Shown: positions 1 through 42,359 of the stretch, piece by piece | Layout of the letters: every line of letters starts with the position of its first letter | How positions within the stretch are numbered: the first letter of the stretch is position 1 | Assembly: GCA_024690265.1 (NCBI GenBank) | Contig: JAILCW010000054.1 | Location: forward strand, 1 to 42,359 | Reading direction: 5' to 3' | Source: Lachnospiraceae bacterium | GTDB taxonomy: Bacteria; Bacillota; Clostridia; Lachnospirales; Lachnospiraceae | Length of the DNA: 42,359 bases | Program-made: the position numbers and the translations under genes | Notes under the pieces: model-generated | The model's database searches: none | The model's input: the letters and a program-made list of their open reading frames with translations, nothing else | Told to the model about the DNA's origin: nothing

Positions 1-1229
1 TTGGTCTTGTTGTTGAACTTCTGTGGATAAAGCTTGTAGAAGTTGTTCAGCTCTGTATTCTTCAGAATCTCAGTATGAAGAGCAGCTACACCATTGACGG
101 AATAACCATAGTGGATATCCATATGTGCCATGTGGACACGATTATCCTTGTCGATGATGTAAGTGGTCTCATCCTTAACACTCTTACGTACACGGTTATC
201 CAATTCACGGATAATCGGAAGCAAGTGCGGTACAACCTCCTCCAAATAATCCATTGGCCACTTCTCCAATGCTTCTGCAAGGATGGTGTGGTTGGTATAT
301 GCGCAAGTCTTGGATACCACATCAATTGCCTCATCCATTGTAAATCCTTCGATCTGAAGCAAACGAATCAACTCAGGAATTACCATGGACGGATGGGTAT
401 CGTTAATCTGGATTGCCACATGCTCATGGAGCTTGTGCAGATCTACGCCACGCTCCTTGGCCTCCAAGAGGATAAGCTGTGCACCATTGGATACCATGAA
501 ATACTGCTGATATACACGAAGCAGCTGGCCCGCTCTATCACTGTCGTCCGGATATAAGAACAGGGTCAAGTTCTTCTCGATATCGTATTTGTCAAAATCA
601 ATGCTATCATTGCCTACCAAGCCATCATCTACCGTATCCAAGTCAAACAAATGCAAATGGTTCACGCCCTTTACCTCATAACCCGGAATGTCAATATCAT
701 ACATAGTAGACTTAACAGTGGTCTTGCGGAATGGTACCTCGAAGGACACATCTCGCTTTACCAACCAATTGTTCTGTGCAATCCAAGGATTCTTCAGTTC
801 CTGCTGCTTGCGATTCTTAAATCTCTGCTCAAACAAACCAAAGTGATAGTTCAATCCGATACCATCACCGCACAATCCTAAGGATGCTACAGAATCTAAG
901 AAACATGCAGCCAATCTGCCCAATCCACCGTTACCCAGAGACGGCTCCAGTTCGCACTCCTCAATCTCTACCAAAGAACGATTGTGTTTAGCCAATGCTG
1001 CTTTTACTTCGTCATACATCCCCAAATTAATCAGGTTATTGGATAATAACTTACCAATTAGGAATTCAGCAGAAATGTAATACAGCTTCTTGTCGCCCTC
1101 AATAGATGGACGGTCTTCCATTTCCTGCTTAGTCATAATCAAAAGCCCCTGTGCAATCTCATCATTGGTGCACTGGTCAATCCCACGACCAAAATACTTC
1201 TTCATCGTAGCTTCAATTCTTGCTTCCAT
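1..1229 (-). CDS. glgP: Glycogen/maltodextrin phosphorylase (GT35), 5' part; runs off the left edge
   Basis: Not in the ORF track because it has no stop in the window. Manual translation from the ATG at 1229 gives [14 protein letters not shown]...[23 protein letters not shown]...[19 protein letters not shown], the glucan phosphorylase signature. Lies directly downstream of malQ and the LacI gene. Confidence 0.93.
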
Positions 1230-1236
1230 GGAAATA

Positions 1237-2271
1237 TTACTCCTCTCTCGTTATTACCGAGTCACGCTCGATTAAAGTTGCTTCATAAATCTTATGAACC
1301 GGGCCGTTGTCCGCTCCCACCTCTTTCATGAGAAGCTCAACGGAAGACTTAACCATGTCAACTCTTGGCTGATACATGGTAGTCAATCCCGGACACATAT
1401 ATTTGCTAAGTTCAATTCCATCAAATCCAATGACGGAACAATCCTTTGGAACTCGTACACCGGCTTCATCCAGTGCCTTGTAAGCTCCCAAAGTAATCAA
1501 ATCGGACATACAAAACATTGCGGTAAAGGAAACACCGGAAGCAATCAACTCCTTGGCTCCCACATATCCATTCTCCGGTGAAAAGTCCGTCATCTGTGGA
1601 TCCGTGAAGTGTACTAACTCCTCACGATATGGGATTCCATGCTCTGCCAAGGCCCGTCGATATCCAGCCAATCGCTGTGCACTAACGGCGTTGTCGTAAC
1701 GCTGACCTGCCACCAATGCAATATCTCGATGTCCTTTGTTAATCAGATAGGAGACCGCGTTGTATCCTTCTAATTCATCATCAATGCCTACCCAAGGACA
1801 ATTCGGCAACGGATGCTCACTGCTATGAGCAACGGTACAAAGTACATAAGGAATGCCGAGGGCATCCAGTCGCTCCTCCGGGCGTTCCATCTGTCCACCC
1901 AAAAGAATCATGCCCTTCAGTCGCTTCTCCTTCATCAGCTCTGTTGCAACGGTTACAACGTCCTCCTGCCAACTAACGGCATGCAGCAAATAATCAAATC
2001 CATGCTTGCGAAGCTCTACCTCAAACTCTCCAAACATTGACTGGAAAAACACGTTATCAATACCGGTTACAATCAATGCGATGGTATTGGATTCCACCAT
2101 CTTAAGGTTACGAGCGCTGTTGTTGGGAATGTAATTAAACTCCTGAACCACCTGCATGATGCGTTCCTTGGTCTTATCACTGATTCCCGGCTCATTATTG
2201 ATTGCACGCGAAACGGTGCTAACGCCGACGTTGCATATTTTTGCGATATCCTTAATGGTAAGCTGTGCCAT
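1237..2271 (-). CDS. LacI-family transcriptional repressor, probable maltose regulator (MalR-like)
   Basis: N-terminal [24 protein letters not shown], hinge [10 protein letters not shown], sugar-binding domain with VIGFDG...PGLTTM; embedded in the malQ-phosphorylase operon. Confidence 0.93.
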
Positions 2272-2273
2272 AA

Positions 2274-3773
2274 CTAACCTCTTCCGTAAATTCTTGTAAG
2301 AGTCCGAATCTTACGTAATGTCATCTCATCCAGCTGCTTGGATTGTAATCTCCACTTCCAGTTCTTGCCGGTGGTAGATGGCATATTAATTCTTGCATGA
2401 TTATCCAGCTTCAGATAATCCTGTATCGGGATAATACAAATATTGGCTGTAGAAGCCTGTGCCTGACGAACCAACTTGTCTGTTAGTACACCATAGTCCC
2501 TGGACTTCTCATCACAGTAGTTCTGAACCTGGCGGAACTCTGCCGGCGTAATATTACCCAGCCAGCCACGCAAGGTCTCATTGTCATGAGTGCCTGTGTA
2601 TACCACACAATTCTTGTCATAATTAAATGGCAAGTAATCATTGGTCTCCTCAGAATCCTTCTGATCTCTTGCGTCAAAAGCGAACTCCAAGACCTTCATG
2701 TTCGGGAATCCTGTATCACGAACCAGCTTACGCACACTGTCCGTAATGTATCCCAAATCCTCCGCGATGATATTCAGCTCACCCAGAGCGTCCTTAATCG
2801 CTGTAAATAACTCTAATCCCGGGCCATCTTCCCAAGAACCATTAACTGCGTTCTCAGAACCTGCCGGAATACTGTAATACTGGTCAAATCCACGGAAGTG
2901 ATCGATTCGAATCATGTCATATAATTCGTTGCACTTCTTCATACGCTGAATCCACCATGCAAAGCCCGTCTTCTTGTGATAATCCCACAGATATAAAGGA
3001 TTACCCCATAGCTGACCGGTAGCAGAAAATCCATCCGGCGGGCAACCTGCAACTGCTGTTGGATTACCCTCTTCATCCATCTGGAACAATTCCGGATGCG
3101 CCCATACATCAGAACTATCCTCGGCTACATAAATCGGAATATCGCCAATAATCTGAACCTTGCGCTCATTGGCGTATGCCTTCAACTCATACCACTGGGT
3201 ATAGAACTGATACTGTAACCACTCGTAGAATCGAATCTCGTCAGCGTGCTTCGCTACAAACTTCTCAATTGCCTTCTCCTCGTGGTGACGTAAGCCACTC
3301 TCCCACTGGAAAAAGCTCTTGCCGCCATTAGCATCCTTGATTGCCATAAACAATGCATAATCCCGAATCCAAAACTCATTCTCCTTCAGGAATGCATCAA
3401 ACTTGCTATCCTTCGCATCTCCTACATTTGCAAATGCCTTACGCAAAACGCGATATCTGGATATGTACATCTGACCATAGTCAATATCATCCTCACGTCT
3501 GCCAAAATCTGTTCGATCACATTCTTCACGTGTTAACAGCCCATCCGCAATCAACTTCTCTAAATCAATGAAGTATGGATTGCCCGCGAATGTAGAAAAA
3601 GACTGATAAGGGGAATCACCATAACTGGTAGGCCCCACCGGCAAAATCTGCCAATACTTCTGCTTAGCCTCAGCAAGAAAATCCACAAACTTGTATGCCT
3701 CTTTGGAAAAGCATCCAATTCCATACTTGCCCGGAAGCGAAAAAATCGGCATTAAAATACCACTCGCTCTCAT
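2274..3773 (-). CDS. malQ: 4-alpha-glucanotransferase (amylomaltase, GH77)
   Basis: Motifs GILMPIFSLP, WQILPVGPT, SPYQSFSTFAGNP, IRIDHFRGF, AEDLG, YTGTHDN. Confidence 0.97.
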   Translation of the reverse strand: MRASGILMPIFSLPGKYGIGCFSKEAYKFVDFLAEAKQKYWQILPVGPTSYGDSPYQSFSTFAGNPYFIDLEKLIADGLLTREECDRTDFGRREDDIDYGQMYISRYRVLRKAFANVGDAKDSKFDAFLKENEFWIRDYALFMAIKDANGGKSFFQWESGLRHHEEKAIEKFVAKHADEIRFYEWLQYQFYTQWYELKAYANERKVQIIGDIPIYVAEDSSDVWAHPELFQMDEEGNPTAVAGCPPDGFSATGQLWGNPLYLWDYHKKTGFAWWIQRMKKCNELYDMIRIDHFRGFDQYYSIPAGSENAVNGSWEDGPGLELFTAIKDALGELNIIAEDLGYITDSVRKLVRDTGFPNMKVLEFAFDARDQKDSEETNDYLPFNYDKNCVVYTGTHDNETLRGWLGNITPAEFRQVQNYCDEKSRDYGVLTDKLVRQAQASTANICIIPIQDYLKLDNHARINMPSTTGKNWKWRLQSKQLDEMTLRKIRTLTRIYGRG

Positions 3774-3797
3774 ACCTATCCTCCTATGAATATCAGA

Positions 3798-3859
3798 GAC
3801 GGTAACGTTTCTGTAAACACTTTTTGTTTCCGTATTTCTCTATGACGGTAACGTTTCCA
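3798..3859. promoter_or_regulatory. Two LacI-type operators upstream of malQ
   Basis: Identical 14-mer GACGGTAACGTTTC at 3798-3811 and 3844-3857, a near-palindrome around a central CG typical of LacI sites; lies between the promoter and the RBS. Confidence 0.85.
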
Positions 3860-3864
3860 ATATC

Positions 3865-3893
3865 AATGTATCATGTTTCAAATTCGAATGCAA
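3865..3893 (-). promoter_or_regulatory. Sigma-A promoter of malQ-lacI-glgP
   Basis: Minus strand TTGCAT-17 bp-TACATT with an extended TG. Confidence 0.7.
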
Positions 3894-3916
3894 TACAAAC
3901 ATGGTTCTTTCAAGAA

Positions 3917-3953
3917 AAAGGCCTGTCAATACACGCCGCACTGACAGGTCTTT
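3917..3953 (-). terminator. Intrinsic terminator of the sugar ABC operon
   Basis: Minus strand AAAGACCTGTCA-13 nt-TGACAGGCCTTT followed by TTCTT. Confidence 0.75.
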
Positions 3954-3977
3954 CCTAAAATTCTTATTATTTTTATC

Positions 3978-4850
3978 TTAGCCTTTGACTGCTCCATCAA
4001 TCATTCCCTGAACGATTTGCTTCTGTCCAAAGAGGAAGAAGATAATCATTGGAATAATTGCAAGCAATGCAGCTGCCATAATCATGCTCCACTCAGTTAC
4101 ATAAGAACCGATGAAAGACTGTACTGCAACCGGAATCGTCTTGTTCTTGCCGGCCAAGCCCAACATCATGGATGGAAGCAAGAAGTCATTCCAAATCCAC
4201 ATACCGTTCAAGATGGTTACTGTCATGATAACCGGCTTCAACAGCGGGAAAATAATCTGGAAGAAAATCTGTTCCGGCGCACAACCGTCAATGGATGCAG
4301 CCTCTTCCAACTCATATGGAATACCCTTGATGAATCCAACCAGGATAAATACGGTCATGGCGCCACCAAATCCCAGGTACGCAAAAACGATACCAGGAAT
4401 GGACTGAATCATCGGGATTCCGATAAATTTTCCTACATCACGGAAGGTTGCCACCAACGGAAGCATAACAACCTGGAACGGAATAATCATGGAGGCAATA
4501 AAGGTGAAATAAATAAATGCCGCCCACTTTTTGCTCTGGTTTCTGCTGATGACCCATGCAGCCATGGAGCCAAACAGAATCAATAGTCCGGTAGACAATA
4601 CCGTAATGATTAAGGAACTAGCAAATGCTCTCCAAAAATTGAAGTGCGTGTTGTTGATAACACCGGTAATGTTGATGATCAACTGTTGAAAACTTGCTCC
4701 TGCAAGACCAACCGGATCGTTGGTAATGGCTGTGGTATTCTTGGCAGAGTTCACACATACCATATAGAACGGGAACAAAATATAAATCGCTACAATGATT
4801 GCAAGTATGGTCTCCATGACCAATACATATTTTTTCGGAGTTCGATTCAT
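3978..4850 (-). CDS. Carbohydrate ABC transporter permease (MalG-like)
   Basis: Multiple TM segments, EAA loop IPYELEEAASIDG, WNDFLLP motif. Confidence 0.93.
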   Translation of the reverse strand: MNRTPKKYVLVMETILAIIVAIYILFPFYMVCVNSAKNTTAITNDPVGLAGASFQQLIINITGVINNTHFNFWRAFASSLIITVLSTGLLILFGSMAAWVISRNQSKKWAAFIYFTFIASMIIPFQVVMLPLVATFRDVGKFIGIPMIQSIPGIVFAYLGFGGAMTVFILVGFIKGIPYELEEAASIDGCAPEQIFFQIIFPLLKPVIMTVTILNGMWIWNDFLLPSMMLGLAGKNKTIPVAVQSFIGSYVTEWSMIMAAALLAIIPMIIFFLFGQKQIVQGMIDGAVKG

Positions 4851-5929
4851 TACAGTGTCACCTCCTTCTTGTTGGATGTGCGTACCTGAATAATGGATAC
4901 CACTGCCAAAATAATGAAGAACAATACCGCCTTGGCCTGAGACAGTGCATACTGGTTCTGGCTGATTGCGGTGCTATAGATATTCAATGCCAACATCTCC
5001 GTACCGTTGGTGATATAAGCACCCATGAAATCTGCAATGGAGCCGGATCCATTGGTCATTGCCAAGTTGACATCAAACTGCTTGAACGCAGAGGTCAACG
5101 TCAAGAATGTACAAATCGTGATGGTCGGTGCAATCATCGGAATCTTGATTTTGGTCAGAGTCTGCCATGGGTTGGCTCCATCGATAGATGCCGCCTCAAG
5201 AGTATCTGCCGGCACACCGGTCAAACCGGTAATGTAAATCAACATGATATAACCGCCATACTGCCATATATATACAATAACAATTGCTGCTATCGCTGTC
5301 GGAGTCTCAGAAAGCATGGACTTGGTTGCCAGCATATTGGTCAATACGCTTGTAAAAATGAACTTCCAAATATAGCCCAATACAATTCCGCCAATTAAGT
5401 TTGGCAAGAAGTAAGATGCGCGGAAAAAGCCCAATGCTTTAATCTTGGTTGTGCACAAAAGAGCAAGCAAAAATCCAATCAAATTTACCAAGATTACATT
5501 AAAGAATACGAATAAAAAAGTAATTAAAATTGACCACAAAAATCCCGGCTGGCGGAACATACGAACATAGTTTTCCAATCCAACTACATTGCGTACACGA
5601 ATTCCATCCCAGTCAGTAAAGGAATAACCAATACCAAAGAATAAAGGAATAATAACCGTTACCAAAAAGGTAGCCAAAAGCGGAAACAGGAAAAGTCCAT
5701 ATACAATGGTCCTGTGGTATTTTAATGTAGGAAATAGATATATTCCTACGATTGCCAGAATAATACCCACAACCAGTATTGCGCCTCGGATATCCAAATT
5801 ACCATTGCCCAAGTCGATATAAAACTTGAGTCCAAGGAAGTCCAGTACCAACGCAAAAACCAATAAAGCAATACCGGCGATAAGCAGTGCAAAAGACGTC
5901 ACCCTTCGTCCTACGCTAAACGTCGTCAT
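4850..5929 (-). CDS. Carbohydrate ABC transporter permease (MalF-like)
   Basis: EAA loop VPADTLEAASIDGAN, YSFTDWDG, GLENY. Start placed at ATG 5929, 10 nt after GGAGG, rather than at the ORF-track start 5962. Confidence 0.9.
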   Translation of the reverse strand: MTTFSVGRRVTSFALLIAGIALLVFALVLDFLGLKFYIDLGNGNLDIRGAILVVGIILAIVGIYLFPTLKYHRTIVYGLFLFPLLATFLVTVIIPLFFGIGYSFTDWDGIRVRNVVGLENYVRMFRQPGFLWSILITFLFVFFNVILVNLIGFLLALLCTTKIKALGFFRASYFLPNLIGGIVLGYIWKFIFTSVLTNMLATKSMLSETPTAIAAIVIVYIWQYGGYIMLIYITGLTGVPADTLEAASIDGANPWQTLTKIKIPMIAPTITICTFLTLTSAFKQFDVNLAMTNGSGSIADFMGAYITNGTEMLALNIYSTAISQNQYALSQAKAVLFFIILAVVSIIQVRTSNKKEVTL

Positions 5930-5963
5930 ACCTAACATTCCTCCCTTCCATACATTCAACAAT

Positions 5964-5997
5964 TATAGCGGGCGCCGAAGTAGGGTCGCCCGCTATA
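5964..5997. other. Intercistronic hairpin 3' of the solute-binding protein gene (mRNA stabiliser or partial terminator)
   Basis: Perfect 11-bp inverted repeat TATAGCGGGCG / CGCCCGCTATA, no strong T-tract. Confidence 0.65.
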
Positions 5998-6034
5998 CAA
6001 TTAAACACTCACCTAAATGTTAGACGGGATTCTA

Positions 6035-7357
6035 TTACTGTGCGTAATAAGCCTCGCAAACCTTGCTGATGGTCTCAACAAATCCTGCTACGTCTAATTT
6101 ACCATTTGCAAAGTCTTCGAATACTACGCTGGTATCATTCTGAAGACCATCCTTCTTCTCGAAGGTATGCATTGGAGATAACTTACCATTTGCCTTGTAA
6201 GTATTCACTGCTGCAGCGAACGGATCGCTTGGTACATCAGATACAGTGTTGAAAGGAGATACGAAACCACAATCGTTAACGAAGGACTTCTGTGCTGTCT
6301 CCTCAGAGCACCACTGCAAGAATGCCTTTGCAGCATCTACATTACCGTCAGAATATACTGCCCAGTAAGAAGTAGCGCCACCACAGATTGTATCGATACC
6401 ATCTGCGAATGCGAATGGAGCAATACCACACTTGAATCCGCTGTAATCAGCACTGCTGGTTAAGTTTGCACCAAACCAGGAACCCTGTGTAATGAAAGCA
6501 GCCTTACCCTGTGCGAACAAAGCAACTTCCTGGTCATAGTTACCGGTAGTAGCGATGGTCTGATTGCTGTGCTGCTGAAGCAGGTCAATAAACTCAGCAA
6601 ACTGAGTCATTCTGTCAGCATCAATCTTACCACCATCCTGAAGAAGGTCGAACCACTTGGAATCAGCACCAGCAGCAAGACCAGCATCTAAGTACTGACC
6701 AAACATATGAGTACCGGTAGACCATCCAAGCTCTGCAGCATTTGCGCCATAAGAAACAACTGCTGTTAATCCAAGCTCATCCTTCTTAGCCTCAAGTGTC
6801 TCGAAAGCAGCCTTATATCCTGCTGGGCTGGTCAATGTAGATGGATCTACGCCAGCTGCATCAAGAACGTCTGCGTTGTAAGCAATACCCCAAGCCTCAA
6901 CCATGTACGGGAAGCCTACGGTGCCATCACCGTTTACATACTCAAGCTCTGTATTCTTGGTCCACTCCTGATCGGACATATCAGCGAGCATACCCTCCCA
7001 GTTTGCGAACTGATTTGCCTCAGCCACAAAGATGTCAGGCATTGTTCCAGCCTGATAATCCTTCTTCAAGGTATCAGATGCGGTTGCGCTATTAGAACCA
7101 CCAACGGTCTGAATCTCAACAGCCTGTCCGCTCTCTGCGGTATAAGCAGCTGCCAAAGCCTGAAGCTGTTCATTGATCTCAGGCTTACCATTCAACAATA
7201 CGATTGCATCCCCACTAGCTGCAGTCTCAGTTGTAGCTGTTGATGCAGATGCATCACCGCCGGCGCTTGCGCTCTCATCACCTGCGCTAACACCACAAGC
7301 AACAAGCGAAGATACCATAGCTGTTGCTAACAAAACAGATAACAATTTCTTCTTCAT
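6035..7357 (-). CDS. Sugar ABC transporter solute-binding lipoprotein, probably maltooligosaccharide
   Basis: MKKKLLSVLLATAMVSSLVAC lipobox, Ala/Ser/Thr linker, family 1 SBP motifs (MPDIF, FAQGKAAFITQGSW); GAGGG RBS supports a start at 7357; substrate inferred from context. Confidence 0.9.
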   Translation of the reverse strand: MKKKLLSVLLATAMVSSLVACGVSAGDESASAGGDASASTATTETAASGDAIVLLNGKPEINEQLQALAAAYTAESGQAVEIQTVGGSNSATASDTLKKDYQAGTMPDIFVAEANQFANWEGMLADMSDQEWTKNTELEYVNGDGTVGFPYMVEAWGIAYNADVLDAAGVDPSTLTSPAGYKAAFETLEAKKDELGLTAVVSYGANAAELGWSTGTHMFGQYLDAGLAAGADSKWFDLLQDGGKIDADRMTQFAEFIDLLQQHSNQTIATTGNYDQEVALFAQGKAAFITQGSWFGANLTSSADYSGFKCGIAPFAFADGIDTICGGATSYWAVYSDGNVDAAKAFLQWCSEETAQKSFVNDCGFVSPFNTVSDVPSDPFAAAVNTYKANGKLSPMHTFEKKDGLQNDTSVVFEDFANGKLDVAGFVETISKVCEAYYAQ

Positions 7358-7450
7358 AAATTTCTCCCTCACCTTTTAAAAATACTGAAAAAACGTTGCT
7401 ACGAATAATCTGTATATGAATCGCGCGCCAGATTACCCGTCTATGGTTGC

Positions 7451-7479
7451 ATTGTAGCACGGTCTCGTTCCCATGACAA
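7451..7479 (-). promoter_or_regulatory. Sigma-A promoter of the sugar ABC operon with a degenerate operator in the spacer
   Basis: Minus strand TTGTCA-17 bp-TACAAT with TG extension; spacer reads ACGGTCTCGTTCCC on the plus strand versus ACGGTAACGTTTCC at malQ. Confidence 0.7.
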
Positions 7480-7611
7480 GTATTTTTTGTAATTATTGAA
7501 CATAAAAGCTGATTTTTGTTATCGATTTCATTGTTCAATATGCCCTCAGCTTATTCCCACACTGTGTAATAAAGTCGTGATTTTGTATAAACCAAGGCAT
7601 TTCATGGAGTT

Positions 7612-7631
7612 TTTCGGAAACGTTTCCGAAA
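7612..7631. promoter_or_regulatory. LacI-type operator, perfect palindrome
   Basis: TTTCGGAAACGTTTCCGAAA, a 20-bp perfect palindrome upstream of the ABC operon promoter. Confidence 0.85.
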
Positions 7632-7731
7632 CTACGTCTTTTTAATGGAGTTCACTTGTTTTCCCGCAAACTCCATTTTTATTTTTGAGAGCTTCTTGCT
7701 CTACAACCATCATAAGAATGTATCCCTATAA

Positions 7732-8922
7732 CTAGTTCGGATACTCTGTTTGTACAAAACGGCGAAGCGCTTCTAGGGAACGTTCCACCTTCTCCGTATC
7801 TATGCAATAGGCCATACGGAAATAGCCAGGACAACCGAAATTGTCCGCCGGCACCAGAATCAAATCATACTTCAGTGCCTTCTTGCAAAATGCCACGCTA
7901 TCCTCTTCCAAAGCCTTCGGAAGAATATAGAATGTGCCATTGGGCTTGACCACCTCAAATCCAAGTCTAACCAGCTCCTCGTACAACAAGTTACGATTGC
8001 GCTCATAGATACTGATATCACTGGTCTTGTCTATCACCCGGGCAACCGCCTGCTGCACCGTAGACGACGGGCAGTTGTGGCCGATACCTCGGCTGATCTG
8101 TCCACAAATCACTGCTAATATATCTGCATCAGTCGCCCTTGGATTGACTGCAATATATCCAATACGCTCTCCCGGAAGGCTCAAACTCTTGGAGAATGAA
8201 TAGCAGGACAGGGTATTGTCATAATAGCGACTTGGATACGGAGCCGTAGCTCCATCAAATACAATCTCGCGATATGGTTCGTCGCTGATCAGGAAAATAT
8301 CATGACCATATTCCTCTGCCTTGGCATATAGAATCTTGGCCAACGCTCGCAGCGTCTCCTCTGAATAAACAACACCGGATGGGTTATTCGGAGAATTAAT
8401 CAGCACCGCCTGAACTTCTGGTCCAAGCATCTCGCAGAATGCATCCATATTAATCTGAAAATCTGTCGTATTCGCAGGAACAACCTCCAGACGCGCCCCC
8501 GTATCATTCACATAGGGAATGTATTCCGGGAAGAACGGCGCAAAGGTAAGCACCACATCACCGGGCTGGGTTACCAGACGAATGGCATGAGCCAATGCAC
8601 CGGCAGCACCACTGGTCATAAAAATATGCTCGGTCTCATAAGGAATACCAAACCGCTCGGCCAGGCTATGGGCCACAATGCCGCGTACCTCGGTATTACC
8701 AAGAGAAGGACTATATCCGTGCAAGTCCATCGGACTCAAGGTCTGGTGTAACTCGATAACTGCTTCGGTATATTCCGGTACACAAGGTACGGAAGGGTTG
8801 CCCAAGCTATAATCGAATACATTGTCATAACCAATCTCCTGCCCCCGCGCCGTTGCATATTCACTCAGCTCGCGAATCACAGATTTTGCTGACAGTCTTT
8901 GTTTGTATGTTTCGTTTATCAT
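7732..8922 (-). CDS. PLP-dependent class I/II aminotransferase (aspartate aminotransferase-like)
   Basis: DYSLGNP, INSPNNPSG, ISDEPYRE, SFSKSLSLPGERIGY (PLP lysine). Confidence 0.93.
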   Translation of the reverse strand: MINETYKQRLSAKSVIRELSEYATARGQEIGYDNVFDYSLGNPSVPCVPEYTEAVIELHQTLSPMDLHGYSPSLGNTEVRGIVAHSLAERFGIPYETEHIFMTSGAAGALAHAIRLVTQPGDVVLTFAPFFPEYIPYVNDTGARLEVVPANTTDFQINMDAFCEMLGPEVQAVLINSPNNPSGVVYSEETLRALAKILYAKAEEYGHDIFLISDEPYREIVFDGATAPYPSRYYDNTLSCYSFSKSLSLPGERIGYIAVNPRATDADILAVICGQISRGIGHNCPSSTVQQAVARVIDKTSDISIYERNRNLLYEELVRLGFEVVKPNGTFYILPKALEEDSVAFCKKALKYDLILVPADNFGCPGYFRMAYCIDTEKVERSLEALRRFVQTEYPN

Positions 8923-8943
8923 TTTTCCTTTTTCCTTACTATT

Positions 8944-8974
8944 TCATTTTACGGAAACGTTTCCTAAAATGCAA
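8944..8974 (-). promoter_or_regulatory. Aminotransferase promoter with a LacI-type operator in the spacer
   Basis: Minus strand TTGCAT-tttaGGAAACGTTTCCg-TAAAAT (17-bp spacer); palindromic core at 8953-8964. Confidence 0.8.
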
Positions 8975-9003
8975 CAAAACCCCTGCAATTAGCAGAGGTT
9001 TTG
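8975..9003 (-). terminator. Terminator downstream of trxA
   Basis: Inverted repeat CAAAACCCCTGC-AATTA-GCAGAGGTTTTG. Confidence 0.65.
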
Positions 9004-9052
9004 CTTATTTTTGTGTTGTTTTCCCAAATTCACAAATGTCGTTTTGTGCAAT

Positions 9053-9364
9053 TTATTGATTGATTAAATCAATCAGGGCCTCCTTGGACTGAACGCCAAC
9101 TGCCTTAGCAGAAAGCTCACCGTTCTTAAATACCAACAGTGTAGGAATAGACATAATGTTGTAACGCTCTGCAATTGCACCAGCCTCATCAACATCTACC
9201 TTACCAACCTTCACGTCATCCATCTCATCAGCCAAAGCCTCTACGATAGGTCCCTGCTTCTGGCATGGTCCACACCATGTAGCCCAAAAGTCAACCAATA
9301 CCGGCTTGTCAGACTGTAATACTTCCTGCTCAAAATTATTCTCATTTAAAATAATAGCTGCCAT
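9053..9364 (-). CDS. trxA: Thioredoxin
   Basis: VLVDFWATWCGPC active site, SIPTL cis-Pro loop, 103 aa. Confidence 0.97.
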   Translation of the reverse strand: MAAIILNENNFEQEVLQSDKPVLVDFWATWCGPCQKQGPIVEALADEMDDVKVGKVDVDEAGAIAERYNIMSIPTLLVFKNGELSAKAVGVQSKEALIDLINQ

Positions 9365-9409
9365 ATTCTATCTCCTCCTTAATTTACTTACTGTCATCTT
9401 GTTGGCATT

Positions 9410-9439
9410 ATTATAACACCCTTTTTAAATTGTTGTCAA
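9410..9439 (-). promoter_or_regulatory. Consensus sigma-A promoter of trxA
   Basis: TTGACA-18 bp-TATAAT with an extended TG. Confidence 0.8.
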
Positions 9440-9458
9440 TTAGATTTTACACAATTTA

Positions 9459-10280
9459 TTATCGAACTCTATAAATTTTATTTGCGTCTTCCGAATCAAT
9501 CAATGTTCCATACCCTACTGCTCGGCCATCCTCTGCTACCCACAGCACTGCAGATTGGGTTGGATCTTCTTTGGAAACAACGCTATAAGCATATACTGCA
9601 ATGAGATCTGTATCCCAAGAGTCTCCGACGTATTCACCCACGCGAACGTCAAACATACCAGCCGGAGCGTTCAGTGATTCCTTCTCTCTGATATCATATT
9701 CCTTGTCCGAATACTTCTGTTCAACTACATTCTCTGCTTCCTCAGCAGATTCTACATTGGATAATCCCATTGGGAGACGATAACCGCTTACCAGCAAAAC
9801 GCCCACCGCAACAACTACAACAATAAATATAGCCAGTAAAACCATTGCCCAAATCGGCAGTTTCAACCTCTTGCGCTCCGGTTCCGGCTCGCCCCACATA
9901 TCAGGATCCACCGCAAGCTCTTCGACGTGTTCTTCCGCAATTTCATCCGGTTCCTCTTCTACCGATGTTTCTACCGCCCTCGGTTCTGCATCTCGATTCA
10001 CTGAACGATGAATCACAGCTAGGCAATCCTGGCAAAAAATACCTTGTTCCGCTTCTCGTTGCATACACAACATACAAGTGCAATCCGCATTCTCGTCCTG
10101 ACTCAATGCTTCAATTCGCTGCTGAAACGCTGCTCCGCGCGGAGATAAAAAAGGTTGTCTAGCATGTACAAAATCTACTACCTTGGCCGCTTCTTCCGGC
10201 TTACGAATATTAAACTGTCGGCTAATCTCCGCTGCAAGCAAAATGTCATTCTGCAGCTTTTTCTTATCTTCTGGATTCAT
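9459..10280 (-). CDS. Hypothetical single-pass membrane protein with a putative Zn-binding CxxC...CxxC motif
   Basis: Likely start MNPEDKK (GAGAGGG RBS; avoids overlap with yigZ); CTCMLC...FCQDC, an acidic linker, and a TM helix IWAMVLLAIFIVVVVAVGVLLV. Confidence 0.75.
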   Translation of the reverse strand: MNPEDKKKLQNDILLAAEISRQFNIRKPEEAAKVVDFVHARQPFLSPRGAAFQQRIEALSQDENADCTCMLCMQREAEQGIFCQDCLAVIHRSVNRDAEPRAVETSVEEEPDEIAEEHVEELAVDPDMWGEPEPERKRLKLPIWAMVLLAIFIVVVVAVGVLLVSGYRLPMGLSNVESAEEAENVVEQKYSDKEYDIREKESLNAPAGMFDVRVGEYVGDSWDTDLIAVYAYSVVSKEDPTQSAVLWVAEDGRAVGYGTLIDSEDANKIYRVR

Positions 10281-10296
10281 TCCCTCTCTAGCCTTC

Positions 10297-10947
10297 CTAT
10301 AAGTATATGACTTTGCCGTCCACCACACCGTAAGAAATCCAATCTCCCCACTTGCAAACAGCATTGCCTGCTGTAAGATTGGTAATCTCCTCAACGATAT
10401 TGGTATCCGCATCGTCCACCACGCAGCAAATGGTAACATCCGCATCGTATTGCGTGTCTAAAATCATAATACTGCGTTCTCGCAATAGATATTCTATTTT
10501 ACCATATCCATTGTAGTCTGTTGTAATCGATAACTGGGTGCCGGATGTCTTCTCAATCAGTGTAGAGGCTTCTACACCAGCGCTTACCGCTCCCTGATAG
10601 GCGCGAACCAACCCGCCGGTTCCAAGTAACACTCCGCCAAAATATCTGGTCACTACAACCACCACATTGTGCAGATGCGCCCCTTCCAAAACATCCATCA
10701 TCGGACGTCCGGCCGTCTGGGATGGCTCACCATCATCCGAAAAACGCTTCACCTCATCCCTGGAGCCCACAATATATGCAAAGCAGTTATGTCTTGCACT
10801 GTAGTGTTCCTTTTTCTTCTGCTGCACAAACTCCAGCGCTTCTTCCTCCGAATGTACCGTTGCAAATGATGCAATAAATCGCGACTTCTTCTCGACGATT
10901 TCTGCCTCCTTCGGTATGTAAATTTCCCACTGTTTTTCCTTTAGCAA
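10297..10947 (-). CDS. yigZ: YigZ/IMPACT family protein
   Basis: EKKSRFIA, ARHNCFAY, FSDDGEPSQTAG, VTRYFGGVLLGTGGLVRAY; probable TTG start at 10947 after GGGAG. Confidence 0.92.
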   Translation of the reverse strand: MLKEKQWEIYIPKEAEIVEKKSRFIASFATVHSEEEALEFVQQKKKEHYSARHNCFAYIVGSRDEVKRFSDDGEPSQTAGRPMMDVLEGAHLHNVVVVVTRYFGGVLLGTGGLVRAYQGAVSAGVEASTLIEKTSGTQLSITTDYNGYGKIEYLLRERSIMILDTQYDADVTICCVVDDADTNIVEEITNLTAGNAVCKWGDWISYGVVDGKVIYL

Positions 10948-11046
10948 CGGCCTTTTCTCCCTTGTTTGCATCTTCGACTTTTTCTTTATTATATAAGAAC
11001 AATTTGCTATAATAAAGGTAATTTTGCTTAACATTAAGGAGACTAT

Positions 11047-13614
11047 ATGAATTACGGAAAGAAGAGTCTTAAGAAAAACAAAAGCAAATTATCCAACAAA
11101 AAAGCCACAGCCAAGAAGAAATTTGTCCTAACATTTTTCAAATCCATTGTGGCATTAATCTTGGTAGCCATCGCTGCCGTTGCTCTTGCTTTTCTTTGGT
11201 ACGCAAAAAATCTTATCTCGGAATTACCGGATGTATCCACGATAGATATTTCCCCAAGCGGATTCTCCACCACCATCTACGACAAGGATGGCAACGAGAT
11301 TGAGTCCCTTGCTTCTTCCGGAGCCAATCGTCAATACGTTACGATTCAAGAAATCCCGGAAGATTTACAACATGCATTTGTTGCTATCGAGGATGCCCGT
11401 TTTTATGAGCACAATGGTATCGACGTCCGCGGTATTCTCCGTGCCGGTGTTACCGCTATTATTACCGGAGATTTGTCTCAGGGTGCCAGTACCATTACCC
11501 AGCAGTTGCTCAAGAATAACTTCTTTACCAACTGGACCAACGAAGAGACCAAGCTGGATAGTATCAACCGTAAGATCCAAGAGCAGTACTTGGCCATCCA
11601 GTTAGAGAAGATTACCACCAAGGATACCATTCTGGAGAATTACCTCAACACCATTAACTTGGGACAGAATACCTTAGGTGTTGAAGCTGCCAGCGAGCGC
11701 TATTTTAACAAAAGCGTTACAGAGTTGAATCTGTCAGAATCCGCTGTTATTGCAGCCATTACCCAGAACCCTTCCCGCTACAATCCGATTAGCAATCCGG
11801 AAGACAACACCAAGCGTCGCAAGAAGGTTCTGAACAAGATGCTAGAGCAAGGTTACATCACTCAGGCACAGTATGACCACGCCATGGACGATGACGTATA
11901 CAGTCGCATCCAGGTAGTAAACAGCCAGGTAACATCCACATCTACCAGTTACTTTGTAGATGCACTAACCGACCAGGTCATCGATGATTTGATGGAGCAG
12001 AAGGGTTACACAGAGACCCAGGCCTACCAGAAGCTATACAGCGGCGGCTTGGAAATCTACTCCACCCAGGATCCTGCAATTCAGAACATTTTGGATGAAG
12101 AGATTAGCAATGAGGACAATTACTCTCTCACCAAGCACTCCTTCTCCTATCGTCTGACCGTTACCAAAGCAGATGGTTCTACCAAGAACTACAGCGACCA
12201 GACCATGTTGTCCTATTATCAGGCTGAGAACAGGAACTTCTCCATCAACTATGACAGCGAAGAAGAAGCTGCTGCTGCCATCGAAGCTTACAAGGCCGAG
12301 ATTATGGAGCCGGGTGACACCATTCCGGAAGGCGGCGAGACCATTACTTACACCCTTCAGCCACAGGCAGCTATGACCATTATGGATCAGTCCACAGGGC
12401 ACGTTGTTGCACTGACGGGAGGACGTGGCGACAAAACCGCCAGCAAGACCTTGAACCGAGCAACGGGCATTACCCGTCAGGCGGGTTCTACCTTTAAGAT
12501 TATTTCCGCTTACGCACCTGCGTTGGATGCCGGCGGTTTGACCTTAGCAAGCGTTCAGGATGATGCGCCAATGACTTATGCCAACGGTACACCACTGAAG
12601 AATTACGATAACCACTATCGTGGTTGGACCAATTTTAGAACCGGTATTCAGTGGTCCATCAATGTCGTTGCTGTTAAGACCCTAACTGAGATTGGAACCG
12701 GTCTTGGATATCAATATGTTCAGGACTTTGGCATCTCCACATTGGTTAGTGGTGACAATGTTCAGGCTTTAGCACTTGGCGGCATCACTTACGGTGTTAA
12801 GAATGTTGACCTGTGCGGTGCTTATGCTACCATCGCCAACGAAGGTTACTACAATCGACCGGTATTCTATACACAGGTACTGGATAATCGCGGCAATGTC
12901 GTTCTTGATACAACAGACAGCCAGCCGAAGCAGGTTATCAAAGAAACCACTGCATGGTTATTGATCAACGCCATGCATGATGTAGTTACTGCCGGTACCG
13001 GTACTGCTACGAACCTTTCCGGACAGTATGTTGCCGGCAAGACCGGAACCACTACCGCAAACCGCGATGCTGTATTTGCAGGATTCACCCCTTACTATAC
13101 CGGTGTTATTTGGGGCGGTTATGATGACAACGCCGTTCAAGGCAAGACCGGATACGCTAACAAGATTTGGCACCAGGTGATGGAACGCGTTCACGAAGGT
13201 CTCGAATACAAAGACTTCCCGAAGCCGGATGGTATCGTTCAGGTTGCTGTTTGTTCCAAATCCGGTAAGCTTCCATTAGAAGGCATATGTGATCAGGATC
13301 CACGTGGCAATATGATTTATACCGAATACTTTGCCGAAGGCACACAGCCTACCGAGACTTGTGACCATCATACACGTATTAATATCTGTACCGAGACAGG
13401 CATGCCTGCCAGCCCAGGTTGCCCACAGGAGTCTCAGGTTCGTATTCTTGGCGGTAGCCCTGGAAGCGATGACGAGCCATTCCTGGTTACTACAGAATCA
13501 TTATCCACCACTTGTCCGAACCACGGCGGCGGCGGTGCTTACGTCTTTACAGAGCCTGTTCCTCAGCCAACAGTTGAAACTGATCCGGCTGCTGCAGAAC
13601 AGCCTACCGAATAG
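11047..13614 (+). CDS. Class A penicillin-binding protein (PBP1A family)
   Basis: Basic N-tail plus TM; transglycosylase motifs EDARFYEHNGID, QGASTITQQLLKN, RKIQE; transpeptidase motifs STFK, SIN, KTGT. Confidence 0.96.
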   Translation: MNYGKKSLKKNKSKLSNKKATAKKKFVLTFFKSIVALILVAIAAVALAFLWYAKNLISELPDVSTIDISPSGFSTTIYDKDGNEIESLASSGANRQYVTIQEIPEDLQHAFVAIEDARFYEHNGIDVRGILRAGVTAIITGDLSQGASTITQQLLKNNFFTNWTNEETKLDSINRKIQEQYLAIQLEKITTKDTILENYLNTINLGQNTLGVEAASERYFNKSVTELNLSESAVIAAITQNPSRYNPISNPEDNTKRRKKVLNKMLEQGYITQAQYDHAMDDDVYSRIQVVNSQVTSTSTSYFVDALTDQVIDDLMEQKGYTETQAYQKLYSGGLEIYSTQDPAIQNILDEEISNEDNYSLTKHSFSYRLTVTKADGSTKNYSDQTMLSYYQAENRNFSINYDSEEEAAAAIEAYKAEIMEPGDTIPEGGETITYTLQPQAAMTIMDQSTGHVVALTGGRGDKTASKTLNRATGITRQAGSTFKIISAYAPALDAGGLTLASVQDDAPMTYANGTPLKNYDNHYRGWTNFRTGIQWSINVVAVKTLTEIGTGLGYQYVQDFGISTLVSGDNVQALALGGITYGVKNVDLCGAYATIANEGYYNRPVFYTQVLDNRGNVVLDTTDSQPKQVIKETTAWLLINAMHDVVTAGTGTATNLSGQYVAGKTGTTTANRDAVFAGFTPYYTGVIWGGYDDNAVQGKTGYANKIWHQVMERVHEGLEYKDFPKPDGIVQVAVCSKSGKLPLEGICDQDPRGNMIYTEYFAEGTQPTETCDHHTRINICTETGMPASPGCPQESQVRILGGSPGSDDEPFLVTTESLSTTCPNHGGGGAYVFTEPVPQPTVETDPAAAEQPTE

Positions 13615-13618
13615 AGCA

Positions 13619-13648
13619 AAAGCCCTGAGGAATCATCCTCAGGGCTTT
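13619..13648. terminator. Bidirectional terminator between the convergent PBP and galactokinase genes
   Basis: Perfect 13-bp stem AAAGCCCTGAGGA / TCCTCAGGGCTTT. Confidence 0.9.
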
Positions 13649-13659
13649 CTTTATCGTTA

Positions 13660-14898
13660 TTACTCTACATGAACCGCGCCGGTGTTACGTACGTTCATTG
13701 GATATACATTATCTTTGCCAAAGTACTTGGACATGTATTCTACGTATGCATCCAAATCAGATGTACGTACCATAGTCTGGATAACTCCTGCAAATCCACC
13801 ACCGTGAACGCGGCAGCATCCTGCACCAACTTCCTTCAGAAAATGCTCGGTAAGTACCAGACCCAGGCCAATCTTCTGTACCTTCCAGTCCGTTAATGGA
13901 TAACAGTTCTGCAAGAACTTGTAAGAGGAATTACCGGATGCTGTAAGCAATCCAAGAATATCATCAATCTTGTCTCCACGAATCGCATCAGCCATTGCCT
14001 CTACACGCTCATTCTCTTCTAAGAAATGGAATGCACGAAGTACAGCACGGTCGTTGCCCACCTTCTCGATTACTTCCGGAAGACGCTCTAATAATTCTGC
14101 CATGTTAATCTCACAGAGGCGCTCCTTGCCAAATACCGCAGCCACTTCACGCATCTCACGAGGAATTGCGCTGTAGTCCTCAGACAAGTCAGCATGACTT
14201 CCACCGGTATTGGTAATGACCATGCTATAACCATGCTTTGCTAGGTCGAAGTTAATCTGGTCATACTGAATCTCACCGGCAAAATCCAATTCAATGGCAC
14301 CGCCAACAGCACAAGCCATCTGATCCATAAGTCCGGAAGCTTTGTTCCACCAGTTGTTCTCGGAATACTGTCCAATACGAGCATAATCGCTGTATGGAAT
14401 CTTTCCATCATTGTAGAAATAATTCAAAACAGAGCAGATTAACATCTCAAAGGATGCGGATGAGCTAATGCCAGCAGCTCCGATCACGGTGGTAGAAGCA
14501 TAAAGGTTAAATCCACCTACCTGATAGCCGAACTTCTTCATTGCCTCTACCATGCCGGCGATGAGAGAAATCGTTCCGGATTCCTTCGGAATGGAATCAA
14601 TCTTGTCTAACTCGATGGTGATTGGACGATAGCCTTCACTAATGACATTAATTTCATTGTTAGCTGTTGCAGCTGCTGCACCGATGGTATCTAAGGTGAT
14701 GCTAGCAGCGATAACCTTACCACCGTTGTGATCGGTATGATTACCAACAATCTCCGTACGACCAGGAGCAGTAAAGAAGTCCATCTCAGAGGACTTAAAC
14801 TCCTTCTCGAAGTTCTCTGCTAAAGAAGCATAACGCGCGCCACTAATGGTGGACTCACCGTAAATCTTCTCAAGGGTAGCATTACTTGGAATACTCAT
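13660..14898 (-). CDS. galK: Galactokinase-family GHMP sugar kinase
   Basis: APGRTEIVGNHTDH, AGISSSAS, SGLMDQ, RVHGGGFAG; exact substrate not certain. Confidence 0.82.
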   Translation of the reverse strand: MSIPSNATLEKIYGESTISGARYASLAENFEKEFKSSEMDFFTAPGRTEIVGNHTDHNGGKVIAASITLDTIGAAAATANNEINVISEGYRPITIELDKIDSIPKESGTISLIAGMVEAMKKFGYQVGGFNLYASTTVIGAAGISSSASFEMLICSVLNYFYNDGKIPYSDYARIGQYSENNWWNKASGLMDQMACAVGGAIELDFAGEIQYDQINFDLAKHGYSMVITNTGGSHADLSEDYSAIPREMREVAAVFGKERLCEINMAELLERLPEVIEKVGNDRAVLRAFHFLEENERVEAMADAIRGDKIDDILGLLTASGNSSYKFLQNCYPLTDWKVQKIGLGLVLTEHFLKEVGAGCCRVHGGGFAGVIQTMVRTSDLDAYVEYMSKYFGKDNVYPMNVRNTGAVHVE

Positions 14899-15017
14899 GA
14901 TATTTCTCCTTTATAAAACGAAATCACAAACTATCTATAGTATAGAATCATTCCCCGGAAAAGTACATTGAAGATGTTGCTATTAATTAGTAAAATATTG
15001 TGCAAAGGAGAGATCTC

Positions 15018-15887
15018 ATGCAAATTATTACAGACGAATTACAAAAAGAAAAGAAAGAGCATGGCGGCTTTGGGTTTCCAATCTTAGTCAGTCATGAACG
15101 GTTACTAAGCTATGAAACCGGTTCTTTCCTCTGGCATTGGCACCCAGAGGTAGAGCTTACCTACGTAGTATCGGGCGAGATGCTCTATTCCATTAATGAT
15201 AAAACATATCATATAAAGGCAGGCGATGTCCTTTTTGGCAATCAGAGTACCCTCCACGAAGGACATCAGTGGAAAGATAGTGATTGTGAATATATTGCGG
15301 TGACCTTCCTGCCGAAGCTCATCTATGGATTCGAAGGAAGCCTGATTCAGGAAAAGTATGTGACGCCCATTACCGAAGGGAGTGGTATAGCATCGCTGCA
15401 TTTAGATGGCAGTGAGGGCTGGCATCATGCAGCCACAGGACTATTAAAGACAGTTATTGACTCCTACGAAAGAGGTGAAGAGATGTTTACAGTACAGCAA
15501 CTCCTCTTCTTCTGGCAAATGCTCTATGAACACTTTCCATTCGAAGAGAAAAAGGTCGCAGGGCATGGTAAACATTATGACAAAATTCGAGATATGATAT
15601 CCTACATCGAAAATCACTACGCCGATCACATCACCCTCGATGACGTAGCATCCGCCGCTCACCTAAGCCGCAGCGAATGTTCTCGCGTATTCAAGAAGGT
15701 CATGGGCACATCCCTCTTCTCTTTCATCCAAAACTACCGCATTGAGAAAAGTTGCTCCTATCTACTGGAATCCTCAGCCTCAATCTCCGAGATTGCTGAG
15801 AAGGTAGGCTTCTCCGATGGCAACTACTACACCAAATGTTTCCAGAAGGTTATGGGATGTTCACCATCCACATATCGGAAGAGATAA
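15018..15887 (+). CDS. AraC-family transcriptional regulator with cupin sensor domain
   Basis: WHWHPEVE cupin motif; C-terminal double HTH (ITLDDVA...ISEIAEKVGFSDGNYYTKCF); AAGGAG RBS before ATG 15018; divergent from the kinase. Confidence 0.93.
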   Translation: MQIITDELQKEKKEHGGFGFPILVSHERLLSYETGSFLWHWHPEVELTYVVSGEMLYSINDKTYHIKAGDVLFGNQSTLHEGHQWKDSDCEYIAVTFLPKLIYGFEGSLIQEKYVTPITEGSGIASLHLDGSEGWHHAATGLLKTVIDSYERGEEMFTVQQLLFFWQMLYEHFPFEEKKVAGHGKHYDKIRDMISYIENHYADHITLDDVASAAHLSRSECSRVFKKVMGTSLFSFIQNYRIEKSCSYLLESSASISEIAEKVGFSDGNYYTKCFQKVMGCSPSTYRKR

Positions 15888-16015
15888 AAGCATTCATAAA
15901 TATGCGAAATCGCCTAATGCTTGTTTTATTTTTTGATAAGTATGTCAGATGATTATTTTTTCTAGCTTTGATAGTATCGAAATGAAAGAATACTATTTTT
16001 ACGAGGAGGGTAAAA

Positions 16016-16693
16016 ATGCAAAAGATTATAAAAACTATTTATGGCTTGTTGTTATCATTAATCATGATTTCTTTTTCGACTATTAATGCAGAAGCAATCT
16101 CTTTCCATGGCCCAAATAACACCACACTACTAGAAGAGAAAAAGTTAACATCATTAGGGCAAGAATTTATAACCACTTCTGTTTCAAAAGAAGAATTTCT
16201 TATAATTCATCCTGAAATTAATAACATCGAAGAAACTGAAATTATAGGAAAAGACAAAGAACAAATCGTCTCATTTTGCTCTAATACAGGAGACATTGAT
16301 ACCGATGACGTTGCGCTTACTCACACAATTATTAGTTCATCCAATCCAGACTTAAAACTACATATCTTAGAAGCTACTGCAAAGGAAAGCAAAGGCTCTA
16401 AGACCAAAAATGGAGTAACGTTAAGCGGATCCATTCATTGGGTTGATCGCAAAGGAACAAATAATGCTCTAACTGGAGTCTGGGGATCGCGCAGCGGCTC
16501 TTGGACAGGTACGATGACGTATGAATATGGTGCAGGATGGAAACCACTAGGTACTGGTTCAAGCACCCGGAGTCATTGTGGCGAAAGCATTCATTCAGGA
16601 CAAAACGGGTTTTCGTTTTACTTTTCTCTAAATTCTCCTTCAACAGACGGAAGTACCGTCTCCCTTACAATACAAACTTCAGCATTTGACTAA
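16016..16693 (+). CDS. Hypothetical secreted protein (AT-rich islet)
   Basis: GAGGAGG RBS; Sec signal peptide ending A-E-A; no family recognised. Confidence 0.8.
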   Translation: MQKIIKTIYGLLLSLIMISFSTINAEAISFHGPNNTTLLEEKKLTSLGQEFITTSVSKEEFLIIHPEINNIEETEIIGKDKEQIVSFCSNTGDIDTDDVALTHTIISSSNPDLKLHILEATAKESKGSKTKNGVTLSGSIHWVDRKGTNNALTGVWGSRSGSWTGTMTYEYGAGWKPLGTGSSTRSHCGESIHSGQNGFSFYFSLNSPSTDGSTVSLTIQTSAFD

Positions 16694-16713
16694 AATACGG
16701 GGGGGGTAGAAGA

Positions 16714-17232
16714 TTGTTACACGCGCGTCGCCTTCTAGTAGGTATTATATGCTTCATGCTCGCCTATATACTAGTTTTGCTTTCATATTTGTACAGTCGT
16801 ATATATATCGGTAAAAGCATTGCTGGCATTATCAGTTTTCCATTTGAAAAGTTCTGGATTGCTTCAGCTCTACTAGGCATTATTATCTTTATGATATTAA
16901 AAAAATGGGTTACAAGTTTTAGCACAAAAAATATATCCACATCCACAGTTCTTTTAGCATTTCTTATAGGGGTATGGGTTTTCGTTGAAACATGTGGTTA
17001 CTCGTTAATTTCAATTGCCGATTTCTATTGGAATCATCTCGAACAAATGGAATCATTTTATAACCATATCGGTTTATTAAACGAACATACGCCAGAAGAC
17101 TTAAGTATCAATATTATTTTTTTGTTATTTGATTTTACACCATCTAATATACTAAACGCACTAATTGCATACGCAACATATTATGTATGCATGATTAACA
17201 TGTGGATAAAACAACGCCATAAATCAAACTAA
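16714..17232 (+). CDS. Hypothetical membrane protein, about 4 TM helices (AT-rich islet)
   Basis: TTG start after a G8 run; four hydrophobic stretches; 20 bp after the secreted-protein gene. Confidence 0.7.
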   Translation: MLHARRLLVGIICFMLAYILVLLSYLYSRIYIGKSIAGIISFPFEKFWIASALLGIIIFMILKKWVTSFSTKNISTSTVLLAFLIGVWVFVETCGYSLISIADFYWNHLEQMESFYNHIGLLNEHTPEDLSINIIFLLFDFTPSNILNALIAYATYYVCMINMWIKQRHKSN

Positions 17233-17234
17233 CA

Positions 17235-17464
17235 GCCCGACCGTCAGGTACATAAATCTGCCAGACGATGCATTGCATGTTTTCTGTAGCGACCATGCAG
17301 AAGCGTCGGCGCTTGAAAGTAGAAAGAGGAGGAACTGCTCGTAAAGCAAGTTCCTCCTCTTTTTAGTTTCTTAGCGTCCGTTACGCTTATGCCTGCAGCG
17401 AAAGCGATGTCGCGGGAAAATATGCGATGTGTCGGCTGGCCGCTGCAAATTGCAACGGTCGGGC
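17235..17464 (-). repeat. Bulged-hairpin dispersed element, copy A
   Basis: Outer IR GCCCGACCGT / ACGGTCGGGC; minus-strand core CATATTTTCCCGCG...CGCTACAGAAAACATG aligns with copies B and C; apical 14-bp stem at 17323-17362. Confidence 0.75.
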
Positions 17465-17471
17465 GTCCCTC

Positions 17472-19598
17472 TTACACTTCGAAGATAATATCTCCATAGG
17501 ATGGCATCGGCCACATTTCCTTATCAACGAGCATCTCAAGCGCATCAACAGCCTTACGAAGATCCGCCATAGCAGTTGCAACATGGTCACGATAGAAGGT
17601 TGCACGCTCAACACCATTGGCCATGGTAGCACCTTCCTTCTGAGCATCCTCCAGCTTTGCCAGCTGAATGCGGGTCTCACTTAAGAGGTCGGAAACCTCA
17701 AGGAGCATCTCAGTCTGAGTGCTAACATCAGCATCACAAGCTGCCTTTACCTGGTTAATAGAGGTAGCAAGAGTTGTAGTGTAACGAATAGTAGCCGGAA
17801 TGATTAACTTGCGAACAATGTCAATCATGGTCTTTGCTTCAATGTTCAGCTTCTTAGAATAAATCTCATACTCAATCTCTGCACGAGACTCCAGCTCTGC
17901 ACGACTAAATACATTAAACTTCTCAAATAAGGCAACAGCCTTGTCAGTGGTAAGTGCAGGGATTGCATCAACCATGTTGGTGATGTTAGCAAGACCACGC
18001 TTCTCGGCCTCTTCTGCCCACTCCGGTGAATATCCATTGCCATTGAATACAATACGCTGATGATCGGTTAACAGCTTCTTGATCAGGTTGTGAACAGCCA
18101 AATCAAAGTCGTCAGCCTTCTCCAACTCATCGCATGCATCGGAGAATGCCTCCGCAACGATGGTGTTCAATACGATGTTTGGCTCACCAACAGAATCCTC
18201 AGAGCCAACCATACGGAACTCGAACTTGTTGCCGGTAAATGCAAACGGTGAAGTACGGTTACGGTCCGTTGCGTCCTTCAGGAAATCCGGTAAAGTCTTA
18301 ACGCCGGTATCCAGCTTCTGCCCCTTGATACTGTGGGTAGCTTCACCGGTGCTGATTAACTGATTGAGTACGTCCTGCAACTGCTCTCCTAAGTATACAG
18401 AGATAACAGATGGCGGTGCCTCATCTCCGCCCAAACGATGGTCGTTACCAACGTCAGCCGCAGACTCACGGAGAAGATCTGCATGCTCATCTACTGCGCG
18501 AAGAATACAAGCAAGAACCAGTAAGAACTGGATGTTGTCATGTGGTGTATTGCCAGGCTCTAACAAGTTGATGCCATCGTCACTAACCAAAGACCAGTTA
18601 TCGTGCTTACCGGAGCCATTCACACCCTTGAATGGCTTCTCATGAAGCAAGCACTGCAAACCGTGACGATAAGCCACTTTCTTCAAGGTCTCCATAATTA
18701 ACTGATTGTGATCAACCGCAACGTTAGCCTCAGCATAAATCGGAGCAAGCTCATGCTGCGCAGGAGCAACTTCGTTGTGCTGTGTCTTGGCAGATACGCC
18801 CAACTTCCACAATTCGGTATTCACATCACGCATAAATGCAGCAATGCGCTCACGGATTGCGCCAAAGTAATGGTCATCCATCTCCTGACCCTTTGGAGGC
18901 ATTGCGCCAACCAAAGTACGTCCGGTATAAACCAAATCCTTGCGAGCAAGGAAATTCTTGCGATCAATAATAAAGTATTCCTGCTCTACGCCAACGGAAG
19001 GTGTTACGCGATGAGAGGTGGTATTCCCAAATAAACGAAGCAAACGTAAAGACTGCTTGTTAATAGCCTCCATAGAACGAAGCAGTGGAGTCTTCTGATC
19101 CAATGCTTCTCCAGTATAAGAACAGAAGGCAGTCGGAATACAAAGTGTAGCACCTGCAGCATCCTGACGAACAAAGGCCGGAGAGGTGCAATCCCATGCT
19201 GTATAACCTCTAGCCTCAAAAGTGGCGCGAAGTCCACCACTCGGAAACGAAGATGCGTCAGGTTCTCCCTTAATCAATTCCTTACCGGAAAAACTCATCA
19301 ATACCTTACCATTAGACATCGGTGCAGTAATAAAGGAATCGTGCTTCTCTGCAGTAACACCGGTCAGTGGCTGGAACCAATGGGTGTAGTGGGTAGCGCC
19401 CTTCTCAATAGCCCATTCCTTCATCTCATGAGCAACAACATCCGCAGTCTCAAGGTCCAACTCGCGACCTTCACGGATGGTTTCTTTTAGCTTCTGATAA
19501 GTCTTCTTTGGGAGACGCTCACGCATCGTCGCATCGTTGAATACGTTCTCACCAAAAATGTCTGCAACATTATAGTACTCGTTCTTTTCTTCCAACAT
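17472..19598 (-). CDS. glnA: Glutamine synthetase type III
   Basis: 708 aa; [67 protein letters not shown]. Confidence 0.96.
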
Positions 19599-19622
19599 TT
19601 TATCCTCACTAATTTTCCTTTT

Positions 19623-19657
19623 AAGAAAAGAGGGCGTTCCATGACTGGAACACCCTC
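19623..19657 (-). terminator. Intrinsic terminator after fba
   Basis: Minus strand GAGGGTGTTCCA-GTCA-TGGAACGCCCTC then TTTTCTT. Confidence 0.85.
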
Positions 19658-19667
19658 AAAATAATTC

Positions 19668-20531
19668 TTAGGCCTTTCCAACAGAGCCGAAAAGTTCCAT
19701 CTTCTCCTTAACCTTAGCCTTGATAGCATCGGTACCAGGAGCAAGAAGCTTTCTAGGATCGAATCCCTTGCCCTGCTGATCCTTGCCAGCCTCGATGTAC
19801 TCGCGGGTTGCAGCTGCGAATACCAACTGGCACTCAGTGTTAACGTTGATCTTGGATACACCAAGGTCAATTGCCTTCTTAATCATGTCATCAGGAATAC
19901 CTGTACCACCGTGAAGTACTAATGGCATAGCTCCTGTCTTCTGCTGAATAGCATCCAAAACGTCGAACTGAAGTCCAGCCCAGTTCTCTGGGTATACACC
20001 GTGGATGTTACCGATACCAGCAGCAAGCATATCGATACCAAGGTCAGCAATGCGCTTGCACTCGTCTGGATCAGCACACTCGCCCATACCTACAACGCCG
20101 TCTTCTTCACCACCGATAGAACCAACTTCTGCCTCGATGGAAATTCCGTTGTCATGAGCAAGCTTAACTAACTCGGTTGTCTTCTCAATGTTCTCGTCGA
20201 TAGAATAATGAGAACCATCGAACATGATAGAGGTAAATCCAGCCTCTACGCACTTCTTAGATCCTTCATAGCTACCGTGATCCAAGTGAAGAGCTACAGG
20301 AACTGTAATACCAAGCTCCTCATCCATAGCCTTAACCATAGCAGCTACAGTCTTGTAACCGGTCATGTATTTACCAGCACCCTCAGATACACCAAGGATT
20401 ACAGGGGAGTTGCACTCCTGAGCGGTTAAAAGAATTGCTTTGGTCCACTCCAAGTTGTTGATGTTGAACTGACCTACAGCATAATGACCAGCCTTAGCCT
20501 TGTCCAGCATCTCTTTAGCAGATACTAACAT
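19668..20531 (-). CDS. fba: Class II fructose-1,6-bisphosphate aldolase
   Basis: VALHLDHG, MFDGSH, GNIHG, LVLHGGTG, KINVNTE. Confidence 0.97.
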   Translation of the reverse strand: MLVSAKEMLDKAKAGHYAVGQFNINNLEWTKAILLTAQECNSPVILGVSEGAGKYMTGYKTVAAMVKAMDEELGITVPVALHLDHGSYEGSKKCVEAGFTSIMFDGSHYSIDENIEKTTELVKLAHDNGISIEAEVGSIGGEEDGVVGMGECADPDECKRIADLGIDMLAAGIGNIHGVYPENWAGLQFDVLDAIQQKTGAMPLVLHGGTGIPDDMIKKAIDLGVSKINVNTECQLVFAAATREYIEAGKDQQGKGFDPRKLLAPGTDAIKAKVKEKMELFGSVGKA

Positions 20532-20589
20532 TGTTACGTCCTCCTTATTTCTTTAAGCCCCAACGGGGACTCATTTGCACTACGCTTGT

Positions 20590-20619
20590 ATTATATAATA
20601 AAACATAGCCTGTATTCAA
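20590..20619 (-). promoter_or_regulatory. Sigma-A promoter of fba
   Basis: TTGAAT-18 bp-TATAAT. Confidence 0.65.
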
Positions 20620-20629
20620 CAAAAAGTCC

Positions 20630-21517
20630 CTATTCGACCATAATTTCCACAGCTTCATGCATGTTCTTCACAATGACCTGATTATGGGCTCCACCGAACT
20701 CACCATCCAAGGTCCATGGGACCTCATCTGCACTGGTGAACTTCAGTTCCGAAGTCTGGAAGGAATATACAAACTGTGATTCTGTGGAATTGCCTAACAA
20801 GAAATTCACAATATCCGTTAGGTCAATCGGTGTCTTCGGTGTACGAATTAGAGTCACCTCAAACACTCCATCCTGTAAATCAATGACTCCGGGAATAATA
20901 CCCTTCATACCACCAACAGACTTCGTGTTGGTAATCATACCATAGATAAACTCATCGTAAATCATATTGCCGTCGTATTCCACCTGCATACGGAAGGACG
21001 GAATATCCGCCAACTGCTTCACCGCTTCTAACAAATACGCCACATGGCCAAGGGCATTCTTCATATCCTGACTGGTGGCATAAGATACTTCTGTAAAAAT
21101 ACCGAAGGCTGCGACATAGACAAAATTGTCTTTATTAAAACGCCCGATATCCACAGGATATGGGCGTCCGTTAACTGCGATGTTGGCAGCATTCTTCATA
21201 TCTTTGTCAATTCCCAGAGAGTTACCAAAATCATTGGTACTACCGGCTGGAATATAGCCAATCGGAATACGGTCCGTCAGACTCATCATACCGGTAACAA
21301 CCTCATCTAGGGTACCATCTCCACCACTGCAGACGATACGGTCATAGCGGGAAGCTTCGTTTCGGACTTTGCTAATTGCGTCCGCCGGTGCCTGTGTCGG
21401 ATAAATCGTCACCTCAAAACCGGCCTTCACCATAATATCCACAATATCCGAAAGGTAGTTACGAATCAAACCTTTGCCGGAGTATGGATTATAGATGAAC
21501 AGAAGCTTCTTTTCCAT
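20630..21517 (-). CDS. YegS/BmrU/DagK-family lipid kinase
   Basis: NPYSGKG, SGGDGTLDEV, IPAGSTNDF, TLDGE. Confidence 0.93.
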   Translation of the reverse strand: MEKKLLFIYNPYSGKGLIRNYLSDIVDIMVKAGFEVTIYPTQAPADAISKVRNEASRYDRIVCSGGDGTLDEVVTGMMSLTDRIPIGYIPAGSTNDFGNSLGIDKDMKNAANIAVNGRPYPVDIGRFNKDNFVYVAAFGIFTEVSYATSQDMKNALGHVAYLLEAVKQLADIPSFRMQVEYDGNMIYDEFIYGMITNTKSVGGMKGIIPGVIDLQDGVFEVTLIRTPKTPIDLTDIVNFLLGNSTESQFVYSFQTSELKFTSADEVPWTLDGEFGGAHNQVIVKNMHEAVEIMVE

Positions 21518-21532
21518 ATATATTCTCCATTC

Positions 21533-21781
21533 TTACTTGGACAAGAACTCCTCTAATGCGCTAACGGCATTCTGCTCGTCGTCACCCTCTGCATCGATGG
21601 TAACAGTAGCACCGGAGGAAAGAACCAAGCTCATCATTCCCATGATGCTCTTAGCATTGACCTTCTTGGTGTCCATTTCAAAATAAACTTTGCTGTTGAA
21701 TTGATTGGCAAGCTGTACTAAATGTGCGATTGGTGTTGCTTCCATAGAATCGGACATACGAATAACAACATCTTTTTTCAT
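21533..21781 (-). CDS. HPr-family protein lacking the phosphoacceptor His (Crh-like)
   Basis: VNAKSIMGMMSL Ser46 motif retained; the GLHARP motif is replaced by SMEATP. Confidence 0.9.
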   Translation of the reverse strand: MKKDVVIRMSDSMEATPIAHLVQLANQFNSKVYFEMDTKKVNAKSIMGMMSLVLSSGATVTIDAEGDDEQNAVSALEEFLSK

Positions 21782-21783
21782 GA

Positions 21784-22674
21784 TTACTCCTCCTGAAATC
21801 TCTCTTCTCTGAGCCGGTCTGCAATCTCACTAATCCGTCGCAGCCGATGATTCACTCCCGATTTCCCCACCGGTGGATTAAGAAGATTCCCTAAATCCTT
21901 GAGAGGCGTATCCGGATTCTCTAATCGAACTTCTGCAATCTCGCGCAAGTTTACGGACAAGCTGTCTAAACCCTCCGCTTCTTCGATGAATCGGATATCC
22001 TCCAATTGTCGCACTGCCGCACTCACTGTCTTGCTGATGTTGGCAGTCTCACAATTCACCTTGCGATTGACAGCATTGCGCATGTCCTTCATCACTCGGA
22101 CATTTTCAAAATCAAGAACGCCGCGATTGGCTCCCATCAAACCGAGAACAGTAGATATCTGCTCCCCCTCCTTGAGGTATACCACAAAATGATTCTTGCG
22201 CTCTACAATCTTGGCATCGAGGTCGAATGAATTCATCAACTCCATCAGTTGCTTGGCCAAAAGCTCATCATCACATACTACTTCGAAATGATACGCCTTG
22301 TTGGGATCACTCATAGATCCTGTTGCCAAAAAAGCCCCTCGAATAAAACTACGCTTGCAACATTGCTGCTGCAGGAGCAATCCATCAACGGGAGCAACCT
22401 TGGAATCTATTTTGAGCATCTGGCGCATACCTTCTGCATCTTCCTCGATAACGCCTGTGCCATACTTCGTTATAGTATCTAATTTTTTGAGCAAAGTAAA
22501 GCACTTGCGCTGTATATTCAGGTTTTCACTATCCAAAGAAAAACGTAATTTTCCATCTTTTTTGTGAAAGTTGCCCAAAAAAGAAACGTAAGCCGCCAGC
22601 TCTGCAATCTGGCAATGGCGGCCTTTGGGTAGTATTTCAAACAATTCCGTTTTGATATCACCGGAAAAAGACAT
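21784..22674 (-). CDS. whiA: DNA-binding protein WhiA
   Basis: MSFSGDIKTEL, FIRGAFLATGSMSDP, NRKVNCETAN, KSGVNHRLRRI. Confidence 0.95.
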   Translation of the reverse strand: MSFSGDIKTELFEILPKGRHCQIAELAAYVSFLGNFHKKDGKLRFSLDSENLNIQRKCFTLLKKLDTITKYGTGVIEEDAEGMRQMLKIDSKVAPVDGLLLQQQCCKRSFIRGAFLATGSMSDPNKAYHFEVVCDDELLAKQLMELMNSFDLDAKIVERKNHFVVYLKEGEQISTVLGLMGANRGVLDFENVRVMKDMRNAVNRKVNCETANISKTVSAAVRQLEDIRFIEEAEGLDSLSVNLREIAEVRLENPDTPLKDLGNLLNPPVGKSGVNHRLRRISEIADRLREERFQEE

Positions 22675-22675
22675 A

Positions 22676-23551
22676 TTACTTTCCTCGCTTCGCATCCTTA
22701 TCAATATCGCGATGTTCTACGCGGATACCATAGGTTGCGGAATCCTTGAGTCGATTAAATAGTTCATTGGCCATGGTAACAGAACGATGCTTGCCACCGG
22801 TACATCCAAAGGCGATGACCAACTGGTTCTTGCCCTCGTCGATATATCGCGGAATCAGGAAACGAATCATCTCCTCCAGCTTGTCCGCAAACTCCGGACC
22901 GTCATCATTTTGCATAACATAATTCTGGATCGCCTCGTCATTGCCGGTCAGGGGACGAAGCTCTGCAATGTAATACGGGTTCGGAAGGAATCGCACATCA
23001 AATACCAAATCCGCATCCTGAGGGATTCCATACTTGAAACCAAAGGACATCACAGTCACAAAGAGATTCTTGTAATCATCCTTGTCGATAAAAATATGCT
23101 GTAACTCTGCCCGTAATTCACGAGTCAGCAAATGGCTGGTATCTACAATATAATTGGCCTTGTCTCGCAAGAACTGAATACGCTCACGCTCTTCAGCAAT
23201 TCCTGCATAGATACTCTCCGCACCGGAAAGGGGATGGGTACGTCTGGTTTCCTTATATCGCTTTACCAGAACCACATCTTCTGCGTCCAAAAACAGAATC
23301 TGGAATTCCATACCGTCTGCTTCTAATTCCGGAAGCACCTGACGCAACATCTCGATGGATGCTCCACCGCGGACGTCAATACCCACTGCAACCAAATCTT
23401 CCTCATCGCCGGACTTGTGATTGAGTTCCACAAAGCTCTTTAACAATTCCACCGGAAGATTGTCTACGCAACGGTATCCAAAATCCTCAAGAATCTTGAA
23501 GGCGGTATGTTTTCCGGCACCGGACATTCCGGTAAGTATTACCAGTTTCAT
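22676..23551 (-). CDS. rapZ: RapZ/YvcJ P-loop nucleotide-binding protein
   Basis: TGMSGAGK, CVDNLP, SFGFKYG, FDVRFLPNP, GCTGGKHRSV. Confidence 0.96.
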   Translation of the reverse strand: MKLVILTGMSGAGKHTAFKILEDFGYRCVDNLPVELLKSFVELNHKSGDEEDLVAVGIDVRGGASIEMLRQVLPELEADGMEFQILFLDAEDVVLVKRYKETRRTHPLSGAESIYAGIAEERERIQFLRDKANYIVDTSHLLTRELRAELQHIFIDKDDYKNLFVTVMSFGFKYGIPQDADLVFDVRFLPNPYYIAELRPLTGNDEAIQNYVMQNDDGPEFADKLEEMIRFLIPRYIDEGKNQLVIAFGCTGGKHRSVTMANELFNRLKDSATYGIRVEHRDIDKDAKRGK

Positions 23552-24468
23552 TCAAACTCTCCTATCATGCGAACTTCCGGATAAATATCTACACCGGAGT
23601 CCTCCTTGACACGTCGTTGTACTTCCAACATTAATTCACGAACCTCAGCTGCAGTTGCATTGCCGCGATTCACTACGAAGCCGCAGTGTTTCTCAGATAC
23701 CTGAGCATCTCCCACCGCAAATCCTCGCAAACCGGCATCCTCAATCAGCTTGCCAGCAAAATATCCTACCGGGCGCTTGAAGGTACTACCTGCACTTGGG
23801 AAGTTCAGTGGTTGTTTCTCCTGACGCTTGCCAGCCAGTTCACGCATGGTTGCAAGAATCTCTTCCTGACTGCCAGGCTCTAATTGAAGACGAGCTGACA
23901 TCACAATGGTTCCCGGGCGTTCCATAATAAGACTGTGGCGATAGGACAATTCCAATTCTTCTACCGAATAGGTATCAACGGTTCCATCCACCGTAAGACA
24001 GGTGACATCCACTAGAATATCCTTCAATTCTCCACCGTATGCTCCTGCATTCATAACGACGGCCCCGCCCAGGCTTCCCGGGATACCGGCCGCGAACTCC
24101 ATTCCGGTAAGGGACGCATCCTTGGCAGCTGCAGCCACAGAAGACAATAGTGCCCCCGCTTCTGCAATAATGGTATTTCCTTCCACGGATACACTGTTCA
24201 TAGACTTGCCAATGGACAATACCACGCCACGAATCCCCTTATCACCGACCAAGAGATTACTTCCATTTCCAATGACAGTCACCGGAATCTGCTGTTCTTG
24301 GCAATAAGTAATCACCGGTAACACTTCGCTAAAAGACGGCTCGATAAAAACATCTGCTTCGCCGCCAATACGAAAGGTGGTATGACGCGCCATAGGCTCC
24401 TTTGTAACAAAGGAGCCTGTGGTAATCAATGATTTTAAGTTATCGATTTGTTCAATCGTAATTCCCAT
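23548..24468 (-). CDS. murB: UDP-N-acetylenolpyruvoylglucosamine reductase
   Basis: HTTFRIGG, GNGSNLL, GIPGSLGGAVVMNAGAYG, PSAGSTFKRP, SEKHCGF. Confidence 0.97.
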   Translation of the reverse strand: MGITIEQIDNLKSLITTGSFVTKEPMARHTTFRIGGEADVFIEPSFSEVLPVITYCQEQQIPVTVIGNGSNLLVGDKGIRGVVLSIGKSMNSVSVEGNTIIAEAGALLSSVAAAAKDASLTGMEFAAGIPGSLGGAVVMNAGAYGGELKDILVDVTCLTVDGTVDTYSVEELELSYRHSLIMERPGTIVMSARLQLEPGSQEEILATMRELAGKRQEKQPLNFPSAGSTFKRPVGYFAGKLIEDAGLRGFAVGDAQVSEKHCGFVVNRGNATAAEVRELMLEVQRRVKEDSGVDIYPEVRMIGEFE

Positions 24469-24469
24469 A

Positions 24470-25870
24470 TTATGCCTTCTTTAAGAATGCAATGTAGCCC
24501 AAGTATGCTTCATACAAATCTACCTTGCTGATAATCTCCCATGGTGCATGCATGTTCAATACTGCTACACCACTATCGATGACACGCATACCATAGTTGC
24601 CAAGGATGTAAGCGATGGTTCCACCGCCGCCCTGATCAACCTTACCAAGTTCTGCCGTCTGGAAGGATACCTTAGCATCATCCATAATACGACGAACCTC
24701 TCCGACGTACTCTGCGCTGGCATCGTTAGAACCGGACTTGCCTCTTGCACCGGTGTACTTGTTGAATACCAACCCACGGCCAAAGTATGCTGCATTCTTC
24801 TTCTCGAATGCAGAAGCAAAATTGGTGTCATATGCAGCACTTACATCCGAAGACAATGCCTTGGAATTCGCAAGTGCACGACGAACTGCAAGCTCGGAAT
24901 ACTGTCCCAATGCGTTCATTACCTCAGCAACAGTATTCTCAAAGAAACGAGACTCCATACCGGTTGCACCAACGCTGCCAATCTCTTCCTTATCAACCAA
25001 GAGGCATGCATAGGTACGCTCACCCGCCTTGGTATCAAGCATTGCATAGAAAGATGGGTATGCACAAACACGATCATCATGTCCGTAACCCATAATCATG
25101 CTACGGTCAAATCCATAGTCACGCGCATCTCCGGCAGGAACAACTTCGATCTCTGCGGAGAGGAAATCCTCCTCCTCAATCTTGTATTCCTTCTTAAGGA
25201 TTTCGAGTACGTTAGCCTTGACAGCCTCCTTAACCTTCTCATCCTTCTTGTCCTTCTCATCCATCGGGATGCTTCCGATGAGAACATCCAACTGCTCACC
25301 TTCGATGACCTTGGCACCCTTCTTATCCAACTGGTCAGCAGACAAGTGAATGAGCAAATCACTCACGCCAAATACAGGGTCCTGTGGCTTGTCACCAACG
25401 TTAACTACAACCTTGGTTCCATCCTTCTTAACAATAACACCATGAAGTGCAAGCGGAATCGTAACCCACTGATACTTCTTAACGCCGCCATAGTAGTGGG
25501 TATCAAGAAGTGCCATGTCGGTATCCTCGTACAATGGATTCTGCTTCAAATCCATACGAGGGGAGTCGATATGTGCACCTAGGATGTTCATGCCCTGCTC
25601 CATTGGCTGCTTACCAATGATAAACATAGCAAGGCCCTTGCCATAGTTGGACAAGAATACCTTATCTCCGGCCTTTAATTTTTTGTTCTTAGAAATAACA
25701 TCCTTTAAGTCAACAAATCCTGCAGCAAGCGCTTCCTTTACAAAGAAGTCATTGCATTCACGCTCAGTCTTGTTCTCGGACAGGAACTTACGATAGCCCT
25801 CTGCAAAATCCATAACGACCTTGCGCTTCTTGCCTTCCGGATATTTCTTCCATGCATTTTCACGTTCCAT
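24470..25870 (-). CDS. apeA: M18-family aminopeptidase
   Basis: GAHIDSP, HYYGGVKKYQW, GHDDR, DKEEIGS, MHAP; AGGAGG RBS favours ATG 25870. Confidence 0.9.
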   Translation of the reverse strand: MERENAWKKYPEGKKRKVVMDFAEGYRKFLSENKTERECNDFFVKEALAAGFVDLKDVISKNKKLKAGDKVFLSNYGKGLAMFIIGKQPMEQGMNILGAHIDSPRMDLKQNPLYEDTDMALLDTHYYGGVKKYQWVTIPLALHGVIVKKDGTKVVVNVGDKPQDPVFGVSDLLIHLSADQLDKKGAKVIEGEQLDVLIGSIPMDEKDKKDEKVKEAVKANVLEILKKEYKIEEEDFLSAEIEVVPAGDARDYGFDRSMIMGYGHDDRVCAYPSFYAMLDTKAGERTYACLLVDKEEIGSVGATGMESRFFENTVAEVMNALGQYSELAVRRALANSKALSSDVSAAYDTNFASAFEKKNAAYFGRGLVFNKYTGARGKSGSNDASAEYVGEVRRIMDDAKVSFQTAELGKVDQGGGGTIAYILGNYGMRVIDSGVAVLNMHAPWEIISKVDLYEAYLGYIAFLKKA

Positions 25871-25893
25871 TACTCTCAATCCTCCTGGTAAAA

Positions 25894-26829
25894 CTAAATA
25901 TTTGCTCCGCCGGACATGTTCTCACGAACACGGCGATACAATTCCTCTGTGGCGTTGTAGCCCATCTTCTTCTGACGGAAGTTAACGGCTGCTGTCTCAC
26001 AGATAACAGCCAGATTACGACCCGGACGAATCGGCAACGAGTGGCATACCACCTGCTTGCCAAGGATATCCATATACTCATCCTTCAAACCGATACGGTC
26101 GTATTCTTTTTCTTTCTTCCAGTCTTCCAATTTGATAACAAAGCCAATAGACTGACGGTCCTTGACACATTCAACACCAAACAGACTCTTAACATCAATT
26201 ATGCCGATACCTCGAAGCTCAATGAGATGCTTCGTAACCGCCGGCGCAGTACCAATCAAGGTATCTGTATTCACACGACGGATTTCAACTACATCATCTG
26301 CAACCAAACGATGACCACGACGAACCAGCTCCAACGCAGCCTCAGACTTACCAATGCCACTCTCACCGGTGATCAACAAACCTTCGCCGTATACATCAAC
26401 CAATACGCCATGAATGGTGGTAATCGGTGCTAACTCATAACCTAAGTTGTAAATCAGCTCTGCCGTAAACTCAGAAGTACCTCGTTCTGTTCCTAAAAGT
26501 GCAACGCCCTTCTCGCATGCCAAATCAAGGAAAGACTGTTCCGGCACGAAATCACGGCAGAAGATAACGCACGGTACTTCGTAGGAAATCAATCGCTCAA
26601 ATGCAGCAACACGTTCCTCCTCTGCCTTACCGTTCAGGTAACTCCACTCAACCATTCCGATAATCTGGATACGATTGGACTGGAAATAATCAAAGAATCC
26701 ATGTAACTGCAATGCCGGACGATTGATATCCGCTACGGTAATCTCGATATCATCCAGATTAATGGATTCGGTAAAATTCTTAAGGTTCAGATTCTCTGCA
26801 ATCTTTGATAACTTTGCTCCATCTGCCAT
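25894..26829 (-). CDS. hprK: HPr(Ser) kinase/phosphorylase
   Basis: HGVLVDVYGEGLLITGESGIGKSE, LVADDVVE, IELRGIGII, PGRNLA; AAGGAGG RBS before ATG 26829. Confidence 0.97.
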   Translation of the reverse strand: MADGAKLSKIAENLNLKNFTESINLDDIEITVADINRPALQLHGFFDYFQSNRIQIIGMVEWSYLNGKAEEERVAAFERLISYEVPCVIFCRDFVPEQSFLDLACEKGVALLGTERGTSEFTAELIYNLGYELAPITTIHGVLVDVYGEGLLITGESGIGKSEAALELVRRGHRLVADDVVEIRRVNTDTLIGTAPAVTKHLIELRGIGIIDVKSLFGVECVKDRQSIGFVIKLEDWKKEKEYDRIGLKDEYMDILGKQVVCHSLPIRPGRNLAVICETAAVNFRQKKMGYNATEELYRRVRENMSGGANI

Positions 26830-26877
26830 GTGATAACCCTCCTTATCCCACAAAGATACATCTATTGTATCTGATTT

Positions 26878-28734
26878 CTATTGGTTGTCAAAACTCGAAT
26901 GAAAATAATCATATACTGCCTGAGCTGCTTCCTGATTCATGGATTCCACTGCCGCCAAATCCTCGACAGATGCCGCCTTCATGGCATCTGCACTAGGGAA
27001 GTGTCGCATCAGCGCCTTGCGCCTTGCAGGTCCAATGCCGGCGATATCATCCAAGAAGCTCTTGGTCTGAGCCTTGCCTCGCAGGGAGCGATGATACTCA
27101 ATGGCAAAGCGATGGGCCTCGTCCTGCAACCGAGTGATTAGCTTGAATCCCTCGCTTCCCTTGTCAATAGGGATCTCTACATTCTGATAATATAGGCCAC
27201 GGGTTCGATGGTGATCATCCTTGACCATACCGCATACCGGAATCTGCAGATGCAACTCCTGCAAGACTTCCAGAGCGATGTTCACCTGACCTCGACCACC
27301 ATCCATCATGATAACATCCGGGAACTTGGTAAAGCTATTCTCCGATGCGGACTTCTCTCGATCTTCCAGTCCATGACGAAAACGTCTGGTAAGTACTTCT
27401 CTCATGGAGCCATAATCATCCGGTCCTGTGATAGTTTTCAACTTGAACTTGCGATAATCACTGCGCAGTGGCTTGCCTCGCTCGAACACCACCATGGAGC
27501 CTACCGACTCAAATCCGTTGGTATTGGAAATATCAAACGCCTCCATCCGGTCAATCCGCGGCAAACCAATAAGGTCAGCAATTTCCTTCATTGCACCGAT
27601 GGTGCGGCCTTCTTCCTTCTTGATACGTTCCTTGTCCTGATCCAGAACCATCTGGGCATTCTTGTAAGCCAGCTCCACCAGCTGCTCCTTGGTGCCCTTC
27701 TTAGGGGTATGAATTCGCACTTTGCTGCCACGCTTCTCTGAGAGCCAGGACTCTATGGTCTCCGGGTCTTCCAGCTCCTCTTGCAGAATCAATTCACGCG
27801 GAATAAATGGTGTTCCGGAATAGAACTGCTGTACAAAAGCCTCCAGCAATCCCGGCGCATCATCATCCACCCGGACATTCAGGAAAAAGTGATCTCGTCC
27901 AATCATCTTGCCATTACGAATAAAAAACACCTGAACAACTGCATCCTCATCCGCAGTGGCAATAGCTATGATATCTTTGTCCTCCCCGTTAGCATTGGTA
28001 ATCTTCTGTTTCTGAATGCAGGCCTTGACGCTTTGCAACAAATCCCGATATCCGGCAGCTTTCTCAAACTCCATAGCTGCTGCCGCAGCCTGCATCTTAT
28101 CCTCCAGCATCTTGGCAACCGGCTGATAATTGCCGTTCAAAAAGTCGATGGCACCTTCAACGTTCTTGGCGTATTCTTCTTCGGAGATATAACCTTGGCA
28201 TACACCGGGGCACTGCTTCATATGGTAATTCAAGCATGGGCGATCCTTGCCAATGGCATCCGGAAACTTCTTGTTACAAGTACGTAAATGATAAATCTTG
28301 TGCACCAGATCGATGGTATCTTTCACCGCACCGGCACTGGTGAACGGGCCAAAGTACTTGCTCCGGTCTTTTTTCATCTGACGCGAAAAAAGGACCCTTG
28401 GGTAATGCTCCCCCAGAGTCACTTTGATATAGGGATACGTCTTGTCATCCCGCAACATTGTATTGTATTTCGGCCGATGTTCCTTGATCAGATTGCATTC
28501 CAAAACAAGCGCTTCCAATTCGGAGTCCGTCACAATGTACTCAAAATGATCAATATTTGCTACCATCTGCTTCTTGCGAAGTCCCTCGTCATGGCTAGGC
28601 TGGAAATACTGATGCACACGCTTGGTCAGACTCCTAGCCTTGCCAACATATATGATGGTATCATTCACATCATGCATAATGTAAACTCCCGGCTGATCCG
28701 GGAGTTTTGCAAGTTCTTCTTCGATTCGAAACAT
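26878..28734 (-). CDS. uvrC: Excinuclease ABC subunit C
   Basis: GIY-YIG domain (PGVYIM...IYVGKA), UVR motif, [23 protein letters not shown], HhH GIGPAR. Confidence 0.98.
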
Positions 28735-30732
28735 CTATTCGTCTTCCTCTACGAAGATGTTATCCTCTGCTACGTTGTCTGCTCCATCTGATGAGTCAGT
28801 ATTCTCATCTTCCTCACCCTGGATTCCTGTGAGTTCACGGAACATCTTCATGAATTCTTTGCCGGTAATTGTTTCCTTCTCATATAAGTACTCGGAAATC
28901 TTGTCCAAAACTTCCTTGTGCTCACGCAACAATTCCACTGCCTTGTTGTAACTATCGGTAATAATACCAAGTACTTCTTCGTCGATGGCTGCTGCAGTAG
29001 CATCACCACAGTTCAATGCCGCACGACCTTCTAAGTACTGACTCTCTACGGTAGCCAAACCCATCATACCAAATCGCTCGGACATACCAAATCTGGTAAC
29101 CATAGCACGTGCAATATTGGTTGCATTCTCAATATCGTTAGCAGCACCGCTGGTGTAGCTTCCGAAGGTCACATCCTCTGCTGCACGACCACCCATGTAG
29201 GTAACAATCTTGGCCAACAGTTCATCCTTGGTCTCAAGGAACTTCTCCTCTTCCGGTGTCTGAAGGGTATATCCCAAAGCGCCCATGGTACGAGGAACAA
29301 TGGTAATCTTCTGAACCGGTTCGGTATTCTTCTGCAACGCAGAAACAAGAGCATGTCCCACCTCATGATAGGAGACAATCTTGCGCTCCTTGTCACTCAT
29401 AGCACGATCCTTCTTCTCCTTGCCACCTACGGCAACAAGCTCGAAAGCTTCAAAAAGGTCGGACTGGTTCACGCTGTTGCGTCCGTGCTTAACGGCATTA
29501 ATGGCAGCCTCGTTAATAATGTTAGCAAGATCGGATCCAACCAATCCCGCACTAGCCAGTGCCATTGCATCCAAATCTACCGTCTCATCCATTGCAACGT
29601 CCTTGGCATGAACCTTCAGAGTCTCCAGACGGCCCTTCAGATCCGGACGATCTACGATGATACGTCGATCAAAACGTCCCGGACGAAGCAACGCCTTGTC
29701 CAATACTTCCGGACGGTTAGTAGCAGCCAGAATCAAAAGACCCTTGGAGGTATCGAAACCATCCATCTCAGCCAGCAACTGGTTCAATGTCTGCTCACGC
29801 TCATCATTGCCACCGCCAAAGCGTGTATCACGGCTCTTACCGATAGCGTCAATCTCATCGATGAAAATAATGCATGGCGCAGCCTTCTGAGCTTCCTTGA
29901 ACAAATCACGTACGCGGGAAGCACCCACACCTACGAACATCTCTACAAAGTCGGAACCTGCAAGGGAAAAGAACGGAACCCCTGCTTCTCCGGCTACTGC
30001 CTTAGCAAGCAAGGTCTTACCGGTTCCCGGAGGGCCCACAAGAAGTGCACCCTTGGGAAGCTTCGCACCAATCTTGGAGTACTTCTTCGGGTTATGAAGG
30101 AAATCAACCACTTCCTGAAGAGACTCCTTCGCCTCGTCCTGTCCGGCAACATCCTTAAAGGTAACACCGGTAGACTTCTCTACATAAACCTTGGCATTGC
30201 TCTTGCCAACGCCCATTGGGCCACCGCCCATACGGCGCATCAACAAACCAAAAATCAGCCACAGGATAACCAACGGGATTACCAGTGACAAAATATTGTA
30301 AATCAAGGACTGTGTACTGTCGGAATTGCCACGGCTAATCTCAACGCCTTTGTCCTTCAAAGTAGAAATCAAGTCTTCATCAGAGATATATCCGGTATAG
30401 TAAGTAATCTCCAACTTCTGGCCGGTACTACGCTCATAAGCAGCCTGCACCTTGGCATCTTCCTCGGATGCCGTAAAGTCTGAGGTCTCCTTCAAATTAA
30501 TCAAAATCTGATTGCCATCGAACTCTACGGCCTTGACCTCATCATCCTCTACCAATTGCCAGAACTGCGTATAGGTAATCTCCTGCTTGGTTGAAGAACC
30601 TGCCTTGTTATATACATAACTCGTAACAAACAACGCAATCAGAGAAAACAATACAAACAACAGAATCGGCTGGCGAAGCTTGTTGTTTTTATTGTCGTTC
30701 TGACCTTTGTTATTCTGATCATTTTCGTTCAT
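28735..30732 (-). CDS. ftsH: ATP-dependent zinc metalloprotease FtsH
   Basis: Two TM helices, [30 protein letters not shown]; GGAGG RBS before ATG 30732. Confidence 0.97.
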
Positions 30733-30792
30733 TCTTATCCTCCATGTAATCGCATCAAAATGCGCCATAACTCTAGTCTTTTACATAGTGAC

Positions 30793-30821
30793 ATTATAAA
30801 AAACCCAGAAATCAAAAGCAA
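30793..30821 (-). promoter_or_regulatory. Sigma-A promoter upstream of ftsH
   Basis: TTGCTT-17 bp-TATAAT. Confidence 0.7.
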
Positions 30822-30897
30822 TAGGAGGGTCTACGCTTTTATACTCTTTTAAGAATTTGTACATAAACCGTTCACAGATTTCTTGAAGTAGCACAAA

Positions 30898-30924
30898 AGG
30901 CACAAACCCAAAGGGTTCGTGCCT
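30898..30924 (-). terminator. Terminator of the ABC operon
   Basis: Minus strand AGGCACGAACCC-TTT-GGGTTTGTGCCT then TTTG. Confidence 0.75.
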
Positions 30925-30937
30925 CTATGATTTCTTC

Positions 30938-31735
30938 TTATTTGGAAAGAATTGCCTGATCGTTGGTGAATTCAGAACCACTAACCTCTTCAAACTTGTG
31001 AAGCAAGTCCTCAATGGTCAAGCGCTTCTTCTCTTCGCCGCGAATATCTAAAATGATGCGTCCCTCATCCATCATGATGAGTCGATTGCCATGAGCAATG
31101 GCATCACGCATGTTGTGGGTAACCATCATTGTAGTAAGATTGTGCTCGGCTACCAGCTTATCGGTGGTAGCAAGTACCTTGGCAGCTGTTTTCGGATCCA
31201 AGGCTGCTGTATGCTCGTCCAAAAGCAACATCTTCGGTTTCTGAATCGTAGCCATCAAAAGCGTTAATGCCTGGCGCTGTCCACCGGACAACAAACCAAC
31301 CTTGGCAGTAAGTCGCTCTTCCAATCCCAAATCCAGCTCCTTGAGCATCTCACGATAATTCTCACGTTCACTGGCTGTAATACCCCAGCCCCACAAACGA
31401 GGCTTACCTCGACGCGCAGCCAACGCAAGATTCTCATCAATCTGCATGTCTGCTGCGGTTCCTGTCATAGGATCCTGGAACACACGTCCTAAATACTTCG
31501 CACGACGGAACTCAGAAAGTCCGGTAACATTGACACCATCTATAAAGATTCCGCCTTCGTCTACCGGCCACACACCGGCAATCGCATTCAACAACGTAGA
31601 CTTGCCGGCACCATTACCGCCGATGACCGTTACAAAATCTCCATCCTCCAAAGTAAGATTCACGCCGTTTAACGCGCGCTTCTCATTGATTGTGCCCGGA
31701 TTAAAGGTCTTATGAATATTCTTAACTTCTATCAT
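30938..31735 (-). CDS. ABC transporter ATP-binding protein
   Basis: GGNGAGKST, VFQDP, LSGGQRQ, LLLDEHTAALDP. Confidence 0.95.
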   Translation of the reverse strand: MIEVKNIHKTFNPGTINEKRALNGVNLTLEDGDFVTVIGGNGAGKSTLLNAIAGVWPVDEGGIFIDGVNVTGLSEFRRAKYLGRVFQDPMTGTAADMQIDENLALAARRGKPRLWGWGITASERENYREMLKELDLGLEERLTAKVGLLSGGQRQALTLLMATIQKPKMLLLDEHTAALDPKTAAKVLATTDKLVAEHNLTTMMVTHNMRDAIAHGNRLIMMDEGRIILDIRGEEKKRLTIEDLLHKFEEVSGSEFTNDQAILSK

Positions 31736-32655
31736 TACTGGTTCTCCCCTCTCCGGCCAGCCTTACGAAAAGAGCTGTTAGCCTTATCTTTTAGATATGG
31801 AACTGCCAGGAAGACAGCTACAATGAGAGCGGTGAACAACTTCAGTCCATCCGTCGGAACACGCAACCAGGAAATAAATCCCATTGCCATGTAATAGATG
31901 ATTCCACCAACCACAACAAAGGTCAGTCGAAGAATGAATCCATTGTGCTTGCGGAACAAAGCGTGGCAAACTACTTCGCCAATAATAACCGCAGCCAAAC
32001 CAATAACAATGGCTCCACGACCCATACCAACATCTGTAAACCCATTAAACTGTGCCATCATAGAACCGGCAAGAGCAACAATACCATTGCTCAACGCCAA
32101 CGCAATCACCTTCATGAGGCCAATATTGATTCCCTGAGCACGGCTCATAGCAGGATTGTTACCCGTCGCACGAATAGCACTTCCCTGCTCCGTACCAAAG
32201 TACCAGTACATGATTGCAATGATTGCAACTGCAACAAGTGCAGCTACCACAATACTTGGAGCCACCTGAAGCATTGATACGCACAGGTTATATTTTCCAA
32301 CACCGATTGGCTTGTTCGCGCCTCCAAGAATAAAAATATTAATGGAATACAGTGCTAACTGTGACAGAATTCCGGACAAGATATCCGGGATACCAAGCAA
32401 GGTATGCAACAATCCGGTACACAGCCCAGCCAATAATCCGGCACAAAATGCAGCTGCCATAGCTACCGGAACCGGAACTCCTGTTGTAATTAACACAACT
32501 GCAACTGCTCCGCCGGTGGCAAAAGAACCATCTACCGTCAAATCTGCAAAATTCAAAATACGAAAGGTGAGATATACACCTAACGCCATAATTCCCCAAA
32601 TGATACCGATTGCCACATCTCCGGGCATACGATTCAATAATGATATGAGTGTCAT
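31735..32655 (-). CDS. ABC transporter permease (putative Trp/Tyr-type)
   Basis: FRILNFADLTVDGSF, GSAIRATGNN, multiple TM segments. Confidence 0.9.
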   Translation of the reverse strand: MTLISLLNRMPGDVAIGIIWGIMALGVYLTFRILNFADLTVDGSFATGGAVAVVLITTGVPVPVAMAAAFCAGLLAGLCTGLLHTLLGIPDILSGILSQLALYSINIFILGGANKPIGVGKYNLCVSMLQVAPSIVVAALVAVAIIAIMYWYFGTEQGSAIRATGNNPAMSRAQGINIGLMKVIALALSNGIVALAGSMMAQFNGFTDVGMGRGAIVIGLAAVIIGEVVCHALFRKHNGFILRLTFVVVGGIIYYMAMGFISWLRVPTDGLKLFTALIVAVFLAVPYLKDKANSSFRKAGRRGENQ

Positions 32656-32662
32656 TCCCTAG

Positions 32663-33673
32663 TTACTCCCCATCTTCAATAGCAATATAATCAGACGGAA
32701 TTTCAATTCCTAACTGTTCAGCGACTGTTGGATTGTATTTCTTCTCAACATCCGGAACATACTTAATCTCCATGGTGGACGGATCTGCCTTGTTTGCCAA
32801 GATCTCATAAGCCATCTCGCCAGCCTGATATCCCACGTCATAGTAGCTAATGGTCAATGTTGCTACACCGCAAGACTTGCAGATACCTTCTTCGCCTGCA
32901 AATACAGGTACGCCAGCAGGTACCACAATACCACCAATCAACTCTGCACAGTTTGCAGCGGTGTTATCTGTTGGAATGTAAATTACATCACTATCTGCAC
33001 ATGCAGTCTGTGTAACTGTTGCAACATCATTGGTATCAGAGAAGGTGTAAGACTTCACTGTGTATCCAAGCTTTCCTAATTCCTCGGTCATTACCTTGTC
33101 CTGATACTTGGAATTCGCTTCTGCAGAGCAGAACAAAATACCAACCGTCTTGGCATCCGGGAACAAATCCTTGATCATCTGAGCCTGCTGGTCCAACGGA
33201 GCAAGGTCAGATACACCGGTTGCATTGATACCGGTGGTTCCGGTCCAAGCATCGCTATCAATATCCAGAGCAACACCATAGTCCGTTACGGAAGTACCAA
33301 CGACAGGAATTGTCGTAGTGCCGGACACTGCTGCCTGCAATGCCGGTGTTGCATTTGCCATAATCAAATCATACTGTCCGGATACAAATCCATTAACGAT
33401 GGTTCCACAGTTTGCAGAGTCTCCGGATGCATTCTGTACATCAAATACAACCGTATCTCCCAACTTGTCATGCAATGCATCCTGGAATCCTTCGGTTGCA
33501 AGGTCCAATGCCGGATGCTGCACCAACTGACAGATGCCTACGGTGTACTTGTCAGAGTCTGCACCAGCTGTACTGGTTGCACCTGCTGCATCACCGCTTG
33601 CGTCTGAAGAGCCACAACCAGCCATTATCAGCATGGTTGCGCAAAGAAGACTAGCCAATATTCTTTTTTTCAT
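32663..33673 (-). CDS. ABC transporter substrate-binding lipoprotein (putative aromatic amino acid-binding family)
   Basis: Lipobox MAGC, VGICQLVQHPALD, EANS, IYIPTDN. Confidence 0.9.
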   Translation of the reverse strand: MKKRILASLLCATMLIMAGCGSSDASGDAAGATSTAGADSDKYTVGICQLVQHPALDLATEGFQDALHDKLGDTVVFDVQNASGDSANCGTIVNGFVSGQYDLIMANATPALQAAVSGTTTIPVVGTSVTDYGVALDIDSDAWTGTTGINATGVSDLAPLDQQAQMIKDLFPDAKTVGILFCSAEANSKYQDKVMTEELGKLGYTVKSYTFSDTNDVATVTQTACADSDVIYIPTDNTAANCAELIGGIVVPAGVPVFAGEEGICKSCGVATLTISYYDVGYQAGEMAYEILANKADPSTMEIKYVPDVEKKYNPTVAEQLGIEIPSDYIAIEDGE

Positions 33674-33727
33674 CTTTTTTCTCCTTTATCGTTTTCTTTT
33701 TCTTCCTTAAGGTAAAACCTTGTTCTG

Positions 33728-33756
33728 ACTATAGCACTTTAAACCTTTAAAGTCAA
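33728..33756 (-). promoter_or_regulatory. Promoter with an overlapping ACTTTA-N6-TAAAGT operator
   Basis: TTGACT-17 bp-TATAGT; palindrome ACTTTAAACCTTTAAAGT at 33736-33753. Confidence 0.75.
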
Positions 33757-33760
33757 AAGA

Positions 33761-33784
33761 AAAGACCGCAAAAATGCGGTCTTT
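33761..33784 (-). terminator. Terminator of nadABC
   Basis: 10-bp perfect stem AAAGACCGCA / TGCGGTCTTT, followed on the minus strand by TCTTTT. Confidence 0.85.
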
Positions 33785-33789
33785 GTAGC

Positions 33790-34641
33790 TTACAATACTG
33801 TTAAGTTTTTCAAGGAGACATCCAAAATTGGTGAGGAATGTGTCAGCGCACCGGAAGAAACATAATCCACTCCGATATCTGTAATTGCCTTGACGTTCTC
33901 CTTGGTAATATTACCGGAGCACTCGGTCTCGGCACGGCCATCGATATATGCAACTGCCTCTGCCATCTGCTCATGGGTCATATTATCCAGCATGATAATG
34001 TCTGCACCGGCTTCTACAGCCTCGCGAACCATATCCATGTTCTCTACTTCTACTTCAATCTTGCGAACGAATGGAGCATATGCCTTGGCAGCTTCTACTG
34101 CCTGCTTCACGCCACCTGCTGCATCAATGTGATTGTCCTTAAGCAACACGCCATCAGATAAGTTGTAGCGATGATTGTATCCGCCGCCAACGGTAACTGC
34201 GTACTTTTCAAAGATGCGGTTGTTCGGCGTAGTCTTGCGGGTATCCAAAAGCTTCGTTTTGGTTCCCTCTAAGAGAGCAGCGACACCGTGGGTATAGGTT
34301 GCGATACCGCTCATACGCTGCAAGTAATTCAATGCTGTACGCTCACCGGACAATAATACACGAATATCGCCGGTTACCTTTGCTAACAGCTGTTTATTCT
34401 TAACTTCATCTCCGTCCTTGGCATAGAACTCTACCTTGGTGTCCGGATCTAATAACTGGAAGGTACGTTCGAAGACCTGAAGTCCTGCAATTACACCATC
34501 CTGTTTACAAATCAGCTCTACGGTGCCTAATCTTTTCTCCGGCATTACCGCATTGGTGGTAACGTCCTCACTGGAGATATCTTCACGCAGTGCCTGCAAA
34601 ATCAACGGATCTGCATTCAATAATAATGTTGTGTTTGTCAT
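33790..34641 (-). CDS. nadC: Nicotinate-nucleotide pyrophosphorylase (quinolinate phosphoribosyltransferase)
   Basis: ERTALNYLQRMSGIAT, DTRKTTP, LKDNH, EVEVE, MLDN, SSGALTHS. Confidence 0.97.
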   Translation of the reverse strand: MTNTTLLLNADPLILQALREDISSEDVTTNAVMPEKRLGTVELICKQDGVIAGLQVFERTFQLLDPDTKVEFYAKDGDEVKNKQLLAKVTGDIRVLLSGERTALNYLQRMSGIATYTHGVAALLEGTKTKLLDTRKTTPNNRIFEKYAVTVGGGYNHRYNLSDGVLLKDNHIDAAGGVKQAVEAAKAYAPFVRKIEVEVENMDMVREAVEAGADIIMLDNMTHEQMAEAVAYIDGRAETECSGNITKENVKAITDIGVDYVSSGALTHSSPILDVSLKNLTVL

Positions 34642-34652
34642 ATAACTCCCTT

Positions 34653-35987
34653 CTAGTTAGCACTATCAAGTCGATGTATTTCATCTAAAATCAGTTGTTT
34701 ATTGGTCTCGGCAAATGCCTCTAAATCCTCGGTCTGTGCCACAATATCGTATACATCCTTCAGTTCTTCCAAGGTCATATCCACATATGGAAGATATCGG
34801 CATGGGCGCTTGCCATCGTGATCCGTATCCATCTCTGTCATGCGATATGCTGCGTTACGAGCGAATACCAAACTCTCCAGCAGCGAATTGCTGGCCAGGC
34901 GGTTACGACCATGGACACCATTGCAACAGGTCTCTCCTGCTGCATACAAATGACGCATAGAAGTGTGGCTATATCGATCCACATGTACGCCCCCCATAAA
35001 GTAATGCTGGGCAGGCACTACCGGAATCCACTCCTTGGTCACATCATAGCCCTCTTCCAAACAATGACGATAGATGTTCGGAAAGCGCTTGGTAATATCC
35101 ATATCCGTAATGGTCATCATGTTCATCCAAACATGCTTGGAACCTTCTTTAGCCATCTGCTTACGAATCTCGCCGGTTAACACGTCACGCGGCAACAATT
35201 CATTGGTAAAACGCTTGCCGTTCTTGTCCAGAAGAACAGCACCTTCACCTCGCACGGACTCTGAGATTAGGAATCGACGGCCCTTCTTCTCAGAATACAA
35301 TGTGGTCGGGTGAATCTGCACATAATTGATATGCTCCAACTCAATATCATGTCGCAGAGATAGCGCCAGTGCGTCTCCCGTCAAATGCGGATAATTAGTG
35401 GAGTTCGCATAAATGCCTCCGATACCACCACTGGCCCAAATAACGTGATTACCAAATACGGCCTTCAAGGTGCCATCAGGATTCTGTAGCAAGATTCCAT
35501 CGCAGGAATTGTTCCGGCATAAAATATCAATCATAGTGGTGCGCTCCAGCAAAGTCACATTCTCGCACTTCTTGACCGCAGCCAATAGCTTGGTGGTAAT
35601 CTCCTTACCAGTAACATCCTCATGGTATAAAATACGGTTGGTGGAATGGGCAGCTTCCTTGGTGTATCGAAGCTGTCCGTTTTCTTTTTCAAAATCTACG
35701 CCGTAGGCGATTAACTCATCGATGACACTGCGAGACTCTCGAATCATGATGTCTACCGACTCTCGACGATTCTCATAATGTCCTGCACGAAGCGTATCCT
35801 CGAAAAAGGAATCATAGTCCTGATCATTCTTCAGAACGCAGATTCCTCCTTGTGCCAGAAAGGAATCACTCTCTTCCAAGGAGCTCTTGGTAATCATGAG
35901 AATGCTCCAGTCCTTTGGCAAATGTAACGCAGTAAAACACCCGGCAACGCCGGTACCTACGATTACCGCATCATATTGTTTGTTCAT
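34653..35987 (-). CDS. nadB: L-aspartate oxidase (short form)
   Basis: IVGTGVAG, SFLAQGGI, EAAHS, QIHPT, LISESVRGEGA, HYFMGG, HGRNRLASNSLLE; lies between nadA and nadC. Confidence 0.96.
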   Translation of the reverse strand: MNKQYDAVIVGTGVAGCFTALHLPKDWSILMITKSSLEESDSFLAQGGICVLKNDQDYDSFFEDTLRAGHYENRRESVDIMIRESRSVIDELIAYGVDFEKENGQLRYTKEAAHSTNRILYHEDVTGKEITTKLLAAVKKCENVTLLERTTMIDILCRNNSCDGILLQNPDGTLKAVFGNHVIWASGGIGGIYANSTNYPHLTGDALALSLRHDIELEHINYVQIHPTTLYSEKKGRRFLISESVRGEGAVLLDKNGKRFTNELLPRDVLTGEIRKQMAKEGSKHVWMNMMTITDMDITKRFPNIYRHCLEEGYDVTKEWIPVVPAQHYFMGGVHVDRYSHTSMRHLYAAGETCCNGVHGRNRLASNSLLESLVFARNAAYRMTEMDTDHDGKRPCRYLPYVDMTLEELKDVYDIVAQTEDLEAFAETNKQLILDEIHRLDSAN

Positions 35988-36006
35988 GGTTCTACACTTT
36001 CTAATA

Positions 36007-36921
36007 TTACTTGGCCAGTTCCAACATCTTAATCATTGGGGCTTTCGCATTTTCCATCAGTTCTTCAGATAAAATCACTTCCGGCTGCTCGTCTTCCAAT
36101 ACTGCAAGAAGCTTCTCCATAGTGATTTTCTTCATATTCGGGCAAACCTGCTGTGGGCTAATTGCATAGAAGGTTTTGTCCGGATTGTTCTTCTTAAGTT
36201 CGTACATAACGCCAACTTCTGTGGCAATCAAAAACTCCTTGGCGTCGGAGGCACCTACATAGCTAATAATACCGGAAGTACTTCCCACATAATCTGCCAA
36301 CGCGGTAACAGAAGGCTTGCACTCCGGATGAACGCAAAGCAATGCTTCCGGATGCTCGGCCTTGGCCTCTGCAATCTCCTCTGCAGTCAGAGAATGATGC
36401 ACATGGCAAAAACCATCATTAAAGATAAAATGCTTCTCTGGCAACTGGTCTGCAATATAATGCGCCAGATTCTGATCAGGGATAAAGAAGATATTCTTCT
36501 GTGGCAAACGGGATACAATCTTAAGAGCATTAGCGCTGGTAACGCAAACGTCACTGGCAGCCTTGAGCTCTGCTGTAGAATTCACATAGCATACCACTGC
36601 AAGATCATCGTATTCTTTGCGCATCTTGACAATGGTTTCCACATCAGCCATATGAGCCATAGGGCAATCCGCACCAATCTCAGGTAACAACACCTTCTTG
36701 TTAGGATTCAATACCTTTGCGCTCTCTCCCATAAAGCGAACACCGCAAAGCACAATAATATCTGCATCGATTTCCGTTGCCTTGCGACTCAGGAAAAAGG
36801 AATCGCCAATATAATCTGCCATATCCTGAACATCATCATCTACATAGTAATGTGCCATAAGGACAGCGTTCTTTTCCTTCTTCAACTGCTCAATCCGAGA
36901 AGCCATCTGTTCTGTTGTCAT
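36007..36921 (-). CDS. nadA: Quinolinate synthase
   Basis: AHYY, GDSF, CGVRFMGE, ADCPMA, YVNS, CHVH, HPEC, CPNM. Confidence 0.97.
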   Translation of the reverse strand: MTTEQMASRIEQLKKEKNAVLMAHYYVDDDVQDMADYIGDSFFLSRKATEIDADIIVLCGVRFMGESAKVLNPNKKVLLPEIGADCPMAHMADVETIVKMRKEYDDLAVVCYVNSTAELKAASDVCVTSANALKIVSRLPQKNIFFIPDQNLAHYIADQLPEKHFIFNDGFCHVHHSLTAEEIAEAKAEHPEALLCVHPECKPSVTALADYVGSTSGIISYVGASDAKEFLIATEVGVMYELKKNNPDKTFYAISPQQVCPNMKKITMEKLLAVLEDEQPEVILSEELMENAKAPMIKMLELAK

Positions 36922-36996
36922 AGTTCTCTCCTACCAAAACAAAATCTATATTTCTATAATAGAATACTCTAATCCGCTATAAACGCAAGTATTCTC

Positions 36997-38706
36997 TTAC
37001 TTAGTTTTGGATGCAATGAGTGCTGCATAGACCTTCGCCGGCATCGGACGCTGATAGATATAGCCCTGTGCCATATCGCAGCCAAGCTTCTTAAGAACTT
37101 CTACTTGTTCCTTGGTTTCTACGCCTTCGGCTACGGTCTTGATGTTTAATTTCTTCGCCATATTAATGACAAATTCCAGGATACTCAAATCCTGCTCGAT
37201 TTCTTCAAATTCAACACTCAAGAATCGCATATCAAGCTTTAATTCATTGATTGGAAGATACTTCAGCGATACCAGGTTAAAGGAGCCCTTGCCAAAATCA
37301 TCCAGAAGCACCGTATATCCCCCATTATGCAATCGCTGGATTTCTCGCCCGACGCGTTCCGGATCTTCTGTATATGCAGTCTCTGACACCTCAATCTGAA
37401 TCAAATCTCTCGTCAGTTGATAACGATCTATCATCTCATCCAAGGTTGCCGTCACATCCAGCATGAAAATATCCGCCTTGGATACATTGACAGAAATAGG
37501 AAGCACGCTGCGTCCGGCATCCATACACTGGCGCTGCCAACGACACACTTCTTCCCACACAATCACATCCACATTGGAAATGAAGCCAGTTCTCTCTAAT
37601 GCCGGCAGAAAGGCTCCCGGAACCACCAGACCTTTGTCCTTGTGTATCCAGCGTACCAATGCCTCAGACGCAACCACCTGCCCCGTTGCCACATCATATT
37701 TCGGCTGGAGGAAAAACTCAAATTCCTGATTGCTCTCGCCCCGCCTGATATCTACCAACAACTGGAAGTCATCCTCCACACGCTGACTCATCTCTTCCTC
37801 GTACATCTTGAGGTTCAGGGTATAGTCAGCCTTAATGCTGGCCAATGCCATCTTGGCACGGTCATATAGCGCATGAGCCGAATCCTCTTCTGCCCCTAGC
37901 ACATAAATACCAAACTTCGGATGGAACCCTGGCTGGAAGTTCTCAAAATACCCCTCTTCCTCCGCCATGGTATGCAGCTGCAACATCAATGCCGGCGCAT
38001 TCGGTGCAAACATTGCAAAATCATCGCCGCCCATGTATCCTACATAACCACCATGACGTTGCACCAATTCCTTAAGCTTCTTGGCTAATTCCTGCAGATA
38101 GATATCGCCCTTCTCCCAGCCATAATAGTTGTTATACAGCTTAAAGTTGGCAATATCTGCTGCTACCATAATTGCGCCCACTTCCCCCATTTGCTTGAGG
38201 CGTGAGTGCACGTTGTTATAAAATGTCTTCTTCAAGTCCACGCCGGTCAATCGATCCGCTCTCTTATCTCCCACCAGATAATCCTGATCTATTTCCGTTA
38301 CCACCTGTTTCTGCTTGGCGAACAGTGAAACCGTAGTCAGCACGCGGCGCTTAACGGTACGCTCCGAGAATGGACGCGTAATAAAATCAATGGCACCCAA
38401 ATCAAATGCCCGCTCAATGTTATTCTCCATGTCATCCACGGATATAATCATTACCGGCAAATAATCCGTCATGTGCTTACTGCGCATGAATTCCAGCACG
38501 TCGAATCCACTCATTCCAGGCATCACCAAATCCAGCAGCACAATATCCAATTCCTGGAAGTGCTCCATCAGGATTTCCTTGGCATCTTCTCCTGTGGTTG
38601 CCTCGATAAACAAGATGTCATCCTTCAATATCTCCTTCAACATCTCGCGATTCATCATGGCGTCATCGACGATTAACCCCTTGTAACGTTTCCTCTTCTC
38701 AGACAT
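36997..38706 (-). CDS. Response regulator with REC-GGDEF(GGDDF)-EAL domains, probable c-di-GMP phosphodiesterase
   Basis: LIVDD...LLDLVMPGMSG receiver domain; DRLTG, DIANFKLYN, GGDDF; QPK, EALVRW, SVNVS, LDDFGKG, VAEGVET, QGY. Confidence 0.92.
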   Translation of the reverse strand: MSEKRKRYKGLIVDDAMMNREMLKEILKDDILFIEATTGEDAKEILMEHFQELDIVLLDLVMPGMSGFDVLEFMRSKHMTDYLPVMIISVDDMENNIERAFDLGAIDFITRPFSERTVKRRVLTTVSLFAKQKQVVTEIDQDYLVGDKRADRLTGVDLKKTFYNNVHSRLKQMGEVGAIMVAADIANFKLYNNYYGWEKGDIYLQELAKKLKELVQRHGGYVGYMGGDDFAMFAPNAPALMLQLHTMAEEEGYFENFQPGFHPKFGIYVLGAEEDSAHALYDRAKMALASIKADYTLNLKMYEEEMSQRVEDDFQLLVDIRRGESNQEFEFFLQPKYDVATGQVVASEALVRWIHKDKGLVVPGAFLPALERTGFISNVDVIVWEEVCRWQRQCMDAGRSVLPISVNVSKADIFMLDVTATLDEMIDRYQLTRDLIQIEVSETAYTEDPERVGREIQRLHNGGYTVLLDDFGKGSFNLVSLKYLPINELKLDMRFLSVEFEEIEQDLSILEFVINMAKKLNIKTVAEGVETKEQVEVLKKLGCDMAQGYIYQRPMPAKVYAALIASKTK

Positions 38707-38765
38707 AATAACAACCCCCGTTATTCAATCTAAAAACGTGTATTCTATTATACTATAAAATAAAG

Positions 38766-38912
38766 GCGCCGCCCACCACCAATACATTTTCTCGCGGGAT
38801 TGCTCTCGCTACCTCTGCAGAAGTAGCAGTCACATACAAAGCTGCTTCGCACCTTTTAGTGCTGACGTCTGCAAAGGCCCGCTACTGAAAATATATTGAT
38901 GGTGGGCGGCGC
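38766..38912 (+). repeat. Bulged-hairpin dispersed element, copy B
   Basis: Outer 13-bp IR GCGCCGCCCACCA / TGGTGGGCGGCGC; shares the exact 22-mer GACGTCTGCAAAGGCCCGCTAC (38864-38885) with copy C (42082-42103). Confidence 0.85.
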
Positions 38913-38917
38913 TGTTT

Positions 38918-39415
38918 TTAATGTCTAAGCTCTTTCATATTTAGTATTCTCTGATTACGACTACCCCTAAATTGTAAGGAAATGTCCTTTTCCTCCAATT
39001 TAAATTCTCCATCTACGAGGATGTCATAAGAATCTAGTAGTTCATCGGTGACCTCACAATGAGCTTTACCATTGGGGGCAGCCAAATCTGTCTCATAGGT
39101 ATATCCGGAGTAACACCAAATATTTTTGTCTGGATGGAGCTGCTTGATCTTGCGAATCATTGGGAGAAGGGCGCGCTGATTTTCCGGCTCCATTGGTTCG
39201 CCTCCCAGGAGAGTTAGACCTTCGGTGAAGGGGTCGTCTAGGGAGTCGATAATCTGCCAGGCCACCTCTTCTGTGAAGGGCTCACCATAATTAAAGTCCC
39301 AGGTCTGAGGTTGGAAGCAGCCCTTGCAATGATGGGTACAGCCGGATACGAACAGGACGGTACGCACTCCGGTTCCATTAGCTATGTCATGATATTTGAT
39401 CACTGAATAATTCAC
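38918..39415 (-). CDS. nrdG: Anaerobic ribonucleotide reductase activating protein (radical SAM)
   Basis: DIANGTGVRTVLFVSGCTHHCKGC, LLGGEP, LVDGEF, FRGSRNQR; GTG start after GAGAGGT. Confidence 0.96.
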   Translation of the reverse strand: MNYSVIKYHDIANGTGVRTVLFVSGCTHHCKGCFQPQTWDFNYGEPFTEEVAWQIIDSLDDPFTEGLTLLGGEPMEPENQRALLPMIRKIKQLHPDKNIWCYSGYTYETDLAAPNGKAHCEVTDELLDSYDILVDGEFKLEEKDISLQFRGSRNQRILNMKELRH

Positions 39416-39434
39416 AGTTAATACCTCTCTCAGC

Positions 39435-39468
39435 AAAAAATCCCTGCACCACATTTGTGATGCAGGGG
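39435..39468 (-). terminator. Terminator-like hairpin between nrdD and nrdG
   Basis: Minus strand CCCTGCATCACA-AA-TGTGGTGCAGGG then ATTTTTT. Confidence 0.7.
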
Positions 39469-39495
39469 AATTCTTATTATTTAATGCGCGTCTTT

Positions 39496-41727
39496 TTACA
39501 GATGAAGGACCCGGTCCTTGATCTCCTGGGTACGTCCCTGGTTCCAGAACTGTGTTCCGATGTAACCACAGGTACGACGTGCTACAGACATCTTGTCCTG
39601 GTCACGGTTACCGCAGTTCGGGCACTCCCAAACCAACTTGCCGGAGTTATCTTCTACGATCTTAATCTCTCCGTCATAACCACAAACCTCACAGAAATCA
39701 CTCTTGGTGTTCAGCTCTGCATACATGATGTTGTCATAAATGAACTTCATAACAGAGATAACAGCCGGAATGTTATGCTGCATGTTTGGAACTTCGATGT
39801 AGCTGATAGCGCCTCCCGGAGACAGCTTCTGGAATTCAGACTCGAACTTCAGCTTGTCGAATGCATCGATTTCCTCAGTAACATGAACATGATAACTATT
39901 GGTGATATAGTTCTTGTCAGTTACGTGTGGAATGATACCAAAACGCTTCTGTAATGCCTTAGCAAACTTATATGTCGTAGACTCCATTGGAGTTCCGTAT
40001 ACAGAGTAGTCAATGTTCTCTGCCGCTTTCCACTCAGCACACTTATCGTTGAGCTTCTGCATAACCTTGACGGCGAACTCCTTACCCATTGGATCGGTAT
40101 GAGATACACCAAGCATACGATAGCACATCTCGCTCAAGCCTGCATAACCAAGAGAGATGGTGGAATATCCGTTGTATAACAACTTATCAATGGTCTCACC
40201 CTTCTCAAGTCGAGCCAATGCACCATGCTGCCATAAGATTGGAGCAACATCAGATACGGTGCCGAGCAAACGCTCGTGACGGCAACGAAGTGCACGATGG
40301 CACAACTCCAAGCGATCTTCCAAAATAGACCAGAACTTGTCCATATCACCATAGGAAGAGCAAGCAACATCAACCAGGTTAATTGTTACAACACCCTGAT
40401 TGAATCGGCCATAGTAACGACGCTCACCTTCACGATAATTGCGACGCTTCTCGATATTGCCAATTCCCGCTGCAGTAAATCGATCCGGTGTTAAGAAAGA
40501 ACGGCAACCCATGCATGTATAAAGGTCTCCACCCTTTAACTCCTTCATTACCTTGGCAGAAATATAATCAGGAACCATACGCTTTGCAGTACACTTCGCA
40601 GCAAGCTCCGTTAAGTAGAAGTATGGCGCATCCTCATGAATGTTATCCTCATCCAATACATAAATGAGCTTCGGGAATGCCGGTGTTACCCAGACACCCT
40701 TCTCATTCTTAACGCCCTGCATTCTCTGCAGAAGAACTTCCTTGATAATCTTGGCAAGGTCTTCTCTGGTCTGTCCTTCCGGGACCTCATCCAAATACAT
40801 GAACATGGTTACGAATGGAGCCTGACCATTACAGGTCATAAGGGTAATCAACTGATACTGAATGGTCTGGATACCGTTACGAATCTCTGTCTCCAAACGA
40901 TTCTCTGTCAGCTTATCTACAATCTTATCATCAATTGCCTCACCACATTCCTGACGTTCAGCAATTACCTGTGCACGAATCTTCTGACGGCTGATGTCAA
41001 CAAATGGAGCCAAGTGAGACAAGGAGAAGGACTGTCCACCGTACTGATTAGATGCTACCTGCGCAACAATCTGAGTAGTTACATTACATGCAGTAAAGAA
41101 GCTATGTGGACGCTCGATCATGGTCTCGGAAATAACGGTTCCGTTCCACAACATATCCTCTAAGTTAATCAAATCACAGTTATGCTCACGCTGTGCAAAA
41201 TAATCAGAATCGTGGAAGTGGATGATTCCCTCTTCATGCGCCTTAGTAATCTCCTCCGGCAACAATACACGCTGGGTCAAATCCTTGGATACTTCACCTG
41301 CCATGTAATCACGCTGGGTTGAGTTAATAACAGGGTTCTTATTAGAGTTCTCCTGCTTTACCTCTTCATTCAACTGATCAATCAGCGCTAAGATTCCGTT
41401 ATCTGTGGTGTTTGTCTTACGAGACAACTCACGCTTATAACGATAACGCACATACTTCTGAGCGACTTCGTAGCAACGCATCTCCATGATACCGGTCTCT
41501 ACCATATCCTGGATATCCTCTACGTTTACCGCATGAGATGACTCTGCCACCTGACGTGCGATTTTGTCTGCTACTGCCTGAATCTGATAATCGTTCATCT
41601 GATGGATTCCGGCAATCTCAGCGTTCGCTTTACGAATCGCGTTGATAATCTTCTCCTTCTGAAAATCTACCTCGCGTCCGTTACGTTTGATAATGTGCGT
41701 GCGAACCTCCAAATCCTTTGTTTCCAA
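39496..41727 (-). CDS. nrdD: Class III anaerobic ribonucleoside-triphosphate reductase
   Basis: ATP-cone IIKRNG, IHFHD, HNC, YTCMGCRSFL, CEVC...CPNC zinc site, RRTCGYIG glycyl radical motif; TTG start with GAGGAGG. Confidence 0.98.
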   Translation of the reverse strand: METKDLEVRTHIIKRNGREVDFQKEKIINAIRKANAEIAGIHQMNDYQIQAVADKIARQVAESSHAVNVEDIQDMVETGIMEMRCYEVAQKYVRYRYKRELSRKTNTTDNGILALIDQLNEEVKQENSNKNPVINSTQRDYMAGEVSKDLTQRVLLPEEITKAHEEGIIHFHDSDYFAQREHNCDLINLEDMLWNGTVISETMIERPHSFFTACNVTTQIVAQVASNQYGGQSFSLSHLAPFVDISRQKIRAQVIAERQECGEAIDDKIVDKLTENRLETEIRNGIQTIQYQLITLMTCNGQAPFVTMFMYLDEVPEGQTREDLAKIIKEVLLQRMQGVKNEKGVWVTPAFPKLIYVLDEDNIHEDAPYFYLTELAAKCTAKRMVPDYISAKVMKELKGGDLYTCMGCRSFLTPDRFTAAGIGNIEKRRNYREGERRYYGRFNQGVVTINLVDVACSSYGDMDKFWSILEDRLELCHRALRCRHERLLGTVSDVAPILWQHGALARLEKGETIDKLLYNGYSTISLGYAGLSEMCYRMLGVSHTDPMGKEFAVKVMQKLNDKCAEWKAAENIDYSVYGTPMESTTYKFAKALQKRFGIIPHVTDKNYITNSYHVHVTEEIDAFDKLKFESEFQKLSPGGAISYIEVPNMQHNIPAVISVMKFIYDNIMYAELNTKSDFCEVCGYDGEIKIVEDNSGKLVWECPNCGNRDQDKMSVARRTCGYIGTQFWNQGRTQEIKDRVLHL

Positions 41728-41739
41728 ACTACTACTCCT

Positions 41740-41863
41740 CCTCTATATTTAGTGGTACTTACAATTCATTTATTTATATGAAAACTATCCGCGAGCCGCG
41801 AAATTACAAGAAAAATCACAAAATCTAGACACTCACAAAAGAATGAAACACTATATCTTGTAC
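41740..41863. promoter_or_regulatory. NrdR boxes upstream of nrdD
   Basis: ACACTATATCTTGTAC (41848-41863) and TCACAAAATCTAGACA (41816-41831) are 32 bp apart and match acaCwAtATaTwGtgt; a third candidate CCACTAAATATAGAGG (minus strand, 41740-41755) abuts the RBS. Confidence 0.8.
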
Positions 41864-41934
41864 ATGAATCATCATATACCATATATACCAAAAATGGAAG
41901 AGGAATTTTTAAAATCTGCTAACTTAGTGACGCA

Positions 41935-42127
41935 CCCCTCTAAGCATGAACATATTTTCCCGCGGGGTCGCTTCTTCGCTCCGCTTCGGTCGTTGCTAAG
42001 CGAACGTCCCCCGGACGTTCAGCAACGCTTCCTCTACAGACGTAGCGGATACTACGAAATTACTGCGCAATTTCTAGTACCGACGTCTGCAAAGGCCCGC
42101 TACGGAGAATATATAGATGAGCAGGGG
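41935..42127 (+). repeat. Bulged-hairpin dispersed element, copy C, with a nested 49-bp hairpin
   Basis: CATATTTTCCCGCG (41951) is identical to the copy A end; 22-mer identical to copy B; extra segment 41981-42029 relative to copy B. Confidence 0.85.
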
Positions 42128-42136
42128 CTCTGTTTG

Positions 42137-42190
42137 CTACATATTAATTGTAAAAGTAAGCGTTTTACCATCCTTGCTAGCCGCAGATAT
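42137..42190 (-). CDS. 3' end of a host-like gene, possibly the tail of a sensor histidine kinase HATPase domain
   Basis: Reads ISAASKDGKTLTFTINM-stop, resembling the last beta strands of HATPase_c; cut off upstream by high-GC sequence. Confidence 0.4.
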   Translation of the reverse strand: MSAASKDGKTLTFTINM

Positions 42191-42192
42191 CT

Positions 42193-42357
42193 ATCGAATC
42201 CCTGGTCGTAGCCGCCGAACATGCCGTGGAGGGAGAGGATCACCGGGGCCTGCCGGGGGCCGGTGTCGATGTAGGCGATGCGACCGTGGCTGAGCCGGGA
42301 TGTGCGCGCGGGGTAGCGGGAGAGTCGGGCCCTGCCGGCGGCGCGGGCCCGCCGGAG
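42193..42357 (-). other. High-GC fragment encoding part of an alpha/beta hydrolase N-terminus; probably foreign or chimeric
   Basis: 45 of 60 bases are G/C at 42241-42300; translates to RLSHGRIAYIDTGPRQAPVILSLHGMFGGYDQGFD (HG oxyanion motif). Confidence 0.65.
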
Positions 42358-42359
42358 GC

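What the first reader, a model, noticed from the sequence alone, without database searches (positions are those of the whole stretch)
38766..38912. Three divergent copies of an unannotated long bulged-hairpin element with compensatory covariation
Seen in sequence: copies A (core 17276-17424, minus), B (38785-38895, plus) and C (41951-42113, plus) share one architecture. It runs: basal stem ATATTTTCY/GARAAYAT; a GCG/CGC stem with a TA bulge; a one-sided loop like RTCGCTTTCGCT; a TRCAG..GT/ACG..CTGCA stem; then fixed small bulges and a variable apex. The upper stem covaries. A: GCGT-aa-CGG-a-CGCT-aa-GAAA...TTTC-a-AGCG-CCG-ACGC. C: ACGT-ag-CGG-a-TACT-ac-GAAA...TTTC-t-AGTA-CCG-ACGT. B: AAGT-ag-CAG-t-CAC-atac-AAAG...CTTT-t-AGTG-CTG-ACGT. 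Pairing and bulge positions are kept while sequence drifts. Orientation relative to the upstream minus-strand gene differs (sense for glnA, antisense for nrdG). Established: REP/REPIN elements (RAYT HUH transposases), IS200/IS605 ends and integron attC sites are recognised as folded ssDNA through extrahelical bases. Inference: a non-autonomous structure-recognised mobile element or a structured RNA family whose enzyme is encoded elsewhere. Three copies in 42 kb suggest many more genome-wide. I cannot tell whether the family is already described.
Basis: partly seen in the sequence, partly recalled or inferred. Interest (0 to 1): 0.85.

Follow-up and report, generated by a model that had tools for sequence, protein, structure and literature searches.

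The report
Folded mobile repeat of gut Lachnospiraceae
The three hairpins are copies of an apparently undescribed, gene-less repeat of gut Lachnospiraceae bacteria that keeps one precise folded shape while its sequence drifts and comes and goes between related genomes; it likely spreads because an as-yet-unidentified enzyme recognises that shape, and in some lineages it also rides inside miniature transposons.

Summary
The genome has 22 matches (about 19 loci); 34 of 44 pairs covary. A covariance model finds the family in 49 of 150 genomes of the family (Lachnospiraceae), in 0 of 145 other Clostridia, and up to 138 times per genome. Rfam has no match. The unit is a rod: an AG…CGT foot, a ~40-nt stem, a three-way junction with a GNRA mini-hairpin, a bulged core and a variable apex. 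Orthologous sites are often empty. Close inverted pairs have fixed polarity (34 head-to-head, 0 tail-to-tail). Young copies in other lineages lie inside MITEs with at least two unrelated end types. One partner was found: an IS1182-like element that inserts 14-19 nt upstream of ribosome-binding sites and lacks the rod. The window's copies have neither such ends nor target duplications. No RAYT, Ssn-like nuclease, Rpn or reverse transcriptase is linked, so their enzyme is unknown. The scan noted this IS/MITE pair, and probably this repeat family, before on other DNA. New variant of REP/REPIN/MITE-type repeats.

The parts
38767..38911 (-). Copy B rod (folded strand is minus). It begins 4-6 nt after the nrdG stop codon. 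Core 5' arm 38867-38859, apex hairpin 38855-38837, core 3' arm 38833-38822.
   Evidence: (105.7 bits); absent between the same two genes in G003
38801..38810 (-). Side mini-hairpin of copy B (GC-GAGA-GC, GNRA loop) at the three-way junction
38912..38914 (-). 5' foot (CAG) of copy B; the 3' CGT foot is decayed in this copy
17236..17463 (+). Copy A rod (folded strand is plus, antisense to glnA). It ends 3-8 nt from the glnA stop codon. Core arms 17304-17312 and 17374-17385, long 55-nt apex, GAAA side hairpin 17397-17406, feet CAG 17233-17235 and CGTCC 17464-17468.
   Evidence: (114.1 bits); absent after glnA in G002 and G003
41933..42129 (-). Copy C rod (folded strand is minus). Core arms 42085-42077 and 42052-42041, feet CAG 42132-42130 and CGTCA 41932-41928.
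   Evidence: (86.9 bits); absent upstream of nrdD in G001-G003
41973..42025 (-). 53-nt second hairpin element nested in the GNRA loop of copy C
   Evidence: a contig of run X1 skips 41972 to 42026 with two letters between; a similar insert sits in a non-orthologous copy in G002

Best explanation
The three hairpins are members of a Lachnospiraceae family of gene-less, 150-230-nt rod-shaped repeats that are gained and lost between related genomes, and they likely move because a trans-acting enzyme, not identified here, recognises the folded single strand, as with REP/REPIN or Neisseria NTS repeats. Shown: strand-specific fold; Watson-Crick covariation; fixed geometry (AG…CGT foot about 40 nt below a core with extrahelical CT and T on the 3' arm; GNRA mini-hairpin; free apex); empty sites; both orientations to host genes; strict head-to-head polarity of close inverted pairs. 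Inferred: the folded form is ssDNA; the foot is the cut or joining end; new copies arise near existing ones in a fixed polarity and are tolerated just after stop codons. Shown for other lineages only: rods wrapped in IS-type inverted repeats form MITEs with target duplications. For one end type the matching autonomous IS1182-like DDE element was found, and it would mobilise these MITEs to sites upstream of ribosome-binding sites. The window's copies lack such ends and duplications.
For: Covariation: with the core positions left free, 218 of 219 and 217 of 219 copies keep Watson-Crick pairs at two positions (T-A/C-G and G-C/A-T swaps). The AG…CGT foot is the top of all dinucleotide/trinucleotide combinations tried (73 of 200 copies), mode 40 nt from the core. 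Mobility: 11 of the 20 relatives' copies with a locatable orthologous interval are empty in G000; A, B and C are absent in congeners. No sense bias: 37 sense vs 43 antisense between co-directional genes, against a cis-acting mRNA element. Polarity: 34 head-to-head, 0 tail-to-tail, 10 tandem among neighbours within 1.3 kb, from 315 listed matches in 12 genomes. Tandem duplications of arm fragments lie next to rods, as in BIME/NIME arrays (the comparison is my own knowledge). The autonomous IS does not contain the rod, and its MITEs also carry unrelated cargo or none (72 of 104 have the GNRA motif), so the rod is a separate unit.
Against: No enzyme was found: none among 681 neighbouring ORFs or 7,272 six-frame segments near 284 matches. 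Y1/HUH, small GIY-YIG, Rpn and RT families do not track the repeat. The outer end of TIR-bounded rods sits 74-78 nt from the core in two unrelated end types, and several G000 copies have an outer stem at 66-75 nt; this fits old MITEs with decayed ends as well. The GNRA loop (93 of 114 unselected hits) and G-T wobble in the outer stems are typical RNA signatures. No precise empty site for a foot-bounded copy was obtained, so the foot is not proven to be the end.
Confidence: 0.5

Rival explanations
1. All copies are MITEs moved by ordinary DDE transposases through their outermost inverted repeats, which differ by lineage. The window's copies are old ones whose ends and duplications have decayed. 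The rod is cargo kept because it works as an RNA structure (terminator, RNase III site or stabiliser) at gene ends.
For: 33 of 282 rods have terminal repeats plus an 8-13-bp duplication, against 0 of 300 controls, in at least two unrelated end types at the same distance from the core. The matching IS was found for one type. One G002 copy has a degenerate ~11-bp duplication 19 nt before a Shine-Dalgarno motif (read by eye). Genus copies sit where relatives have terminators; 16 of 36 lie within 15 nt of a stop codon.
Against: 0 of 16 G000 rods have ends plus duplication; 1 of 54 genus copies has a duplication, at chance level. G000 arms are locus-specific and match no IS end held. A terminator or RNase III site does not need a strand-specific junction, fixed bulges and a fixed ruler, and half the copies are antisense to the host transcript. 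TIR transposition does not explain 34:0 polarity.
Confidence: 0.3
2. The rod is a structured RNA (ribozyme-like or retro-mobile) made from the folded strand, and the DNA copies are products of RNA-mediated spread.
For: The GNRA loop keeps a purine at position 3; the same strand folds better in 200 of 219 copies; one upper-loop variant resembles an 11-nt tetraloop receptor (my reading, motif recalled).
Against: No Rfam match. RT domains occur in 4 of 12 element-rich vs 5 of 8 element-negative genomes. The core has almost no G-U pairs. There is no sense bias. Where duplications exist, DDE ends explain them.
Confidence: 0.12
3. It is a canonical RAYT-dependent REP/REPIN or Ssn-dependent NTS/SRM repeat whose enzyme gene was missed or lost.
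For: GTAG and CGTC words occur at stem feet. Head-to-head dimers predominate in CGTC REPs (PMC3733652, section 6). Ssn genes are flanked by CGTC hairpins (PMC11893778).
Against: The rod is 150-230 nt, not 20-50. CGTC lies 3' of the stem, whereas in NTS it lies 5'. The SRM consensus is not met. RAYT-like genes in G002/G003 carry other repeats. Small GIY-YIG genes are unlinked and were not found in G012 or G036.
Confidence: 0.08

Closest known systems
REP/BIME/REPIN repeats with RAYT (TnpA-REP), incl. GTAG and CGTC families (PMC3733652; PMC6006769)
   Same: Extragenic, multi-copy, imperfect palindromes near stop codons, an unpaired tag at the stem foot, head-to-head dimers and tandem arrays, patchy copy number. 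CGTC families are also reported to lack a dedicated transposase.
   Different: Five to ten times longer, with a three-way junction, GNRA mini-hairpin and fixed bulges. Firmicutes and Clostridia are not mentioned in PMC3733652. No RAYT is linked.
NTS/dRS3/SRM repeats with Ssn GIY-YIG ssDNA nucleases (PMC11893778)
   Same: ssDNA hairpin with a CGTC tag and an opposite CYRG-like tail; hundreds of copies; enzyme often elsewhere.
   Different: Order of tags is reversed (AG 5', CGTC 3'); the SRM pattern is not matched; no Ssn-like gene lies beside any copy examined.
MITEs mobilised in trans by a cognate IS (here an IS1182-like/ISNCY DDE element)
   Same: TIR-bounded copies in G005 and gut metagenomes share ends, 10-13-bp duplications and the target rule with the 1.75-kb IS.
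   Different: The window's copies have no TIR or duplication. The rod is absent from the IS and recurs inside unrelated end types.
Integron attC sites (features recalled, not looked up)
   Same: One preferred folded strand, extrahelical bases on one arm, variable terminal structure.
   Different: No RYYYAAC/GTTRRRY core, no cassette arrays, no linked integrase, both orientations.
bcr1 of the Bacillus cereus group (named in scan note e1-3879300; features recalled, not looked up)
   Same: Lineage-specific, ~150-nt, structure-conserved dispersed repeat of unknown mover.
   Different: Different taxon; no sequence comparison was made here.

Membership tests
RAYT-dependent REP/REPIN | RAYT (Y1 HUH) gene flanked by the repeat or present in carrier genomes | tested here: not met
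   No PF01797 in G000, G005, G012, G038, G059 or G015, G087, G128. RAYT-like genes have other repeats. 1 of 30 IS200-type Y1 loci had a rod, ~650 nt away, in a genome with 138 copies.
RAYT-dependent REP/REPIN | 20-40-nt hairpin with a GTAG guide 5' of the stem | tested here: inconclusive
   An NNAG foot lies 5' of the stem in 71 of 200 copies, but GTAG in only 2; the unit is 150-230 nt.
RAYT-dependent REP/REPIN | Inverted doublets, extragenic position | tested here: met
   34 head-to-head pairs; all G000 copies are intergenic.
Ssn/NTS (SRM) | SRM consensus with CGTC 5' of a short stem | tested here: not met
   Compared by eye with the consensus in PMC11893778: CGTC is 3' of the rod and lacks the following W; no genome scan with the SRM pattern was run.
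Ssn/NTS (SRM) | Small GIY-YIG gene flanked by the repeat | tested here: not met
MITE of the SD-targeting IS1182-like element | Terminal repeats shared with the IS and a 9-13-bp duplication (window copies) | tested here: not met
   No such TIR and no transposase in G000; 0 of 16 G000 rods.
MITE of the SD-targeting IS1182-like element | Same features (G005 and metagenome copies) | tested here: met
   61 of 104 with a duplication vs 0.05% control; 73 of 104 with an SD motif 8-32 nt away vs 11.7% control; IS ends.
IS1182 family (for the partner transposase) | NCBIfam IS1182 model above cut-off | tested here: not met
   84.5 bits vs cut-off 270; Pfam DUF772 plus weak DDE_Tnp_1. Hence 'IS1182-like'.
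Integron attC | R-box core and same-orientation cassette array with IntI | tested here: not met
   Consensus has no R boxes; contexts.
Described structured RNA (Rfam 15) | Match to a covariance model | tested here: not met
Structure-recognised ssDNA element | Binding or cleavage of the folded strand by a protein | not testable with these tools
   needs biochemistry

The most novel reading that the evidence does not exclude
The rod is the recognition site of an unknown structure-reading recombinase or nuclease of Lachnospiraceae. It is a folded-ssDNA (or RNA) mobile module with a three-way junction and a built-in ruler, which copies itself in fixed polarity, nests into and is nested by other elements, and is repeatedly fitted with the ends of different insertion sequences, one of which homes to translation-initiation sites.
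Probability: 0.3. Interest if true: 0.8.

Novelty: new variant of a known kind. Interest (0 to 1): 0.52.

Why it matters
About a third of sampled Lachnospiraceae genomes, a major gut family, carry this repeat, some more than 100 times, at stop codons and ribosome-binding sites where it can alter termination and translation. Its strict fold gives a ready substrate for fishing out a new structure-specific ssDNA or RNA enzyme. The partner IS gives a testable case of a DDE transposase that homes to Shine-Dalgarno sites. If the rival holds, it is an ordinary MITE family with unusually well-kept cargo.

Tried and rejected
Rfam: no match at the gathering score or by E-value on 38,600-42,359 and six relatives' loci. 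Plasmids: no blastn match for copy B or the G005 MITE. Viral contigs: a loose pattern gave chance hits (1 weak match in the 80 of 120 loci scored); strict patterns gave 4 and 0 stretches, 1 real. Enzyme candidates not linked: Y1/RAYT, small GIY-YIG (65, 80, 89), Rpn/PDDEXK_2 (82, 85), RT (110), G000's IS1634-type gene (83, 85, 98). For the GTTAC-ended MITEs of G032, the IS256 and IS66 ends there do not match and PF13751 found nothing in G032. Genes between head-to-head pairs are host or hypothetical genes, with no recurring family. My recollection that the 2013 REP paper links CGTC repeats to GIY-YIG genes was wrong. My recollection that some G000 outer arms are IS200-type ends found no support. 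No RNA holder listed, so expression is untested. Read-laying gave no clean empty site for A, B or C. The Atlas look-up for the 202-aa cargo ORF returned nothing usable. Literature searches with no description of this family or of the SD-targeting IS. ISfinder and most subscription journals could not be searched; no supplements were read.

Full report
OBSERVATION. Iterated nhmmer finds 22 matches in the 2.13-Mb, 77%-complete genome. Three of these share flanks with another match (C159 and C187 with C11; C26 with copy C), so there are about 19 loci. On an alignment of 18 full-length copies (the 3 partial copies and copy C were left out), 93.4% of cells pair and 34 of 44 pairs change on both sides; 0 of 500 shuffles match this and slid controls pair 33-53%. 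Copies within a genome are related, so this is not a formal probability.

ANATOMY (folded strand). 5' foot NAG, about 40 nt of stem with small internal loops, a core CGYCRGYRC paired to GYR(T)CYG(CT)RCG with an extrahelical CT and usually an extrahelical T, a small T-rich internal loop and a free apex hairpin; on the way down, a side mini-hairpin at a three-way junction and a 3' foot CGT(C). With the variable core positions left free, 218 of 219 and 217 of 219 copies keep Watson-Crick pairs at two positions, 197 and 201 of 219 at two others, and G-T pairs are nearly absent from the core. In 114 hits found by a pattern that ignored the side loop, 93 have a GNRA loop, 8 another loop and 13 no side hairpin. 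The AG…CGT foot is the best of all combinations tried (73 of 200) and sits most often 40 nt from the core. Copy C has a 53-nt second element in its side loop that a contig of run X1 lacks.

DISTRIBUTION. Model R1 hits 10 of 18 same-family and 0 of 12 other-family genomes of the order, 49 of 150 family genomes under strict filters (a floor), and 0 of 145 genomes of other families in the class (one genome unscored). In a pattern scan of species genomes, 71 of the 80 listed records (of 121 stretches, scan cut at its limit) are titled Lachnospiraceae or genera I know to belong to it, which identifies the family. Copy number reaches 138, 68 and 67 with candidates capped at 150. Rfam has no match.

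MOBILITY. B is absent between the same two genes in G003, where a short terminator-like hairpin stands; G001 and G002 lack both B and the neighbouring gene. A is absent after glnA in G002 and G003, and C upstream of nrdD in all three. Of 55 matches in congeners, 20 had a locatable orthologous interval in G000; 11 were empty (8 distinct sites) and 9 filled. Orthologous copies can have entirely different arms, and run X2 has a different variant at locus C. Between co-directional genes the folded strand is sense in 37 and antisense in 43 cases. In the genus, 16 of 36 rods with a stop codon nearby end within 15 nt of it. Among neighbours within 1.3 kb, 34 pairs are head-to-head, none tail-to-tail and 10 tandem (315 listed matches in 12 genomes, some lists truncated, some pairs orthologous).

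THE MITE LAYER. In G005 the core lies in near-identical 215-286-bp elements with terminal repeats TAGRCAATTGCGAAAC. Among 104 such TIR-bounded elements from G005, other genomes and metagenomes, 61 show a 10-14-bp duplication (control 0.05%), 73 have a Shine-Dalgarno motif 8-32 nt away, mostly 16-18 (control 11.7%), and 72 carry the GNRA motif; the rest are deletion forms or carry unrelated hairpins. One 1,647-bp element with these ends encodes a 458-aa DUF772/DDE protein, best but sub-threshold match IS1182. Homologues occur in 29 of 151 family genomes, not in G000, G002 or G005. Of 16 copies examined, 11 have 9-12-bp duplications and 15 have an SD-like motif (loose pattern) 14-19 nt away, always on the same side. 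None contains the rod. Rods also occur inside other ends: GTTAC/GTAAC ends with 8-10-bp duplications in G032, and a head-to-head composite in G059. Overall 33 of 282 rods have ends plus duplication (0 of 300 controls), mostly 74-78 nt from the core, but 0 of 16 in G000. Only 1 of 54 genus copies has a duplication, and G000 arms match no IS end held.

ENZYME SEARCH. There is no transposase or nuclease family among 681 ORFs near 155 copies (top 45 clusters read by eye) and no HUH or small GIY-YIG motif in 7,272 segments near 284 matches. Y1 genes were not found in eight element-rich genomes (several are incomplete). RAYT-like genes of G002 and G003 are flanked by their own different repeats. Rpn, small GIY-YIG and RT do not track the repeat.

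MECHANISM. I favour (0.5) a non-autonomous element whose folded strand is read by an enzyme in trans. Strand-specific bulges, a ruler from foot to core, no sense bias, polar doublets and independence from the IS are shown; ssDNA as the folded form, the foot as the end and the enzyme itself are inferred. The main rival (0.3) is that every copy is a MITE and the window's ends have decayed; the equal position of outer stems across classes favours it. An RNA-level element (0.12) is suggested by the GNRA loop. Canonical RAYT or Ssn membership (0.08) failed the tests that could be run.

LITERATURE SEEN. PMC3733652: abstract, sections 6 and 14, passages. PMC6006769: passages. PMC11893778: abstract and passages. 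bioRxiv 10.64898/2026.09.22.753630: passages. PMC9208149: passages. None describes this family. Searches found no description; ISfinder, subscription journals and supplements were not seen, so 'undescribed' is provisional. attC, bcr1, BIME/NIME and tetraloop-receptor features are recalled, not looked up. Earlier scan notes describe an SD-targeting IS1182-like family (e1-951441), a MITE with such a partner (e1-5255755) and a Lachnospiraceae rod/three-way-junction repeat that may be this family (e1-3879300). The first two were seen after my own IS result and the third; the Ssn paper came from note e1-1060876. Sequence look-ups of the notes found no look-alike.

VERDICT. Real, family-wide, mobile, structurally unusual, enzyme unknown: a new variant of REP/REPIN/MITE-type repeats, interest 0.52.

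Noticed in passing
L552, L596, L597, L602, L625-L633 (G096, G097, G117 and others): An IS1182-like insertion sequence (~1.75 kb, ~490-aa DDE) inserts 14-19 nt upstream of Shine-Dalgarno motifs in one orientation with 9-12-bp duplications. A sister group with TAGTCTCTCGGAATC ends seems to do the same (L621, L622).
   Followed up: yes
window 42184-42359: The last ~175 nt are 72% G+C (window 46%), have no cover in four runs and diverge from contig C26, which shares the preceding flank; likely a foreign or chimeric contig end.
   Followed up: partly
window 16016-17232: Two genes with no Pfam match next to copy A are absent in G002 and skipped in a run X2 contig that keeps copy A.
   Followed up: partly
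L024:189-797 (G000:C37) and L003 (G002): A 202-aa ORF with no Pfam match lies between a head-to-head rod pair in both genomes; a 199-aa orphan does the same in L064 (G015).
   Followed up: partly
L667-L675 (G059): A young ~540-bp composite of two different rod subfamilies head-to-head, bounded by near-palindromic AAACTGYAG ends; one copy sits at what looks like the 3' end of tmRNA (L673, by eye).
   Followed up: partly
L644, L645 (G002:C8, G003:C130) and L639, L642, L649: RAYT/TIRYT-like Y1 genes of 250-295 aa flanked by their own GGGACGGGG-type repeats; the same repeat follows the small GIY-YIG gene in L371.
   Followed up: partly
G000:C114:2946-3208: A different ~260-nt structured element occupies the site where G002 has a rod, with similar feet.
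   Followed up: no
G000:C11, C159, C187: Near-duplicate loci (same 297-aa gene and exonuclease III-like gene), suggesting two strains or species in the bin.
   Followed up: no
L107, L108 (G141): Tandem arrays of three or four rods with periods of 164-187 nt.
   Followed up: no
L433 (G000:C7): An intact-looking IS1634-family transposase (515 aa) not linked to the rods.
   Followed up: partly
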